Shown here piece by piece: positions 1 to 64,000 of a stretch of DNA of 64,000 bases. A program made the position numbers and the translations under genes. Positions within the stretch are counted from its first letter, which is position 1; every line of letters begins with the position of its first letter. The notes below the pieces were generated by a model that was given only the letters and a program-made list of their open reading frames with translations, did no database searches and was not told the DNA's origin. Source of the DNA: an uncultured Nitrososphaerota archaeon (GTDB taxonomy: Archaea; Korarchaeota; Korarchaeia; Korarchaeales; Korarchaeaceae); the NCBI GenBank assembly GCA_964594835.1, contig CAZQNA010000003.1:32001-96000 (forward strand), in the 5' to 3' direction.

Positions 1-103
1 GCCCGACCTCCTCCTCGGTGAGGTCGGCGAACTCAGAAACGGCTTCTAGCCTCTCCTCGATGGAGAGCCTGTAGAACCCAGGGATGCGGGAGGTCTTCGC
101 CAT
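1..103 (-). CDS. mvaA: Hydroxymethylglutaryl-CoA reductase, class II type (5' fragment, runs off window)
   Basis: Own translation from ATG at 103: MAKTSRIPGFYRLSIEERLEAVSEFADLTEEEVG, matching the SRIxGFYKLSxEERL N-terminus of class II HMG-CoA reductases; not in the ORF track. Confidence 0.75.
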   Translation of the reverse strand, partial: MAKTSRIPGFYRLSIEERLEAVSEFADLTEEEVG

Positions 104-207
104 CTTGTCCCCCGGGGGACCGGCTCTCCATCCCTAAAAAGGGGTCACCGCCAGGGCGAGCATCGGCCCCCACCGGGGCGGCGCCTCCCCGGGCCGCCAC
201 CCTGACC

Positions 208-858
208 CTAGCCCTCCTCCTGATCCCCCGCCTCCTCCCCCCCTTCACCCTCTCCCTCGCCCTCGCGACCTCCCTCGCGTCCGCTCCTCCTGAGGATGAC
301 CCTCGCCACGCTCCTGACGATCCTCTTGGAGACGGTGGGGATCCTCCCCTCCATGTAGGCCTCCTCGTCCAGGTGGCTTATCTTCCCGGAGACGACTCCC
401 CCCACGTCCACCCACCAGGCCTTGGATCCCTGTGGGTCCGGGAAGACGCTGGTAAGGCTGGCCACGACCCTGGCCTCGGGGGATATGGACTCCACCAGCT
501 CCTTCCAGGCCCTTGCCTGACCCCCATCCTCCCTCGTGCAGACCACCACGTACCTGGCGTACCTGACGATGTCCGTCTCCTCCTCCGAGAGCCTGGACCC
601 CTCCTCCAGCCTCCTCCCCCTGAGGCTCATCACGATGAAGTCCACGTCCCCCTCCCTTGCGGCAGACCTGAGGGCCTCCCTCAGCCAGGTGAGCCTCCCC
701 TCCCTTGCGGCCGACTCCATGTCAACGCCGAGGGTTATTGTTGCGCAACCTCTGGACTTCAGCTCGTTGCTCAGCATCTTGACCAGGACCCCCTTGCCCG
801 ACCGGGGCTCTCCAACCACCAGTACGACCTCCGCCCGTCCGGCGCGGCTGGCGCTCAT
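208..858 (-). CDS. P-loop protein with degenerate Walker motifs, resembling the ATPase domain associated with Csx3/Crn3
   Basis: VVLVVGEPRSGKGVL Walker A-like motif at the N-terminus; alpha/beta pattern; GGTGAT RBS upstream; family resemblance from memory only. Confidence 0.5.
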   Translation of the reverse strand: MSASRAGRAEVVLVVGEPRSGKGVLVKMLSNELKSRGCATITLGVDMESAAREGRLTWLREALRSAAREGDVDFIVMSLRGRRLEEGSRLSEEETDIVRYARYVVVCTREDGGQARAWKELVESISPEARVVASLTSVFPDPQGSKAWWVDVGGVVSGKISHLDEEAYMEGRIPTVSKRIVRSVARVILRRSGREGGREGEGEGEGGEEAGDQEEG

Positions 859-1184
859 CGAACCGGATCACCACCCTCGTAAGACCGGCGCTCACGTCTG
901 CGCCACACCAGAGAGTCCACCTCCTGACGCGGGTCGATCCGCCCGGCCTGGCGCCTCGCCCGGCCAACATTTAAGCGGATCTGTCTCCGGGCAGCGAGCG
1001 GTCGGCCCGCGGGCTGGCTTACGTCAGGACCGCAGCGAGTCCCCTCGATCCCGACGTGGACGTATATTGTTCCTGCGTGGGGCTCTCCGGGCAGCTGGGT
1101 TTCACCTCCGCTCCGAGGGGACCTCCTCGTCGGCCGACACCCGGAGCGGTAAAGAATTTTAGCAGGTCGCGCGGCGGGCGCCAT

Positions 1185-1424
1185 ATGCCCAAGTTCAAGG
1201 TGACCATCGACAGGGACCAGTGCATCAGCGACGGCGTGTGCTGGGCCCTCTGCCCCCAGGTCTTCGAGATGAACCCCGACGACGGGAAGTCCCAGATCGT
1301 CGAGGAGTATAAGACCGACGACATCGGGACCGGCGTCGTGCCAGAGGACCTGGCCGACTGCGTGAAGCAGGCCGCCGACGCCTGCCCGGTCCAGATAATA
1401 CACGTCGAGGAGGTGGAGGGCTGA
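1185..1424 (+). CDS. fdx: Monocluster [4Fe-4S]/[3Fe-4S] ferredoxin
   Basis: MPKFKVTIDRDQCISDGVCWALCP...AADACPVQII; CxxDxxC...CP motif as in Thermococcales ferredoxin; start moved to ATG 1185. Confidence 0.95.
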   Translation: MPKFKVTIDRDQCISDGVCWALCPQVFEMNPDDGKSQIVEEYKTDDIGTGVVPEDLADCVKQAADACPVQIIHVEEVEG

Positions 1425-1465
1425 GCCCCCAACCGGGGCTCACCCCCTTTCTTGCTTTTGCTTCC
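1423..1465 (+). terminator. Hairpin plus pyrimidine/T tract after ferredoxin
   Basis: GAGCCCC-CAACC-GGGGCTC stem-loop followed by CTTTCTTGCTTTTGCTT between convergent fdx and proC. Confidence 0.45.
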
Positions 1466-1480
1466 TCACCCTAGTGGCGT

Positions 1481-2326
1481 TCAGGGCTGAGACTGCCCGT
1501 TTATCAATCTGCTCAGGGCCTTTGCCCTCTCTGTGGCCGCCTCTACGGCCTTCATCACCGAGGACCTGACCCCGCCCTCCTCGATGTAGAAGATCCCCTC
1601 GATCGTCGTGCCCCCGGGAGTCACGACCATCTCCTTGAGCTGGGCCGGGTGGATCCCCTGCTCCAGCACCATCTTGGCGGCCCCGAGCATGGTCTGGGCG
1701 GCGGACTTCAGGGCCACATCCCTCGGCAGGCCGACCTTCAGCCCGGCGTACATGAGGGCCTCTATGAAGAGGGCGGCGTACGCGGGGCCGCTTCCGCTCA
1801 GGCCCGTCACGGCGTCCATCAGCTCCTCGTGGACCTCCTCGCAGGTCCCCATGCATCCGAACAGCTCTCTCACGAGCTTGATGTTCTCGTCGGTCACGCC
1901 AGGCCCCCGGCAGAAGGCCGTGAATGACTCCCTCACGGAGACGGCCAGGTTCGGCATGGCCCTGACGATCCTGGCCCCCGGGGCAGCCTTGGAGAGGGTG
2001 GACGTGCTCACAGCCGCCGCCAGGGAGATGAGGAGCTTCCCCCTGACCGCCTCCGAGATCTCTGAGGCCACTCTGGCGGCCTTGTGGGGCTTGATGGCCA
2101 GGATCACCAGGTCGGCCCAGTCGGCGGCCGCCACGTTGTCGGACGTGACCCAGATCCCCCTCTCCTCGAAGTGCCTGATCCTCTCCACCCTCCTCCTCGT
2201 GGCCGCGACGCGGTACCCGGCGTCGGCCAGGGCCAGGGCGACGGCCCCTCCTATGGCCCCGGCCCCGATCACCGCCACCTTGAGCCCCTCGGACGAGCGG
2301 ATCTCGGAGTCGCTGGAGTCGAGCAC
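1481..2326 (-). CDS. proC: Pyrroline-5-carboxylate reductase
   Basis: GAGAIG Rossmann motif, RAMPN, TGLSGSGPAY, VVTPGGTTIEG signature; start set to GTG 2326 behind a GGGGTGA RBS. Confidence 0.95.
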   Translation of the reverse strand: MLDSSDSEIRSSEGLKVAVIGAGAIGGAVALALADAGYRVAATRRRVERIRHFEERGIWVTSDNVAAADWADLVILAIKPHKAARVASEISEAVRGKLLISLAAAVSTSTLSKAAPGARIVRAMPNLAVSVRESFTAFCRGPGVTDENIKLVRELFGCMGTCEEVHEELMDAVTGLSGSGPAYAALFIEALMYAGLKVGLPRDVALKSAAQTMLGAAKMVLEQGIHPAQLKEMVVTPGGTTIEGIFYIEEGGVRSSVMKAVEAATERAKALSRLINGQSQP

Positions 2327-2372
2327 AACCCTCACCCCTCCCGGGGTATAAGAGGATTTCCCCGGGTTGGGT

Positions 2373-3287
2373 TCAGCGCCCGAACTCCAGGTGAACGTAC
2401 TCCGCCTCCACCACACCGCCGTGCCTCAGGTAGAGAGAGGCCCCTGGGGCCAGCCTGTCGAGATAGACAACCGTGTTCACGACCATCCTCTCGACGCCGA
2501 GCCCGGCGGCCCTCCTCAAGACATCCAGCAGCAGGGCCCTGCCTATCCCCCTCCCCCTGCGGTCTGCCCTGACGAAGACTCCGGCCAGCTGGCCTTCTCT
2601 CCCGCCGGCGTAGAACCCCGCGAGGCCGACCGCCTCCCCTCCCGACCGCGCCCCCACCCAGACGAGCCCGCCCCCCGGATCGAGCCATCCCCGACAGGCG
2701 GACAGGAGAGCCTCTCTACCCCCCATGTCGTCGACGAACCAGTCCCAGTGGGGGTGGAGGGCGTCGACGAGGAGGGAGGACATCTCCCCCACGTCGTCTG
2801 AGGTCAGGGGCGCCAGCTCCATCCCCTCCGGGGCGCCCAGCTCCTCATCTACTCTTAGGGGGTCCCAGACCACCCTCAGGATCCTCCTGATCGGCCTGAA
2901 ACCCTTCCTCTCGTAGGCGGACACCAGGTAGTCGAATGGAATGGTGCTGCCCCTCACGAGCGCCGGCTTCAGCGGCAGTATCCTCCTGAGACCTTCCTCA
3001 ATCAGAGTCTCCTCGATCCCGCGCCCCCGTAGGGGCGGCGGGACGGAGAGATCACGGAACTCCCACCGGTTCCCGGACGGCAGCCTTTGGATCCAGAGGC
3101 AACCGGCCGGGGTACCGTTCAGTTCGGCCAGCAGGAGGTGAGAGGAGGCGCCCTCCCCAGACTCCATGATCCTCCTGAGCTCCTCCGGGGTCCTCCTCTC
3201 AAGCCCGCCAAACGTGCGGTCGAGCAGGTCAAGCCATACATCCGCGTCCCTCAGGGGCTTTACCTCGATCAAGTGGCTCGGCCCCAC
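2373..3287 (-). CDS. Tandem GNAT-family acetyltransferase
   Basis: Two acetyl-CoA motif A segments: VPPPLRGRGIE and VRADRRGRGIGRAL; ASLYLRHG motif B. Confidence 0.85.
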   Translation of the reverse strand: MGPSHLIEVKPLRDADVWLDLLDRTFGGLERRTPEELRRIMESGEGASSHLLLAELNGTPAGCLWIQRLPSGNRWEFRDLSVPPPLRGRGIEETLIEEGLRRILPLKPALVRGSTIPFDYLVSAYERKGFRPIRRILRVVWDPLRVDEELGAPEGMELAPLTSDDVGEMSSLLVDALHPHWDWFVDDMGGREALLSACRGWLDPGGGLVWVGARSGGEAVGLAGFYAGGREGQLAGVFVRADRRGRGIGRALLLDVLRRAAGLGVERMVVNTVVYLDRLAPGASLYLRHGGVVEAEYVHLEFGR

Positions 3288-3358
3288 CAGCTGCCCGTGG
3301 GGACGTATTAACCTCTGAACCAGCGGTCGACGTGTTTCATAGTAGTAAATTTAAAGTA

Positions 3359-3375
3359 GAAGTTATTTAAACTTC
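3359..3375 (+). promoter_or_regulatory. Palindromic operator in the TA promoter (probable antitoxin autoregulation site)
   Basis: GAAGTT-ATTTA-AACTTC perfect inverted repeat 10 bp upstream of the antitoxin ATG, in an AT-rich promoter. Confidence 0.55.
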
Positions 3376-3385
3376 ATACTAGAAG

Positions 3386-3616
3386 ATGCCGAGGGTCAAG
3401 GTCACAAGGAACTACCAAGTGACGATTCCGAGGGAGATTAGAGAGAGGGTGGGGCTGCGCGAGGGAGACTACCTAGAGGTGTCACTCGACCGTCAGGGGA
3501 GGATCGTGATGAGGAGGGTTAAGCCAACCCGGAGAACCCTCAGGTCGGGGAGGAAACTCACTCCAGAGGAGATCGAGAGGCTCATCGAGTCTGGTATGAG
3601 GGGGGCCCTGCCGTGA
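3386..3616 (+). CDS. vapB: AbrB/MazE/SpoVT-family antitoxin (VapB-like)
   Basis: KVTRNYQVTIPREIRERVGLREGDYLEV is a typical AbrB fold; overlaps the PIN gene by 4 bp. Confidence 0.9.
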   Translation: MPRVKVTRNYQVTIPREIRERVGLREGDYLEVSLDRQGRIVMRRVKPTRRTLRSGRKLTPEEIERLIESGMRGALP

Positions 3617-4026
3617 GGGCTGTTCTGGACACAAACGTCCTTGTCTACGACACGTTCGAGGATTCCGTCTTCCACGACGAGGCCAGGCGCCTCCTGGATT
3701 CCCTGGACGTGTGGGTGATACCCGTCATCGTGCTCTACGAGTACGTGTGGCTGATGAGGAGCCTTGACATCGATCTAGCTGACCTGGCCGAGAAGGTGTG
3801 GGAGTACGCCTGGGACCACAGGGCCCGGGTAGTGTCGGGCGGGAGGGAGGCCGTCAGGTGGGCGCTGGCGGTCCTCAGAGAGGAGGGGCGCCCCCTCTCG
3901 AGATTCAACGACAAAGTCGTGCTAGCCGTGGCTCAGAGCGAGGGGCTCCCCCTCGCCTCATTCGACGAGAGGCTGCGGAGGCAGGCCAGGAGGCTGGATA
4001 CGAGGGTCCTGCCCGAGGCCCTCTAA
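3613..4026 (+). CDS. vapC: PIN-domain toxin (VapC)
   Basis: AVLDTNVL...E...ND...LASFD acidic PIN catalytic motifs. Confidence 0.9.
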   Translation: MRAVLDTNVLVYDTFEDSVFHDEARRLLDSLDVWVIPVIVLYEYVWLMRSLDIDLADLAEKVWEYAWDHRARVVSGGREAVRWALAVLREEGRPLSRFNDKVVLAVAQSEGLPLASFDERLRRQARRLDTRVLPEAL

Positions 4027-4133
4027 GACCCAGCGACCGCGTGGGTCATGAGGGCCCCGCGTGATGACCCCAAGACGTGGGTGAGTGAATGAAAGAAGGA
4101 AGGAAGGGGTTAGGTGCCGGGGAAAAGGGGCGC

Positions 4134-6005
4134 CTACTCGCTCAACTCAACTCCGGCCCTCTCCAACCCTTCAATCACGTAGTCGAGGCCAAACTCCTTT
4201 AGCGTGGACCTCTTGGGTATCCCACGCTCATCCCATCCCCTGATCTCGTAGTAGTAGCCGAGGAGCTGGTCGTAGATTCCCCTGTCGAGCTTCTGCCCCG
4301 CGTACGGCCCCACGGTGAGCGGGTGCTCGAACCACCTGTCGGGCGGGTAGTCCATCCCCCTGTCCCAGCTCGGGTTCTCACGCACCCAGAAAGCCCTGAC
4401 CAGGTTGTAGATCCTGTCCGCGATCCTCTTCAGGTCGTCCCACTTGAACTCCAGCCCCGTGGCGGCAAGCAGGTACTTCTCGTACCACTCCAGGTCGAAG
4501 CCCAGCTCGATCCACGGGAGCCTGCAGGTCACGGCCGCCTCGAAGAAGCCGCCCCTTATCCTCTGCATCTCGATCAGGCTCTCAACCTTCTCCCTGCTGA
4601 CTATCTCCCTGCCCATCTTTAGCTCCCAGGAGATGAACCAGGCGTCCTTGTGGTGGGCGCCTATCGGGCTGGTCCCGTAGGCCAGGGCCATCCCGGGGAG
4701 GGTGTGGCAGTCGTACGCGGAGATCTCCAGGCCCTTGACGTGCATGGCGAACTTCTCCGCCTCCGGGCCGAGTCCCTTCGCCAGGCTGGCGGTGCCCTCG
4801 GCCATGGCGTCGCCGAACCCCCTCCTCTCGGCCAGCATCTCCGCCAGCCTGAGCATGGCCTCTCCGTCGCCCCACTTGGGCCTGACCCCATCCAGCTTGG
4901 CGTCCGAGATCATGCCCAGCTCGTAGGCCTCAGTGACGAACGCGAGGACGCTCCCCACGGATATGGTGTCGATGCCCTGCTCGTCGGCAAACAGGTTGAG
5001 AGTGAGCACCCAGTTCATGTCGTCGATCCCCAGGTTTGAGCCCAGCATGGCGCAGTTCTCGTAATCCAGCTCGGTCCTCTTCCCGGAGAACGGTCCGGCC
5101 TTGATCTCGTTGACCATGCCGCAGACCATGTTGCAGTTGGGGCAGCCCTTCTGGGCCACCTTGAACTCCTTCTCCATGGTGAGTCCGCTGATCCCCTCCC
5201 AGCCGTCGAACACGCCCTCCCTGAAGTTGAACGTCGGGAGGGTGCCGTTCTTCTGGCACCACTCCACCGTCATCATGGTGCCCTGCCTCATCCAGAAGGC
5301 GTAGGCGTCGGAGTCCCTCACGGCCAGGTACCCCTGCCTGCCCAGCTCCAGGAGTTCGTCCCTCCTGGCCGCCGGGATCTCCTTGGTTCCCCTGACCACG
5401 ACGGCCTTCAGGTTCTTGGATCCCATCACGGCCCCCATGCCGGGCCTGCCGCCGGCCCTGCCGTGCTCGGAGGTGATCACGGCGAACTTGATCAGCCTCT
5501 CCCCGCCGGGCCCTATGGTGAGGATCCCGGCTCCGGGGTACCTCTCCTCCAGGGCGTCCTGGGCCTCCTCGGCGCTCTTGCCCCAGAGGTCTCCCGCCCC
5601 CTCGAGCCTCACGTCCTCGTCCTCTATCACCAGCACGCTCGGCTGTGGGGCCCTCCCCTGTATCACCAACACGTCGTATCCCGCCTTCTTCAGCTGAACG
5701 GAGGCCTTGGTGCCGACGTTCCCGTCTCCGTAGCCGCCCGTGAGCGGCGACTTCGCCGCCACGACCAGCTTTCCGCTGCTGGGGAGGAGGAGGCCCGTCA
5801 GCGGTCCGGTGGCCAGGATCAGCCTGTTCTCGGGAGACACGGGATCGGTCCCCGGCTCCAGCTCGTCCCACAGGATCTTGGCCGCGAACCCCCTCCCGCC
5901 GAGGAGTTCCACGGCCACCTTTGGGCTGAGGTCTTGAACGGAGTGCTTACCCCTCTCCAGATCGACCCTGAGTATCCGACCGGTCCAGCCTCCGGAGATC
6001 CTCAT
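4134..6005 (-). CDS. for: Tungsten-dependent aldehyde:ferredoxin oxidoreductase, FOR-like
   Basis: GRILRVDL, KSPLTG, GRPGMGAVMGSKNLKA, CPNCNMVC, DYEN, ALAYGTSPIGAHHKDAW (FOR-type), YYEIRGWD. Confidence 0.93.
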   Translation of the reverse strand: MRISGGWTGRILRVDLERGKHSVQDLSPKVAVELLGGRGFAAKILWDELEPGTDPVSPENRLILATGPLTGLLLPSSGKLVVAAKSPLTGGYGDGNVGTKASVQLKKAGYDVLVIQGRAPQPSVLVIEDEDVRLEGAGDLWGKSAEEAQDALEERYPGAGILTIGPGGERLIKFAVITSEHGRAGGRPGMGAVMGSKNLKAVVVRGTKEIPAARRDELLELGRQGYLAVRDSDAYAFWMRQGTMMTVEWCQKNGTLPTFNFREGVFDGWEGISGLTMEKEFKVAQKGCPNCNMVCGMVNEIKAGPFSGKRTELDYENCAMLGSNLGIDDMNWVLTLNLFADEQGIDTISVGSVLAFVTEAYELGMISDAKLDGVRPKWGDGEAMLRLAEMLAERRGFGDAMAEGTASLAKGLGPEAEKFAMHVKGLEISAYDCHTLPGMALAYGTSPIGAHHKDAWFISWELKMGREIVSREKVESLIEMQRIRGGFFEAAVTCRLPWIELGFDLEWYEKYLLAATGLEFKWDDLKRIADRIYNLVRAFWVRENPSWDRGMDYPPDRWFEHPLTVGPYAGQKLDRGIYDQLLGYYYEIRGWDERGIPKRSTLKEFGLDYVIEGLERAGVELSE

Positions 6006-6113
6006 GGGAACCGACCGATCCGTCCAGAGTGTAAAAGATATAAACCTCCATTTTCGGCCCGCCGGGAGAGGGAAGCCCCGGTCCTGGGGCCGGGACCCGG
6101 CCGGCCGCCCATC

Positions 6114-7061
6114 TCAGGCCCCCTCGCCGAGCCCCGGCTCGCGACGGGACCCGACCCTGGAGAGGCTGAGGTCCTGGACCAGGACGACCTCCCCCTCCGA
6201 CAGGGGCTCCTCGCCCCCGGGAGACCACAGGCCTCCGACCAGACGGGCGAGCACCCTGAGCCCCATCCCCTCCAGCTGGCCGGGGGTGGCGCCGACGAGC
6301 CTGCCGGTCACGCGGACCGGCGAGGGGATGGGGGCCGAGCCTTCGACGTCCAGCTCGGCGGCGACCGCGAACAGGTCCGAGGATATCTCGCTGGTGCTGA
6401 GGGTCACGTCCGCCGCGCCCCCTGACCTCAGGAGCTCGCCTACCTCGCTCCTGAATGTCCTGACCACGATCCTGAGCCGCGGGTTCATCTTCCTGGCCCT
6501 CTCAGCTATGGTCGCGTTGGTCAGGTCGTCGTCGACGGTGACCAGGAGGACCCTCGCCCTCGGGACGCCGGCCCTCTCCAGGGCCGGGCCCGTGGTGGCG
6601 TCTCCGAACACCACCCTGACGCCCCGCCCCCTGAGCTCCTCTATGGCCTCGTTCCTCTCTCTGTCGGAGGGCAGGACCAGGGCCACGACGTCCACTCCGG
6701 CCCGCCTGAGGTCTCTGGCTACCCTCCTCCCGAGGTGACCCAGGCCAACCACCACCGCGTGCCCCTCCATAGCCCTCACCTTGATCTCCGTCCTGGCGTC
6801 GCGGTCGAGGCTCGCGACCTCCACGAAGCCGAGGACCGGCACCATCCTCAGCGAGAAGAAGGAGATCCAGATGAGCCACTCGTGCAGGCCCTGCGGGGCC
6901 CTGATCTCCTCCGCCAGTTCGAAGACCCCCTGGAGGCTCTCTCCCCCGACGTAGGCCGAGACCGCCGCGACCAGCGTCATGACCCCCACGAAGGCCAGGG
7001 TGGTCCTCAGGGCCTGCGAGTAGGCGACGATGGTCCTGACCGCCAGACGGAGCCCCCTCAT
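6114..7061 (-). CDS. Membrane protein with TrkA-N/RCK (KTN) NAD-binding domain
   Basis: Two N-terminal hydrophobic segments, then HAVVVGLGHLGRRVA, VVFGDAT, TVDDDLTN, NPRLRIVVR; no TVGYG filter visible. Confidence 0.8.
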   Translation of the reverse strand: MRGLRLAVRTIVAYSQALRTTLAFVGVMTLVAAVSAYVGGESLQGVFELAEEIRAPQGLHEWLIWISFFSLRMVPVLGFVEVASLDRDARTEIKVRAMEGHAVVVGLGHLGRRVARDLRRAGVDVVALVLPSDRERNEAIEELRGRGVRVVFGDATTGPALERAGVPRARVLLVTVDDDLTNATIAERARKMNPRLRIVVRTFRSEVGELLRSGGAADVTLSTSEISSDLFAVAAELDVEGSAPIPSPVRVTGRLVGATPGQLEGMGLRVLARLVGGLWSPGGEEPLSEGEVVLVQDLSLSRVGSRREPGLGEGA

Positions 7062-7235
7062 GTGGGTGAGACCACCAGGGCCCGGGGCTCCCGGATGGAG
7101 TTAACTGTTAACCGCCTCCTTGGGTGACAGGGGGTCCGAAGGTCCCGACCGCCAAGAGGAGCCCCAGCCAGCCTCGGTCGAGGCCCCGCTGGGCCGCCAG
7201 AGTTTATATCGTAATCGCGCCGGCTCCCCGGCGCG

Positions 7236-8216
7236 ATGGAGCGTCTGTCCATCTTCATCCTCCTCTCCCTCGCCGCGATCTTGGTCCTCGGCGCCGCGGC
7301 CGCGACTACGGCGTCGGACGGCGTTCAGTTCTCGATCACCTGGCACTTCAAGCAGTGGGCCGAGGATCAGGCGGGAGATCCCGTCTGGGTCTACCAGCCG
7401 GGAGAGATCGCCGTGGTGGAGCTGAACCTCACGAACGAGTGTGAACTCACCTTCGAGGTGCGCAGCGTCCGGCTCAAGGCCGAGTGGGCCCCCGAGGAGG
7501 CCTCAACCTTGAGCCTCCCGAACCCGGTCAGGGTGGCCCCCGGCGAGACGGTCAGGCTTGGGAAGATCTCCCTCAGGATTCCGAGAGACCTGCGCCCGGG
7601 GGCCTACTACTACGAGTTTGAGGTGGAGACGGCGAGCCCGGGGGGCGACGGCTGGCAGGTCGAGAGCTGGACGTTGGAGGGATACCGGAACCTCCTGATT
7701 GTTCCCAGCAGGGTCGAGTTGGACATCGACTACGACCTCGAGAAGGGGTTCCTAGTGAGGGCCGGAGGGGAGGCCAGGTTCCAGGTCCACCTGACCAACG
7801 AGGGGTCCAAGACCGCTACGGTCGAGTACGTCAGGATCTACCCGGGCTGGCCAGGCGAGGCCTACGAGGGTGAGTTCTTCAACTGCCTCCGGCCGGGTGA
7901 GGAGCCCGTCCTGGAGCCGGGCCAGGAGATCGAGTTGATGTGCAGGATCCCCATACCCCCCGACCTCCCCGAGGGGAAGTACAACTCCAATCTGGAGGTG
8001 GCCACCAGGGCCGAGTACCTCGGGGGGACCTACAAGGAGTACTGGGTGCCGGACTACTACGTGGACTACCAGATCTTGAAGCCGGAGTCCTTCCTCGAGA
8101 AGTACAAGGAGGCGCTTGGAGTGCTCACCGCCACGGCCTCCGCGATCTCTGTGATTATCGGGGTCTACAAGAAGTGGAAGGGGGGAGGCCCAAAGGAGAG
8201 GGAGAAGGGGGATTGA
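7236..8216 (+). CDS. Secreted, C-terminally anchored protein with two Ig-like beta-sandwich domains
   Basis: Signal peptide; two repeats of LTN...V/LxPGE...IP.DL..G.Y; C-terminal TM followed by KKWK; TTTATAT TATA upstream. Confidence 0.7.
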   Translation: MERLSIFILLSLAAILVLGAAAATTASDGVQFSITWHFKQWAEDQAGDPVWVYQPGEIAVVELNLTNECELTFEVRSVRLKAEWAPEEASTLSLPNPVRVAPGETVRLGKISLRIPRDLRPGAYYYEFEVETASPGGDGWQVESWTLEGYRNLLIVPSRVELDIDYDLEKGFLVRAGGEARFQVHLTNEGSKTATVEYVRIYPGWPGEAYEGEFFNCLRPGEEPVLEPGQEIELMCRIPIPPDLPEGKYNSNLEVATRAEYLGGTYKEYWVPDYYVDYQILKPESFLEKYKEALGVLTATASAISVIIGVYKKWKGGGPKEREKGD

Positions 8217-8244
8217 GGGGATTCGGCCGCGGCCGAATCCCCTC
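8215..8244. repeat. Perfect 30-bp palindrome at the gene end
   Basis: GAGGGGATTCGGCCG|CGGCCGAATCCCCTC is self-complementary with no spacer. Confidence 0.9.
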
Positions 8245-8505
8245 CGCCTAAGCGCACCTCCTCCCGCTTCAAGGGGCGAACTCCTGAATGCCGGGCCTCC
8301 CTCGGGTCAAGACGGAGAGTCTGATGCCACGCCAGCCTGATCGCACCCCTCCCTCTCACTAGACCTCGCCGCTCCCCACTCCACGGTCCCCTAGATCTCG
8401 AGCGGCAGACCGCCGACTGGCTGAGTCCGCCGCTCACGAATTGAACTTCGACCGGGATCGCAGTAAACGCTCGGGGTTTATTACGCTCGTGGAAGGACGG
8501 TTTGA

Positions 8506-10068
8506 GTGGTGAGAGGTCCGTTGAACGCCGGTCGCCTGTCGAGGCGGATCCCAGCCGTCGCGGCGGTCTGCCTCTTGGCCGTCCTGGCAGCGCCAGGACT
8601 CGCGTGCTTCAGCCCGGCAGATCGATACGCCGTCGAGGTCCTCCTGAACAAGCCGGGACTGTCCTACAACTTGTCCAGGCTCCCTCAACTCGCCGAGACC
8701 GTCCAGACGAGTTCTGGCGCCTTCGTCTTCCGGAGCCGCCACGACGACAGGCTAATCGTGGTGATCTCGGAGCAGCGACTCAGCCTTGCGGGGGTCGAGC
8801 CGGCGAGTGAGGGACCTGTCGCCTCCTTTGAGGCGACTTCGGAGATGAGCCCGGGAGAGCTGGTCGACGCCGTGGAGAGGGTCCTGGCCGGGGGACCGCA
8901 GGGCTGGAAGGTGACCGAGTACGTGTTCCCCGGCGGTCTTGAGGGGTTCGTCTTCACGAGGGACGTTGGCGACTCGGTCGTGAGGGTCTACGTGGGGGTG
9001 GCCGCAGGCAGAGTACGGATCGGCCTGTCGGTCGCGTGCGAGCCGTGCGAGGGGGAGCTCGAACCGGGACTGGCCTCCGAGATAGAGTCGGAGATCGAGG
9101 ACCTGTTGACGGAGCTGGGGCTCTCCGAGTTCCGTGACCTCATAGGTCCGCTCGAGGTGGAGGGGTCCCTCGTACGTGGGGGCGGCTGGCCTGAGAGGTA
9201 CCTGGCCGTCAGGATACAGGTGCCGATCGTCCAGAGGACGGAGACGGTCACCGTCTTCGAGTGCCACCTGGTCCGGGGGGACGTGAGACCCTCGGAGCTG
9301 AACCCGGAGGCGGCCGAGGGGCTCGGGTGGATCGTAGCCGAGGAGGGGGAGGGAGGCGGCCTGAGGTTCACGATGGAGAGGCTGATCGAGGGGGCCACCG
9401 TGAGGATAGCGGGCTCCGTGGACGCGGAAGGCGTCCTGAGGCTTGTCGTGAGGGTGGAAGGAGATCCCGAACTGGAGGAGGGCGTCTTGAGGGAGATCCG
9501 GTCCGCCCTCGGTGCGGCGGGGCTGGGCGGGCTCGGCGTGGACGCTGAATCCTTTGAGAGGTTTGAGGAGAGCGTCGGCTCCAACGTGGCGCCGGCGTTC
9601 AACGTGAGCGAGGCCGAGGTCAAGGAGGCGCTGCGATTCGAGTTGGAGCTTCTCCAGAGCCAAGGCGTCGTATCCGGCCTCACAGAGGGAGACGTCTCGG
9701 AGATAGCCGCGAGGGCCGAGCTCGGCGACTCCGGGTGGAACGAGAGGCTGGTGTGGTGGGAGGGGAGGTGGGTCCCCTACAGCGAGACGGGGCTGCCCCT
9801 CGTGAAGTGCTCGCAGCCCGTCCCCGAGTTCCTCTCTCCGGGGACCCTCGACGCCCTTGGAGCGGGAGAACTTGGCCTGGGCACCTCTCTCGGTCAGGGG
9901 ACGGTTCACGAGCCCTTCGCCCTCTGCGGAACGAGCGAACTGCCCCCCGGGAGCCAGGTCGAGGATTGGTCAGAGATCCTCCTCGTCGCGGCCCTCTCCG
10001 CGGCCGGCCTCGCCGCGGCCGCGCTGGCCCTCTTGGCTGCGAGGAGGCGGGCGGGGGCGGCGAGGTAG
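8506..10068 (+). CDS. Secreted surface protein related to Thermococcales Cys-rich CGP-CTERM-anchored proteins
   Basis: Signal peptide followed by CFSPADRYAVEVLLNKPG; ...GVVSGLTEGDV...GDSGWNERL...WVPY; C-terminal TM plus RRR tail. Confidence 0.6.
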   Translation: MVRGPLNAGRLSRRIPAVAAVCLLAVLAAPGLACFSPADRYAVEVLLNKPGLSYNLSRLPQLAETVQTSSGAFVFRSRHDDRLIVVISEQRLSLAGVEPASEGPVASFEATSEMSPGELVDAVERVLAGGPQGWKVTEYVFPGGLEGFVFTRDVGDSVVRVYVGVAAGRVRIGLSVACEPCEGELEPGLASEIESEIEDLLTELGLSEFRDLIGPLEVEGSLVRGGGWPERYLAVRIQVPIVQRTETVTVFECHLVRGDVRPSELNPEAAEGLGWIVAEEGEGGGLRFTMERLIEGATVRIAGSVDAEGVLRLVVRVEGDPELEEGVLREIRSALGAAGLGGLGVDAESFERFEESVGSNVAPAFNVSEAEVKEALRFELELLQSQGVVSGLTEGDVSEIAARAELGDSGWNERLVWWEGRWVPYSETGLPLVKCSQPVPEFLSPGTLDALGAGELGLGTSLGQGTVHEPFALCGTSELPPGSQVEDWSEILLVAALSAAGLAAAALALLAARRRAGAAR

Positions 10069-10097
10069 GCGCAGCACTCCGACTCCAACTCTCCGGG

Positions 10098-10451
10098 TCA
10101 ATCGCGGGCCTTATTCAACTCGTCTAGAAGGTTCCAGAGTTCAGACGCGGACCTGAGGATCCGGCCCGCGGCCTCGGCCCCCTTCTCCGTGGGCCTGTAG
10201 CAGGTGACGTACCTCAGCCCCCTGAGACACCTGAACCTCCTGACGTATCTCTCCCTCTCCAGCCTCTCCAGGTGCGCTCCGAGGTTGCCCGGAGTGAGAT
10301 CGAGCAGGCCCTGAATCTCGGAGAACGTCGCCTGGCCCCTGAGGAGGAGGGTCAGCATTATCGCCAGCCTGGTCGGGGAGGAGAGGGGGCCCTGTGAGAG
10401 GGTCGAGAGGAACGCCCTGACCGCCTCGCCCAGGTCACCCTCGGCGTCCAC
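10098..10451 (-). CDS. Winged-helix transcriptional regulator (ArsR/MarR-like)
   Basis: PTRLAIMLTL...ATFSEIQGLLDLTPGNLGAHLERLE...Y...TEKG; start set to GTG 10451. Confidence 0.85.
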   Translation of the reverse strand: MDAEGDLGEAVRAFLSTLSQGPLSSPTRLAIMLTLLLRGQATFSEIQGLLDLTPGNLGAHLERLERERYVRRFRCLRGLRYVTCYRPTEKGAEAAGRILRSASELWNLLDELNKARD

Positions 10452-11109
10452 CGGCGAGCACCCTCTTGGCCTTCGCCGCATAGGAGAGTCCTGCCCACGC
10501 GTAGCTCAGGGAGATCATCAGTATCATCGCGCCGTACTGCGTGACGTCGTTCCCTATGGGGAGCAGGAGGGGTATGGAGGCCAAGTTCACCACGCCGACT
10601 ATCGCGGGCTCCCTGCCGGGGCCCCTCCCTCTGAGCCTCTCTACGGCCCAGTTCGACGCGTTTCCCAGTCCGAGTGCCGAGCAGAGACTTATTGTGAGCT
10701 TGTCTGCCCACGTGAGCTCCGTGAACCTCCCGACGACGAAGGGGAGCCCGACCCCCACCGCGAACGCGAGGAGCCAAGTGGCCGCGACCCTCGACCACTC
10801 TCCGCCCCAGGCGCCCTCCTCCGACAGGGTCCGGGAGAGCTCCTCGACCCTCGACATGTTCTCGGCGAAGGCCCGCGTTATCAGGGCGGCTATGGTCAGC
10901 CATATCGCCGCCTGCAGGGCCCCGACGGTGGCGGGGGAGGCGGGCAGGGCGCTGACGGCGAGAGAGGCGGCCCCTCCCAACAGCCCGGCAACGGACCACC
11001 AGGCGTAGAGCTTCGAGATGGCGACTATTCGCTCGTACTCCAGGTATCTCCTCAGGCGGTCCAGGGTCCTAGTGAGCTCCCTAAGGTCCTCTAGGTCTAC
11101 TCCCGACAC
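10435..11109 (-). CDS. Integral membrane protein (about 6 TM)
   Basis: Multiple hydrophobic helices; overlaps the downstream HTH gene; divergent from the ABC operon. Confidence 0.7.
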   Translation of the reverse strand: MSGVDLEDLRELTRTLDRLRRYLEYERIVAISKLYAWWSVAGLLGGAASLAVSALPASPATVGALQAAIWLTIAALITRAFAENMSRVEELSRTLSEEGAWGGEWSRVAATWLLAFAVGVGLPFVVGRFTELTWADKLTISLCSALGLGNASNWAVERLRGRGPGREPAIVGVVNLASIPLLLPIGNDVTQYGAMILMISLSYAWAGLSYAAKAKRVLAGGRRG

Positions 11110-11207
11110 GGGTCGGAGGGGGCAGCGTCTAAATTAACGCCCTATCTTTGTCTGCGGCGCAGAGGACCGACTCACCTTATAACTCGGACTTTGGGAACTA
11201 AGGCAGG

Positions 11208-12143
11208 ATGCGCGCGGTGGAAGTGAACGATGTTTACAAGTCCTATGGCGACGTGGTGGCCCTGGACGGGGTCTCGCTCTCGGTCGAGGAGAGGGAGATA
11301 TACGGCCTCCTCGGACCCAACGGAGCCGGTAAGACCACGCTCATGGAGATCATAGCCGGGCTCAGGACGCCCGACTCGGGAGAGGTCAGGGTGCTCGGGA
11401 GAGACGTCCTCAGAGAGCCCAGGGAGGTGAGGAGGCTGGTCGGCTTCAACCCGCAGGAGACCTTACTCTACGACTCCCTCACGGCCAGGGAGAACCTGGA
11501 GTTCGTCGCGTCCCTCTACTCCATGCCCCACGAGAAGTTTCAGGAGAGGCTCGAGGAGCTGACGGACCTGCTGGGGATGGGAGACTTCTTGGACAGGAGG
11601 GTAGGGAAGCTCTCAGGCGGCCAGAGGAGGAGGGTCAGCCTGGCCGCCTCGCTCCTCCACAGGCCGCCCGTCATAATCCTCGACGAGCCGACCGTCGGTC
11701 TCGATCCCGACGCCAGGAGGGACTTCTGGGACCTCATAGAGCGGCTGAGGTCGGAGGAGCGCACGGTGCTCATCAGCACCCACTACATGGAGGAGGCGGA
11801 CGAGCTGTGCGACAGGGTCGCGATAATAGACCGGGGCAGGATAGTCGCGGTCGGGAGGCCGGAGGAGCTGAAGGCCAGGCACGGGGGGAAGTCCAAGATC
11901 ATCGTGAGGGTCAGGAGGAGGCAGGTGGACAGGGCGCTGGAGATCCTGAGGGGCCGCTCGCCCGAGCTGACCCCGGAGGGCATCGTGATCGAGGCGGACG
12001 ACCCGAGGACCCTCGTCCCCGACCTGGTGTACGACCTCCAGTCTGGGGGCGTCGACCCGGAGAGCGTCGAGATCAGGTCCCCGACGCTCGAGGACGTGTT
12101 CCTGAACCTCACCGGGAGGAGGCTCGCGGAGGTGGTGGAATGA
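11208..12143 (+). CDS. ABC-2 type exporter ATP-binding subunit
   Basis: GPNGAGKT, LSGGQ, ILDEPT, STH, PTLEDVFL tail. Confidence 0.95.
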   Translation: MRAVEVNDVYKSYGDVVALDGVSLSVEEREIYGLLGPNGAGKTTLMEIIAGLRTPDSGEVRVLGRDVLREPREVRRLVGFNPQETLLYDSLTARENLEFVASLYSMPHEKFQERLEELTDLLGMGDFLDRRVGKLSGGQRRRVSLAASLLHRPPVIILDEPTVGLDPDARRDFWDLIERLRSEERTVLISTHYMEEADELCDRVAIIDRGRIVAVGRPEELKARHGGKSKIIVRVRRRQVDRALEILRGRSPELTPEGIVIEADDPRTLVPDLVYDLQSGGVDPESVEIRSPTLEDVFLNLTGRRLAEVVE

Positions 12144-13369
12144 GGCCTTGGGCGGCGATCGCGAAGAAGGACGCGCTCCTCTTCTTCAGGAGCAGGTCCA
12201 CCCTCTTCTGGACCCTCGCGTTCCCCCTGGTCATGATGCTGCTCTTCTCGGCCATATTCGGGGGACAGGACGGCTCCATGTACGACGTCGCGCTGGTGGA
12301 TCGCGACGGGGGTCAGCTGGCCCGCGTCTTTGCGGAGGCGCTGAACTCCACGGACCTGTTCAACCTCCACCGGTTCGACGACCTCGAGGCCGCGAAGGAG
12401 GCCGTGAAGCTGGGGAGGGAGGACCTGGTGGGTCTCCTGGTGATCCCGCCGGGGTTCACCGAGAACCTGACCTCCGGGCGGGGGGCGAGGATCCAGTTCT
12501 TCGTCAGGGAGGGGAGCCCGCAGACGCAGCAGGCCATCACCTCCATGGTGACCGGGTTCGTCGAGGGGTTCAACGAGGAGTACAGGCGGAGGTCCCTGGA
12601 GATGATGTCCGCGTACCTGCCGGAGAACCTGTCGATCCCGGGGCTCGGGGGCTCGATGTCTCGAGAGGACCTGATCGAGTACATGGAGACGTTCGCCCAC
12701 CCCGTTGACGTCACGGTCGCCCTGATCAGCAGGCCTGAGGTGACCTCCGAGACCGCAGCCTACTGGGAGAACGAGGGGCACTGGGTCTCCATCATGTTCG
12801 CCTACTCGTTCATATTCTCCGGCATGGTGGGGGCCGCCGCGCTCCTAGCCAGCGAGAAGATGACCAAGACGCTGAAGAGGATCAAGATGTCCCCGGCCTC
12901 GATATGGCAGCTCTTGGCGGGGAAGGTCGTCGGCGAGCTGATCATACTCACGCTGTCCCAGGTAATTCTCGTCGCCGTCACGGTCCTGATTCTGAGGCCG
13001 GAGATAAACTGGAGCCCGGCCCTCGTGCCGCTGATCCTGACGGGTGACCTGGCGGGATCGAGCCTGGGCCTCCTCGTGGCGGAGGCCTCGCCAGACCCGA
13101 GGGCCGCGGCCGAGGCGACGACGGCAGTCGGCGTTTTCCTGCAGTTCTTCATAGGGATGTACTTCCCGATTCAGTTCCTACCCGGTCCGCTGAGGGCGTT
13201 CGCGAAGGTCCTGCCCTTCACCAAGGCCGTCCAGGCCCTAGACCTGGTCCTCCTGCAGGGGTACGGCCTGGAGCAGGTGGTGGCCCCGGCCGCCTACCTC
13301 GCTGTCTCGGCCGTCACCTTCACGGCCTTGGCGGTGGCGCTGTTCCCGAAGTGGGCCGGCGAGGAGTAG
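12140..13369 (+). CDS. ABC-2 type exporter permease
   Basis: Start ATG 12140 (MRPWAAIAKKDALLFFRSRSTLFWTLAFP); extracellular domain; GMYFPIQFLP motif; ATGA overlap with the ATPase. Confidence 0.9.
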   Translation: MRPWAAIAKKDALLFFRSRSTLFWTLAFPLVMMLLFSAIFGGQDGSMYDVALVDRDGGQLARVFAEALNSTDLFNLHRFDDLEAAKEAVKLGREDLVGLLVIPPGFTENLTSGRGARIQFFVREGSPQTQQAITSMVTGFVEGFNEEYRRRSLEMMSAYLPENLSIPGLGGSMSREDLIEYMETFAHPVDVTVALISRPEVTSETAAYWENEGHWVSIMFAYSFIFSGMVGAAALLASEKMTKTLKRIKMSPASIWQLLAGKVVGELIILTLSQVILVAVTVLILRPEINWSPALVPLILTGDLAGSSLGLLVAEASPDPRAAAEATTAVGVFLQFFIGMYFPIQFLPGPLRAFAKVLPFTKAVQALDLVLLQGYGLEQVVAPAAYLAVSAVTFTALAVALFPKWAGEE

Positions 13370-13421
13370 CCGAGGGTCGCGGAGCCGGGCGAGGTGGAGA
13401 GGGGGGAAGGGGGGGTCGCCC

Positions 13422-14708
13422 TCACCCCCGCCCCTCAGTCCTCTGCCTCCTCCCCCACCTTATCTTTGCGGTGAGTATCTTCTCGGAGGAGAATATCCTG
13501 TCGGCCACCGCGGCCACCCCGAGCGTCCACGCGCAGAGGTAGAGGACGCTGACGGCGTACGAGGTCCAGTCCCGCCACACGAGCGCCTGAGATGCAAGGG
13601 CAAGGTGCGAGAACGGGATCGCCTGCAGGGCCAGCGCCGCAGCCCTGGGGAGGGACTGGATGTCGGCGAACATGAGCAGGAACGCAGGCAGGAAGACCAG
13701 GATGAACAGGTTACTCACAAGCGCCTGGGCCGACCTCACGTCCTCGGTGAAGGCCGCCAGGACCGTGGCCAGCGTCAGGGCGAGCATGTTCGCCGTCACC
13801 AGCGCGACGCCGAGAGCAACGACCTCCCTGGGGCCCAGCAGGCCCAGCTCCGCCGCGGGCCCCTCAGCGCCGGTGAGGATCACCATCTTCATGTAGTACG
13901 CGAGCCCGGCTATCACGCCCACGCTGCCAAGGGTGGCCACGACGGCTGACCCTGAGAGCTTGGCTAGGAGTATGCTCCTCCGGCTCACGGGGAGGGTCAG
14001 CAGCGTCTCAAGGGTCTTCTCCTCTTTCTCCACCGCGATCGAGGTCGCCGCGATCTGCATCGCGAATATCAGGACGAGGGAGGCGACCATGGGCAGCATG
14101 GTCGCCTGCCCCGCGATCGCGCCCGCGACGGCGTCGGGCGGGACGTCGAGCACCTGCCCCCTGAACACCGAGGAGTAGGAGACCTGGAGCGGGTCGAGCA
14201 CAGCCTGCGGGTCCGAGACACCCAGCTCCGCCACAAGGGTGGACGCGAGCGCCTGGGAGGCGGCGTCCAGGGCCCCGCCGAGCCTGCCCGTGAACATGAC
14301 GGAGGAGAACCCTCCCCTCTCGAAGAAGACGGTAACCCTCACCGAGACCCTCTGTCCAGACCTGAGGGCCTCTCCGAACCCATCTGGTATCTCTATCAGG
14401 GCCCCGGCCCCCAGGGACAGGGCCTCCCGCACCGCGTCCTCCGGCGACGCGATCTCGAGCACGGTCCCGGTGGCCTTCAGCGCGGCGACCACGACGGCCG
14501 ACTCCCTGGAGCGGTCGAGGTCAAGCACCGCGACGGGCGTGGTGAGCGCCGTCTTCTCGGCCGCGGACATCGAGGCCCTGGTGGCGAGCCCTATGACGGG
14601 GTAGAGGATCGTTGGCAGCAGGATCATCCCGACTAGGATCTTGCGGTCGCGCAGGAGGTCGAGGACCTCCTTCCTGACGAGGCTCCTCAGCGCCCTCCTC
14701 CCGCTCAT
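13422..14708 (-). CDS. ABC exporter permease, NatB-like
   Basis: Start ATG 14708; KEVLDLLRDRK, IAVEKEEKTLETLLTLPVSR, IPFSH motifs. Confidence 0.88.
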   Translation of the reverse strand: MSGRRALRSLVRKEVLDLLRDRKILVGMILLPTILYPVIGLATRASMSAAEKTALTTPVAVLDLDRSRESAVVVAALKATGTVLEIASPEDAVREALSLGAGALIEIPDGFGEALRSGQRVSVRVTVFFERGGFSSVMFTGRLGGALDAASQALASTLVAELGVSDPQAVLDPLQVSYSSVFRGQVLDVPPDAVAGAIAGQATMLPMVASLVLIFAMQIAATSIAVEKEEKTLETLLTLPVSRRSILLAKLSGSAVVATLGSVGVIAGLAYYMKMVILTGAEGPAAELGLLGPREVVALGVALVTANMLALTLATVLAAFTEDVRSAQALVSNLFILVFLPAFLLMFADIQSLPRAAALALQAIPFSHLALASQALVWRDWTSYAVSVLYLCAWTLGVAAVADRIFSSEKILTAKIRWGRRQRTEGRG

Positions 14709-15433
14709 ACGGCAGCCACCCCCACGAAGACCTCCTCGAGGTCGCCGGCGTTGTACCTGGCCTTGAGCTCTGAGGGCTCGCCCTCGATCAGCAGGCTCCC
14801 GCGGTGCAGGAGGCCGACCCTGTCGCACAGCCTCTCGACCTCCAGCATGTTGTGGCTCGACAGGATCACGGTCAGCCCCTTCTCATCCACGTACTCCCTG
14901 ATCACGCTCCTCACGTGGTGGGCGTGTATCACGTCGAGCCCGCTGGTGGGCTCGTCCAGTATGGCGAGCCTGGGCCTGACCATGAGCGCCCTGGCGAGGG
15001 TGAGCCTCCTCTTCATGCCCCGGCTGTAGGTCTTCACCCTGTCCCTTATCCTGTCCCCCAGCGCGGCTATCCTGACGCCCTCCTCCACCATGTCCTCCAG
15101 CTCGGACTCGTCCCTTGCGTAGAAGGAGGCCATGAACCTCAGGAACTCCAGGCCCGAGAGGTTCCTGTAGGCGCCCGCCTCCTCGGGCAGGTAGCTCATC
15201 ACGGCCCTTGCCTCCTCAGGCCTCTCCAGCACGTCTATCCCGAAGACCTCGACAGAGCCGGAGTCTGGCCTCAGTAGGGTTGCCACTATCCTCAGGGTGG
15301 TGGTCTTGCCCGCTCCGTTGGGGCCTATGAGGCCGTATATCTCGCCCTCGTTGACGACGAGATCCAGCCCCTTGAGGGCCTCCACCTTGCCGTAGCTCTT
15401 CCGGAGCCCCCTTATCACCACGGCCGGAGGCAT
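14705..15433 (-). CDS. ABC exporter ATP-binding subunit, NatA-like
   Basis: GPNGAGKTT, YSRGM, ILDEPTSGLD, SSHNM, DLEEVFV. Confidence 0.93.
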   Translation of the reverse strand: MPPAVVIRGLRKSYGKVEALKGLDLVVNEGEIYGLIGPNGAGKTTTLRIVATLLRPDSGSVEVFGIDVLERPEEARAVMSYLPEEAGAYRNLSGLEFLRFMASFYARDESELEDMVEEGVRIAALGDRIRDRVKTYSRGMKRRLTLARALMVRPRLAILDEPTSGLDVIHAHHVRSVIREYVDEKGLTVILSSHNMLEVERLCDRVGLLHRGSLLIEGEPSELKARYNAGDLEEVFVGVAAV

Positions 15434-15725
15434 CGGCCCGCCACCCTTCTCACGAATTTTAACTGTTCACGGACGCGGTCGGGGAGCCGGCCCCCAGAGG
15501 GGAGGGGGGAGTAAGGGGCAGGTCCGCCACTCGGCCCTCGATGGGACCTGGCCAACGCCTCCGGGATTGCGAGTGGGACCAGTCGAGGGCGGGGGGAGAG
15601 CCCTCAGCGCTCTCCTGGGACCGACCCTCCGCTGGCCTGCGGCCCCGGCGTGGGGACCATTCGTCTATAGGATTTGTTCCAACCGGTTTTGTCTCCGAAG
15701 TTCACCGGGTGGAGCGGTGGTCCTC

Positions 15726-16100
15726 ATGCCGTGGGCGTGGATACCCAGGAAGAGAAGGAGGCCCCTTCGCCCGAGGAGGGGGGCTCCCCTTCCGCCGCCT
15801 CCCCCGCCGCCCCCCAGGAGGGGTCTCCTGAGGCCTCCCCTGGGCGGGAGGCGAGACGACGGGGTCGACCTGGGGGACGTGGCCAGGTACGGAGGGGCCG
15901 CGGCGCTAGGGGCCGGGGCAGCTCTCCTGTTCGCCTACAGGGACAAGATAGTCAGCGCCCTGAGGGGGAAGGATGAGGTCACGGAGGAGGAGATCAGGAA
16001 AGCCGTTGAAGACGCCGTGGCCGGGTCTGGGGGAGAGCTGACGGAGGAAGACAAGGAGGAGATAGTCAGGAGGGTCCTCGAGCAGCTCAGGGGGGAGTGA
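15726..16100 (+). CDS. Hypothetical protein: Arg/Pro-rich N-terminus, central hydrophobic helix, acidic C-terminus
   Basis: MPWAWIPRKRRRPLRPRRGAPLPPPPPPPPRR...GGAAALGAGAALLFAY...EEEIRKAVED; typical codon use (agg/gag) in the 3' half. Confidence 0.6.
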   Translation: MPWAWIPRKRRRPLRPRRGAPLPPPPPPPPRRGLLRPPLGGRRDDGVDLGDVARYGGAAALGAGAALLFAYRDKIVSALRGKDEVTEEEIRKAVEDAVAGSGGELTEEDKEEIVRRVLEQLRGE

Positions 16101-16648
16101 GCGACCCCCCACCCACTATTATTTCTCCCCGGACACGTCCGACCGTGCCGGCGCGGCTGGACGAACTCGACCTCAGGATCCTGTCCGAGCTGTCGAGAGA
16201 CGGCAGGGTTCCCCTCTCCAGGCTCGCTCAGAGGCTGAGGGTCCCGAGGACGACGGTGAACTTCAGGCTCCTCAGGCTCAGGGAGGAGGGTATTGTAGGG
16301 GGGTTCAGGGCCGAGATACCCCCTGAGAAGCTGGGATACAGGCTGGTGGCGTTCGTCCTGGTGAAGGTGAGGAGGACCAGGCCCATCGACGGGATGTCCA
16401 ACCAGGAGGTGCTGGCGAGGTCCCTGGTGAGGCAGACGGCCGAGGACCCGTCCCTCCCGTGGGTGGAGGAGGCCCACATAATCACGGGGGAGTACGACCT
16501 CCTACTCAAGGTCCGGGCGAGGGAGCTGGATCAGCTCACGAGGTTCCTAATAGCACACATGGCGACCCACGACGACGTGGTGCAGACCCACACCCTCCTG
16601 GCTCTGGAGACGATCCACGAGGATCACACACCGCCCCTGAGGCCTTAG
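16097..16648 (+). CDS. Lrp/AsnC-family transcriptional regulator
   Basis: LDELDLRILSELSRDGRVPLSRLA...HTH; ITGEYDLLLKV RAM domain; directly upstream of asnA. Confidence 0.92.
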   Translation: MSDPPPTIISPRTRPTVPARLDELDLRILSELSRDGRVPLSRLAQRLRVPRTTVNFRLLRLREEGIVGGFRAEIPPEKLGYRLVAFVLVKVRRTRPIDGMSNQEVLARSLVRQTAEDPSLPWVEEAHIITGEYDLLLKVRARELDQLTRFLIAHMATHDDVVQTHTLLALETIHEDHTPPLRP

Positions 16649-16800
16649 CATTTCGACGACTCTGGGGCCATGGTAAGATTAGGTAGACGATGAATCCTCC
16701 TCAAATATTCACCTCAGCCGCCAAAGAAGTCGATCCATTCTCAAAGTGACGACAAGGGTTTTATCGGCCTCTGGCGGGGCGGCGGGTGATCAGAGGGAGA

Positions 16801-17850
16801 ATGCCGGAGACCTCGGCGATACACCCGTCCGTCGTCAGGTTTGTCGAGGCCTCCCGCGAGGGGTCGAGGTACCTCAGGGACCTCGAGAGGAGGCTGTCCC
16901 GACCACACGTCCTCGCCAGGGGTGAGCGGGCCAGGGCCGTGCTGAGGGTCCAGTCGGTCGCCCTGAGGGCCATCAGGGAGTTCCTCGACTCACGCGGGTT
17001 CATTGAGCTCCTTCCACCCATACTGGGGCCCGTCACGGACCCTGGGATCAGGGGGGCCAGGCAGGTCGTGGTCGACTACTACGGCTGGCCCTACAGGGTG
17101 ATGAGCAGCGCCATCCTGTACAAGCAGGCCGCCGCTTCGGCCCTCGGGAGGATCTACTTCGTGTCCCCGAACGTGAGGCTCGAGCCCCCTGAGGCTGCCC
17201 TCACCGGCCGGCACCTGGCGGAGTTCGTCCAGGTGGACGTCGAGGCCTCCGGGATAGGCTACGAGGATGCCATGGACCTTGCCGAGGGGCTGCTTAAGCA
17301 CGTCGTGGCCGTCGTGAAGGGGGAGGCGTACAGGGAGCTCGAGACCCTCGGGAGAAATCTGCCGGACTGCTCGGACCCCTTCCCAAAGCTCACCCACTCG
17401 AGAGCCGTGTCGATGCTCCGCTCCCTGGGCGTCGAGGTCGACGAGGCGGGGGAGATCCCCTGGGAGGGGGAAGTGATCCTCTCCGGACTGTTCAGGTCCC
17501 CCTTCTTCATCACCGACTACCCGCTGGGCTCCAGGGGGTTCTACGACAGGGAGGACCACGAGCGTCCGGGGGTACTGAGGGACTTCGACCTCATCTACCC
17601 GGAGGGGTTCGGGGAGGCAGCCAGCGGGGCGGAGAGGGAGCACGAGTACGAGAGGGTCCTCGCCAGGCTGAGGGCCTCGGGAGAGGACCCGGAGGAGTAC
17701 GGCTGGTACCTAGACATGCTCATGGACGGGATCGAGCCGACAGCGGGCTTCGGGATAGGCGTCGAGAGGCTGACGAGGTTCCTGTGCGGCCTCGGCTCGG
17801 TCTGGGAGGCCAGGTTCTGCCCGAAGGTTCCGGGGGTCTACTCGCCCTGA
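16801..17850 (+). CDS. asnA: Archaeal asparagine synthetase A (AspRS/AsnRS catalytic-core paralogue)
   Basis: Class II aaRS core without anticodon domain: PVTDPG, SSAILYKQ, SPNVRLE, RHLAEF, GEAASGAERE, AGFGIGVERL. Confidence 0.88.
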   Translation: MPETSAIHPSVVRFVEASREGSRYLRDLERRLSRPHVLARGERARAVLRVQSVALRAIREFLDSRGFIELLPPILGPVTDPGIRGARQVVVDYYGWPYRVMSSAILYKQAAASALGRIYFVSPNVRLEPPEAALTGRHLAEFVQVDVEASGIGYEDAMDLAEGLLKHVVAVVKGEAYRELETLGRNLPDCSDPFPKLTHSRAVSMLRSLGVEVDEAGEIPWEGEVILSGLFRSPFFITDYPLGSRGFYDREDHERPGVLRDFDLIYPEGFGEAASGAEREHEYERVLARLRASGEDPEEYGWYLDMLMDGIEPTAGFGIGVERLTRFLCGLGSVWEARFCPKVPGVYSP

Positions 17851-17910
17851 GGGCCTCGCCGCCCCAGGCCCGTTTAAACGGTGTCCCTGCAGGGGGCGGC
17901 GGGTCGCAGG

Positions 17911-19716
17911 ATGCCAGCCGTCGGTAGGAGCAGGCTCGAGGACGTGACCAAGATCCTGGTGGACGCGGCCATGGGCCGCGTCAAGGCCGACCTCGTCGTG
18001 AGGAATGGGAAGCTCGTCAACGTCTTCACGGGGGAGATCCTGGAGGGAGTAGACGTCGCGGTGAAGGGCGACAGGATAGCCCTAGTCGGGAGGGCCGACC
18101 ACACCATCGGCCCGGACACCCAGGTGATCGACGCCTCCGGGAAGTACGTCGTCCCGGGCTTCATGGACGGCCACGTGCACATAGAGAGCTCCATGCTGAC
18201 GGTCACGGGGTTCGCCAGGGCCGTCCTGCCCCATGGCACCACGGCCGTGTTCGCCGACCCCCACGAGATCGCGAACGTCCTCGGCCTGGACGGCGTGAGG
18301 CTGATGCTCGAGGAGTCCAGGGGCGTCCCCCTGAAGGTGTTCATCACCCTCCCGTCCTGCGTGCCGGCCACGAGCCCGGAGTTCGAGACGGCCGGGGCCG
18401 AGATCACCCCGAGAGACGTGGAGGAGGCCATGGGGTGGGAGGGCGTCATCGCCCTGGGCGAGGTGATGAACTACCCTGGCGTCCTGGCCGGAGACGACAA
18501 GATGCACGGGGAGATCGCGGCGACTCTCAGGGCGGGGAAGGTGGTCGAGGGGCACTTCTACGGAAACCTGGAGGAGGAGCTCAGCGCGTACGCCGCGGCC
18601 GGGATCTCGTCGTGCCACGAGTCCACTACGAAGGAGGCGGGGCTGGCGAAGGCCAGGGTCGGTATCTACACCATGATCAGGGAGGGCTCGGCCTGGAGGG
18701 ACCTGTCGGAGGTCATAAGGGCGGTGACCGAGACCAGGATCGACACCAGGAGGTTCTGCCTGGTCAGCGACGACCGGCACCCCGAGCACCTGATCTCCGA
18801 GGGGCACATGGATCACATAGTCAGGAGGGCCGTCGAGGAGGGCCTCGACCCGATCACGGCCATCCAGATGGCCACGCTGAACACGGCAGAGCACTTCCGC
18901 GTCGATCAGGATCTCGGCGCCGTCGCGCCCGGGAGGTACGCGGACATGCTGCTCCTGAAGTCGCTCAGCAGGGTCGAGGTGGACACGGTCATAGCGGACG
19001 GGAGGGTCGTCGCCAGGGGGGGCAGGCTCACGGTGGAGATCCCGACCCCAGAGTACCCGGACTTCGCAAAGAACACGGTCAGGCTCCCCAGGCCGGTCGA
19101 GCCCGGGGACTTCGAGGTGTCGGCCCCCGTCCTCGAGGGGACCGCCAGGGCGAGGGTGATCCAGGTTCAGGAGGCCAGCGTACTCACCAGGGAGGTGGTC
19201 ATGGACGTTCCCGTGTCCGCCGGCAAGGCGCAGGCGGACCCGGAGGCGGACCTCGCCAAGGTGGCCGTGATCGAGAGGCACAGGGGGACGGGCGGGAGGT
19301 CGGTGGGGTTCGTCACCGGGTTCGGGTTCCGGCGGGGCGCGGTCGCGTCGACGGTGGCCCACGACAGCCACAACCTCTTGGTCGTCGGGGTCAGCGACGG
19401 GGACATGGCCAGGGCGGCCAACGCACTCAGGGAGGTGGGCGGCGGGATGGTGGCCGTGGCAGACGGGCGGGTCCTGGGGATGGTTGAGCTCCCCATAGCC
19501 GGCCTCCTGTCCGACGAGCCGGTCGAGGGGGTGGCCGAGAAGGTAGCCGGCCTGGCCGGGGCGTGGAGGGAGCTCGGGTGCGAGATGGTCTACCCGTTCA
19601 TGACCATGGCCCTCCTGGCCCTTCCCGTAATACCCGAGCTCAGGATAACCGACAGGGGCCTGGTGGACGTCACGAGGTTCAAGATGGTGGAGCTGTTCCC
19701 GGGCGGCGGGGGATGA
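17911..19716 (+). CDS. ade: Adenine deaminase
   Basis: PGFMDGHVHIESS, DPHEIANVLG, LGEVMNYPG, HE, REGSA, SDDRHP, STVAHDSHN. Confidence 0.95.
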   Translation: MPAVGRSRLEDVTKILVDAAMGRVKADLVVRNGKLVNVFTGEILEGVDVAVKGDRIALVGRADHTIGPDTQVIDASGKYVVPGFMDGHVHIESSMLTVTGFARAVLPHGTTAVFADPHEIANVLGLDGVRLMLEESRGVPLKVFITLPSCVPATSPEFETAGAEITPRDVEEAMGWEGVIALGEVMNYPGVLAGDDKMHGEIAATLRAGKVVEGHFYGNLEEELSAYAAAGISSCHESTTKEAGLAKARVGIYTMIREGSAWRDLSEVIRAVTETRIDTRRFCLVSDDRHPEHLISEGHMDHIVRRAVEEGLDPITAIQMATLNTAEHFRVDQDLGAVAPGRYADMLLLKSLSRVEVDTVIADGRVVARGGRLTVEIPTPEYPDFAKNTVRLPRPVEPGDFEVSAPVLEGTARARVIQVQEASVLTREVVMDVPVSAGKAQADPEADLAKVAVIERHRGTGGRSVGFVTGFGFRRGAVASTVAHDSHNLLVVGVSDGDMARAANALREVGGGMVAVADGRVLGMVELPIAGLLSDEPVEGVAEKVAGLAGAWRELGCEMVYPFMTMALLALPVIPELRITDRGLVDVTRFKMVELFPGGGG

Positions 19717-19772
19717 GGGCCCCTCCCGCCGCTCCCCTTTTTTACCCCCGGCCGGGGGTCGGTGTTGAAGAG

Positions 19773-20915
19773 ATGGACGCGAACGTGGCGCGGCTCGCGA
19801 TCACGATAGCCGCGAGGAGCCTCAAGAGGAGGAGATTCCGATCCGCCCTCACCCTGCTAGGCGTCGCCGTGGGCATGAGCACGGTAGTGGCCCTCACGTC
19901 GGTCGCCCTCGGCGCGAGGGAGGCCGCGGTGGGCGTGCTCACCCAGACCACGGACTTCATGGTCATGCCCAGGGGCGGCTCCGAGTTCCAGGCGGAGCTC
20001 CCGGAGAGCCTGGTGAAGCACATCAAGCTCTACCCCGAGGTGGAGATGGCCGGGCCCGTCCTGTCTCAGATGCTGTTCCTCGAGAAGGAGCCGGCATGGG
20101 CGATGGGCGTGACGGACGAGTCGGCCGACATAACCAGGCTCTCCCTGGTGGAGGGGAGGAGAGTCGAGGAGCCGGGGGAGATCGTGGTCGGCTACACCCT
20201 CGCCCAGGACCTGGGGATAAAGGTGGGGGACGTCCTGAGGCTGAGCGTGTCGCTCGACGAGCCCGGAAAGCCCATGAAGGTGGTCGGCATCCTGGAGCCG
20301 ACGGGCGGCGTCACCGACATGGCGGTCTACCTTAGCCTAAGCGAGCTGCAGGAGATGGTGGGGAAGCAGGGCAGGATATCCTTCATCATGATCAGGCTCA
20401 AGGACCCGAGGGTGGCCGACGAGTTCAAGGAGAGGGTGGAGGAGAGGTACCCGGACCTGGAGGTCTACGACACCAAGCAGATCGCCGAGAATGTCGGCAG
20501 GGTTCTCGACATGATGAACAGCCTCATCCTGGCGATCGGCGGGATATCGCTCCTCGTGGGTGGGCTCGGGGTCATGAACACCACGATGGTCAGCGTCCTG
20601 GAGAGGACCAGGGAGATAGGCGTCATGAAGGCCATCGGCGCCAAGAGGTCCCACATCCTTACGATCTTCCTCATGGAGTCCTTCATCCTGGGCGTCATGG
20701 GCGGGGTCATAGGTGTTGCGGGGGGTGTGGTCCTGGCCAAGCTCGCCAGTACCCTGATACCCAAGATGGTCGGCTTTCCGCTCCCGGCCAAGCTGACCTG
20801 GTGGCTGGTGGTGAGCCCGGTATTCTTCGCCGGTCTCCTGGGGGTGATCGCGGGCTTCTACCCCTCGTGGAGGGGCGCGAGCGTCAGGCCGATGGAGGCG
20901 ATAAGGTATGAGTGA
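19773..20915 (+). CDS. ABC transporter permease, MacB/FtsX family
   Basis: RSALTLLGVAVG, periplasmic-type domain, GVMNTTMVSVLERTREIGVMKAIGA, YPSWR...PMEAIRYE; start ATG 19773. Confidence 0.93.
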   Translation: MDANVARLAITIAARSLKRRRFRSALTLLGVAVGMSTVVALTSVALGAREAAVGVLTQTTDFMVMPRGGSEFQAELPESLVKHIKLYPEVEMAGPVLSQMLFLEKEPAWAMGVTDESADITRLSLVEGRRVEEPGEIVVGYTLAQDLGIKVGDVLRLSVSLDEPGKPMKVVGILEPTGGVTDMAVYLSLSELQEMVGKQGRISFIMIRLKDPRVADEFKERVEERYPDLEVYDTKQIAENVGRVLDMMNSLILAIGGISLLVGGLGVMNTTMVSVLERTREIGVMKAIGAKRSHILTIFLMESFILGVMGGVIGVAGGVVLAKLASTLIPKMVGFPLPAKLTWWLVVSPVFFAGLLGVIAGFYPSWRGASVRPMEAIRYE

Positions 20916-21804
20916 CTGGGAGGGTCCGGCGGCCGTCGAGCTGAGGGAGGTCAGCAAGGTCTACATGGTCGGGAGCCAGGAGGTCAGGGCCCTCGACAGG
21001 GTGAGCCTCAGGATAGACAGGGGGGAGTTCATCTCGGTGATGGGGCCCTCCGGATCCGGGAAGACTACCCTGCTCAGCGTCATGGGCTGCCTCATAAGGC
21101 CGTCCAGCGGCAGGATCCTGATAGGGGGAGAGGACGTCACCGACTTGGACGAGGACAGGCTGGCCGTGTTCAGGGCGAAGAAGATAGGGTTCGTCTTCCA
21201 GTTCTTCAACCTGATCTCCACCCTCACGGCCCTGGAGAACGTCATGCTGCCCATGGTGTTCGCCGGCGACATCCCAAGCTGGGAGATGAAGGCGAGGGCC
21301 ATGGAGCTCCTTGAGGCCGTCGGGCTGTCGGACAGGGCGAATCACAGGCCCCTAGAGCTCTCGGGAGGGCAGCAGCAGAGGGTGGCCATAGCCAGGGCCC
21401 TGGCCAACGACCCCGAGATCGTCCTCGCCGACGAGCCCACGGGAAACCTCGACAGCCACACCGGCTCCGAGATCATGGACCTCATGGAGCAGCTCAACAG
21501 GGAGCTGGGCAAGACGTTCGTCATAGTGACCCACGACCCGGCCGTGGCCAGGAGGACGAAGAAGATACTCTACATGAAGGACGGCCGCCTCTACGACCGG
21601 CCCCCGGAGGAGGCCGAGAGGAGGAGGGTGGCGAGCAGGGACGAGAGGGTGGAGGTGCTCAGGCGCCTCCTGGGGGAGGTGAGGAGGCTGAGGTCTGAGG
21701 CTCAGGTCGTGTCCCCCGGGATGGGCCTGGGGGAGCTGGAGGACCTGGCCGTCGGGCTGAGGATGGGTATTGCTAGGATAAGGAGGGAGTTGAGCAGGGT
21801 ATGA
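20908..21804 (+). CDS. ABC transporter ATP-binding subunit (LolD/MacB type) with C-terminal helical extension
   Basis: GPSGSGKTT, GFVFQFFNL, LSGGQQQRVAIARAL, ADEPTGNLD, VTHD; about 65 extra residues. Confidence 0.93.
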   Translation: MSDWEGPAAVELREVSKVYMVGSQEVRALDRVSLRIDRGEFISVMGPSGSGKTTLLSVMGCLIRPSSGRILIGGEDVTDLDEDRLAVFRAKKIGFVFQFFNLISTLTALENVMLPMVFAGDIPSWEMKARAMELLEAVGLSDRANHRPLELSGGQQQRVAIARALANDPEIVLADEPTGNLDSHTGSEIMDLMEQLNRELGKTFVIVTHDPAVARRTKKILYMKDGRLYDRPPEEAERRRVASRDERVEVLRRLLGEVRRLRSEAQVVSPGMGLGELEDLAVGLRMGIARIRRELSRV

Positions 21805-24077
21805 GGGGCTTGAGACTTATGGGGGACCGCGGACGCGCCTCCCGGGCACAGGCCGTCCTCCTCACGCTGATCGCGCTTGTTCAGGCCACCGCGGTCAACG
21901 CTGGCCCGGGCGCCGTGGAGGGATCGAAGTCGCAGACCGTCTACTACAAGGTGGACCCGGCGGGTGTGGTGTCCGAGGGGTCAGTGGAGGTCCTCATCCG
22001 AATGAGCTCGCCCACCGGGGAAAAGGTAGTCGGGAGCCTGGTGGACAGGGTCCAGCTGGTAGACCCGGGGACCATCTCGCCGCTCCTGGGGACCCCGGGG
22101 CCCTCCTCCATAGAGGACTTCTACGGCCACCAGATACTCGTGTGGCCCGAGGTCAGCGTGGAGCTGGGGGACTCCGAGTTCAGGTACACGGCCCAGACCT
22201 CCGCCCCGCCCCCCCTCCTCGTGAACGTCACCCTCTCGGTTAACGGTGTGCCCGTCTCTCCGGTGGAGCTTGAGGGCGGGTGGTACGTCGAGGTCGACCC
22301 GGGGGACGAGTTCAACCTGACGTTCAGGGTGGAGAACCTGAGGCCCACCGTGAGGACGGACATCAGCTACGGGAAGCCCCCCGTGATGTACACCGTCCAG
22401 GTCAGCCTGTCAAAGTCCCACTTCTCCGAGCCTTCGGGCCACCCCGCCCCCTCCATGGTGTTTCCTACCTCCGACGAGTGGGTGCTCTCGTGGGTCGGCG
22501 TGCTGTGGGACGAGCCGGAGAACGTGACGGTCTCCGCTAGGGTGAGGGTCTCGGCCCCTGAGGGCTTCTTGGACATGCCCTCTATCACGGTCCAGGCCAG
22601 CTACGACGTCTCACCAGTCGTCGAGCAGCTGGAGTCGGCGAGGGACAGCCTGGACGAGATAATAGAGTCCCTCGAGCAGATGAACGACTCCATGGCCCAG
22701 ATGGTCGAGGGCATGGAGGAGCTTTCCTTCTGGCTAGGAGAGGCTCGCTCCAGGCTTAGTGAGGCAGAGGACGGGCTGTACAAGCTCGCGGACGCGCTGG
22801 AGGAGGCTGGGAGGCTCAGCGGGGAGGCGGCCGAGGAGGTGGACCGGGCGGCCGAGGAGGTGGACCACGCCCTTGGGGACGCCAGGTCCGCGCTGGCCGT
22901 GGTGTCGGACCTCAGGCGCAGGGTGGAGGAGTTCCAGGAGTCGTATCAGAACCTCACCTCCGCCATCCGAGACCTGCTGGAGGACCTCAACGTGAGCCTC
23001 CCTGGTCCCCCGCCACAGGGCGGCGTCCTCGCCGCGATAGAGGCGGCGGAGTCGCAGATAGAGTCGGTCCTGAGGAGGGGGGACCAGATCGTCAATTCCA
23101 TGACCGGCCTCGCCTGGGCCATGAGGAACGCCAGCACCTCCTTCGAGTCGGCCGCCGAGATGGCCAGGTCCTCGGCCAAGGACGTCGAGTCCCTCTCCGA
23201 GGCCCTGAGCTTCGCCCAGTCCGCGGCTGACAGGGGGGCCGAGTCGGCCCGAGAGGGGCTTGACGACCTTCAGGAGAGGCTGAAGGATGCCAGATCCCAG
23301 AGGGAGGAGATCCTGCTGAAGATCTCGCTGGCCAAGTCTCCCTGGATCGGCGCCGGAGTGGCGGAGTTCACATCCGGGGGCTCTACGGCGAGGGTGGACC
23401 CCGTGTCGAGCGAGCTCAACGGCAGTTGGGTGACCTGGGCGGTCTCGGCCCTCGGATCCAGCGGGACCGCCGCCGGGGTCGCCGTCCACCTCCAGCAGGG
23501 GGACAGAGCGACCGTGCTGATGCTGGGCCCGGGCGGGTGGGGGGAGGTGAGCCCCGGGGAGCTCGTTCGATACGGGATAGTGTACGACGAGGGAGACTCC
23601 GTCCTGTATCTCCCGGGCCCGCTCAACCTCTCGGCGGACGGCCCGACCAACCTGACGGTCCAGGGAATACCGGTCAGCGTATCCTCCTCCAGGCCTCCAG
23701 CCTACGCCGAGGTGGACCTCGTCTCTGGCCAGCGGCTTGAGGTCGAGAGGAGGGTCATACTGAAGGTGAGCCTCCCGACGCTTGCCGTTGGAATACCCGT
23801 GACGCCCCGCGAGGAAGGGACCCCGGAGACCGCCCCGCCTGAGGCGGCGGGGAGGTCTCGTCCCCAGGTGTGGCCCTTCGCCCTCGGCGCGGCCGCCGTG
23901 GCCGCGGCGGTGATGGCCCTCCGCCTTGCCCAGCAGAGGGCCGAGGAGCGCAGGGTCCTCCTCGCCAGGATAGGGGAGATGGTCTCCCAGCTCGAGGAGT
24001 TGGAGGAGGACATAGTTGACAGGCTCCGGGAGCTTGGGGAGGATGGCGGAGAAGGTGTGGTCGGGGCGGGAGAGTGA
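21801..24077 (+). CDS. Large secreted/membrane-anchored protein with long central coiled coil
   Basis: Signal-like N-terminus, beta-rich domain, about 240-aa heptad-rich region (LESARDSLDEIIESLEQMNDSMAQM...), beta domain, TM, short cytoplasmic coiled coil; ATGA overlap with the ATPase. Confidence 0.75.
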   Translation: MRGLRLMGDRGRASRAQAVLLTLIALVQATAVNAGPGAVEGSKSQTVYYKVDPAGVVSEGSVEVLIRMSSPTGEKVVGSLVDRVQLVDPGTISPLLGTPGPSSIEDFYGHQILVWPEVSVELGDSEFRYTAQTSAPPPLLVNVTLSVNGVPVSPVELEGGWYVEVDPGDEFNLTFRVENLRPTVRTDISYGKPPVMYTVQVSLSKSHFSEPSGHPAPSMVFPTSDEWVLSWVGVLWDEPENVTVSARVRVSAPEGFLDMPSITVQASYDVSPVVEQLESARDSLDEIIESLEQMNDSMAQMVEGMEELSFWLGEARSRLSEAEDGLYKLADALEEAGRLSGEAAEEVDRAAEEVDHALGDARSALAVVSDLRRRVEEFQESYQNLTSAIRDLLEDLNVSLPGPPPQGGVLAAIEAAESQIESVLRRGDQIVNSMTGLAWAMRNASTSFESAAEMARSSAKDVESLSEALSFAQSAADRGAESAREGLDDLQERLKDARSQREEILLKISLAKSPWIGAGVAEFTSGGSTARVDPVSSELNGSWVTWAVSALGSSGTAAGVAVHLQQGDRATVLMLGPGGWGEVSPGELVRYGIVYDEGDSVLYLPGPLNLSADGPTNLTVQGIPVSVSSSRPPAYAEVDLVSGQRLEVERRVILKVSLPTLAVGIPVTPREEGTPETAPPEAAGRSRPQVWPFALGAAAVAAAVMALRLAQQRAEERRVLLARIGEMVSQLEELEEDIVDRLRELGEDGGEGVVGAGE

Positions 24078-24107
24078 GGTTAATTCTTTTAGCATGCGGC
24101 GCTGCTT

Positions 24108-24485
24108 GTGGCCCTGGGCCCCGGTGAGAGCTTGGGAGACGTCGAGGAGTCGCGGCGCAGGGCGGTCGAGCAGCTCCTCGCTTTCGGCTTCGCCTCCAGT
24201 GGGTGGGCCACCTTCGAGGTCCTGGCGAGCTTGATGACCAGGAAGCTGAGGGGTGACTGGAGGGAGCAGTTCTACCGCAGCCCCAAGAGGTTCTTCAGGG
24301 CGCTGGTGGAGTCTCTCGGCGGGGACACGATGGCCTACATGGTCCTGAGGATCGCGACGAAGAGGCTCAGGGAGATGGGGATAGACGTGAACGGTTCCGA
24401 GATATACGACGCGCTCAGGAAGGGCGACTCGGCCAGGCTGGTCAGGCTGGTCGACCAGCTCGCCGTCGCCCTCGGCTTCATCTGA
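24108..24485 (+). CDS. Small helical protein, possibly DUF3227/NitrOD5-like
   Basis: FYRSPKRFFRALVESLGGDTMAYMVLRI resembles the P..F..AL...G...A pattern; from memory. Confidence 0.5.
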   Translation: MALGPGESLGDVEESRRRAVEQLLAFGFASSGWATFEVLASLMTRKLRGDWREQFYRSPKRFFRALVESLGGDTMAYMVLRIATKRLREMGIDVNGSEIYDALRKGDSARLVRLVDQLAVALGFI

Positions 24486-24489
24486 GGCC

Positions 24490-25158
24490 TCAGGCCACGA
24501 TCATGTCTATCTTGACGGCCTCGGGACCCTCGTCCTTCGGGAGCAGGGAGACCATTATCTGGGGCTTCGCCGCCCCGAAGTACCTCCTGAGGAACCTCTC
24601 AAAGGCCGAGCCCAGCTCCGGGTCGCTCGCCCTCACGTTGACGCTCACGACCTCCTTCTTGAGGATCTTCATCTGGGTGAAGAACTGGTCGAGGGTGCTC
24701 CTCAGGTCGGCGACCTTCTCCATTATCGTCTCCCCAGCCGGGGTGAACCCCTCCAGTATCAGGATCCCTCCCTCCGTCCGGACCTCGGCCCCCTTCTCAA
24801 CCCTGAGCATCTCTAGGAAGACCCTCTCCTGTATGAGCCTCCTCCTCCTCTCCTCGATTCTCTTCTCTATCTCCCTCTCCCCCAGCATGCTGCCGATCTT
24901 GGAGAAGATGGGATACAGGCTCACCGTGACTATGCCCCAGACGGCGAAGCTCTTCCAAAGCAGCCCCTTGACCTGCTCGAAGCTCGGGAGGGTCTCAGGC
25001 CTGTTGACCCAGCCGATCATGACGTACAGAAGGTAGGCGAGCCAGATCCCTGTGGTGAGGGCCATTCCCACCTGGACTAGGATCGTCCTGTACTTCTCCT
25101 TCGTCCTCTCCAGAAGCTCGATCCTGTCAAGAGCCCCCTCAAAGGTCTCCAGCGACAT
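24490..25158 (-). CDS. Two-TM membrane protein with soluble C-terminal domain
   Basis: Start ATG 25158 (MSLETFEGAL); two TM helices, coiled segment, alpha/beta tail. Confidence 0.7.
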   Translation of the reverse strand: MSLETFEGALDRIELLERTKEKYRTILVQVGMALTTGIWLAYLLYVMIGWVNRPETLPSFEQVKGLLWKSFAVWGIVTVSLYPIFSKIGSMLGEREIEKRIEERRRRLIQERVFLEMLRVEKGAEVRTEGGILILEGFTPAGETIMEKVADLRSTLDQFFTQMKILKKEVVSVNVRASDPELGSAFERFLRRYFGAAKPQIMVSLLPKDEGPEAVKIDMIVA

Positions 25159-25196
25159 GTCGAGTCTTAACCCTGAGCGGCAGTTATAACCTTCCC

Positions 25197-26456
25197 GTGC
25201 CCCGGCGGAGGGTGTCGAGGCTGAAGCTCCTGGCGGTCGCCTCTCCCCTCGATCCCGGACTCGAGGCCTCACTGAGAGGTGCAGCCTTCTCCCTCCTGTC
25301 GTCTGCCGAGTCCCGCGGGGTGGAGGTGGAGTTTCTTGGGCTGAAGAGGAGGCTGGACGAGGAGCCATCGGCCGGCGAGGGGGACCTGGCCCTAGCCGTC
25401 ATGACCGGAGGCACCGAGGCCATGGTCCTGAGGGTCGCCCGGGCCTGGGACGGAGGTGTGGCCCTCCTTGCCACCCCCGTCGCCAACTCCCTAGCCGCCT
25501 CGCTGGAGGCCGCGGCGGCCCTCAGGGCAGAGGGGCGACTCGTCAGGGTGGTGAAGTCAGAGTCCTGGTCCGACGTCCGCTGGGATGCGGTCCTGTCATC
25601 GATCAGGGCCTCGAGAGCCGTTCAGACCCTGACGAGGGCGAGGTTCGCCCTGGTCGGGCCGCCGTCGGACTGGCTGGTGGCGAGCCCGGCCACCCTGGGC
25701 CTACTGGCCGAAAGGGGCGCCAGGCTGGACGAGGTCCCGATGGACGACCTGATGGGAGCCCTCAAGGAGGCCCAGGCGGATCCGCGAGAGGTGGAGGAGG
25801 TCCTCTCAGGCGCCAGGGACTCGGCGGTCAGAGGTGAGGACGTCGAGAGGGCCCTCAGGGTCAAGGTCGCCCTCCAGCGCCTGATCAGGTCCCGGGGATA
25901 CCTCGGCGTCACCGTCAGGTGCTTCGACCTGATACCCGCGGGCATGACGGCCTGCCTGGCGGCCGCCCTGCTGAACGACGCCCACACGATCGTGGGGTGC
26001 GAGGGCGACGTGCCCGCCATGGTCTCCATGGCCCTCCTGGCCGCCCTGTCCGGGTCGCCCGCCTGGATGGCCAACACCACAGACGTAGGTCGGGACTTCG
26101 TCCTGCTCTCCCACTGCACCTTCCCCCTGGGGCTGGCCAGGGGATACTCTCTCAAGACTCACTTCGAGTCGGGGATCAGCGTAGGGGTGGACGCGGAGCT
26201 CCCAGAGGGAGAGAAGGTCACCCTCGCCAGGGTGGACCCGGCTGGGCGCAGGGCCACAGTTGGGTCCGGGGTGGTGAGGGAGTCCTCCATGGGCAGGGAG
26301 GGCATGTGCCGGACTCAGGTTCTGGTCGAACTGCCGAGGGCTGACAGGCTCCTCTCGCTCCCGGTGGGCAACCACTTCGCCCTCACGAGGGGAGACCTGG
26401 CAGACGAAGCCAGCGAGGTTCTCGAGTTCCTAGGGTTCTCGGTGTCCCGCCTATAG
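25197..26456 (+). CDS. L-fucose/D-arabinose isomerase-like protein
   Basis: MTGGTE, VTVRCF, ACLA, GCEGD, WMAN, SHCT, LKTHFESG, CRTQ, GNH motifs of the FucI-like family. Confidence 0.8.
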   Translation: MPRRRVSRLKLLAVASPLDPGLEASLRGAAFSLLSSAESRGVEVEFLGLKRRLDEEPSAGEGDLALAVMTGGTEAMVLRVARAWDGGVALLATPVANSLAASLEAAAALRAEGRLVRVVKSESWSDVRWDAVLSSIRASRAVQTLTRARFALVGPPSDWLVASPATLGLLAERGARLDEVPMDDLMGALKEAQADPREVEEVLSGARDSAVRGEDVERALRVKVALQRLIRSRGYLGVTVRCFDLIPAGMTACLAAALLNDAHTIVGCEGDVPAMVSMALLAALSGSPAWMANTTDVGRDFVLLSHCTFPLGLARGYSLKTHFESGISVGVDAELPEGEKVTLARVDPAGRRATVGSGVVRESSMGREGMCRTQVLVELPRADRLLSLPVGNHFALTRGDLADEASEVLEFLGFSVSRL

Positions 26457-26939
26457 GTCCCAGTCCTCGGCTCCAGCCTCGGCCTCGGCGCCGGACTCGG
26501 ACTCGCCCCTGGACTGGCCCCGTCTCTGAGGGCGGGAGGACTCGGTCCTCCCCTCGCTCCCCCTCTTCAGGAGTTCCTGAATCTCCTCCTCGAGCCTCCG
26601 GGTCGCCCTGCTCAGGGCGAGGACCTCGACGGCCAGCCTCTCCTCCTCCTCTATCAAGCTCTCCTCAGCCAGATCCACCGTGAGCTTGACCAGGGCCCCC
26701 ATTCCACCGAGCACGGCAAACAGGGCCATGAACGCGAACATGAGGGTGGGCCTGAGCAGCCACCTGGCCACCTCCTGAACCGACGGCGGCCCCATCAAGG
26801 AGAAGGGAATGAACGGCTCGAGCACGTCCGCGAGGGGATTCGCCAGGAGGAACCCGACGAGAAGTCCCAGCAGCGCCCAGCTGATAATCAGGAAGGCTAT
26901 CCTGACTGCCGTCAGGTAGGCCTTGTCCCACCCGACCAT
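26451..26939 (-). CDS. Two-TM membrane protein with coiled-coil tail
   Basis: Two hydrophobic helices followed by a Glu-rich heptad segment. Confidence 0.65.
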   Translation of the reverse strand: MVGWDKAYLTAVRIAFLIISWALLGLLVGFLLANPLADVLEPFIPFSLMGPPSVQEVARWLLRPTLMFAFMALFAVLGGMGALVKLTVDLAEESLIEEEERLAVEVLALSRATRRLEEEIQELLKRGSEGRTESSRPQRRGQSRGESESGAEAEAGAEDWDL

Positions 26940-27016
26940 CTCAAATCTGGCTGCCCTCCCGCCAATTTTAATAAAGAGGTTCTACGTCTGTCCCACCGCG
27001 TTCCTGATAAGTTGGA

Positions 27017-27907
27017 CTATACGTGGAGCCTCCAGTGAACCCCCCTCTCGTCCGCGACCGCCTCCGCAAGGCCCTCATCGACCAGGTGAGACAGCATGGA
27101 CCTCAGAGTCACGCACGCGAGTATCACGGAGGAGGGCGTGACATCCGCCCCTCCGCGCCTGAGGACCCTGGCGGCCAGCTCCTCCACGCCGAGGGCTCTT
27201 CCCGAGGATGCCTCTCTGGCTAGGCGCGGGAGGTCCTCGAGGGCCCTGAGGTTGGCCTCTATCAGCTCCAGGGCCCTGCCGCCTGAGACGACGGGGCCGT
27301 GGGAGGGCACGACCTTCCTGAACGAGTCGACCTGGCCCTCCAGCTCTCGGAGGGTCTCCAGCGCCCGGGCGTAGTCCTGGTGGTAAGGGACGGCGACCGA
27401 CCTCATGAGCCTGTCTCCGAAGAGGCAGTCTCCCGCGTAGAGGACGCCCGACGGGGCGAGGTAGCTGACGTGGCCGAAGGAGTGCCCGGGCGTCGGGAGG
27501 GCCTGGAGGCCTGCCACCTCCGCGGGGGGCCTGAAGGTCTCGTGGACCCTGGCCGGGAGGGCCTGCAGGGAGTGGATGAAGTCCGAGGGAGGCCTGCCGC
27601 CAAAGGTGAGGGAACCTCTCAGCTCGGGGCTCTCTGCCGCGCAGGCCTCCAGCCTGGGGGCGATCACCCGCGCCCCGGTGGCCTCGGCGAGGCCGTCCAC
27701 GGCCGCGACGTGGTCCGAGTGAGAGTGGGTGAGCGCCACGGTCGTCTCCCCGCCCGTCAGACCAGAGACGAGCCGCGCCAGCTCCCTCGACCTCTCGGCG
27801 GGGTATCCCGGGTCCACTACCGTGATCCCGAAGTCGGTGGGAACCAGCAGCGTCGAGGGAGACCCCGGCAGGAGGAGCAGCCCCTCCCCCAGCTTCCTGA
27901 TCTTCAC
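27017..27907 (-). CDS. MBL-fold metallo-hydrolase
   Basis: VVDPG, LTHSHSDHV, TPGHSFGH, YAGD, VPSHG; C-terminal wHTH-like tail. Confidence 0.9.
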   Translation of the reverse strand: MKIRKLGEGLLLLPGSPSTLLVPTDFGITVVDPGYPAERSRELARLVSGLTGGETTVALTHSHSDHVAAVDGLAEATGARVIAPRLEACAAESPELRGSLTFGGRPPSDFIHSLQALPARVHETFRPPAEVAGLQALPTPGHSFGHVSYLAPSGVLYAGDCLFGDRLMRSVAVPYHQDYARALETLRELEGQVDSFRKVVPSHGPVVSGGRALELIEANLRALEDLPRLAREASSGRALGVEELAARVLRRGGADVTPSSVILACVTLRSMLSHLVDEGLAEAVADERGVHWRLHV

Positions 27908-27937
27908 CCCCCTTCTCCTCGAGGGTCAGCTTTTACC

Positions 27938-28576
27938 TCATGCCGCGTCGAGCCTGGGGATCGCGATTCCCTCCCGCCCCCCAACCACCTCCGCCCTGCC
28001 CTCCAGGAGTAGGGCTCCCGTCACAGCGGCCAGGGCCGCGTCCACCTCGTGCACGTTCCTGATCCCTCCCTCCGGGGGCTCAGCGGAGATGCCCGCGATC
28101 TCCAGGGCCGCGAGAACTCCCTCCGGGGTCCTGGGAACCCCCAGGATCTTGGCCGTCGATCCCGGGTGCACCTCGACGACCCTGAGGCCCCTCGACCTCA
28201 TGACCTCCGCGAGCCTGAGGCCCCTCTCAGTCAGGAGCCTCATGGGGCCGAGGAGCGGCGGGAGGACCCTGAGCCCCCTCCTGATCAGCTCCCTGTCCGA
28301 CTCTCGGAGCCACCCCGTGGTGGGGCGAGACAGGGGGGCGTCCACCGCGACCAGATCGGGCCCTCGAGAGGACGCGAGCTCCAGGATCTCGCCGTCTGTG
28401 AAGACGGTCAGGCACGCCAGCGAATCGGGGGTGAGGACGGCCGCCCCGGTGGGTCTCCCCTCCCTCCCCGCCAGATCTATCCCCAGGACGACCCAGCCCT
28501 TCGACCCGCTCGGGCGGCCGCTCGACGGGGCCCTGGAGTTCGGATCGCGCTTCAACCCACTCCCAGTCGGCGGCAT
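27938..28576 (-). CDS. DUF429-family predicted RNase H-like nuclease
   Basis: VLGIDLAG...PTG, VAVDAPLS, LRESDREL, EVHP, HEVDA; true start may be further downstream. Confidence 0.8.
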   Translation of the reverse strand: MPPTGSGLKRDPNSRAPSSGRPSGSKGWVVLGIDLAGREGRPTGAAVLTPDSLACLTVFTDGEILELASSRGPDLVAVDAPLSRPTTGWLRESDRELIRRGLRVLPPLLGPMRLLTERGLRLAEVMRSRGLRVVEVHPGSTAKILGVPRTPEGVLAALEIAGISAEPPEGGIRNVHEVDAALAAVTGALLLEGRAEVVGGREGIAIPRLDAA

Positions 28577-28608
28577 GGTTCTATATACCCTCCGACCCGC
28601 CTGCGGCG

Positions 28609-29709
28609 ATGGACCTCGATCGGGAGATTCCCCTCCCCTCGCAGCAGGCCATTCTGGCCATGAGGGAGGCTCTCTCCACGTACCTGGAGAGGCTCGCGCT
28701 GAGGATAGACTCGAGCGTCCGCTCCGGGACCTCCGGCGAGTTGAGGGTGATCCTGGGAGAGCCGGTCGACGTCGGCAGTCGGGCGGACCTGGACCTCCTC
28801 GCTGCCGCCGCCGACGGTGGGAGCGTCGTCTACTCGCTGAGCTCGGCGAGCTTCGGGGTGGCGGTGGCGATCTCGCTCCAGCTTAGGGTGGGAGGGTCCG
28901 TGGCCCGCGGCCCGGCCAGGTCGGAGGTCGTTCCCGAGGATCCCTCCGAGGCCGTGACGCTCACCCCGCAGGAGGTTGACCTCGTCCTCTCCCCCCTCAG
29001 GGAGGCCATGGTCGCCGAGGCGGCGCTGACGGCGGTCAGGGGTGGGCTTGGGGAGAGGCCGGACCTCCTCATATTGGACGGGCCGCTGATACCGCCGAAG
29101 CCCGTCTGGCTCGCTCGGAGGGCGAGCGGGCACTCCGGGCTGGCGGCCCGGGCCGTCTCCAGGTACCTCGAGGCTCACTCGCGCCTGATCAGGGCCTCGA
29201 GGGAGGAGGGGGTCACCCTTGTGGGGTTCGTCAAGAGGCCTAGGGCTCACTACCTGTCCGCCCTCGCGGGGGTCGAGGAGTTGGCCCTCAGCGACAGCGC
29301 CGTGGCATCCGAGGTCCTTGGGAGGGTCGGACAGATGGCCCCCGAGGAGCCGATCACCCTCCGCGAGGGGGAGCTGGAGCTCATGCTCGGGGAGGAGGCG
29401 AGGGGCTCCATAGAGCCGGGCTCCATATCCTTCGCCTTCCTCAGGACCTCCAGGAGGAGGCCCCCCTACAGGGTGGACTTCGGCCCGATCCACGAGCCGT
29501 TCGGAGGGCCGGCGGACGTGGCGTCCTACCTAGTGGCGACGGCCGACGCCGACGGCATCCCCATGGCCGTGGTGAAGGCCGACGAGTCCGTCAAGGTCAC
29601 CAGGAGGGTGGCCAGGGACGCCTACCTCGAGTCCATGAGGAGGATGCTCGCCAGGGCCCCCGACGCCCGGAGGGTTCTTCAGCTACTCACCCCAATGTAT
29701 GGTGAGTGA
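28609..29709 (+). CDS. nurA: NurA-family 5'-3' nuclease
   Basis: AAADGGS, LLILDGPL, VGFVKR, LSDSAV, YRVDF, GIPMAVVKAD C-terminal motif. Confidence 0.8.
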   Translation: MDLDREIPLPSQQAILAMREALSTYLERLALRIDSSVRSGTSGELRVILGEPVDVGSRADLDLLAAAADGGSVVYSLSSASFGVAVAISLQLRVGGSVARGPARSEVVPEDPSEAVTLTPQEVDLVLSPLREAMVAEAALTAVRGGLGERPDLLILDGPLIPPKPVWLARRASGHSGLAARAVSRYLEAHSRLIRASREEGVTLVGFVKRPRAHYLSALAGVEELALSDSAVASEVLGRVGQMAPEEPITLREGELELMLGEEARGSIEPGSISFAFLRTSRRRPPYRVDFGPIHEPFGGPADVASYLVATADADGIPMAVVKADESVKVTRRVARDAYLESMRRMLARAPDARRVLQLLTPMYGE

Positions 29710-31186
29710 CATGCCAGAGGTAGTCGGCCACGTGTTCGAGGAGTCCGGATACTACAGGCCCACCTCCTTCGACGTCGTCCTGAGGGACGGCGTCTCCGTG
29801 GAGCCGGGCGAGTTCCTATGGATCGAGGCCGGGGGGACCAGGGTCTACTACCAGGTCGTCGAGGTGGTCGTGAGGAGGAGGCCAGCCGCCTACGACGAGA
29901 TCATGCTGAAGACGGGGAGGGCAGTCGAGGACGTCGAGTCGGACTTCCCGAGGGCCAGAGTCGAGCAGGTGGGCTTCGTTCGGTCCGGGAGGCTGGAGGC
30001 TTACACGGGGCTTGTCAGGCCCCACGCTGAGGTCTTCAGGGCGGAAGAGGCGGATCTAAGGGCGCTGCTCGGGTGGGAGGGGGAAGGGGCCAGGGGGCCG
30101 AGCGTCCCCCTCGGCGAGGTCAGGCCCGGGGGCCTCGAGCTGAGGCTGAGGGTCTGGGACCTGATGAGGAGGGGCCTCGTCGTCTTTGGCGGGGTCGGCT
30201 CGGGGAAGACGACGACCCTGCTCAACCTCGTGGTCAGGCTGCTCGGGGAGGTGAGGCGGGCCGGAGGGACTCCAAGCGCCCTGGTGGTGGACAAGGACGG
30301 GGAGTACGGACCCGTGCTGAGGGAGAGGCTCGGCGCCGACATCCTGGACGCGAGCAGCCTGGTCCCCTCCGGCGAGGGGGAGGATGTCTACTCCCGGCTG
30401 AGGGATCTGTTGGGAATCCAGGGTAGTTCTAGGGAGGGCAGGGCGCTGAGGAGCGCCGTCTCGGCCACCCTGGGGGGTCTCAAGGGGTCGTTCGACCGGT
30501 CGACGGTCTCTGCCATCAGGGACAGGCTCCGCAGCCTCGGAACCCCGGAGGCCGACTCGGTGGCGGAGAGGCTCAGCGACCTCATGGACTCCATCCCGGA
30601 GCCGGGGGAGGGGGTCCCGGCGGGGGAGCTCGACGGGGTTGTGAGCGGGCGGGTGGTGGTGCTCGACCTGACGAGGGTCGAGGACTGGGACGCCACCTAC
30701 CTCGCGCTCTCTGAGGGGCTGCAGGCCTGCTACAGGAGGGCCCTCTCCGACAGGGGGTTCGGCCTCTTGGTGGTGATGGACGAGGCTCACCTGTTCACTC
30801 CAGAGAGGGGAGGGGTCTCGCTGGCGGAGGACCAGGCCACCAGGGCCCTGAGGTCCACCCTGAAGATAGTCGCCACCACCGGGCCGAGGAACGGGATGAC
30901 GCCCTTCATCGCCACCCAGAGGCCCGCGCTGATCGACAAGACCCTGACGACGCAGCTGGGGCAGAACGTCGTGAGCCACAGGGTAGAGGACGTCGACCTG
31001 GAGAGGGTCGAGGAGATGATAGGGAAGATCGCCGAGGCGGTGAGGCTGTTCCCCGAGGGCAGGGCCGTGGTGAAGAGCACAGCGGCCCCGCTCCCAAGGC
31101 CCGTGGTGGTGGACATCTCGGCGGAGGTCTTCCCGGCCTCGACGGGGTGGACTGCGCTGGACAGGTGGCTGCGGGGGCAGCCCTAA
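29699..31186 (+). CDS. herA: HerA-family helicase/translocase ATPase
   Basis: N-terminal HAS barrel; GGVGSGKTT Walker A; VVDKDGEY; VVMDEAHLF Walker B; ATQRPA; overlaps nurA. Confidence 0.88.
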   Translation: MVSDMPEVVGHVFEESGYYRPTSFDVVLRDGVSVEPGEFLWIEAGGTRVYYQVVEVVVRRRPAAYDEIMLKTGRAVEDVESDFPRARVEQVGFVRSGRLEAYTGLVRPHAEVFRAEEADLRALLGWEGEGARGPSVPLGEVRPGGLELRLRVWDLMRRGLVVFGGVGSGKTTTLLNLVVRLLGEVRRAGGTPSALVVDKDGEYGPVLRERLGADILDASSLVPSGEGEDVYSRLRDLLGIQGSSREGRALRSAVSATLGGLKGSFDRSTVSAIRDRLRSLGTPEADSVAERLSDLMDSIPEPGEGVPAGELDGVVSGRVVVLDLTRVEDWDATYLALSEGLQACYRRALSDRGFGLLVVMDEAHLFTPERGGVSLAEDQATRALRSTLKIVATTGPRNGMTPFIATQRPALIDKTLTTQLGQNVVSHRVEDVDLERVEEMIGKIAEAVRLFPEGRAVVKSTAAPLPRPVVVDISAEVFPASTGWTALDRWLRGQP

Positions 31187-31348
31187 GACTGTCTCAGCGG
31201 TCTGTGGGCCTCTGTTCCTACGGGAGCCAAACCGATCCTCCAGGCTTCAATCTAAAGACGACTCCGTTCGCTAGAATTTCATCATAGTCCATCTCGACTT
31301 CTTCACACCACGTCAGCTGGTGACCGTAAAGGATCGCTCGTCTGGGAC

Positions 31349-31786
31349 CTACACCTCGCGGAATACGAGGTCTATCCCGTACTCCCTCGGCTCTCCACCT
31401 TGGAACGCCAGCCTCACCCCTCTAGAGGAGTAGACGACCTGAATACTTGCAATGTAGGGGCAGAGCACAAGTGGAACTCTCTTCCTCATGAGTTCCTGCA
31501 GAAAGTCCGTCAACGTGGGCCTCACTACTTGCACCACCAGCCGGTCACCCTCCTCAACGATCTTCACATCCTCTGCGAGGCCGAGCTTCTTCACTAGCAG
31601 ATCCCTGAGCTCGTTGTTGCTCATGTCCCTGCGAGCCAGGCCCATATCCTCTAGGAATTCGAACATGCCCTCCGCGATGCACTTGGAGATTGCCCTGCCG
31701 CCAGATTCCGTCATTATTCGACTGAAGGCCTTGTTCACGCCAAACAAGATGGAGCTGACGAAGGCCTGAGAGACCGACTTGGACAT
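31349..31786 (-). CDS. Hypothetical protein, V4R/MetOD1-like small ligand-binding fold
   Basis: Helical N-half, VKIVEEGDRLVVQV beta hairpin, LCPY motif; lower-GC segment. Confidence 0.5.
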   Translation of the reverse strand: MSKSVSQAFVSSILFGVNKAFSRIMTESGGRAISKCIAEGMFEFLEDMGLARRDMSNNELRDLLVKKLGLAEDVKIVEEGDRLVVQVVRPTLTDFLQELMRKRVPLVLCPYIASIQVVYSSRGVRLAFQGGEPREYGIDLVFREV

Positions 31787-31873
31787 CAGGAGACCCCCCT
31801 TGAGCTTTCAAAAAGAGGGACCCTTGAGGTAAGTAGCGGGAGATCGTCTCTAGCCTGTTGTTAACACTTATAT

Positions 31874-31890
31874 ATGTATCTGTGATACGT
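31874..31890 (+). promoter_or_regulatory. Palindromic operator between the TATA box and padR start
   Basis: ATGTATC-TGT-GATACGT inverted repeat immediately after TTATATA. Confidence 0.5.
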
Positions 31891-31901
31891 CTACATCTGA
31901 T

Positions 31902-32279
31902 ATGAGCAAGTGTCGAGGCCCCTGCCGGCCGGGTCCTCCCGGCCTCATACCGCTCCTGATACTTAGGCTGGCGTATGAAGGGCCGGTTCACGGCTACCAA
32001 ATAATCGAGAAGGTGAGAGAGATGACATCTGGCGATTATACTCCAGATACCGGCGTCGTATACACCGCGCTGAGGCGGATAGAGAGGAGGGGACTCCTGA
32101 CCTCCAGGTGGGTAGAGGGGGCAGCAGGAGGCGACAGGCGGGTCTACGAGATAACCGAAGAGGGGGTCAAGGCTCTCAGGGAGGGTTTAGAGTCCCTCTC
32201 AGCCAGAAGAAAGCTCTTCGAGGAGCTGTTCGAGTTCTACGGGAGGACTTGGGGTGGTGAGGGTGGAGAAGGCGATTGA
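31902..32279 (+). CDS. PadR-family transcriptional regulator
   Basis: GPVHGYQII, GVVYTALRRIERRGLL, RRVYEITEEG. Confidence 0.92.
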   Translation: MSKCRGPCRPGPPGLIPLLILRLAYEGPVHGYQIIEKVREMTSGDYTPDTGVVYTALRRIERRGLLTSRWVEGAAGGDRRVYEITEEGVKALREGLESLSARRKLFEELFEFYGRTWGGEGGEGD

Positions 32280-33189
32280 GGCGGAAGAGCTGACCAAGTA
32301 CTACGGCCCCGTGCTGGCTGTGAATCGCGTGTCCTTCGCCGTGGAGAGGGGGGAGATCTTTGGCTTCCTCGGACCCAACGGGGCCGGGAAGACCACGACC
32401 GTTAGGATGCTGACTGGCCTCACCTCACCAACCTCGGGGACCGCGAGGGTGGTCGGGCACGACGTGGTCAAAGAGCCGAGGGCCGCGAAGATGGGCATCG
32501 GGCTGGTGCCTGAGGCTTCCAACGTCTACGCGGAGCTGTCCGTGTGGGACAACGTGACGTTCTCCGGGGAGATCCACGGCGTTCCCGGTGAGGAGAGGCG
32601 GAGGAGAGCTAAGGAACTCTTAGAGATGTTTGAGCTCTACAACAGGAGGAGGCAGAAGGCCGGAAAGCTATCGAAGGGACTGAAAAGAAGGCTGTCAATA
32701 GCGATGGCACTGGTTCACGAGCCGGAGGTGCTCTTCCTAGACGAGCCCACCTCGGGGCTCGACGTCCAGTCGGCCAGGCTGGTGAAGCGGATTGTGAGGG
32801 AGCTGAACGGCGACGGCACCACGATCTTCCTAACCACGCACAACATGGACGAGGCCAACACGCTCTGCCACAGGGTGGCCGTGATAAACCGGGGGAGGCT
32901 GGCGGCCATAGACACGCCGGAGAGGCTCAAGATGGTGGTCGAGAGGACCCACTCGGTCGTGGTGTCCTTCTCTTCCCGCCCGCCCTGGCTGAGGCAGAGG
33001 CTTGAGGGGCTGCCGGCCGTTGAGGGGGTGCTCGAGGAGGGAGACAAGTTCAGGCTCTACACTGGAGACCCTCCCACGGTCTTGGAGGAAGTGTTCGAGC
33101 TTGCCAGGGCAGAGGGGCTGAGGATCCTGAGCCTGAACACCTCGGGCCCGACCCTGGAGGACGTGTTCGTCAGGCTCACGGGGGGATGA
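32254..33189 (+). CDS. ABC-2 exporter ATP-binding subunit (DrrA-like)
   Basis: GPNGAGKTT, LSKGL, FLDEPTSGLD, TTHNM, PTLEDVFV. Confidence 0.95.
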   Translation: MVRVEKAIEAEELTKYYGPVLAVNRVSFAVERGEIFGFLGPNGAGKTTTVRMLTGLTSPTSGTARVVGHDVVKEPRAAKMGIGLVPEASNVYAELSVWDNVTFSGEIHGVPGEERRRRAKELLEMFELYNRRRQKAGKLSKGLKRRLSIAMALVHEPEVLFLDEPTSGLDVQSARLVKRIVRELNGDGTTIFLTTHNMDEANTLCHRVAVINRGRLAAIDTPERLKMVVERTHSVVVSFSSRPPWLRQRLEGLPAVEGVLEEGDKFRLYTGDPPTVLEEVFELARAEGLRILSLNTSGPTLEDVFVRLTGG

Positions 33190-34076
33190 CCATGCCTGCA
33201 GGTGCGAGCCACGTTCGCCTGGACCTCATGGCCGCCTGGGCCATAGCCAAGAAGGACCTCAAGAGCTACTACGCCAGGCCGGGGGCGGTAATGTTCGGGA
33301 TTATGTTCCCGCTCTTCATGTTCCTCTCCTTCATCGTGGGGAGGAACATCCCCACGGAGCAGGCCCTGCCCGGCCTGACGTCCATGGTGGTGATGTTCAG
33401 CGCCTCCTCGATAGGGCCATTCTCCATACCGCTTGAGAGGAGGCTCAAGACGTTCGACAGGCTCCTCGCGGCCCCCATATCCTTCTACGCCATACTGGCT
33501 GGGAAGGTCTTCGCAGGCGCGCTCTACGGGCTGGCGGTCGGGGCCGTCCCGGTGGCGGTCGGGGCCTTGGCGCTAGGCGCCGGGGTCGCGAATCCGGGTC
33601 TCCTCGCCCTCGACCTGGCGGTGTCCTCGGTGTGCTTTGCCGCTATGGGGGTCATGTTCGCATCAATCCCGACGGAGACCCCGGGGAACGTCACCATCGC
33701 CATGAACTTCGTCAGGCTCCCCATGCTCTTCGTGAGCGGGGTCTTCGTCCCGCTGAGCGGGACGTCCCTGGCCGTGCGGCTGGCCTCGCTGGTCTCCCCC
33801 CTGACCTACGCAAACGACCTGGCCAGGATCTCGTACGGCGTTGGAGGGGTGATGGGCGTCGCGATCGACGTCGCGGGTCTCCTAGCGTTCGCGACGATCT
33901 TCGTGGCCCTGGGGGCCGTCCTGCACCGCAGGCTGAGTGAGTGGGCCGAGTCCCCCGGACGAGTCCAAGGGCGTCGCACTCCCGGGGCAGCGCGGCCAGG
34001 AGGTCCTCCCTCGACTCCCTCACGTTCCCCGGGCCTAGAGCCAGACACGAACCCGCCACGTCTACCTCTCCTGTAA
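33186..34076 (+). CDS. ABC-2 exporter permease (DrrB-like) with atypical C-terminal tail
   Basis: LERRLKTFDRLLAAP, PMLFVSGVFVPL, SPLTYANDL; last about 45 aa are low-complexity. Confidence 0.9.
   Translation: MTMPAGASHVRLDLMAAWAIAKKDLKSYYARPGAVMFGIMFPLFMFLSFIVGRNIPTEQALPGLTSMVVMFSASSIGPFSIPLERRLKTFDRLLAAPISFYAILAGKVFAGALYGLAVGAVPVAVGALALGAGVANPGLLALDLAVSSVCFAAMGVMFASIPTETPGNVTIAMNFVRLPMLFVSGVFVPLSGTSLAVRLASLVSPLTYANDLARISYGVGGVMGVAIDVAGLLAFATIFVALGAVLHRRLSEWAESPGRVQGRRTPGAARPGGPPSTPSRSPGLEPDTNPPRLPLL
33686..33881 (+). repeat. 196-bp direct repeat, copy 1 (inside the permease gene)
   Basis: Ungapped alignment to 38118-38313; first 57 bp identical, 27 mismatches by hand count (about 86%). Confidence 0.92.
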
Positions 34077-34283
34077 GGTGCCGGAGAGCATGGCTTGCGC
34101 GGCGCTTCAGGGTGCCGATTCCGCTGAGCCCCATCCATCCCCGCCCCCGAGGAGATCGGAGCGGGCCTCAGGAGAGCCGTTGAGGGGGTGATTCACCAAC
34201 CTCATGAAGACCGCACCCCGCCCGAGACCTGCGCGATTTGACACCTCTACCCATTCAGAGACGCGCGTAAGGTAGTGGTGTTA

Positions 34284-35057
34284 TCAACCCTCAGCCCAGA
34301 GTGCGGCTCCGCCGACCCTCACAGACACGGGTCTGCCAGAGAGACGCTTCATCGTCTCCTTGGCGATGGACATAACCTTCTCAGGCGGGTTGCAGCGCGT
34401 TGAGCACCACTCTTCATCCCTAGGCGCGGCCAGAGGCGGGCCCATCAGGGGTTGCAGGACTATCATGTAGTCAGAGTCGCCCAGCGCGGAAAGAGCCTCT
34501 CCTGCGAACCTAGCCAAGACATCGCCGCTGAGGTCTCTCCTCACAGGCACCCTCAGCTCAAGGGGAACCCCTTGGTCGGCCACCAGCGTCAGCCCCCTGA
34601 CGAAGTTTCGCCAGAGCCTCTCGGCCGCTGCCTCGCCCACTCCGTACATCTCGCCTGGCGGGACCTTGAGGTCGGTTGCTATGTGGTCGACGGGGGCCGT
34701 CTTCAGGAGACAGGAGAGCGCGTCTGGGAGGGTCAGGTTCGTGTTCACGCTTACCCTCACACCCTCTCCCCTTGCTCGCTCGAGGAGTGCCGCAAGTGGC
34801 CCCCACTGAACCAGGGGCTCGCCGCCCGTCACGTGGAAGTAGTCCAAGAAGGTCTTCGACGTCGAGAGGTCCTCGAGGAGTCTCTCCACGTCCAGAAACC
34901 CGCAGACCTCCGGGTCGGAGTCGGCTATCCGGTGGTTGTGGCAGAAGGGGCACCTGACGTTGCACCCGCACAGCCAGACGGTGAAGGTGACTGCCCCCAC
35001 AACATCCACCATGCTGACCGTCCTCCAGCCGGCGCCCAGGAGCCGTCCTCGAGGCAT
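34284..35057 (-). CDS. nrdG: Anaerobic ribonucleotide reductase activating protein (radical SAM)
   Basis: CNVRCPFCHN CxxxCxxC, VTGGEPL, NTN, TDLK; directly downstream of nrdD. Confidence 0.9.
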   Translation of the reverse strand: MPRGRLLGAGWRTVSMVDVVGAVTFTVWLCGCNVRCPFCHNHRIADSDPEVCGFLDVERLLEDLSTSKTFLDYFHVTGGEPLVQWGPLAALLERARGEGVRVSVNTNLTLPDALSCLLKTAPVDHIATDLKVPPGEMYGVGEAAAERLWRNFVRGLTLVADQGVPLELRVPVRRDLSGDVLARFAGEALSALGDSDYMIVLQPLMGPPLAAPRDEEWCSTRCNPPEKVMSIAKETMKRLSGRPVSVRVGGAALWAEG

Positions 35058-35074
35058 CTCCCCTCAACCCAGGG

Positions 35075-36922
35075 TCATATAGCGTAGTGAACCCTAAGGG
35101 AGAACTCCCTCCTTCTGGGCCTGCTCCAGTTGCTCAGGGGCCTGTAGTAACCCACTATCCTGCTCCAGAGTTCGACGCGCCTGCTTGAACAGTGCGGACA
35201 CTCTCTGTAAGCCCCCGTGAACGACTTGCCGCATGTCTCGCAGACTGTCACCACGGGAGTGAAGCTCCAGTACACCAGATCCGTTTCTGAGAGCCTCCTT
35301 GTGAACTTGGCCAGCGCCTCGGGGTCTGGCTCCTCGCCCAAGAATATGTGCATCATCACGCCTCCCGTGAAGCTCTTCTGGACCCTCGCCTCCACCTCTA
35401 TCCTCTCGGGGAGCGTCAGCTGTCCGTAGTAGGGCGCCACGCTGGTGCTGTAGACCGGGCCATCCGGGTCGGGGAGGTAGTTCAAGATGTCGGGATGCAG
35501 CAGCGCGTCCCTCTGGGCCAGTCTGGCCGCAGCGGACTCGCCTGGGACCTCCTCAACGTTCCAAGGTATCCCGGTGGAGGCCGCCCACCCCCTAACCACC
35601 TCAACCACGTGATCGACGACCCGCCTCATCCAGTCGGCAGCGCGGAGGAAGTCGGACCTCGAACCCTCCAGCCAGAGCTTCGGCTCTCCCTCCACGATCG
35701 CGGCGGCCTCGGGAAGGCCGAGAACGCCCACCGTGTTGAAGTGCGTCGCCGGGAACTCGCTCAGGTAATCGAGAATCATGCTGTAGATGTGTGGGTGCCT
35801 GCCGATCAGGCTCGAGAGTCTGGACCTGAACCAGTCCCCGCCGAGTCGGACGACCTCTAAGGTGGAGTCCAAGAGCTCAAGGAACCTTGAGTCGTCGCCG
35901 CCGGACTCGATCGCCAGCCTCGGGAGGTTTAGTGTTATGACCTCCACGGATCCGGTGATGTCTGGGACGGCCCAAAGGCCGCCGAACCTCATCCTCTCCA
36001 GCTGCGTCGGCGGCCCCTCCGGTGAGAGGGGCACTCCCGCCAGGCTCAGTTCCCTCAAGTCTATCGAGATCCTACAGCACATGGCGTACGAGGCGTCAGG
36101 ATTCACAACCCTCGTGTTCAGCCAGTAGAAGCTCCCCTTCCTGCTGGCCGTGCCGAACACCGCCTCAAAGAGTTCGGGGTCGTCGTACAGCATCCTGCTG
36201 GTGGTCATAAGGGTGGGTATGGGGAAGGTGAAGGGCTGACCCCTCGCGTCGCCCTCCCTGAGGACGTTGGAGAGGGCCACGACAAACTTCCTTCCCTCTT
36301 CCAGGTAAGCGCCCAGCTGGGATTCATCCTCCCCGCCGTATACTGCCCGCTCCTCATCCAGAGCCCTGCGAGACGCATCTAGCTGAATCGTCAGGTTGGT
36401 GAAGGGAGTCTGCATCCCAGCCCTGCTGGGAAAGTTGAGGTTGTAGACGAGCCTCTGCACCTGCTGCTCGAGGTATCTCTGGTCCCTGCCCTCCCTCCTT
36501 ATGAAGGGACCTGCGTAGAGTTCTGCGGCAGAGAAGGCCTGGGCCCCGCTGAAGTAGTGCTGCATCGTCACAAGATAGTTGGCCACGTGGTCGAAGAAGC
36601 TGTCCAGATGCCTCGCGGGTCTGGCGGATATAGTCGGAGTCCTCAGCCCCTTCTTCAAGAGCCTCTGAAGGCTGTGCCCAGTACAGTAGGGTATGTAGAG
36701 GCTGTAGGGGAGCTTGTGTACGTATATCAGGCCAATTTTGCGGGCTCTCTTAAGTTCAGAGGGCAGGGATGAGGACTCAATTCCGCTCATGGCCCTCTCA
36801 AGGTAGTAAGAGAAGAATCCCGTCGGTCCAGGGTACCTGTTGGCGTTCTCGTGGGATGCGACTGAGTACTCCTCTATGAGATCCACAAGCTCACCTGTAT
36901 CCACGATGGATGGATAATCCAT
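35075..36922 (-). CDS. nrdD: Class III anaerobic ribonucleoside-triphosphate reductase, no ATP cone
   Basis: HENAN, YVHKL, YCTGHS, QTPFTN, PFTFPIPT, MCCR finger loop, PGESAA, CETC/CPHC Zn site, WSRIVGYYRP glycyl-radical motif. Confidence 0.95.
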   Translation of the reverse strand: MDYPSIVDTGELVDLIEEYSVASHENANRYPGPTGFFSYYLERAMSGIESSSLPSELKRARKIGLIYVHKLPYSLYIPYCTGHSLQRLLKKGLRTPTISARPARHLDSFFDHVANYLVTMQHYFSGAQAFSAAELYAGPFIRREGRDQRYLEQQVQRLVYNLNFPSRAGMQTPFTNLTIQLDASRRALDEERAVYGGEDESQLGAYLEEGRKFVVALSNVLREGDARGQPFTFPIPTLMTTSRMLYDDPELFEAVFGTASRKGSFYWLNTRVVNPDASYAMCCRISIDLRELSLAGVPLSPEGPPTQLERMRFGGLWAVPDITGSVEVITLNLPRLAIESGGDDSRFLELLDSTLEVVRLGGDWFRSRLSSLIGRHPHIYSMILDYLSEFPATHFNTVGVLGLPEAAAIVEGEPKLWLEGSRSDFLRAADWMRRVVDHVVEVVRGWAASTGIPWNVEEVPGESAAARLAQRDALLHPDILNYLPDPDGPVYSTSVAPYYGQLTLPERIEVEARVQKSFTGGVMMHIFLGEEPDPEALAKFTRRLSETDLVYWSFTPVVTVCETCGKSFTGAYRECPHCSSRRVELWSRIVGYYRPLSNWSRPRRREFSLRVHYAI

Positions 36923-37233
36923 CCAACTTAATAAGCGCCTCGGGGAGGGTTTCTCCTCCGGCCAAATCAGGGGCCGACGGCAGGTCTTGTGATTTTCCCG
37001 TCGAATCCGCCGCCGTGAGGTTCACCCAAGAGGCCCAACTCGGTTGGGCTCAGAGGCTGCTAGGGCCTGAGAGACGTCATGGACAACATCATAGGGCTGA
37101 ACCCGAGGTAGTACTCGGTCTCGGAGTGCCAGCGCGGCCCGGCCACGTCTCTGAAGATCGAGCAGGGACGTTCCACCGCGTTCCAACGGATCCCCGATGA
37201 GTGAGGCTCCCCAGGCGCACCGGTGCCTCTGGG

Positions 37234-38070
37234 GTGAGTCGGGAGGAGATCGTCGCGTTGTGTCTGATCGCAGTAGTGTCCGCCTTGGCGATCCTCTGGA
37301 TCGCCGGCCTAATCACCTCTTCCCCTTCCGCAACCCGCCCTCAGGACAGTCGCCCGCGCACCCTAACCCCTCAGAGATGCTGTCCATGACCGAGGAGCTC
37401 AAAGTCCCAGGGAAGATCCTCTGGATCGGAGCCCACCCTGACGACGAGATGTATGCGGCCGGCCTGCTGTACCACTCTCACACGCGCGGGTGGGAATGTG
37501 TCATAGCAGCCTACAATGCGGATGAGTCAAGGAGGGAGGTGAACCGCAGGTCAGCGGAACTTCTCGGGTGCAGGTACGTCTACGCCTCAGACTACCCAGG
37601 CTCTAGCCCGGAGGAGAGGGTTAGGTCTCTGATCCTCTCCGAGTCGCCAGACGTGGTCGTGACCTTCCACCCGGAGACGGGGTTCAGGGGAAACGAGGCC
37701 CATGAGGCGGTCGGGAGGATCTCGACCGAGCTTGTTGAGAGCGGAGAGCTGAGGGCCAGGCTCTTCTACGTGCTCAACAGAGACCCGGCGCTCGAGGAAC
37801 TCCTTGGCGGGTCAGACGTGGACGAGCCAACCCGTTGACCTCGACCTGACCATTGAGGTCAACGGGAGGACCCTGTTCGATGTCAAGCTGGCGGGCATCT
37901 GTCTGTACTCCAGGTTGTCCAGGCCCGCAGACGCGCTGTGTCGCAACGTAGACGGGCTGCAGGAGAGGATTTTGAAGGTGGAGTTCTACGAGGAGTACTC
38001 TCCCTGGGGCCGATCCTCACTGGAGACGCCTCCTCCCATGCAGCAAGGTCCTCGACGCTGGGCCAGATGA
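37234..38070 (+). pseudogene. Membrane-anchored PIG-L/LmbE-family deacetylase split by two frameshifts
   Basis: TM anchor (VSREEIVALCLIAVVSALAILWIAG) in one frame, AHPDDE...PDVVVTFHP...GNEAH core in a second, VDLDL...FDVKLAGICLY tail out of frame again; shifts near 37370 and 37830. Confidence 0.7.
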
Positions 38071-38117
38071 CGACCTAAGCCCTGTCCGCAGGGCCTCGCG
38101 GCCCCTTGGTTCACGCA

Positions 38118-38313
38118 GAACGTCACCATCGCCATGAACTTCGTCAGGCTCCCCATGCTCTTCGTGAGCGGGGTTTTCGTGCCGCTCGGCTCCGCATCGA
38201 CGGCTATGAGGCTGGCCTCGATGCTCTCCCCTTTGACCTACGCGAACGACCTGGCCAGGATCTCGTACGGCGTGGGCGGCGTGATGTGCGTCGCGATCGA
38301 TGTCGTGGGGCTC
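38118..38313 (+). pseudogene. Fragment of an ABC-2 permease gene (196-bp direct repeat, copy 2)
   Basis: Encodes NVTIAMNFVRLPMLFVSGVFVPL...SPLTYANDLARISYG; no 5' part of the gene; about 86% identical to 33686-33881. Confidence 0.88.
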
Positions 38314-38486
38314 GTGGGGTCGTGGCGGAGGGGCGGGCCCGGCTCAGGGATCCACGACACCGGGACATGAGCCTGGACCCCGTGGAGCCGGGGGACCGGC
38401 GGGCAGGGCCGTGAGTCGGGAGGCAACGCACTAAGATCTTCCCGGATCGATGGTAGAGCCACCGGACTGTGTGCAGTCTGAGGGCC

Positions 38487-39329
38487 TCAGCCCCCCTTCG
38501 CCTCCTCTGAGGCCTCCCGCCCCCACGCTCCCTCGGCCGGGAAGGTGAACGGCTTCTTCGAGATGACAAACTCACAGTAGGGGTCCCCCTTCGCCATGCA
38601 GGCGACCTCTCGACCGAAGCAGGCCTCGCCAAACATCTCAGAGAAGAATCCAACGAGGACCCCCCTGAGGAAGTGGCATATCGGCTCGTCCGACGGCTCC
38701 CCCGACTCGAAGGAGTTCCACACCCTGGCTCTCGCGGACGCCCTTTCGGGGTCCAGCTCCACTATCTCGCCCCGCTCGACCCAGCCAAGCACCACCATCA
38801 CGCTGAGGGCCGCCTCCGCCAGCTCCCTACCCTCCAGCCCGAACCTCCGCCTCCACTCGGAGTAGCTCCTCCTGCCGCCGTAGGTCCCCAGGAACTCGAC
38901 CATCCTCCTCCCGTCGTCGCCCCACCTCTTGTAGGCCTCCCTGAAGATCGTCCTGAGCCACCCGGCCCTCATCTCCACGACGGCGTCTGGCCCGAGCAGC
39001 TGAATCCCGTGGTGGACGTCAACGACCATGTCGCCGAGGTTCGCCCTGGAGACGACGATGTCGCGCACCCCCTCGACGCCGGATATCAGCCGTCGCAGGT
39101 CCGCTTCCTCAACACTCTCGCCGTCAACGAAGAAGCACCACCAAGCCGCGGAGGGGTCCTTCGAGGCGTGGTGAACGCCCCAGAGTATGTTCACCCCCCT
39201 CTCGGCGAGTAGCTTGGAGATCTCGGCTATCCTGCCGGGGACGTTCTCGGCCAGCACCGAGATCTCCAGTATCTTCCTCCCCTGGGACTCGAAAAGCCTG
39301 GGGAAGAAGAGATTGTGTTTGTGAGGCAT
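38487..39329 (-). CDS. ACT domain + V4R domain protein
   Basis: Start ATG 39329; ENVPGRIAEISKLLAERGVNI (ACT); NSFE...PICHFLRGVLVGFF...EVACMAKGDPYCEFVI (V4R). Confidence 0.88.
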   Translation of the reverse strand: MPHKHNLFFPRLFESQGRKILEISVLAENVPGRIAEISKLLAERGVNILWGVHHASKDPSAAWWCFFVDGESVEEADLRRLISGVEGVRDIVVSRANLGDMVVDVHHGIQLLGPDAVVEMRAGWLRTIFREAYKRWGDDGRRMVEFLGTYGGRRSYSEWRRRFGLEGRELAEAALSVMVVLGWVERGEIVELDPERASARARVWNSFESGEPSDEPICHFLRGVLVGFFSEMFGEACFGREVACMAKGDPYCEFVISKKPFTFPAEGAWGREASEEAKGG

Positions 39330-39406
39330 GACCCGGGACCAAAACTCTAAGCGAGGGACCGATATAATGGTTGCCCGTCCCGGGGCCACCCGCCGGACCC
39401 GAGCGC

Positions 39407-40168
39407 TCAGCCCACCCTCCTGCCCACGAGTATCATCCGAGGACTGTTCACCGCATAAGGAGAGCCGTCGTAGTCGCCGAACGCGGCCTGGACCTCCAGG
39501 CCGGAGGCTTCCATCATGTCGGTCAGCTCCCTGAGGGAGTAGAGCCTCAGGGTTAAGCTCCTCTCGCCCCTGAACCTCAGCGACTTGAAGAAGATCCGCC
39601 TGTCGGTTATCCTCCCGGCCCTGAGGTCGACTATCTCCTCTCCCAGCACCAGCAAGTCGTCCCAGCCCTCCCACCACCTCCACCGCTCCGATCCGTGGGC
39701 CGCCGCGAGCGCCACGATCTTCTCTCTGTTCCTCACGTCTACCAGAAGCCTGCCGCCCGGCTTTAGCGTCGAGACAGCCTCGCTCAGGACCCTCACGTTG
39801 TCCTCGTCGTCGTAGAATCCGAAGCTCGTGTAGAACATGTAGGCCGCGTCGAACTCGGACCTCCAGGGCATGTGCCTCATGTCGCCAGGGACGAAGTCGA
39901 CCTCGACGCCCAGCTCCCTGGCCCTCGCCCTCGCCACCTCGAGGTAGGAGGGGTTTATGTCGAGCCCCACGACCTCCATCCCCATCTCGGCCAGTATCAC
40001 GGCGTGCCTGCCGTAGCCGCATCCTATGTCCAGGACCCTGTCACCGGGGTTCAGCCCCAGCGCCCCGACTATGAACTCAGCCTCCCTCCTGGTCTCCTCC
40101 TCCGGGTGCTTCTTCTGCTGGTATTCCATGTACAGCTCGTCGAAGTATGACAGAACGCCCTCGGCCAT
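39407..40168 (-). CDS. Class I SAM-dependent methyltransferase
   Basis: VLDIGCGYGRH, VVGLDIN, GDMR, FDAAYMFYTSFGFY, LKPGGRLLVD. Confidence 0.92.
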   Translation of the reverse strand: MAEGVLSYFDELYMEYQQKKHPEEETRREAEFIVGALGLNPGDRVLDIGCGYGRHAVILAEMGMEVVGLDINPSYLEVARARARELGVEVDFVPGDMRHMPWRSEFDAAYMFYTSFGFYDDEDNVRVLSEAVSTLKPGGRLLVDVRNREKIVALAAAHGSERWRWWEGWDDLLVLGEEIVDLRAGRITDRRIFFKSLRFRGERSLTLRLYSLRELTDMMEASGLEVQAAFGDYDGSPYAVNSPRMILVGRRVG

Positions 40169-40223
40169 CGCGGCGCTGTCGAGGGGGGATCATATAAGGA
40201 GGAGCGCGGGCCGGGAGTCAAAG

Positions 40224-40827
40224 ATGTTGACCGTTCCTCCGAAGGCCATGGCCCTGGCCAACACGGCCTCGACCGGTCTGACCCCCCCGTCATCCTGAAG
40301 GGGCCCACCTCGAGGCGCGACTCAGCGGCGCTGAACCTGGTGAGGTTTGCGACGGCCGCCTCAGTCCTCGTCCCGCTAGCCTGGAGCGACCTCTGCAGAG
40401 CAGACGCGAGGCTCTTCGTGTTGGGAACCGCGGCGATTCTCGCAGGCCAAGCGTGGTGTGGTACATCTACCTAAAGGCGCTGAGCCTCACCGATGTCACG
40501 GTGGTGTCTCCGCTCACCAACGCCTACCCGCTCTTCTCAGCCCCGATGTACCTGTCGGTCTCCGGCGCGGCGCCGTCCGCCTAGACCGTCGCCGAGATGA
40601 TCGCCGCGGCCTCCAGCGTGGGCCTTCTGGGGGACTCTCTGGCCATCGGCCTGATGCTCTTGGCCCTTGACCTCGGGGATTCCTAAATCATAGTCCCCCT
40701 CACAGCCACCACGCCGATCTTCGCGTCCATATTCGCAGGTGGCCTTCTGAGAGAGAAGTTCGGGGGAAGGAGAGTTGCAAGGATACTCTTCACTACCCTG
40801 GGGGACGCGCTACTGGGCCCGGCCTGA
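40224..40827 (+). pseudogene. Degraded EamA/DMT transporter
   Basis: Fragments across frames: ALNLVRFATAASVL, WYIYLKALSLTDVTVVSPLTNAYPLFS, DS*IIVPLTATTPIFASIFAGGLLREKFGGRR; frameshifts and an in-frame TAA. Confidence 0.75.
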
Positions 40828-40876
40828 ACTCGGCCGACCGAAAGATGGTTAATTTATCGACCCCATCGACTGCCGC

Positions 40877-42184
40877 GTGAAAGACCCTGGCCGAATCGCG
40901 ACCGCGATATGCGTCACCTGGCTCGCAGCCATGGTCGGTATGTTCGTGTATTACGGCTTTTGGGGCTGGTTCCCCCTCGAGAGGATCGACCCGGTTGACG
41001 TGATGCTCGAGTCCGGATCCGTGGCGATCCTCCTCATGGCCCTCATCTCTTCAGTCGTCCTAGAGAGGCTGGGCGCCGGGAAGGTCTTTCCGGGTTGGGG
41101 CGCCCTCACACTCATCTCTGGAGTGGTTCTCTTGGGCCTACTCTGCGACCTTCTCGACGAGTTCTACAGCCTCCCTCAGATGCTGATGGGACCAGCCCAG
41201 ATTATCCCGCCAATCCTAGGGACGTTCTTGGTCGTTCACCTGATGAAAGGTTGGTACGAGATGTATCCGGAGCGTCCGGGGACTAGGTGGGACGTCAGGA
41301 TAGTCCTCGCCTTCTACTCCCTCTACGGCTCTGCCCTCATCGTATCCCTGGTCACGTCGAGGCCGCGGGTGGCGGCCCCTCCACCGACGCCGGGCGAGTT
41401 GGTCGACAGCTTTGCGCCAACCCTTGCGGCCTTCCTCCTGGCAGGTGCGCTCTACCTGTACTCCGGCGAGGCCACCCGCTACGTGCCCATCCAGCTGGTG
41501 CTGGGCGGGTTCTTCCTACTGGCTCTGCTCCCCCTCACCGAGACGATGAAAGGCCTCTTGGGTTGGATGGATCCCCTGGTCGACACGATAGGTCGGGACC
41601 TCGCCCCGGCGGCGTTCTACGCATCGTTCTACATGGCCTTCGTCGAAGCCTTCAGGCGGGCCGCCTGCCCTCAGGCCCTGAGGATGCCCAAGGTCTATGA
41701 GGCGGTCAGCCTCATGAAGATCAGGCCCAGCGCGGACTCCTGGCCGTCGGCGGTCAACGCAATCAGGAAGCTGGCCAGGTCCAAGGGCATACCGATCGTG
41801 CTGCTCACGAGGCCCGGATCGCCCCTGTTCACGATCGCCCACAGGGAGGATCTGCCTAAGGTGTCCGTCCTGCTCAAGCCAGGCGCCTCCTTCCGTAAGA
41901 TCGACGAATCGACCTACGAGGTACCCCTGGAGCCGGCGTTCATAGAGGGAGTGCTCAGGGACATTCTGAAGGGTCAGGGGGAGAGGGCCCTGGTGGTCTT
42001 CGACTCCATCACGGACGCCATCGCCCTGCTGGACAGGAAGCGTGCCTACGAGCTGATACGCCGGCTGTCCGACCTGATAAAGGAGAAGGAGTCCTCTGGA
42101 GTCTTCATAGTGGTGCCGGAGGCGCACGACAGGCAGACGCAGGCCCTGATAGAGAAGATGTTTGAGAGATCCTCCGAGGTTTAG
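40877..42184 (+). CDS. Multi-TM membrane protein with C-terminal inactive KaiC/RecA-like (DUF835-type) domain
   Basis: About 8 TM helices, then LLTRPGS...ALVVFDSITDAI...VVPEAHDRQ; no Walker A. Confidence 0.7.
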   Translation: MKDPGRIATAICVTWLAAMVGMFVYYGFWGWFPLERIDPVDVMLESGSVAILLMALISSVVLERLGAGKVFPGWGALTLISGVVLLGLLCDLLDEFYSLPQMLMGPAQIIPPILGTFLVVHLMKGWYEMYPERPGTRWDVRIVLAFYSLYGSALIVSLVTSRPRVAAPPPTPGELVDSFAPTLAAFLLAGALYLYSGEATRYVPIQLVLGGFFLLALLPLTETMKGLLGWMDPLVDTIGRDLAPAAFYASFYMAFVEAFRRAACPQALRMPKVYEAVSLMKIRPSADSWPSAVNAIRKLARSKGIPIVLLTRPGSPLFTIAHREDLPKVSVLLKPGASFRKIDESTYEVPLEPAFIEGVLRDILKGQGERALVVFDSITDAIALLDRKRAYELIRRLSDLIKEKESSGVFIVVPEAHDRQTQALIEKMFERSSEV

Positions 42185-42285
42185 CTCCCCAGATTTAACG
42201 ATCTGAGGGTGAGATTCGCCCAAATTGGGCAACTACTCTCCTATCAGGATATATCCTGCCCCCCAGGCGGGCGCGTGGAGAGTGG

Positions 42286-43320
42286 ATGGGTCGCGAGTCT
42301 GAGCGCATACCTCGGGAGGCGTCGCTCGAGATCGTGAGGTCCAGCAGACTTGACTCTCCGCTGGTGAGGGCCGACAGGCTCTCCAGAGTGATGGGGGTCG
42401 AGGTGCACCTCAAGCTCGAATCCAGGAACCCAAGCGGGTCTCAGAAGGACAGGGCCGCCTTGGCGAACGTCCTCTATGCGAAGAGAGTGGGGAAGGAGGT
42501 CGTGACCGCCGGGACCTGCGGGAACTACGGCGCTGCTCTGGCCTACTACGCCACCAAGTACGGGCTCGAGGCCCACATATTCATTCCCGCGGGCTTCACG
42601 GGCAGACGGATTACGTACATGGAGTCCCTTGGAGCCTACGTGGTCAGGGTTGAGGGGCACTACGAGGACGCCGTGGAGGCGAGTTCCAAGATGGCCAGGG
42701 AGCGGGGCTGGCACGACGCCAACCCCGGGGGACTGGGAGGGACGCTGGGCATCCTCGGATACATGTCCATCGCCCGCGAGCTCGTAGATCAGCTGGGTGG
42801 CATCCCGGAGGAGATCTACGTCCCGGTGGGGAACGGGACCACCCTTGCCGGAATATGGCAGGGGTTCCTGGAGCTGAGGAGGGAGGGCGAGATATCGAGG
42901 CTCCCGAGGATGATCGGGGTCACGACGAGGGCGGGGAACCCCGTGCTCACGTCCTTCCAGAAGGGCCTCAGCGCGGCGGAGGAGCTCGATCCCTCAGGAA
43001 TAGTCGAGACGGAGATAAACGAGCCGCTGATCAACTACAGGTCCTACGACGGGGACGAGGCCCTTCGGGCCATCCTGGAGAGCGGCGGCGCGGCATACGG
43101 CTACACGGACAGGGAGCTCGCGGTGGCGGCGCGGCTCTTCGCCGAGCTGTCCGAGGTCAGGCCCATTCCCGCGTCCGCATCGGTGCTCCTCCCGGGGATC
43201 TCGAGGGAGCCGCGGGGGGAGGGCCCGTGGGTTCTGGTGATCACCCAGGAAGAGGACCTCGCCGGTGGATCCGGGGCCGGTGCCGAGTTTAAGGGCACGA
43301 CCCGCCCGACGCCCCGATAG
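42286..43320 (+). CDS. PLP-dependent fold-type II enzyme (threonine synthase-like)
   Basis: LKLESRNPSGSQKDR (PLP Lys), GTCGNYG, VPVGNGTT, NEPL. Confidence 0.88.
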   Translation: MGRESERIPREASLEIVRSSRLDSPLVRADRLSRVMGVEVHLKLESRNPSGSQKDRAALANVLYAKRVGKEVVTAGTCGNYGAALAYYATKYGLEAHIFIPAGFTGRRITYMESLGAYVVRVEGHYEDAVEASSKMARERGWHDANPGGLGGTLGILGYMSIARELVDQLGGIPEEIYVPVGNGTTLAGIWQGFLELRREGEISRLPRMIGVTTRAGNPVLTSFQKGLSAAEELDPSGIVETEINEPLINYRSYDGDEALRAILESGGAAYGYTDRELAVAARLFAELSEVRPIPASASVLLPGISREPRGEGPWVLVITQEEDLAGGSGAGAEFKGTTRPTPR

Positions 43321-43322
43321 AG

Positions 43323-44090
43323 TTGGGCAGGATCAGGTTCATCTTGGCCACAAGGGGTGAGTTCTTCGGGCTGGACGAGCTGCTGGACGATTCAGACGTG
43401 CAGGAGAGCCTGATGGCGATCAGGCGGAAGATAATCGGCCCGGATCGCCTCCCCATGGGGGGAAGGAGGCTCTTGGAGCTGGGACTGATCACCGACGAGG
43501 GACTCGCGTTCCCGATAGTCTTGGAGGAGGAATACCGGCTGCTGGGGAGAGACGTTGAGGCGCTCGGCGAGGAGGTCTCAGGCGAAGTCGAGGACGCCCT
43601 CGCGGACTCCGTCGACTCCATGGAGGAGAGGTGTGCGGCGGTGCTGGGCGAGCTGGACGCGGCCCTCGACGCCGCGCTCGTGGAGGAGCAGAGGCTCAGG
43701 CCGCTCAGGCTCGCGCGGGGGGAGGCGTTCATATGCGGGTTCGAGGGGGCCCGAGGGCCCGCGCTGACGTCGGAGTGCCACGAGATCGAGGGAGGCCTGA
43801 GGTGCATGGTCGAGTACGGGGAGGGTAGGGAGGTCGTGAGGGCGACCCTCGGGAGGGGCTCCGCGGCCTCGGCTGAGTCACCCCTGATGATGGAGCTGGC
43901 CGACAGGATCTCCCGCCTGTCCGTCGAGAGGGCGAGGCTCTGGGCCGGCGAGCTGGGGTTCACAGGCTCGAAGGGCGATCTCTTCGCCTACGGGTTCTCA
44001 AAGCTCGTCTACGAGTCGATCCTGACGGCCCTATCCCGGAGGGGGTTCATCCCGGGGGCCGTCAGGATCGAGTACGTGGTCCTGCTGTGA
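43323..44090 (+). CDS. Hypothetical protein
   Basis: Long ORF 2 bp after the PLP enzyme, genome-typical codon use; no recognised motif. Confidence 0.65.
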   Translation: MGRIRFILATRGEFFGLDELLDDSDVQESLMAIRRKIIGPDRLPMGGRRLLELGLITDEGLAFPIVLEEEYRLLGRDVEALGEEVSGEVEDALADSVDSMEERCAAVLGELDAALDAALVEEQRLRPLRLARGEAFICGFEGARGPALTSECHEIEGGLRCMVEYGEGREVVRATLGRGSAASAESPLMMELADRISRLSVERARLWAGELGFTGSKGDLFAYGFSKLVYESILTALSRRGFIPGAVRIEYVVLL

Positions 44091-44228
44091 ACCCCAGACG
44101 TGCCTCGACCGGCGATGGGCCGAGAGCCCCCGCGGCCGGGAGCTGATCTGAGGGATTATCGGGCGAGAAATAAACTCGTTCCGACCCATAGGGGAAGCGT
44201 TTTATTGGGTCGGCCTCAGAGGCGCGAC

Positions 44229-45425
44229 GTGGATAGAGACCTCGCGGCCATCCTCGCACTAATCCTACTCCTCACCGTCGTCCTCGCCCTCGCCGTCGCC
44301 GTGATCCCTCACCCAAATCGGTCGGGTCTCCCGCGGGGTCGCCAGGTAAATCGGTCAAGGAAACCCACCACGACCGCGCCGCCCCCATCATCCCCGCCGC
44401 CCCCGCCGCACGTGACGTCCGAGGAGATGATCTGCAGGCTCGTTGGCGAGGCCTCAAGGGGCGTTGGGGTCTTCGGCGCCGACCTGGGCGTGCCGGTGAT
44501 TGTGTCCACCGGTGGAGGGGAGAGGTTGGCCCTGCTGTTCGGCGACGTCTTCTCCCCGGGGGGAGGGGGCGCCAACGCCGCGGCAACGTTCGAACCTCCC
44601 CTCAGGGACTGCCCGGACCTCGAGTGGGTCACCGGCCCCGACGGGAGGTTCGCCGAGATGTGGCCATCCCTCAGGGAAGACTGGGTCGACTCCTCGACGG
44701 TTCCCGCCGGCGCCGTGGAGGTGGGGGGAGTCCTCTACGTCTACGCGATGAGGGTCACCCACTGGGCAAAGAGGCTGAACGCCTCTGACTCCGTCCACGC
44801 CTACGGGGTGCTCTTCTCCGGGAGGCTGGGGGAGGGGTTCGTTGAGACCGAGGTGAGGTGGCCGCTGGACGAGAAGTTCGTCAACGTGGCCCCCGTAATG
44901 GGCCGCCTGCCGTCAGGAGAAGAGGTCGTGTACCTCCTGGCCTCTGGGAGGTTCCGGGACTCGCCTATCTACCTTGGCTACGTGCCCCCGGACGACATCG
45001 CCGACCCGGCGGCGTACAGGTACTTCTCCGGCCTGGACTCGGATGGAGCCCCGACTTGGAGCTCCAGCCTCGAGGACGCCGTACCCGTGGTGGAGGACGT
45101 GAGGGTTGGGGAGCTCTCGGTGATATATCACCCGACGGCCGGGGCCTACCTCCTGATGTACAAGAACTACGGCGGGAGGCCGGGCTTCCACCTCAGGGTG
45201 GCCAGGGACCTCTGGGGACCCTACTCGCAGCCGGAAGTCCTGACCCCGTGCGTCCCCAGGCCCGCTTGGTTCGAGGGGCCGGCGTGGGGCGGATGCTACG
45301 GGGGGTACTTGATACCCGGCGAGTTTGGAGAGGACGGGCTCTCCCTCTACTACACCCTCTCCCTCTGGGTACCATACTCGACCTTCCTCATGAGGCTCTC
45401 GCTCTCCAGCCTGCCCGGCGGCTAG
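44229..45425 (+). CDS. Membrane-anchored DUF4185 protein (beta-propeller glycoside hydrolase-like)
   Basis: N-terminal TM, Pro/Thr linker, GADLG, FGDVFS, VPAGAV, GELSV, GPYS, YGGY, SLWVPYST motifs; start GTG 44229. Confidence 0.75.
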   Translation: MDRDLAAILALILLLTVVLALAVAVIPHPNRSGLPRGRQVNRSRKPTTTAPPPSSPPPPPHVTSEEMICRLVGEASRGVGVFGADLGVPVIVSTGGGERLALLFGDVFSPGGGGANAAATFEPPLRDCPDLEWVTGPDGRFAEMWPSLREDWVDSSTVPAGAVEVGGVLYVYAMRVTHWAKRLNASDSVHAYGVLFSGRLGEGFVETEVRWPLDEKFVNVAPVMGRLPSGEEVVYLLASGRFRDSPIYLGYVPPDDIADPAAYRYFSGLDSDGAPTWSSSLEDAVPVVEDVRVGELSVIYHPTAGAYLLMYKNYGGRPGFHLRVARDLWGPYSQPEVLTPCVPRPAWFEGPAWGGCYGGYLIPGEFGEDGLSLYYTLSLWVPYSTFLMRLSLSSLPGG

Positions 45426-45532
45426 GCTCGGACGAGGGTTAACGGAGCTGGGCCTTTATCCGGGATGCGCTCCGGCATCGAGGGGTCCCTGCTCCCGTCA
45501 ATCATCGGCCGCGGTGTGTGAGTGGCCGGGGA

Positions 45533-46327
45533 TCACCCCAGCCGCCTGAACTCCCGCTCCAGAGCCCTCACCCTCTGTGGGTCGACCGGATTCTCGATGC
45601 GCCCTCCCTCCTTGAGCCACGTCCCTACGATGGCGCCGTCGGCCCAGGCGAGGAGTTCCGCCGCGTTGTCTGGGGTGACCCCGCTCCCGACCAGCACCGG
45701 CCTCTCCCCCGCCGCCTCCCTGGCCCTCCGAACGGTCTCGGGATCTGGGGGCCTTCCCGTCTCGCTCCCGGTCACCACCACGGCGTCCGCCCTCCCCCTG
45801 ATCAGGGCGGCCTTCACCACCTCCTCCAGGCTCATTTCGTGCAGGGGCGTGGCGTGCTTGCACATCACGTCGGCGAGCACGAGGACGTCGGATCCCAGGA
45901 TCCTCTTGAACTCCTGGACCTCGGCCGCGGCGGGCCTTAGGATTCCCTGATCCGAGGCGAGGACCTCCACGTAGGCGTTGCACCTGATGAACCTGGCCCC
46001 CGACGCCTCTGCCACGGCGACGGCGGCCGGGCAGTCGTTCCGAAGGACGTTGACGCCGACCGGGATGTCGACCTCCCGGACCACCCTCGAGGCGACCGCG
46101 GCCATGGCCGCGACGGTGGCGGGGCCAACTCTCTCCCTGAATGGAGAGTCGCCGTAGTTCTCGACGATCAGGGCGTCGGCCCCTCCGGTCTCCAGAGCCC
46201 TGGCGTCTCTGATGGCCCTGGAGACGATTTCGGCCATGTCCCCCGAGTAGCGGGGGGATCCAGGGAGAGGGGGCAGGTGAACGACGCCTATCAGCGCCTT
46301 CCCGGAGCCGAAAAGCATCTCGCCCAC
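45533..46327 (-). CDS. BtpA/SgcQ-family TIM-barrel protein
   Basis: IGVVHLPPLPGSP, VENYGDSPF, GVNVLRND, ADVMCKH, VVTGSETG, GSGVT, IVGT. Confidence 0.93.
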   Translation of the reverse strand: MGEMLFGSGKALIGVVHLPPLPGSPRYSGDMAEIVSRAIRDARALETGGADALIVENYGDSPFRERVGPATVAAMAAVASRVVREVDIPVGVNVLRNDCPAAVAVAEASGARFIRCNAYVEVLASDQGILRPAAAEVQEFKRILGSDVLVLADVMCKHATPLHEMSLEEVVKAALIRGRADAVVVTGSETGRPPDPETVRRAREAAGERPVLVGSGVTPDNAAELLAWADGAIVGTWLKEGGRIENPVDPQRVRALEREFRRLG

Positions 46328-46354
46328 TCCTCCGGACAGGTAAAAACCCCGACC

Positions 46355-47290
46355 TCAGCAGCGGAGTTCGCCGAGCCAGGACCTCACGTCGTCCCAGGTG
46401 GGCATCGCCACGCTGGACCCCCTCCTCTGGACCTTGAGCCCGGCGACGACGTTGGCCAGCCTGCACGAATCCCTGAGAGCCATCCCCCGAGCGAGGCCCG
46501 CGGCCAGCCCGGCGGCGAACGCGTCCCCGGCGCCGGTCGAGTCGACGACCCTCACCCGGAGAGCCGGGATGACCTCCCCGGTCGGGAGCCGGCACCCCCC
46601 CTCTCCCAGCTTTATCACAGACTTCGAGGACGCCTTCTCCCACAGCCCAACCTGCCTGAGGGCTTCAACCTCCGAGAGGTTCGGCAGGACGAGGTCGCTG
46701 GCGTCCAGCGCCTCCGAGAGCGCGTCCCTGGGGATCGTCCGCACGAGCGGGGAGGGGTCGAACATCACCAACCCGCCCGCCGAGCCGACCTCTGAGGCCA
46801 TCTCCAGGACGGCGCCCCTCTGCTCCTCCGGCAGGAGGGAGTATCCGGCGAAGTGAAAGACCCTCGCACGCCTCACCAGGCCCCAAGGCACATCCGAAAT
46901 TGAGACCTCGCACCCGCGGGGGAGGTGGGAGACCATGGTCCTCTCACCACGGCCGTCCACCAGAGACGCGACCACCCCGGTGGTCCCACACGAGCTGGAG
47001 GTCATCAGCCCGCTGGTGTCCACCCCCTCCCGCCCGAGGAAGTCGAGGATCGTCAGCCCCGCCGGGTCCCGCGCCACCTTGCCCACGACCGCGGAGGGCT
47101 GGCCCAGCCGGGAGGCGGCGACGGTGAAGTTGACCGACGCCCCTCCCGGAGAGATCAGGGCTTCCCCCGCCCTGACGTCCCCTCCGGGCGGGGGGAGCGA
47201 CTCCAGGTAGAAGATAACGTCCAGCATCACGTCGCAGGCTGACAGCAGCGGCCCCTTATCGAGCAACCCGCGGACCCCCCGCCGGCACAC
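46355..47290 (-). CDS. PfkB/ribokinase-family carbohydrate kinase
   Basis: PGGASVN, GERTM, FDP, PNLSE, KLGEGG, VVDSTGAGDAF. Confidence 0.92.
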   Translation of the reverse strand: MCRRGVRGLLDKGPLLSACDVMLDVIFYLESLPPPGGDVRAGEALISPGGASVNFTVAASRLGQPSAVVGKVARDPAGLTILDFLGREGVDTSGLMTSSSCGTTGVVASLVDGRGERTMVSHLPRGCEVSISDVPWGLVRRARVFHFAGYSLLPEEQRGAVLEMASEVGSAGGLVMFDPSPLVRTIPRDALSEALDASDLVLPNLSEVEALRQVGLWEKASSKSVIKLGEGGCRLPTGEVIPALRVRVVDSTGAGDAFAAGLAAGLARGMALRDSCRLANVVAGLKVQRRGSSVAMPTWDDVRSWLGELRC

Positions 47291-47470
47291 GTTAAGACGG
47301 CAGCCCCGGCGTCGACTAAATACATAAAATGTTGTTGCCAGCGAGGATCAATGCAATTTACACATGATACGCGGGCGCGACCGCGCGAATGTGAATGGTT
47401 AACGGCGAATACCCTCAAACGACCTGAAACGCTTATATTCCCCGCTGCCCCGCGCGCTCCTAGGGTGAAA

Positions 47471-47728
47471 ATGATGGGCCTCCCGGCCTACCTGGCGGGA
47501 ATAATCGCGCAGATAGTCGGTTGGATGCCGAGCATCATTAAGGCCGCAGCGATCCTGATAATCGGCTGGGCGGCGGGCAGGGTGTTCGGCAAGGCCGTCT
47601 CCCTCGCCCTAGACAAGATAGGAGTGGACGACGCGCTGAGGCAGACTAGCGTGGGAAAGGCCATAGAGGCCCGGGCGAAGATAAGCCTGGTCTCTGTCTT
47701 CGACGTGATAGCCAGGTGGTTCGTCTGA
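47471..47728 (+). pseudogene. Truncated MscS/CmpX-type TM-helix protein
   Basis: PSIIKAAAILIIGWAAGR...KIGVDDAL...IARWFV* stops mid TM-helix repeat, followed by an AT-rich non-coding segment. Confidence 0.6.
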
Positions 47729-48141
47729 CCAATGTTGTCCGTTAGTGAAACTAATCGGGCTGATTATGGCCACTCTCGGTGTTTTTTATAACATCATCTC
47801 CTGATATCAACATCAGTGTAAAAATGCCTGAAGAAAGATTTATATTCGCCACGCATCACCTTCTAAACGGGGCGAAAGCCCCGGGGGGTGGGAGGGATGA
47901 GGGTGGGAGGCCCTGTAGAGGGCTGAGCACTCTTCTCCCTTCCGCCTCCTTATCTCGCTGACCCTCTTTTGGTCATGTGGGGAGGCGGCCTCTGCGTTGA
48001 CGGTTGACTCCAGGGCCCGCCGGCGCCTGTCCTCGATAAGTGTGCGAAATATTTCCAGTAACTCCCCCGTATCCCAGTTAACTGACGACATGCGCCCTCC
48101 GCCGGCGCGATGATTATATTTTTCACCTGTAAAATATACCC

Positions 48142-50730
48142 GTGGGCAGGTGCTCACGGTGCGGTCGGGAGTTCCCCGACTACCTGCTCAGGGTTGAGAG
48201 CGGCGAGATCCTGTGCATCTGGTGCGCCCTCGAGGAACTGGAGAGCAGAGTTGAGAGGCTTGAGGCCCTGGTCGAGGTCTCGAAGAAGCTAGCCGAGCTG
48301 CCAGAGGAGGCCCCCGTCGAGGAGACGCCCCCACCCGTCGCAGTCGAGGCCGAGCGCGAGGAGGCCTCCGAGGTATCCTCTGAGGTCGTGCCGGTGAGCC
48401 TGGAGGTCAAGATAGGGAGGGAGTGGTTCCTCAGGGCCGGAGTGATCCTGGTGGTGGCGGCGCTGGCCTACCTCTACGAGCACGTGGTCCTCTCGAGGCT
48501 GGGCCCGTGGGGCTACGTGGGGACCGGCGTGGCCGCTGGGGTGGCCGTCGCGGCGGTCGGAGAGTTCTGGGCCCCCAAGACCTCTGGCGCCCTCTCTAGG
48601 TTCATGAGGGTCATGATAGCCCTGGGGGGACTTTCCACGGTCGTCAGCCTGTGGGCCATGGCCTCGTACTTCCGGCTGACCGGCCCCGAGCCCTTCGTCC
48701 TCCTGTCGCTGGCGACCTCGACGTACCTGGCCTGGGCGTTCAGGAGACACGGAACCTGGGAGATCCTCGCGTCGTCCCTGACCTCCGGCTACGCGGTGTA
48801 TCTCTACGCCGCCTCGCTCCTCCTGCCGCGTTGGATCCCGACGCTCGCGCACGCGATCACATCGGCCGCCGGTCTTTCCTGCTCGTTTGACAGGGAGGAA
48901 GATCTCCCCGCGGCGGCGACGGCCGTGGGAGCCCTCTCGGCCTCAGCCCTCGCCGCCGTTGTGGGCTGGGGGTCGCCCTGGGAGATGGTCGTCGCGGCGG
49001 CGGTGCCGCCGATCCTCTTCTACACCTCCAGGTCCCCGGTGGTCCCGTGGCTCGCGACGCTGACCCCGCCCGCGGCCTCCGCCGCGGCCCACATGTTTGG
49101 GTCGCCGTGGCACTCCCTCCTGTTCGTGCCCGCCTTCATCGCCACCCTTCCGGCGGCCAGGGGGGGACAGAGGGGCCTCCTGGCTGCCATCGCTGCATCC
49201 GGCTCGCTGTCCCAGGTGGCCTACCTCCTGGCCTGGGCTGGCCGGGTCGACCTGAGGGCGCCCCTGAGCGGCGTCCCCCTGATGGCATTCTTGGCCGCCT
49301 TGACCGTCGAAGGCGAAGGAGGCGGCAGGGAATCTCTCGTCCCCCCGGCGCTGGGCCTCATGGTAGCGTCTGTCGAGTGCCTGCTGATCGACTGGGGCCC
49401 GGGCGCCGTGCTCGGAACCTCCGCCTTGCTCGCATTCGGCGTCGCCTCCCACCTCAGGCGAGGGGTCGTCGCGCCCGCGTCCGTCCTGGGTCCGCTCGTC
49501 CTCGCGTCTCTCTCCCTGGCTGGCGCGCCGGCATTACCCCTCTGGCTCACCTACTGGATCTACGCCGGCGCGGCGCTCACGGCGGCCTGGAGGTGGGCGG
49601 GAGGGGGTGAGGCGGCCGGTGGAGCCCCAGACTTCTTCCCCGCGATCCCCCTGGTGCCCGGGCAGCTGGCCCTGCTCGCCCTGCCTGCCGGGTCCCCGGT
49701 CGAGGTAGTCGCCCGACTGGCGTTCCTCTCCGCCCTGCTGGCCTACTCCGCGCTCTCCAAGTTCAGGCTGGCCGCGAAGGGTACTGGGTACACGGCCAGC
49801 ATCCTCGTCACATACGTCACCCTGAGCCTCATGTCGCGGGAAGGGTGGGGAGGCCTCTGGGCGACCTTGGTGCCGGCCTGGGGCACGTTCCTGTTCTCGC
49901 TCCTGATGTGGTGGAGGTTCGGCGACGTGGACGCCGCCTGGTCCCAGGTGGGCATCCCGGTGGCGGTCCTCCCGGCCTACAGGAGCCCGATGTTCTTCGG
50001 CCCCCGGGTCCCAGCCTCGCCGGGTGAGGCCGCGACCGCGGCGCTGCTCCTGGTCTCGGCGTCCCTGGCCGCGGCCGCTGAGGCCCGAGATGAGCCCTCG
50101 CTGCGGCCCATATCCGCCGTCACGATCCTCCCCATTGCGTTCAGCGCCTCCTACGGCTGGTCCGAGACGGTCCACTCAGCCTTCGCCGGCGCGGCCCTGG
50201 CATGCTCCCTGGCCTACGCCGCCTCGGCGCTCGCGAGTCGGGAGAGGGGAGAGCTGGCCATCTACCTCCTCTCCACATACCTGGCGTTCGACCTCCTCGC
50301 CTTCTCGACCGGTCTGCCGGACTGGACCGTGCCAACCGTCCCGCTGCTGGGGGCGGCCGCGTCCTACGCGGACTTCAGGGCCCGAGGGTCCGGCACGTGC
50401 GACGTCCTCCTAGCTGTGGGATCTCTCACGTCCGCAGGCTCAGCCCTGGCGGTATTTGGAGGCGGCCCGGCCGCCTCGGCGTTCCTCGCGGCATCTGGCG
50501 CTGGAGCGGTGGCGCTCGGTATCCCCGAGCGCTCAAGGATAGCCAGAGTGTCCGGGCTCGCCCTGCTCATCGCGGGCATCCTCAAGGCCCTGGTCCACGA
50601 TCTGGTTGAGCTCGGCCTCCTCTCGAGGGGGCTGAGCCTCCTGGCGGTGGGCGCCGCCCTCATAGGAATCTCGTACCTGTACGCCAGGTATCAGGACGTC
50701 ATCCTAGGCGAGGGATCGCGGAGCCGCTGA
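48142..50730 (+). CDS. DUF2339-like polytopic membrane protein with N-terminal Zn ribbon and coiled coil
   Basis: CSRC...CIWC, LEELESRVERLEAL, LEVKIGREWFLRAGV, many TM helices, C-terminal LKALVHDL...SRGLSLLAVGAALIGISYLY. Confidence 0.75.
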   Translation: MGRCSRCGREFPDYLLRVESGEILCIWCALEELESRVERLEALVEVSKKLAELPEEAPVEETPPPVAVEAEREEASEVSSEVVPVSLEVKIGREWFLRAGVILVVAALAYLYEHVVLSRLGPWGYVGTGVAAGVAVAAVGEFWAPKTSGALSRFMRVMIALGGLSTVVSLWAMASYFRLTGPEPFVLLSLATSTYLAWAFRRHGTWEILASSLTSGYAVYLYAASLLLPRWIPTLAHAITSAAGLSCSFDREEDLPAAATAVGALSASALAAVVGWGSPWEMVVAAAVPPILFYTSRSPVVPWLATLTPPAASAAAHMFGSPWHSLLFVPAFIATLPAARGGQRGLLAAIAASGSLSQVAYLLAWAGRVDLRAPLSGVPLMAFLAALTVEGEGGGRESLVPPALGLMVASVECLLIDWGPGAVLGTSALLAFGVASHLRRGVVAPASVLGPLVLASLSLAGAPALPLWLTYWIYAGAALTAAWRWAGGGEAAGGAPDFFPAIPLVPGQLALLALPAGSPVEVVARLAFLSALLAYSALSKFRLAAKGTGYTASILVTYVTLSLMSREGWGGLWATLVPAWGTFLFSLLMWWRFGDVDAAWSQVGIPVAVLPAYRSPMFFGPRVPASPGEAATAALLLVSASLAAAAEARDEPSLRPISAVTILPIAFSASYGWSETVHSAFAGAALACSLAYAASALASRERGELAIYLLSTYLAFDLLAFSTGLPDWTVPTVPLLGAAASYADFRARGSGTCDVLLAVGSLTSAGSALAVFGGGPAASAFLAASGAGAVALGIPERSRIARVSGLALLIAGILKALVHDLVELGLLSRGLSLLAVGAALIGISYLYARYQDVILGEGSRSR

Positions 50731-50850
50731 CTCGGCGGGGGGTAGGGACGGCGAGTTCGTCGGCGCGCTCGACCGGGCGCAGCCTGAGGCCTCGAAGGGA
50801 CCCACCCCTCTGAAGAGTTCTTAAGGCTGGGGGCGACTGGCCAGATTGCG

Positions 50851-51291
50851 TTGAGGTCGCCCCTGGTGAGCCCGGAAGGCAGGCTGTCCCTCCTCCAAGA
50901 GCTCAGGAGGAGGGGGTTCTACGTCAGGATGCACGCCTACGAGTACCTCGTCGCGGATCGGACGGGCTTCCTAGCGATCCTCTTGCTGGAGCCCTCTGCC
51001 GGGTCGGCCACCGTGGTGGATCTGAGGGGATCCAAGGGGGAGATCAGCGCGATCGTCGACTCAGTCCTCGCGGTGGATCCCCAGATCTCGATTAGGATGA
51101 GGAGGCCGGGGGGGCACCTGACCGCTATTGACCGTCGGCGGGTCGATGCGACGGCCCTCCGGGCCGGGAGGCAACCCTCGACCGTACCGAACTGCGGCAA
51201 GCGCGGGGGGCTGTGGGGCGGTCCAAAGATCGGCAAAAACCCCGGTTATCCCTCCCGTGGTGTGACTCTTTCACGCCGCCCGCCGACCTAA
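50851..51291 (+). CDS. Hypothetical protein
   Basis: First about 85 codons look protein-like with typical codon use; TTAAG box upstream; 3' part doubtful. Confidence 0.45.
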   Translation: MRSPLVSPEGRLSLLQELRRRGFYVRMHAYEYLVADRTGFLAILLLEPSAGSATVVDLRGSKGEISAIVDSVLAVDPQISIRMRRPGGHLTAIDRRRVDATALRAGRQPSTVPNCGKRGGLWGGPKIGKNPGYPSRGVTLSRRPPT

Positions 51292-51359
51292 CGGCAGGCC
51301 TCACAGCCGCTGGCGGTCGAAAGATAACCCGTCGGCCGCGCGCGCTGGCCGGGAATAGA

Positions 51360-51376
51360 TTACCCATAGTGGGTAA
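51360..51376. promoter_or_regulatory. Palindromic operator TTACC-N7-GGTAA upstream of the ABC importer operon
   Basis: TTACCCATAGTGGGTAA, 53 nt upstream of TTTATATT (51430-51437); same motif at 63372-63388. Confidence 0.7.
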
Positions 51377-51484
51377 AAAGGGATGATTTTGGATTAAATT
51401 TTTCTAACTAGTTGCGTGACGGGAGCAGGTTTATATTGTATTTGTTCGGCAAAAGGTTACCACACCATAGGCAAAGGTGGTCGT

Positions 51485-53101
51485 ATGTCCGAGACCCCCC
51501 GACGGAACTTCTTGAAGGTGGCCGGAGCGGCCGTCGTGGCCGCCGCCCTGGGCGTCATAGGGTATAAGGTGGCCAAGAAGCCGTCCCCCACACCCACCCC
51601 CACCACCCAGCCGCCCTCAACCACCGCGGCCCCTACCACCGCCCCGCCAGCCAAGGAGAAGGTCCTCATCTTCGGGCTGAAGGAGGACGTGGTGACCCTC
51701 GACCCGGCCATGCACAGGAAGAGGGTCACCGAGAGCGTGATCCAGCAGTATGCCGAGCCGCTGTTCTGGAGGACCAACGACATGCGGGTCATCCCGCACC
51801 TGCTTGAGTCCTACGAGTTCGTCGACGACCTGACCTGGAGGCTGAGGCTGAGGAAGGGGATCAAGTTCCACGACGGGACCGAGCTGAAGGCGGAGGACGT
51901 GAAGTTCACCCTGGAGAGGATACTCGACCCCAACCAGAACTCCCCCAGGGCCAGCATGATCGACGAGATTGACACCATCACGATAATCGACGACTACACC
52001 CTGGAGATCAAGACCAAGTACCCGAGCGGCCCGCTGATGGTGGACCTCACGTACCAGGAGATCCTGCCCAAGCACGCCGTCGAGGCGCAGGGGGAGGACT
52101 TCTTCAAGAACCCGTTCAGCACGGGCCCGTTCAAGTTCGTGGAGTGGGTGCCCGGAGAGAGGATAGTGTTCGAGAAGAACCCCGACTACTGGGGCGGTCC
52201 GGCTGAGGTGCCGCCGGTCGGCCCGCCGAAGGTCGACAAGCTGATCTTCAAGATCATACCAGACTCCGCCACCCGAATGCAGGCCCTCAAGGCCGGAGAG
52301 ATCCACATCTCCTACGGGTTCACCGCCGACCAGGCCGAGGAGATGGCGAGGGACCCGAACCTGGTCGTCGAGAAGGTCAGGGCGGCCAGGTCCGTCTTCG
52401 TGTTCCTGAACACCCACAAGGCGCCCTTCAGCGACAAGAGGGTCCGGCACGCCCTCAACATGGCCGTTGACGTCGACTCCATCATCCAGAACGTGCTGAA
52501 GGGATACGGGCGCAGGATAGCGTGCATGTCCTTCCCGGGCGTCCTGGGGCACGACCCGAACCTGGAGCCCTTCCCGTACGACCCCGACAGGGCGAAGCAG
52601 CTGCTGGCCGAGGCCGGCTACCCGGACGGCTTCGACGCCGTCATGATGTACGACGAGGAGTGGAGGAAGGACCAGGCCGAGGCCATCGCCTACTACCTGG
52701 GGCAGGTCGGCGTCAACGTCACAATCCAGCTGATGGACTGGGGCACCATCAAGAACGAGTACCTCCTCAAGGCCAAGGGAGACATGTACTTCGGCTCCTG
52801 GGGATGCGGCGAGCTGGAGCTCTACGGGAACGTGAACTCCACCTTCGCCAGGGAGGAGAACACCTACGCCTTCCTCTACCACAACGATGATGTCACCAGG
52901 CTGATGAAGGAGGCCCTCGCCACCCTCGACCCGGAGCAGAGGGCCCAGAAGTTCATGGAGCTCGAGAGGATCCTCCAAGAGGACGCTCCCGCCATCTGGC
53001 TGTGGGAGCAGTTCGACCCGTGGGTCTACAGGAAGGAGGTCACCTTCACCCCCAGGACCGACGAGAGGTACAACCTGGTGGACGCCGACATAAGCGTCTA
53101 A
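51485..53101 (+). CDS. dppA: Peptide/opine/nickel-family ABC substrate-binding protein with Tat signal
   Basis: MSETPRRNFLK twin-arginine signal; Pro/Thr linker; TLDP, LRKGIKFHDG, STGPFKF, DKRVRHALNMAVD, YDPDRAKQLLAEAG. Confidence 0.93.
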   Translation: MSETPRRNFLKVAGAAVVAAALGVIGYKVAKKPSPTPTPTTQPPSTTAAPTTAPPAKEKVLIFGLKEDVVTLDPAMHRKRVTESVIQQYAEPLFWRTNDMRVIPHLLESYEFVDDLTWRLRLRKGIKFHDGTELKAEDVKFTLERILDPNQNSPRASMIDEIDTITIIDDYTLEIKTKYPSGPLMVDLTYQEILPKHAVEAQGEDFFKNPFSTGPFKFVEWVPGERIVFEKNPDYWGGPAEVPPVGPPKVDKLIFKIIPDSATRMQALKAGEIHISYGFTADQAEEMARDPNLVVEKVRAARSVFVFLNTHKAPFSDKRVRHALNMAVDVDSIIQNVLKGYGRRIACMSFPGVLGHDPNLEPFPYDPDRAKQLLAEAGYPDGFDAVMMYDEEWRKDQAEAIAYYLGQVGVNVTIQLMDWGTIKNEYLLKAKGDMYFGSWGCGELELYGNVNSTFAREENTYAFLYHNDDVTRLMKEALATLDPEQRAQKFMELERILQEDAPAIWLWEQFDPWVYRKEVTFTPRTDERYNLVDADISV

Positions 53102-53102
53102 A

Positions 53103-53123
53103 CCTTCCCCCCTCTCTTTTTTA
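53103..53123 (+). terminator. Pyrimidine/T tract after the substrate-binding gene (partial terminator)
   Basis: CCTTCCCCCCTCTCTTTTTT directly after the stop codon. Confidence 0.4.
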
Positions 53124-53142
53124 TCCGGGAGCGTGTGTCGCA

Positions 53143-54168
53143 ATGTTAGACCGGGATCTGCTCCGGCTGATCGGACGGCGCATCGTCGGACTAATCCCCG
53201 TGATGTTCGGGATCGCCATAATCGTCTTTCTGGTGTTCAGCTTCGTCCCGGGAGACCCGATCACGATGCTGATAGGCAAGCAGAGCGACGTCAGCGAGGA
53301 GTTCATACAGCAGCTCAGGCACAAGTATGGGCTGGACAGGCCCCTCTACATCCGATTCTTCTACTTCCTCCGCCAGCTGGCCCACGGAGACGTCGGCACA
53401 TCCTACCAGTTCAACAGGCCCGCCCTGGAGGTCGTACTTGAGAGGCTCCCGGCCACGATTGAGCTGGCCATCTTTGCGCTGGCCGTGGCCATCCTGATAG
53501 CCATCCCCGCCGGCATATTCGCCGCCCTGAAGGGAGGGGCGGTGGACAGGGGCATCGTGGGCCTCTCCGTGGTCGGCTTCTCGATGCCCAACTTCTGGAT
53601 AGCCATGCTGCTCATCCTCGTGTTCGGAACCACCCTGAAGGTCCTCCCAATCTCGGGGAGGCTGGACGTCACCCTCGACGTCGAGAGGGTGACGGGCTTC
53701 TACATCCTAGATGGGATATTGGCGGGGGACTGGGAGGTCGTCAGGTCGGCCCTGAGCCACATAATCCTCCCGGCCCTGTCCCTGGGCATCCCGGCGGCCG
53801 CCCTGATAGTCAGGCTCCTGAGGAACAACCTCATCAGCGTCCTGGGGGCCGAGTTCATCAGGGCCGCCAGGGCCAGGGGGCTAAGAGAGAGCGCCGTGAT
53901 ATACAAGCACGCCCTCCGGAACGCCCTGATCCCTACGATCAACATCGTGGCCCTCCAGCTGGGCTTCTTCCTGACCGGCTCCTTCTTCGTCGAGACCGTC
54001 TTCGCCTGGCCCGGGATGGGCCGGCTGGCAGTGGACGCGATCTACGCCAGGGACTACCCGGTGGTGATCGCGGCGGTGATGATATCGGCGCTGTTCTTCG
54101 TCCTCTCAAACCTGCTGGCCGACGTCCTGATCCTGGTGACGGACCCGAGGACGAGGGGGGTGAGGTGA
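53143..54168 (+). CDS. dppB: Peptide ABC transporter permease
   Basis: VPGDP, GLDRPL, LPATIEL, SMPNFW, FIRAARARGL EAA loop, ETVFAWPGMG, DPR; start ATG 53143. Confidence 0.95.
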   Translation: MLDRDLLRLIGRRIVGLIPVMFGIAIIVFLVFSFVPGDPITMLIGKQSDVSEEFIQQLRHKYGLDRPLYIRFFYFLRQLAHGDVGTSYQFNRPALEVVLERLPATIELAIFALAVAILIAIPAGIFAALKGGAVDRGIVGLSVVGFSMPNFWIAMLLILVFGTTLKVLPISGRLDVTLDVERVTGFYILDGILAGDWEVVRSALSHIILPALSLGIPAAALIVRLLRNNLISVLGAEFIRAARARGLRESAVIYKHALRNALIPTINIVALQLGFFLTGSFFVETVFAWPGMGRLAVDAIYARDYPVVIAAVMISALFFVLSNLLADVLILVTDPRTRGVR

Positions 54169-55092
54169 TTGAGCGCGGGCAGGAGGATCGTGACGGTGCG
54201 CGACGACCTCCTGAGGCTCATCAGGGGGCCGACGGTCAGCTACATGAGGAGGGATCCCGGCGCAATAGTGGGGGGCTCAATATTCCTCCTGTTCGTGGTG
54301 TCGGCCCTCTTCGCCGGGTACGTGGCACCGTACGATCCCTACGAGGCAGACCTCGGCAATTCTCTGAGGCCCCCGGTGGGGTTCGGGGGCAGATGGGAGC
54401 ACCCGCTGGGGACGGACGCGATTGGGAGGGACCTGCTCAGCAGGCTGATCTACGGGGCCAGGATCTCTCTGTCCGTGGCGGCGGTCTCCGTGACCCTGGC
54501 CGTCATAGTGGGCGTCTCGCTCGGGGCCCTCTCCGGGTACTTCGGCGGGGTGATAGACGAGGTCCTGATGAGGATCGTCGACTTCTGGCTCAGCTTCCCC
54601 GCAGTGCTGATGGCCATCTCCCTGATGGTGGTCCTGGGCCCAGGCTACTGGAACGTGGTGGCCGCCATGACGCTCACCTCCTGGGTTCCCTTCGCGAGGG
54701 TCGTGAGGGGGGAGTTCCTGACCCTAAGGGAGAGGCCCTTCATCCTGGCCGCGAAGGCGATAGGCGTGGGGAGCGGCCACATAATCTTCAGGGAGGCGCT
54801 TCCCAACACCTTCCCGTCCCTGATAGTCCTCTCGACCTTTCAGCTGGCCAGGAACATAATCTACGAGGCCTCGCTCAGCTTCATCGGGATCGGCGTGAAG
54901 CCGCCCAACCCCTCCTGGGGCCTCATGCTCGGGACCGGGAGGCAGCACATACTGGACGCCTGGTGGATAGCCATGTTCCCCGGGCTCGCGATCACCCTGG
55001 TCGTGCTTGGGATCAACCTACTGGGCGACTCGCTCAGGGACGCGCTGGATCCGACCGTCAAGAAGAAGCTGGGGGTTGTGGAGGTGCAATGA
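54169..55092 (+). CDS. dppC: Peptide ABC transporter permease
   Basis: HPLGTDAIGRD, GARISL, FILAAKAIG, EASLSFIGIG, PSWG, NLLGDSLRDALDP. Confidence 0.95.
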   Translation: MSAGRRIVTVRDDLLRLIRGPTVSYMRRDPGAIVGGSIFLLFVVSALFAGYVAPYDPYEADLGNSLRPPVGFGGRWEHPLGTDAIGRDLLSRLIYGARISLSVAAVSVTLAVIVGVSLGALSGYFGGVIDEVLMRIVDFWLSFPAVLMAISLMVVLGPGYWNVVAAMTLTSWVPFARVVRGEFLTLRERPFILAAKAIGVGSGHIIFREALPNTFPSLIVLSTFQLARNIIYEASLSFIGIGVKPPNPSWGLMLGTGRQHILDAWWIAMFPGLAITLVVLGINLLGDSLRDALDPTVKKKLGVVEVQ

Positions 55093-56060
55093 CGGCGCTA
55101 CTCTCGCTCCGGGACGTGACCAAGTACTTCGAGATCAAGAGGGGGATGTTCGAGAGGAGAGTCGTCAAGGCCGTCGACGGGGTCAGCTTCGACGTGGAGG
55201 AGGGTCAGACAGTCGGCCTGGTCGGGGAGAGCGGGTCAGGCAAGTCGACCCTCGCCCTGACGGTCCTGAGGCTGTACGAGCCGACGGGAGGGCAGGCATT
55301 CTTCGAGGGGGAGGACCTCTTCAGCCTCAGGGGTCGGGAACTCACCAGGCTGAGGAGGAAAATGGGGATCGTGTTCCAAGACCCCTACCTCTCCCTGAAC
55401 CCCGTGAAGAGGGTAAGGGACATCGTGGGCCTCCCGCTGAAGGTCCACGCCCCGGACCTGAGCTTCGAGGAGAGGGAGGCCAGGATAAGGGAGATGCTGG
55501 AGCAGGTGGGCCTGAAGGCGTCTGACATCGAGAGGTTCCCGCACGAGTTCAGCGGCGGGCAGAGACAGAGGATAGCCATAGCCAGAGCCCTGATAGTCAG
55601 GCCCAAGTTCCTCATCCTGGACGAGCCCACGTCGGCCCTGGACCTCTCCGTGCAGGCGAAGATACTCAACCTGCTGCTGGACCTGCAGAGGGAGTTCAGG
55701 CTGACCTACCTTTTCATAACCCACGACATGAACGTGATCAAGCACATCTCCGACAGGATCAACGTGATGTACCTCGGCAAGCTCGTGGAGTCCGCCGAGA
55801 CCGAGGAACTCTTCGAGAGACCGCTCCACCCGTACACCCAGGCCCTCCTGTCGTCTGTCCCGACCCTGGACCCCAGGCGGAGGGGCAGGAAGAGGATACT
55901 GCTCAGGGGGGACCCGCCGGACCCGGCCAACCCGCCCTCGGGGTGCAGGTTCTCCAGCAGGTGCCCGCTGGCCGAAGAGATCTGCAGGCGGGAGGAGACC
56001 CCGCTGGTCGAGGTGGAGCCCGGCCACTGGGTGGCCTGCCACAGGGTGGGGGGTGGCTGA
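55089..56060 (+). CDS. dppF: Peptide ABC transporter ATP-binding subunit
   Basis: Start ATG 55089; GESGSGKST, FQDP, FSGGQRQR, LDEPTSALD, HPYT, PPSGCRF...CP...C...VACH. Confidence 0.95.
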   Translation: MTALLSLRDVTKYFEIKRGMFERRVVKAVDGVSFDVEEGQTVGLVGESGSGKSTLALTVLRLYEPTGGQAFFEGEDLFSLRGRELTRLRRKMGIVFQDPYLSLNPVKRVRDIVGLPLKVHAPDLSFEEREARIREMLEQVGLKASDIERFPHEFSGGQRQRIAIARALIVRPKFLILDEPTSALDLSVQAKILNLLLDLQREFRLTYLFITHDMNVIKHISDRINVMYLGKLVESAETEELFERPLHPYTQALLSSVPTLDPRRRGRKRILLRGDPPDPANPPSGCRFSSRCPLAEEICRREETPLVEVEPGHWVACHRVGGG

Positions 56061-57142
56061 TGGTGCTCAGGATGGTCGCTCTCTCCGGTGGGCCCCGGGA
56101 GATGGGGCTCCAGCTCGGGAAGGAGGTCAGGTCCCTGACCCCCCACATCAGGGAGCTCTTCGACGCTGTCCGGAGGGAGATAGGGGAGAACCTCTCCCTC
56201 GAGAGGCTCGTGGGGGACATGAGGGCCGTGGTCGAGAGGCACTCCCCCGAGTTCATGGAGATGCTCGAGGGCGTGGCCGAGGGTGCCTGGTTCGCCAGGG
56301 ACATCCTGTTCGAGACGACCTGCTCCACGTTCCTCAGACACATGCTGCACTACGGCCTGGAGTGCTCGGTCTGGGCTGTCAGGGCTGAGCACACGGTCGT
56401 AGGGGAGCCCATCCTGGCCAAGAACAGGGACAAGAGGGTCAGGTACAAGCCCCTCCACCTGTTCGTCTACGCCAGGCCGAGGGACGGCCTCGCCTACTTC
56501 GCCTCCACGAACGCCGGCGACCCGGGGGTGGCTGGGGGAGGGATGAACGAGAGGGGCCTGACCGTGTTCTCGACGTACGTGGCCTCGTCCGACATCGGGG
56601 TGGGCCTGCCCGACAACGTCCTGGCGAAGATGATACTCGAGAGCTGCTCCACGGTGGAGGAGGCCATAGATCTCCTGAAGTCGGTCCCCCGGCTCGGCCA
56701 GTTCACCTTCACGCTGGGCGACTCCAAGGGGGACATAGCCGTGGTGGAGGTCGGATACAGCGAGCTCGACGTGGAGTTCCCCGAGTCCGGGTACGCCTTC
56801 CGGACGAACCACTTCAAATCCGCCAGGATGAGCGAGAGGTACTACGACCCCTACCACTACACCGAGTACGAGAGGGAGGACACCCTGGCCAGGTGGAGGC
56901 ACCTCGACGAGAGGGTGCGGGGTGCGCTGGGCACCATAGACCTGAACTTCGTGAAGAGGCTCATGAGGTACCACGACCCGGCGGGGCACTCGATCTGCAG
57001 GCACGTGGGGGAGGGGGACGTCCCGATAGAGACCGTGGCGTCCATGATAGCCCTGCCCAGAAGGACCAGGATCCTCTTCGCCGAGGGGCCGCCCTGCGAG
57101 CACCCCTACATGTCCCTGGACCTGGGAGGTGGCATGCCGTGA
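56060..57142 (+). CDS. C45-family Ntn hydrolase (acyl-CoA:6-APA acyltransferase-like amidohydrolase)
   Basis: Start ATG 56060; G.PREMGLQLG pro-region, EMLEGVAEGA, LE|CS Cys nucleophile, LAKNRD, GMNERGL, RTNHF, SICRH, GPPC. Confidence 0.85.
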   Translation: MVLRMVALSGGPREMGLQLGKEVRSLTPHIRELFDAVRREIGENLSLERLVGDMRAVVERHSPEFMEMLEGVAEGAWFARDILFETTCSTFLRHMLHYGLECSVWAVRAEHTVVGEPILAKNRDKRVRYKPLHLFVYARPRDGLAYFASTNAGDPGVAGGGMNERGLTVFSTYVASSDIGVGLPDNVLAKMILESCSTVEEAIDLLKSVPRLGQFTFTLGDSKGDIAVVEVGYSELDVEFPESGYAFRTNHFKSARMSERYYDPYHYTEYEREDTLARWRHLDERVRGALGTIDLNFVKRLMRYHDPAGHSICRHVGEGDVPIETVASMIALPRRTRILFAEGPPCEHPYMSLDLGGGMP

Positions 57143-58116
57143 CGCTTCTGGAGGTAAGGGACCTGAAGGTCTACTACTACGCCTTCGACGGCGTCGTGAG
57201 GGCCGTCGACGGCGTCTCCCTGAGCATAGGGACCGGCGAGTTCTTCGGACTCATAGGGGAGTCCGGCTGCGGGAAGTCCACCCTGGGCAACGCTATCCTG
57301 AGGCTGGTCCCGCCCCCCGGAATGATCTCCGGGGGGAGCATCTACTTCCAGGGGGAGAACCTCCTCTCCCTCTCGGAGGAGAGGATGAGGGATATCCGGG
57401 GAGACAGGATCTCCATGATATTCCAGGACCCGACGGCCGCGCTTGACCCGGTCTACACGATAGGGGACCAGATCGTCGAGACGATCCTGGCCCACAACCC
57501 CGACTACGGGAAGAGGGAGGCGGAGCAGAGGGCCGTGGAGCTCCTCAAGCTAGTGGGGATCCCGGGGGCCGAGGCTAGGATCCACGAGTACCCCCACCAG
57601 TTCAGCGGGGGCATGAGGCAGAGGGCCGTCATAGCCATAGCCCTGGCGAACAGCCCTGAACTCTTGATAGCGGACGAGCCGACCACCAACCTAGACGTGA
57701 CCATAGAGGCCCAGATCCTCACCCTCCTGGACCAGCTGAGGAGGAAGCTCAACATGTCCATCCTCCTGATAACCCACAACATAGGGATCGTCGCCGAGTA
57801 CACCGACCGAGTGGGCGTGATGTACGCCGGGAAGTTAGTCGAGTTGGGCAACACGGTGGACGTGCTCACCGACCCCAAACACCCTTATACCCAGGGCCTG
57901 CTCGGCGCGATACCTGGAAGGGGCGGCAGGAAGGGTCGGGTCACGGAGATCCCCGGGACCGTCCCGAACCTGTCCAGCCCGCCTCCCGGGTGCAGGTTCC
58001 ACCCCAGGTGCCCCAGGAGGTTTGAGCCCTGCGACCGGGAGGAGCCTCCGCTGGTGGAGCTCCCCGGCGGGGGGAGGATGGTCGCATGTCACCTGTACAG
58101 GGGTACCGGAAGCTGA
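57139..58116 (+). CDS. dppD: Peptide ABC transporter ATP-binding subunit
   Basis: Start GTG 57139; GESGCGKST, ISMIFQDP, YPHQFSGGMRQR, ADEPTT, HPYT, GCRFHPRCP. Confidence 0.95.
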   Translation: MTLLEVRDLKVYYYAFDGVVRAVDGVSLSIGTGEFFGLIGESGCGKSTLGNAILRLVPPPGMISGGSIYFQGENLLSLSEERMRDIRGDRISMIFQDPTAALDPVYTIGDQIVETILAHNPDYGKREAEQRAVELLKLVGIPGAEARIHEYPHQFSGGMRQRAVIAIALANSPELLIADEPTTNLDVTIEAQILTLLDQLRRKLNMSILLITHNIGIVAEYTDRVGVMYAGKLVELGNTVDVLTDPKHPYTQGLLGAIPGRGGRKGRVTEIPGTVPNLSSPPPGCRFHPRCPRRFEPCDREEPPLVELPGGGRMVACHLYRGTGS

Positions 58117-59069
58117 ATGAGAACATGCTCGAGATCCTGGCCATCCTCGACGGGATCGAGGGGCCGGCCACGTCGGGCGAGATCCAGAGGGAGCTGAACA
58201 GGCGTGGCATCTACCTCAGCCAGAGGACCATCAGGTACTACCTGAAGCTCATGGACGAGCTGGGGCTCACCAGGAAGGTGAGGAAGGCCAGGCAGATAAC
58301 TAGCGAGGGCCGCAGGAGGATGCGGGCCCTGACGGTCTCCACTAGGATGGAGTGGATGCTGGACAGGATGTACCAGAGGATAGCTGAGATGGACTTCGAC
58401 CTCGGGGAGGGGAGGGGGACCGTGATCGCCAACAAGCTGTTCATCAGGAGGGAGGACTTTACCTGGGTGATGAGGCACGTCCTGAGCCTGGGGAAGGAGG
58501 TCCCCAGGATTCTCTTCTACCCGAGGTTCCAGGTGAGGGAGTTGGGCCTCAGGAGGGGGGACCTCTTCGAGATCAAGTACGTGTCCTCGAACACGCTCTA
58601 CGGCATACTCCTCAGGAACGGGGTCCCCGTGAGCATAAAGGGCGTCGGCCTGCTCGAGCTCAGAGACTACAGGCCCACTACATTCTCGGAGGTGATGCAC
58701 TACTCAGGCACGACGATAAGCCCCTCCCAGCTCCTGATATTCGCGGGCATGACCAAGGTCTCGGAGGCGGCCAAGAGGGGGACGGGAACGGTCCTGGCCA
58801 CCTTCGGGGAGATCCCCTACAACAGCATCTCGAAGGCCCAGAAGATACTCGAGAGGATGAGGGGGCTCGGCTTCGAGGGTATCATGGAGATAAGGGAGCC
58901 GGGGTTCGCCTACGGCCTGAGGACCGGGAAGCTGAGGGGCGTGGTGATCAGCGTCACGGGCGCGAACTTACCGGCCATGATAAGGGAGGGCGGCTTCGAT
59001 ATCAGGATGGCCTTCGACACCGGGATGGAGGAGCTGGAGTCCTTCGACAGGAGCGTCATCCCGGTCTGA
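58086..59069 (+). CDS. NrpR-like regulator (wHTH + DUF128/NRD domain)
   Basis: EILAIL...LSQRTIRYYLKLMDELGLT...RQITSEG wHTH; MDFD...GTVIAN, SNTLYGILLRNGVP, YSGTTISP, GTVLA, GAN conserved DUF128 blocks; start may be ATG 58125. Confidence 0.82.
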   Translation: MSPVQGYRKLNENMLEILAILDGIEGPATSGEIQRELNRRGIYLSQRTIRYYLKLMDELGLTRKVRKARQITSEGRRRMRALTVSTRMEWMLDRMYQRIAEMDFDLGEGRGTVIANKLFIRREDFTWVMRHVLSLGKEVPRILFYPRFQVRELGLRRGDLFEIKYVSSNTLYGILLRNGVPVSIKGVGLLELRDYRPTTFSEVMHYSGTTISPSQLLIFAGMTKVSEAAKRGTGTVLATFGEIPYNSISKAQKILERMRGLGFEGIMEIREPGFAYGLRTGKLRGVVISVTGANLPAMIREGGFDIRMAFDTGMEELESFDRSVIPV

Positions 59070-60465
59070 CCGGAGAGACGGAGTCAAGGAGGATCTTCAG
59101 GGCCTTGTCCGGCTCCCTCCCGGCTAGGAGGCCCATGGCCCAGAAGACGTAGGCCCTGTCAACGTACATGTCGGGCTCCCTAGGCTTGAGGACGAAGGGC
59201 CTGGACTCATCGTAGACCGCCTCGCCGAGGATCCTCCAAGGCCTCCTGCTGTTAACGATCGGGCCCCCCGTGCCGACGACCGTCCTCACACCGGTCAGGT
59301 CCTTCCCCGTCAGGACGTAGAACTTCCCCATGGGGGTCGGTATCTCCTCCAGTCTCCCCACGTGCCTCTCCACCCCGAGCTCGACCGCCGACCTGGCCAG
59401 CGCCTCGTCCACCAGCCAGTCGAACTCGGTCTTGGGCAGGTAGCTGGTGTGTCGGCGCAGCATGCGGATGTGCTCCTCCACGGCCTCGGGCCTGACGTCC
59501 CCTAGGTCCTCTCTGATCTTGGACACTATCCTCTCGAGGCCGGCCGCCTCCAGCAGCGACTCGGCGCTCACCCTGACCCCCAGGTCCCCCTCCACGGTCC
59601 TCTTCAAGTACGGTTCCTCTAGACCCTTCTCCACCACCCCCGGGAGTTCTGACCTCCCTTCCGCCACGCTGTAGACGTTGGTCGTGGCCCCCCCTATCTC
59701 GACGGCCAGGAGCTCTCCCATGCCGCCCTGGGAGCGGGTCCCCTCCGCGAGGAGCTCTGCCGCCCTCAGAGAGGCAGAGGGGGTGGGCATGAGGATATCG
59801 AGCAGCCCCGTGACCCTGTCTAGTCCCTTTGCCTGGATTATCCTCCTCAGGAAGATCTCCCTGATCTTCTCGTTGGCGGGCCTCACGTTGAGCTTCCCCA
59901 GCTCGGGCATGATGTTCTCGGTCCAGTAGACCTCCTTTCCGGCCGAGGAGAGTATCTCCACCACGTCGTCCCTGGCCTCCTTGTTCCCCGCCACCAGGAT
60001 GGGACAGCTGAGCCCCGAGGAGGCCAGCATCCTGGCGTTGTGCGTTATCGTCTTCTTGTCCCCGCCGTCCGTCCCGCCGGTCAGGAGGACGATGTCGGGG
60101 TCCTGCGACTCTATCGAGGCCACCTCGCTCCTGGTGAGCTCAAACGAGTACACCCCGATGACCTTGGCCCCGGCCGTCAGCGCGGCCCTCCTGCCAGCCT
60201 CGGCGCTGTACTTCGGCACCAGCCCGACGACGACCATTTTCAGCCCGCCTGCGGCGCTGCTGCAGGCCAGCCTGTACTCGAAGGGGCCGTCCGACAGGTC
60301 GTCGAGGGAGAGTCCGATCTCCCCCAGGGCCCTCGCCAGCCCGTGCCTGACGTCCGTGTCCACCGTGCTTGGCGCCCTGGAGGAGGAGACCACCCGCTCC
60401 TCCCCCAGGTCGACCACGACGGCCTTGGTGAAGGTGCTTCCGAAGTCTATCAGGAGGGCCCGCAA
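59056..60465 (-). CDS. glmL: GlmL/MutL-family reactivating factor for cobalamin-dependent mutases (ASKHA ATPase)
   Basis: LLIDFGSTFTKA, ACSSAAGGLKM, AALTAGAKV, LTGGTDGG, AGNK, MPTPSA, EIGGATTNVYS, KRTVEGDLGVR, RHVG, GKDL, GTGG. Confidence 0.9.
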   Translation of the reverse strand: MRALLIDFGSTFTKAVVVDLGEERVVSSSRAPSTVDTDVRHGLARALGEIGLSLDDLSDGPFEYRLACSSAAGGLKMVVVGLVPKYSAEAGRRAALTAGAKVIGVYSFELTRSEVASIESQDPDIVLLTGGTDGGDKKTITHNARMLASSGLSCPILVAGNKEARDDVVEILSSAGKEVYWTENIMPELGKLNVRPANEKIREIFLRRIIQAKGLDRVTGLLDILMPTPSASLRAAELLAEGTRSQGGMGELLAVEIGGATTNVYSVAEGRSELPGVVEKGLEEPYLKRTVEGDLGVRVSAESLLEAAGLERIVSKIREDLGDVRPEAVEEHIRMLRRHTSYLPKTEFDWLVDEALARSAVELGVERHVGRLEEIPTPMGKFYVLTGKDLTGVRTVVGTGGPIVNSRRPWRILGEAVYDESRPFVLKPREPDMYVDRAYVFWAMGLLAGREPDKALKILLDSVSPVRPG

Positions 60466-60468
60466 GGG

Positions 60469-61554
60469 CTATTCTCCCCTCACGAACGCCACTATATCCT
60501 CCGCGGACATCCCCTCCAGACCGAGGTTCCTCGCGCTCCTCCCCTCTCTGTAGAAGTCCCTGTCGAAGACCGCCGAGGCTATGGATATGAGGGACCTCGA
60601 GACGGGGGTGCTCACCCCGACCTGCTCCCCCACGTCGGCGTAGGGCACCAGACCGGTGGGGACGTCCTCCAGGAGGTACCTGACGGCCAGCGTGGAGGGC
60701 GCCTTTATCCCCCTGTAGGCCTCGTTGTTCTGCAGGGCCTCGTAGACATCCTTCCCCCTCGCACCGTACTTCTCCTCCAGCCACTCCAGCAGGCTAAGTA
60801 CGTGGGTGTCTAGCGCCCGCGCCAGGGCCACCCTTTCGGCGTCTACCCTCTCAAGCACCTTGGACACGGATGGGCTGGCGCCCTCCACGTAGAACTCGAA
60901 GTCCCCCCCGCGCTCTATCCAGCCCGCGTTCATGAGCGTGATCGTGGGGTGGAACACCGCCCCTATGTTGGTGAGGCTGGTCTCGAGCACGTCCCTGGCC
61001 CCGTCGAACTGCGGGTATAGCTGGCGGATCGTGTCCAGCAGCTCTCCGGTGTCGGGGGCTGGAAGGGCGGCCAGCCTGACTTCCTTCTTGACCCCGAGCA
61101 CCCTCGCCCTCGTGGGGGACAGCCCCCTGGCCGCGTAGACCAAGGTCTCGGCCTCTCCGACTATCACTCCCTCGGCCCTCTCTCCCAGTATCCTCTTGAA
61201 CTCGATCGCCCCGAAGGTCCTGCCCGGGTTCAGCAGGATCTTCTGACCCCGCCGGAGGTGGGGGGCGATCGACCGGGCGATGTGCCTGTGGGCGTGGGCG
61301 GGGACGACCACCATGATCAGGTCGGCGTCCCTCACGGCCTCGCCGGCGTCGGTGGTGGCGAGGGCGATGGGGCCGAAGCCCTCGACCGCCCCCTCCAGCT
61401 CTATCCCTCCCCTCCTCCTGACCTCCCCGAGGTCAACGTTGAACTCCGGCTCCCTCTCCTTGTAGTTGTAGAGCCGGACCTCGTGCCCCATCAGGCCCAG
61501 GTGGGCGGCCATGGCCTTGCCGCCGTGGCCGGCGCCCATCACGGCTATCCTCAT
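60469..61554 (-). CDS. NAD(P)-dependent opine (octopine/nopaline) dehydrogenase family protein
   Basis: GAGHGG Rossmann, NPGRTFGA, EAETLVYAAR, TSLTNIGAVFHP, FYVEG, VDAER, RYLLEDVPTGLVP. Confidence 0.92.
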   Translation of the reverse strand: MRIAVMGAGHGGKAMAAHLGLMGHEVRLYNYKEREPEFNVDLGEVRRRGGIELEGAVEGFGPIALATTDAGEAVRDADLIMVVVPAHAHRHIARSIAPHLRRGQKILLNPGRTFGAIEFKRILGERAEGVIVGEAETLVYAARGLSPTRARVLGVKKEVRLAALPAPDTGELLDTIRQLYPQFDGARDVLETSLTNIGAVFHPTITLMNAGWIERGGDFEFYVEGASPSVSKVLERVDAERVALARALDTHVLSLLEWLEEKYGARGKDVYEALQNNEAYRGIKAPSTLAVRYLLEDVPTGLVPYADVGEQVGVSTPVSRSLISIASAVFDRDFYREGRSARNLGLEGMSAEDIVAFVRGE

Positions 61555-61580
61555 CCAACCGCCTCCCTTCGCCCGCCTGC

Positions 61581-63266
61581 TCAGATAAGTCTCCCCTTGA
61601 AGTAGTCGTCCAGGATCCTGCGGACGCGCTCCTCCTCCGGCAGGGGCCTCTTGGTCTCAGGGTCTACTGCGTGGGCCGCCCCGTTGATGATCCTGGTCTC
61701 TATCTCTCCCCTGGCGTATGGGTTGTTCTTCAGGTGGGGGGCGTCCAGTATCCCCACCTTCAGGGCCCTCGCGAGAGTCTGGGGGTCGGTCCACGGGTCC
61801 TTGACCCCAGGGTCTGCGATCTTCCTTATGGCGTCCAGCGTCACCTTTGCCTCCCTCACCAGCTCCTCCCTCCTCGCATGGATCTTCGGGTCCCTCGTCA
61901 CGTCGGGCAGGCCGTGCAGCGTGTCGCTGATCACCTGGTGCACGATCTTGCCGCTCTCTATGATCTCCTCGGCCGTGGCCGCATGGTCGGGCTCGGTGTA
62001 CGCGACCATGTGGATTATGTGGGGCTTCAGGTGCATCTGCATCGTCACGGAGTAGGCCATGTGGCCCTTGGCCGCGTCCAGGTCGGGCGGGTAGCTGGAC
62101 AGGCCCGTCCTGGTCTGGATGAAGATCTTGAAGTTCTCGTCCTCCAGGGGCTTGATTATGTCTATCTTGGCCAGCTGCTTGGCCAGGTCCATCTCGGCAG
62201 AAATGCCGGGCGGGAGGTCGAACATGAGGGTGGCGATGTAGTGCCTCACTCCCGCCTTCTTGGCGTTGTAGGCGGAGAGGAACGCGTCTGCGACGGCGAT
62301 GACGTCAGGGGCGTCCCTGAGCTCGAAGTGGTGGGGCTCGTTCAGCTCGACCGGTATGCCCCTCTCGCCGTGCCAGGCCATCAGCCTCTGGTGCTCGTCT
62401 ATGGCCTCGACCAGGTCAAGGGGGCCCCTCCCGTCGAGCCTGCTGAACCAGAACAGCGGGATGGCCGCCCAGGCGTTCTTGATGGTCCTGACCAGGAGGT
62501 CGGCCATCTTGAACAGGTCGCTGGTCCCCTGGTAGCACCTGAGGAGCGGGTAGTTGCCCGTCCTGGTCGCCTCGTATATCTTGACGAGGTCGTCCTCTGA
62601 CCTTATGGGAACGCCTCCGGCTCCGGCCCTCCCTGGATCCCACTTCTCTGGGTGGAAGAAGTTCTCCTGGAACTCCTGGTCGGGGGCTATCGAGATGACG
62701 TCTATCAGCCTGGACTCCGCCACCTTCCTGGCGGCCTCGACGGTCTCCTCGACGGAGCTGAGCCCCAGGTGCTGCCGGATTATGGGGTACGGGTACTTCC
62801 AGGCGATCCTCTCCACGGTCGTCTGCGGATAGTGCTCCTCACCCTTGCCGGCCTCACCCCCTCCCTTGAGGTAGGAGACGACCTCGTCCATGGTCTCCCT
62901 GCCGCTGAACACCCTGTCGAAGAAGCCGAAGCTCTCCGCCACCTCTGCCACCGGAGGAGTCCCTCCGAAGACGTACCTCTTGCCCTCGAGCCCGGCCTCC
63001 CTCACGGCGCTGATGAATCGCTCTATCCAGTACCTCCCGGACTCCGGCATCAGCCTGTAGCTGATCCCGACTATGTCAGGGTCCGTCTCCTTTATCGCCG
63101 CCACGATCTCCTCGGGGGTGTTTGCCGGCCCCAGGAATATGGTGTCGTAGCCAACCTGCTCGGCCAGCCTCAGGAACTTGATTATCCCGGCCACGTGCAC
63201 GTCCTCACCAAGAGCGGCGGCGAGGATCTTGGGCCGCCTCTCCTCGCTCTTCTCGCCGGACGACAT
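61581..63266 (-). CDS. Single-chain cobalamin-binding mutase-like enzyme (B12-binding domain + catalytic barrel)
   Basis: N-terminal GEDVHVAG (DxHxxG)...FLG...GISYRL...FGG base-off/His-on B12 domain fused to about 420 aa barrel-like domain with GAGGVPIRS; co-operonic with glmL. Confidence 0.85.
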   Translation of the reverse strand: MSSGEKSEERRPKILAAALGEDVHVAGIIKFLRLAEQVGYDTIFLGPANTPEEIVAAIKETDPDIVGISYRLMPESGRYWIERFISAVREAGLEGKRYVFGGTPPVAEVAESFGFFDRVFSGRETMDEVVSYLKGGGEAGKGEEHYPQTTVERIAWKYPYPIIRQHLGLSSVEETVEAARKVAESRLIDVISIAPDQEFQENFFHPEKWDPGRAGAGGVPIRSEDDLVKIYEATRTGNYPLLRCYQGTSDLFKMADLLVRTIKNAWAAIPLFWFSRLDGRGPLDLVEAIDEHQRLMAWHGERGIPVELNEPHHFELRDAPDVIAVADAFLSAYNAKKAGVRHYIATLMFDLPPGISAEMDLAKQLAKIDIIKPLEDENFKIFIQTRTGLSSYPPDLDAAKGHMAYSVTMQMHLKPHIIHMVAYTEPDHAATAEEIIESGKIVHQVISDTLHGLPDVTRDPKIHARREELVREAKVTLDAIRKIADPGVKDPWTDPQTLARALKVGILDAPHLKNNPYARGEIETRIINGAAHAVDPETKRPLPEEERVRRILDDYFKGRLI

Positions 63267-63267
63267 G

Positions 63268-63284
63268 CAACCACCCAGCGGTAA
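63268..63284. promoter_or_regulatory. Imperfect operator CAACC-N7-GGTAA between TATA box and start codon of the B12 gene
   Basis: CAACCACCCAGCGGTAA, 1 bp from ATG 63266; TATA (minus strand TTTTAAAG) at 63313-63320. Confidence 0.55.
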
Positions 63285-63371
63285 GGTGTTGCCGGGTTGG
63301 CGCGCGTCGGTTCTTTAAAAACCCTAGCAAATATCCCAGATAAATGTTTATTACTTCCATATAATCTCAGT

Positions 63372-63388
63372 TTACCGGAAAAGGGTAA
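63372..63388. promoter_or_regulatory. Palindromic operator TTACC-N7-GGTAA upstream of the B12 operon
   Basis: TTACCGGAAAAGGGTAA, 51 nt upstream of the minus-strand TATA; same motif at 51360-51376. Confidence 0.7.
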
Positions 63389-63642
63389 CATGATTGCCAG
63401 GTGGCCGATCTGGGCGGCCGGGCGGCAGACAACGGTTGGGGGGATCCGGTGGCGGAGATGATCGATTTTAGCCGCAGCGCCCGACCTCGTTCACAGAGTC
63501 CTGGGATCGGCCGTCTGTTGAAAAACGGCATCTTGTTGGGATTACGTGCCTTTCCCCAACTCCGGCAAGGTGGTCGAGATCCCCGCCCCCCTCCAAGCTG
63601 GTTAAGACAATGGTTATGACCTAGTCCCGGCGCGGGGTGGGC

Positions 63643-64000
63643 GTGCCCGACCCTGAGAGGGATGCGGTGATCACGGTGGCCGAGCTGATGCTCGTGGCCG
63701 CCAGGACTGCGCCGAAGGCCAAGGGCGTCGACTCCATCGAGACCGCAATATTGCTGGGCGACGACCTGGCCGAACTGGCCGACGAGATGCGGCGCCTGGC
63801 CGGAGTGCGCGGCCGCGCGTTCTACGCGAGGGACGCCGGAAACGTCGAGTCGTCGGACTGCGTCGTGCTAATTGGCTCCAGGGCCCACGAGCCACTGGGA
63901 ATGGACTGCGGCATGTGCGGGTACCGGTCCTGCGCGGAGAGGCTGAGGGCCTGGCGGGAGTCTGGAGCCCCCATGAGGGGACCCTTCTGCGAGTTCAAGG
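63643..64000 (+). CDS. DUF2148-family ferredoxin-domain protein (runs off window)
   Basis: Own translation: ...AELMLVAARTAPKAKGVD...FYARDAGNV...VVLIG...DCGMCGYRSC...GPFCEFK; not in the ORF track. Confidence 0.85.
   Translation, partial: MPDPERDAVITVAELMLVAARTAPKAKGVDSIETAILLGDDLAELADEMRRLAGVRGRAFYARDAGNVESSDCVVLIGSRAHEPLGMDCGMCGYRSCAERLRAWRESGAPMRGPFCEFK

Follow-up and report, generated by a model that had tools for sequence, protein, structure and literature searches.

Two shared palindromes as candidate operators of an NrpR-family protein on a variable ten-gene island of an uncultured archaeon

Characterized NrpR operators are generally located at or after the core promoter, where they allow repression by occlusion. 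A 2005 paper by Lie et al. describes, according to its title, two operators for NrpR at nif, and Weidenbach et al. reportedly found in 2008 an ACC-N7-GGT operator core in NrpR-regulated promoters of Methanosarcina. In Thermococcus and Pyrococcus, a transferred island with an ABC sugar-importer cluster contains the gene for the local regulator TrmB, which represses from sites that overlap the promoter or lie after it and whose ligand is the transported sugar. The operator consensus of M. maripaludis NrpR is given in PMC2723118 as a spaced inverted repeat, GGAAN6TTCC, and PMC11957540 and bioRxiv 10.1101/2020.05.06.080432 present characterized NrpR as a nitrogen regulator.

The window analyzed here, a 64-kb stretch of DNA from an uncultured archaeon, encodes a regulator of the same family as M. 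maripaludis NrpR (PF08461 + PF01995) and displays two TTACC-N7-GGTAA palindromes. Half-site centres are 10 bp apart both in GGAAN6TTCC and in the ACC-N7-GGT core found here, and the M. maripaludis regulon has more than one operator, as there are two palindromes at this locus. The half-site sequences however are unlike TTACC/GGTAA, and M. maripaludis NrpR has two NRDs, whereas the regulator of the window has one. The targets also differ, i.e. nif, glnA and glnK-amtB in M. maripaludis and an ABC importer together with a B12-mutase operon here. The perfect sites lie 50–53 nt upstream of the best TATA-like boxes, unlike the promoter-proximal NrpR operators, and the host genome is without a PII or Amt match, unlike the M. 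maripaludis setting.

NrpRI of Methanosarcina mazei and M. acetivorans displays the same architecture as the regulator, a wHTH followed by one NRD, at a similar length, and the Methanosarcina ACC-N7-GGT core, if correctly reported, is contained in TTACC-N7-GGTAA. Targets and site position differ. Unlike Methanosarcina, the genome has no partner gene for an NRD-only protein (NrpRII), since it has a single PF01995 match. TrmB shares the logic of a wHTH regulator encoded within the importer cluster that it controls, with palindromic sites on a variable island, but its sensor domain is unrelated to the NRD.

The ten-gene cluster and its NrpR-family protein

The cluster consists of ten genes in two convergent operons (Table 1). 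The importer is of the Opp/Dpp/Nik type, with a family-5 binding protein, two permeases and two ATPases that have an oligo_HPY tail. The binding protein matches GsiB, Opp4A, NikA and CntA of NCBIfam at sub-threshold scores only. The substrate cannot be named, because all NCBIfam equivalog scores of the importer are below cut-off.

Table 1. Predicted genes and candidate regulatory sequences of the locus (window coordinates)
Feature	Position	Strand	Remarks
Importer-promoter distal palindrome TTACCCATAGTGGGTAA	51360–51376	.	7-bp arms TTACCCA/TGGGTAA
Second conserved AT-rich box ATTAAATTTTTC	51394–51405	+	about 17 nt past palindrome; invariant block in congener alignment
Best TATA-like box, importer operon, TTTATATT	51430–51437	+	predicted; invariant in 3 genomes
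Proximal TTACC half-site (TTACC-N8-GGCAA)	51457–51474	+	near expected transcription start
Substrate-binding protein, Opp/Dpp/Nik-type ABC importer	51485–53101	+	PF00496 at 2.8e-97; TAT signal
Permease 1	53143–54168	+	PF00528 and PF19300
Permease 2	54169–55092	+	Opp4C, NikC and DppC-like matches, all below cut-off
ATPase 1 (OppD-like)	55089–56060	+	PF00005 and PF08352; GGAGGTG before start
C45-family autoproteolytic Ntn acyltransferase/hydrolase	56060–57142	+	between ATPase genes; NF040521, 182.5 bits (cut-off 85); PF03417
ATPase 2 (OppF-like)	57139–58116	+	PF00005 and PF08352
NrpR-family regulator, wHTH + one NRD, 327 aa	58086–59069	+	last importer-operon gene; 31-nt overlap with ATPase 2 gene
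GlmL-type mutase accessory protein	59056–60465	-	NF040745, 574 bits (cut-off 475); PF13941; last B12-operon gene
Opine-dehydrogenase-like NAD(P) oxidoreductase	60469–61554	-	PF02317 at 1.3e-48
B12-binding domain fused to ~430-aa domain	61581–63266	-	PF02310; first B12-operon gene
Proximal TTACC-GCTGGGT-GGTTG	63268–63284	-	directly before B12-gene start codon
Best TATA-like box, B12 operon, TTTTTAAA	63314–63321	-	predicted; invariant in 3 genomes
Second conserved AT-rich box ATAAACATTTAT	63340–63351	-	20 nt past palindrome; invariant block; counterpart of 51394–51405
B12-operon-promoter distal palindrome TTACCGGAAAAGGGTAA	63372–63388	.	TTACCCTTTTCCGGTAA in transcription direction

The approximately 430-aa domain of the B12 fusion protein is probably GlmE-like. 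Homologues with 52%–69% identity often display a weak match to PF06368, the GlmE catalytic subunit (e.g. 27.3 bits in metagenome locus L049), but the protein of the window has none at E ≤ 0.001, and in the PDB only its B12 domain finds matches. The B12 domain scores 26 bits against the GlmS equivalog, below the cut-off of 110. Of the GlmS/GlmE/GlmL glutamate (methylaspartate) mutase system, a GlmL is recognized and a PF06368 GlmE is not. In bacteria the B12 and opine-dehydrogenase-like genes are paired without GlmL, ABC importer or C45 hydrolase in five of six long metagenome loci. The initial annotation described a ten-gene module for uptake, hydrolysis, rearrangement and deamination; the gene count is correct, but the pathway reading is weakened by the occurrence of this gene pair alone in the bacterial loci.

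The initial annotation placed a wHTH+DUF128 protein at the end of the importer operon, and this is borne out for the regulator. The wHTH (PF08461, 1.6e-13) spans residues 16–77, the NRD (PF01995, formerly DUF128) is detected at 5.5e-45 (153.9 bits, cut-off 25), and the NRD structure of MJ0159 (PDB 3nek) is matched at 7.3e-12 over residues 84–308. The three glycines that are invariant in a 40-sequence alignment are present, and the putative recognition helix SQRTIRYYLKLM (SQRTIRYYL) is near the family consensus ERTVRYHL. The sequence departs from the family consensus at several near-conserved motifs, and it scores about 154 bits on the NRD model, compared with 313 bits for a canonical NrpR encoded beside glnA. 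No relative outside the genus exceeds 36% identity. The nearest named relatives (30%–36% identity) include proteins of Methanosarcinales and Methanoperedens annotated as "repressor of nif and glnA".

No second PF01995 gene exists in the genome, which is 97% complete. As this is the sole NrpR-family member, the proposed status of the protein as a paralogue alongside a canonical NrpR does not hold. Among 43 genomes of the phylum the family is found in three, all of the same genus and only those holding the island. Pfam and NCBIfam profiles recognize no other DNA-binding gene in the island. The island protein is therefore the natural candidate for the factor that binds both palindromes, and it is fairly probable that it does so, whereby the importer operon would be autoregulated and the B12-mutase operon controlled along with it.

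A classical nitrogen repressor that senses 2-oxoglutarate and is reduced to one target, an island for scavenging of peptides or organic nitrogen, rather than a local sensor specific for the substrate, is a tentative reading of the same protein. It bears on the signal alone and can hold together with binding of both palindromes by the island protein. An Opp/Dpp-type importer takes up nitrogen-rich substrates, and according to PMC2723118 the M. maripaludis NrpR regulon contains an alanine symporter. The genomic setting however does not favor such a role. glnA is present, adjoined on a reading of the sequence by an Lrp-like gene, but no palindrome site was seen in the glnA upstream region. PII and Amt have no match in the 97%-complete genome and nifH has no credible one (best score 24.8 bits over 38 positions), thus the classical target set of nif, glnA and glnK-amtB is not what would be controlled here. 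In addition, the regulator gene travels with the island and has the low identity to relatives outside the genus given above.

Copy number, conservation and position of the palindromes

The two palindromes share the form TTACCC-N5-GGGTAA. They flank the ten-gene cluster on its outer sides, each before the first gene of its operon, and the distance from palindrome end to ATG is 108 nt in the importer operon and 105 nt in the B12 operon. Both sites had been reported in the initial annotation and are the only exact copies of TTACC-N7-GGTAA in the window, whereas 100 shuffles of the sequence gave none. In a scan of the whole genome (24 contigs, 1,818,972 bases), the same two copies, before the two operons of the island, are all that is present. 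About 0.09 copies per genome are expected from the half-site counts (400 TTACC, 414 GGTAA). A null model corrected for post hoc choice of the motif counted any 5+5 palindrome that the two intergenic regions, 193 and 370 nt long, have in common with identical arm and identical spacer length (0–12); such a shared palindrome of any kind occurred in 2 of 3000 shuffles.

These counts bear on whether the palindromes are true cis-regulatory sites bound by another, chromosome-encoded transcription factor, with the NrpR-family protein acting at other targets or at the proximal half-sites alone. Other wHTH regulators are encoded in the genome, e.g. a TrmB-like open reading frame on contig C7 and the Lrp-like gene beside glnA, and the upstream site position is atypical for NrpR. 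This is nevertheless unlikely. For a host factor one would expect more sites, but no other exact copies exist, nine of the 11 one-mismatch sites are within frames open for more than 1.1 kb, and the best intergenic one outside the island (C6:22749) is not conserved in congeners. Thus no palindrome site outside the island has support, and the island has a regulator of its own.

Comparison of orthologous promoters in two congeners that also have the cluster supports both sites. The B12 palindrome is identical at 17 of 17 positions, spacer included, and is also completely retained in metagenome locus L047. The importer palindrome is identical at 15 of 17 positions and reads TTACCCTTAGTGGGCAA; it is imperfect in both congeners, with a GGGCAA arm. 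Identity to the congeners is 80%–81% from palindrome to ATG and falls to 44%–53% in the 100 nt upstream of the palindromes. TTACC-N7-GGTAA sites are absent from the loci of distant homologues of the B12 gene. The pattern is not intrinsically rare in the phylum: 40 genomes without an NrpR-family gene contain 33 exact copies, compared with 28 of a reversed control pattern, thus its absence from two congeners that lack the island is what chance predicts. One congener has an additional exact copy, in strain-specific DNA.

That the palindromes are chance coincidences or RNA hairpins is very improbable and already disfavored: elsewhere in the phylum the pattern is as frequent as chance predicts and the left site folds as a 7-bp hairpin (-7.5 kcal/mol), but the fold of the right site is no more stable than that of its shuffles (z -0.3 to -1.6), the altered arm of the congeners has no compensating change, the palindromes are kept while the flanks diverge, and a shared palindrome is as infrequent in shuffles as described.

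The two promoters have a matching layout. On a reading of the sequence, the palindrome-to-TATA distances reported earlier hold, with 53 nt to TTTATATT in the importer operon and 50 nt to TTTTTAAA in the B12 operon, and the start of the TATA-like box is 55 nt from the ATG in both. Among genes led by a Shine-Dalgarno sequence, all-A/T octamers concentrate at -60 to -40, a weak signal (n = 68). The second AT-rich box at 51394–51405 may be an alternative TATA or a site for another factor.

Two weaker sites had also been proposed as operators, and neither is sustained statistically. The one at 63268–63284, given as CAACC-N7-GGTAA, has two mismatches, and the window contains eight sites with two mismatches or fewer where 6.7 are expected. 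It is conserved, though it lies inside the Shine-Dalgarno and start region, and its second arm overlaps the Shine-Dalgarno-like GGTGGT. The TTACC-N8-GGCAA at 51457–51474 is a half-site only, which is kept along with the entire proximal promoter and has an indel in congeners. One extra half-site per region is not above chance (P about 0.23 and 0.41).

Island boundaries and the proposed regulon

The cluster is a 12.7-kb variable island. A further congener (G003) has a different 3.8-kb cassette at the same place, and homology with the two other congeners begins on the left at 51346–51355, within 5–14 nt of the left palindrome. It is nonetheless highly improbable that the palindromes serve a mobile island in recombination or as its boundaries, instead of being operators: homology past the right palindrome continues to window position 68121, thus this palindrome is not at a break; the breaks relative to G003 are near 51002 and 63678, about 360 and 290 nt outside the palindromes; the unlike spacers, CATAGTG on the left and GGAAAAG on the right, could not serve as a common crossover core; Pfam and NCBIfam profile searches matched no integrase family; and neither a tRNA nor a terminal repeat was found at the island.

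The single regulon proposed in the initial annotation thus stands in part. The two palindromes are unique and conserved and the island has a natural candidate regulator, but the extra sites and the paralogue status do not hold. Under binding by the island protein, both TTACC-N7-GGTAA palindromes would be operators of the wHTH+NRD protein encoded at 58086–59069. The protein, presumably a dimer or higher oligomer, would occupy one palindrome before each convergent operon and act on its own importer operon and on the B12-mutase operon, and the regulon would be private to the island. Repression, possibly via looping to the weak promoter-proximal half-sites, appears slightly ahead of activation from the upstream site. 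The effector may be 2-oxoglutarate, as in characterized NrpR proteins, or a pathway metabolite.

Some features do not favor binding by the island protein, i.e. the perfect sites 50–53 nt upstream of the best TATA boxes, a palindrome unlike the GGAAN6TTCC of M. maripaludis NrpR, the imperfect importer site in both congeners, and the NRD-model score (154 versus 313 bits) with its consensus departures.

A bolder and doubtful proposal is that this is an NrpR-family lineage that has entirely abandoned nitrogen control and was carried with the variable island into a non-euryarchaeal archaeon. From a site some 90 bp before the transcription start it would activate, or loop to the promoter-proximal half-sites, and it would answer to a pathway metabolite, not 2-oxoglutarate. 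The NrpR family has been regarded as restricted to Euryarchaeota; records of the relatives of the host archaeon bear the labels Korarchaeota or Thermoproteota.

The practical value is modest and, the organism being uncultured, tests can be made in vitro or in a heterologous host only. The locus however offers a clear-cut test case: a single regulator, two candidate operators and two operons, without competing sites in the genome. In the literature found, NrpR is known only as a nitrogen repressor of methanogens. With the island one can learn whether the NRD sensor domain has come to serve another signal and whether the NrpR family can act from upstream of a promoter. The island also opens a regulatory approach to a gene pair that is very widespread and uncharacterized, the fused B12 mutase-like and opine-dehydrogenase-like genes.

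Occurrence of the two palindromes

The importer operon and the B12 operon are convergent and each has a perfect TTACC-N7-GGTAA palindrome at its outer end. The observation of two perfect palindromes is real; the initial annotation placed both correctly, the window has no further exact copy, and none arose in 100 dinucleotide shuffles. The plus-strand operon has seven genes, whose stop and start codons overlap or abut, and a GGAGGTG-like sequence precedes most of the starts. The minus-strand operon has three genes. The location of the C45 Ntn gene between the two ATPase genes of an Opp-type importer is an unusual position for an enzyme gene.

Features of the importer (+) and B12 (-) operons, with positions in the window
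Feature	Position	Strand	Remarks
Importer palindrome	51360-51376		TTACCCATAGTGGGTAA; TTACC-N7-GGTAA
Importer second conserved AT-rich box			ATTAAATTTTTC; begins ~17-20 nt past palindrome
Importer best TATA-like box			TTTATATT; starts 53 nt past palindrome
Binding protein	51485-53101	+	family 5; TAT signal
Permease 1	53143-54168	+
Permease 2	54169-55092	+
OppD-like ATPase	55089-56060	+
C45 autoproteolytic Ntn hydrolase/acyltransferase	56060-57142	+
OppF-like ATPase	57139-58116	+
wHTH + NRD protein	58086-59069	+	regulator
GlmL equivalog	59056-60465	-	574 bits vs cut-off of 475
Opine-dehydrogenase-like gene	60469-61554	-
561-aa protein	61581-63266	-	N-terminal B12-binding domain
B12 best TATA-like box			TTTTTAAA; starts 50 nt past palindrome
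B12 second conserved AT-rich box			ATAAACATTTAT; begins ~17-20 nt past palindrome
B12-operon palindrome	63372-63388		TTACCGGAAAAGGGTAA; TTACC-N7-GGTAA

The motif is not common in the genome. A scan of the whole assembly (24 contigs, 1,818,972 bases, 65% G+C) shows the same two copies only, both at the island operons, and the half-sites, which are themselves rare (TTACC 400, GGTAA 414), give an expectation of about 0.09 full sites per genome. The same arms with spacers of 0–15 other than 7 are found at two sites altogether. Because the motif had been picked after sight of the sequence, a broader null was applied, in which the two intergenic regions share a perfect 5+5 palindrome of any sequence, matched in arm and in spacer (0–12). 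Such a pair appeared in 2 of 3000 shuffles of the 193- and 370-nt intergenic regions.

Two additional sites had been proposed and neither rises above chance: CAACC-N7-GGTAA at 63268-63284 (the window has eight sites with up to two mismatches vs 6.7 expected) and TTACC-N8-GGCAA at 51457-51474 (P for one additional half-site per intergenic region is ~0.23 and ~0.41). One-mismatch sites number 11 genome-wide and nine of these are within reading frames that stay open over more than 1.1 kb. The best intergenic one, C6:22749, is in a KaiC-like/MFS setting and is not kept in congeners; a further one-mismatch site is at C7:11037. The exact pattern is not rare across the phylum, where 40 genomes without the regulator display 33 copies vs 28 for a reversed control pattern, and its absence from the two island-less congeners is therefore uninformative. 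A perfect palindrome of other sequence, TGACC-TCCCCGA-GGTCA, is found within the opine-dehydrogenase-like gene at positions 61419-61435 and is probably due to chance.

Promoter layout and conservation in the genus

Both leaders are similarly arranged along the direction of transcription. From the end of the palindrome to the ATG there are 108 nt in the importer operon and 105 nt in the B12 operon, the best TATA-like box begins 55 nt ahead of the ATG in both operons, and a single TTACC is present near the predicted transcription start in both. All-A/T octamers are mostly 40–60 nt before SD-led start codons in a rough genome-wide profile (n = 68, weak signal), which mildly favors the proximal AT-rich boxes as putative TATA boxes. 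A look-up of sequencing runs that contain window 53501-63500 listed no RNA run.

Of four congeneric genomes, two have the regulator at 90% identity. Both of these match the B12 palindrome fully, spacer included, and both have TTACCCTTAGTGGGCAA as the importer palindrome, i.e. the identities with either congener are 17/17 and 15/17, respectively. Identity with either congener is 80–81% from the palindromes to the ATG vs 44–53% in the 100 nt upstream of them, and the palindromes thus form the upstream edge of conserved promoter blocks. The site is also retained, at an unchanged distance, in a metagenome contig whose B12 gene is 96% identical. Conservation at orthologous promoters holds in the two congeners but does not extend to distant B12 homologues; the motif is near the gene in none of 19 metagenome loci with homologues at 52–56% identity. 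A genome of another family of the phylum has a B12 homologue (54% identity) with no matching site upstream, only a lone one-mismatch site ~2.7 kb away, and no NrpR-family match. Footprinting is confined to one genus since no relative of the regulator with an identity of 36–91% was found among 1.84 billion representatives or in a word-indexed search.

In one congener there is a third exact copy, TTACCCATACTGGGTAA / GTTACCCATACTGGGTAAC (locus L016, G001:C27:49484-49500), in strain-specific DNA that this genome lacks. It adjoins an MFS-transporter fragment, is followed by a G/C-rich hairpin, and its spacer differs by one base from that of the importer palindrome of this genome.

The island itself is variable. 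Homology with the two cluster-bearing congeners extends from window positions 51346-51355 through 68121, and the 3.6 kb to the left of its start (DUF2339 gene) is swapped out in both. In a third congener, which is 95% complete, the two island flanks are on a single contig (locus L042, G003:C65). Between the points that match ~51002 and 63678 this contig has a different 3.8-kb cassette with FGase-like, GCS2-like and ATP-grasp genes, at the chromosomal position where this genome has the 12.7-kb importer/NrpR/B12 cluster. No tRNA, terminal repeats or mobility genes were found at the island ends and there was no match to an integrase family. A role as recombination cores is disfavored for the palindromes, as they are ~290–360 nt inside the L042 breaks and their spacers differ from each other.

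The regulator and nitrogen control

The regulator is 327 aa in length. The proposal that it is a paralogue is incorrect, since it is the sole match to PF01995 (the NrpR regulatory domain, NRD, formerly DUF128) in the 97%-complete genome. The NrpR family was found in 3 of the 43 genomes of the phylum that were scanned; all three are of this genus and all have the cluster. NrpR appears confined to Euryarchaeota in the account of a 2012 paper (PMC3584215).

Exhaustive HMMER searches over 1.84 billion representatives (E ≤ 0.001) show 322 matches to the regulator. One cluster, of the same genus, has 91% identity and all other relatives are at 36% or lower; a word-indexed search likewise showed no relative between 36% and 91%. 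Named relatives at 30–36% comprise proteins from Methanosarcinales and Methanoperedens, whose annotation is repressor of nif and glnA, plus a DUF128 protein from Syntrophobacterales. Public labels for the regulator's own cluster and near-identical loci are Korarchaeota, Thermoproteota or Thermoplasmata. In a 40-sequence alignment the regulator retains the invariant glycines of the family and a near-consensus wHTH helix but deviates at several near-conserved NRD motifs. Its score with the Pfam NRD model is 154 bits vs 313 for a canonical homologue that adjoins glnA in an unrelated archaeal genome.

At locus L068 of an unrelated AT-rich archaeon (G038:C80:1-4630), a canonical one-NRD NrpR has glnA and a glutamate-synthase-like gene as neighbors. 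In the leader of glnA, read by eye, TTCGA-N8-TCGAA separates an AT-rich box from the start codon. It may represent a further NrpR-family operator variant, and was set aside as too anecdotal to bear on the canonical operator.

Nitrogen control in this genome probably runs through another system, since there is no match to PII or Amt in the 97%-complete genome. The NifH model gives weak P-loop matches only. The single glnA copy (G000:C6:45406-47100) displays no palindrome site upstream on inspection of the sequence. It faces a divergent gene that reads as an Lrp/AsnC-like regulator (from the sequence, without a family scan). A literature search showed no report of non-nitrogen genes under NrpR-family control.

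The B12/opine-dehydrogenase pair and the proposed regulon

The B12 protein belongs to a family of more than 6,451 proteins (E ≤ 1e-10, 52–69% identity) from Chloroflexota, Bipolaricaulia and others. The B12 gene is followed directly by an opine-dehydrogenase-like gene in five of six long metagenome loci (L049, L050, L053, L054 and L055, all bacterial metagenome contigs with otherwise unrelated neighbors), and GlmL, the ABC importer and NrpR are absent from all five. The conserved unit is therefore the pair, which in the window is the fused B12-binding/GlmE-like and opine-dehydrogenase-like pair at 60469-63266. A literature search showed nothing on this pair. The four-step scheme of uptake, hydrolysis, rearrangement and deamination is thus one possibility and not a finding, as the pair occurs without the importer or GlmL.

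An ACC-N7-GGT core has been claimed for the Methanosarcina NrpR operator; a literature search showed no statement of it. A characterized NrpR operator is described as a spaced inverted repeat, GGAAN6TTCC (PMC2723118), whose half-site centers are 10 bp apart, the same spacing as in the ACC-N7-GGT core of the palindromes here.

The cluster is most likely a private regulon, as judged from where the palindromes are, their uniqueness and conservation, and precedent in the family. The shared local regulon of the initial annotation appears right in its core, i.e. one regulator and two operons, although its details are wrong or unproven. Binding by the regulator, its oligomeric state, sign and effector are all putative. 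The upstream position of the palindromes does not appear to fit simple promoter occlusion, and the regulator may either loop from the palindrome to proximal half-sites or activate from the upstream palindrome. In the proposed regulon, the only DNA-binding protein of the island would bind one palindrome per operon, autoregulate its own importer operon and couple this to the B12 operon. 2-oxoglutarate is the known signal of the NrpR family (PMC11957540; bioRxiv 10.1101/2020.05.06.080432), and as a candidate effector it would make physiological sense with a peptide-type importer.
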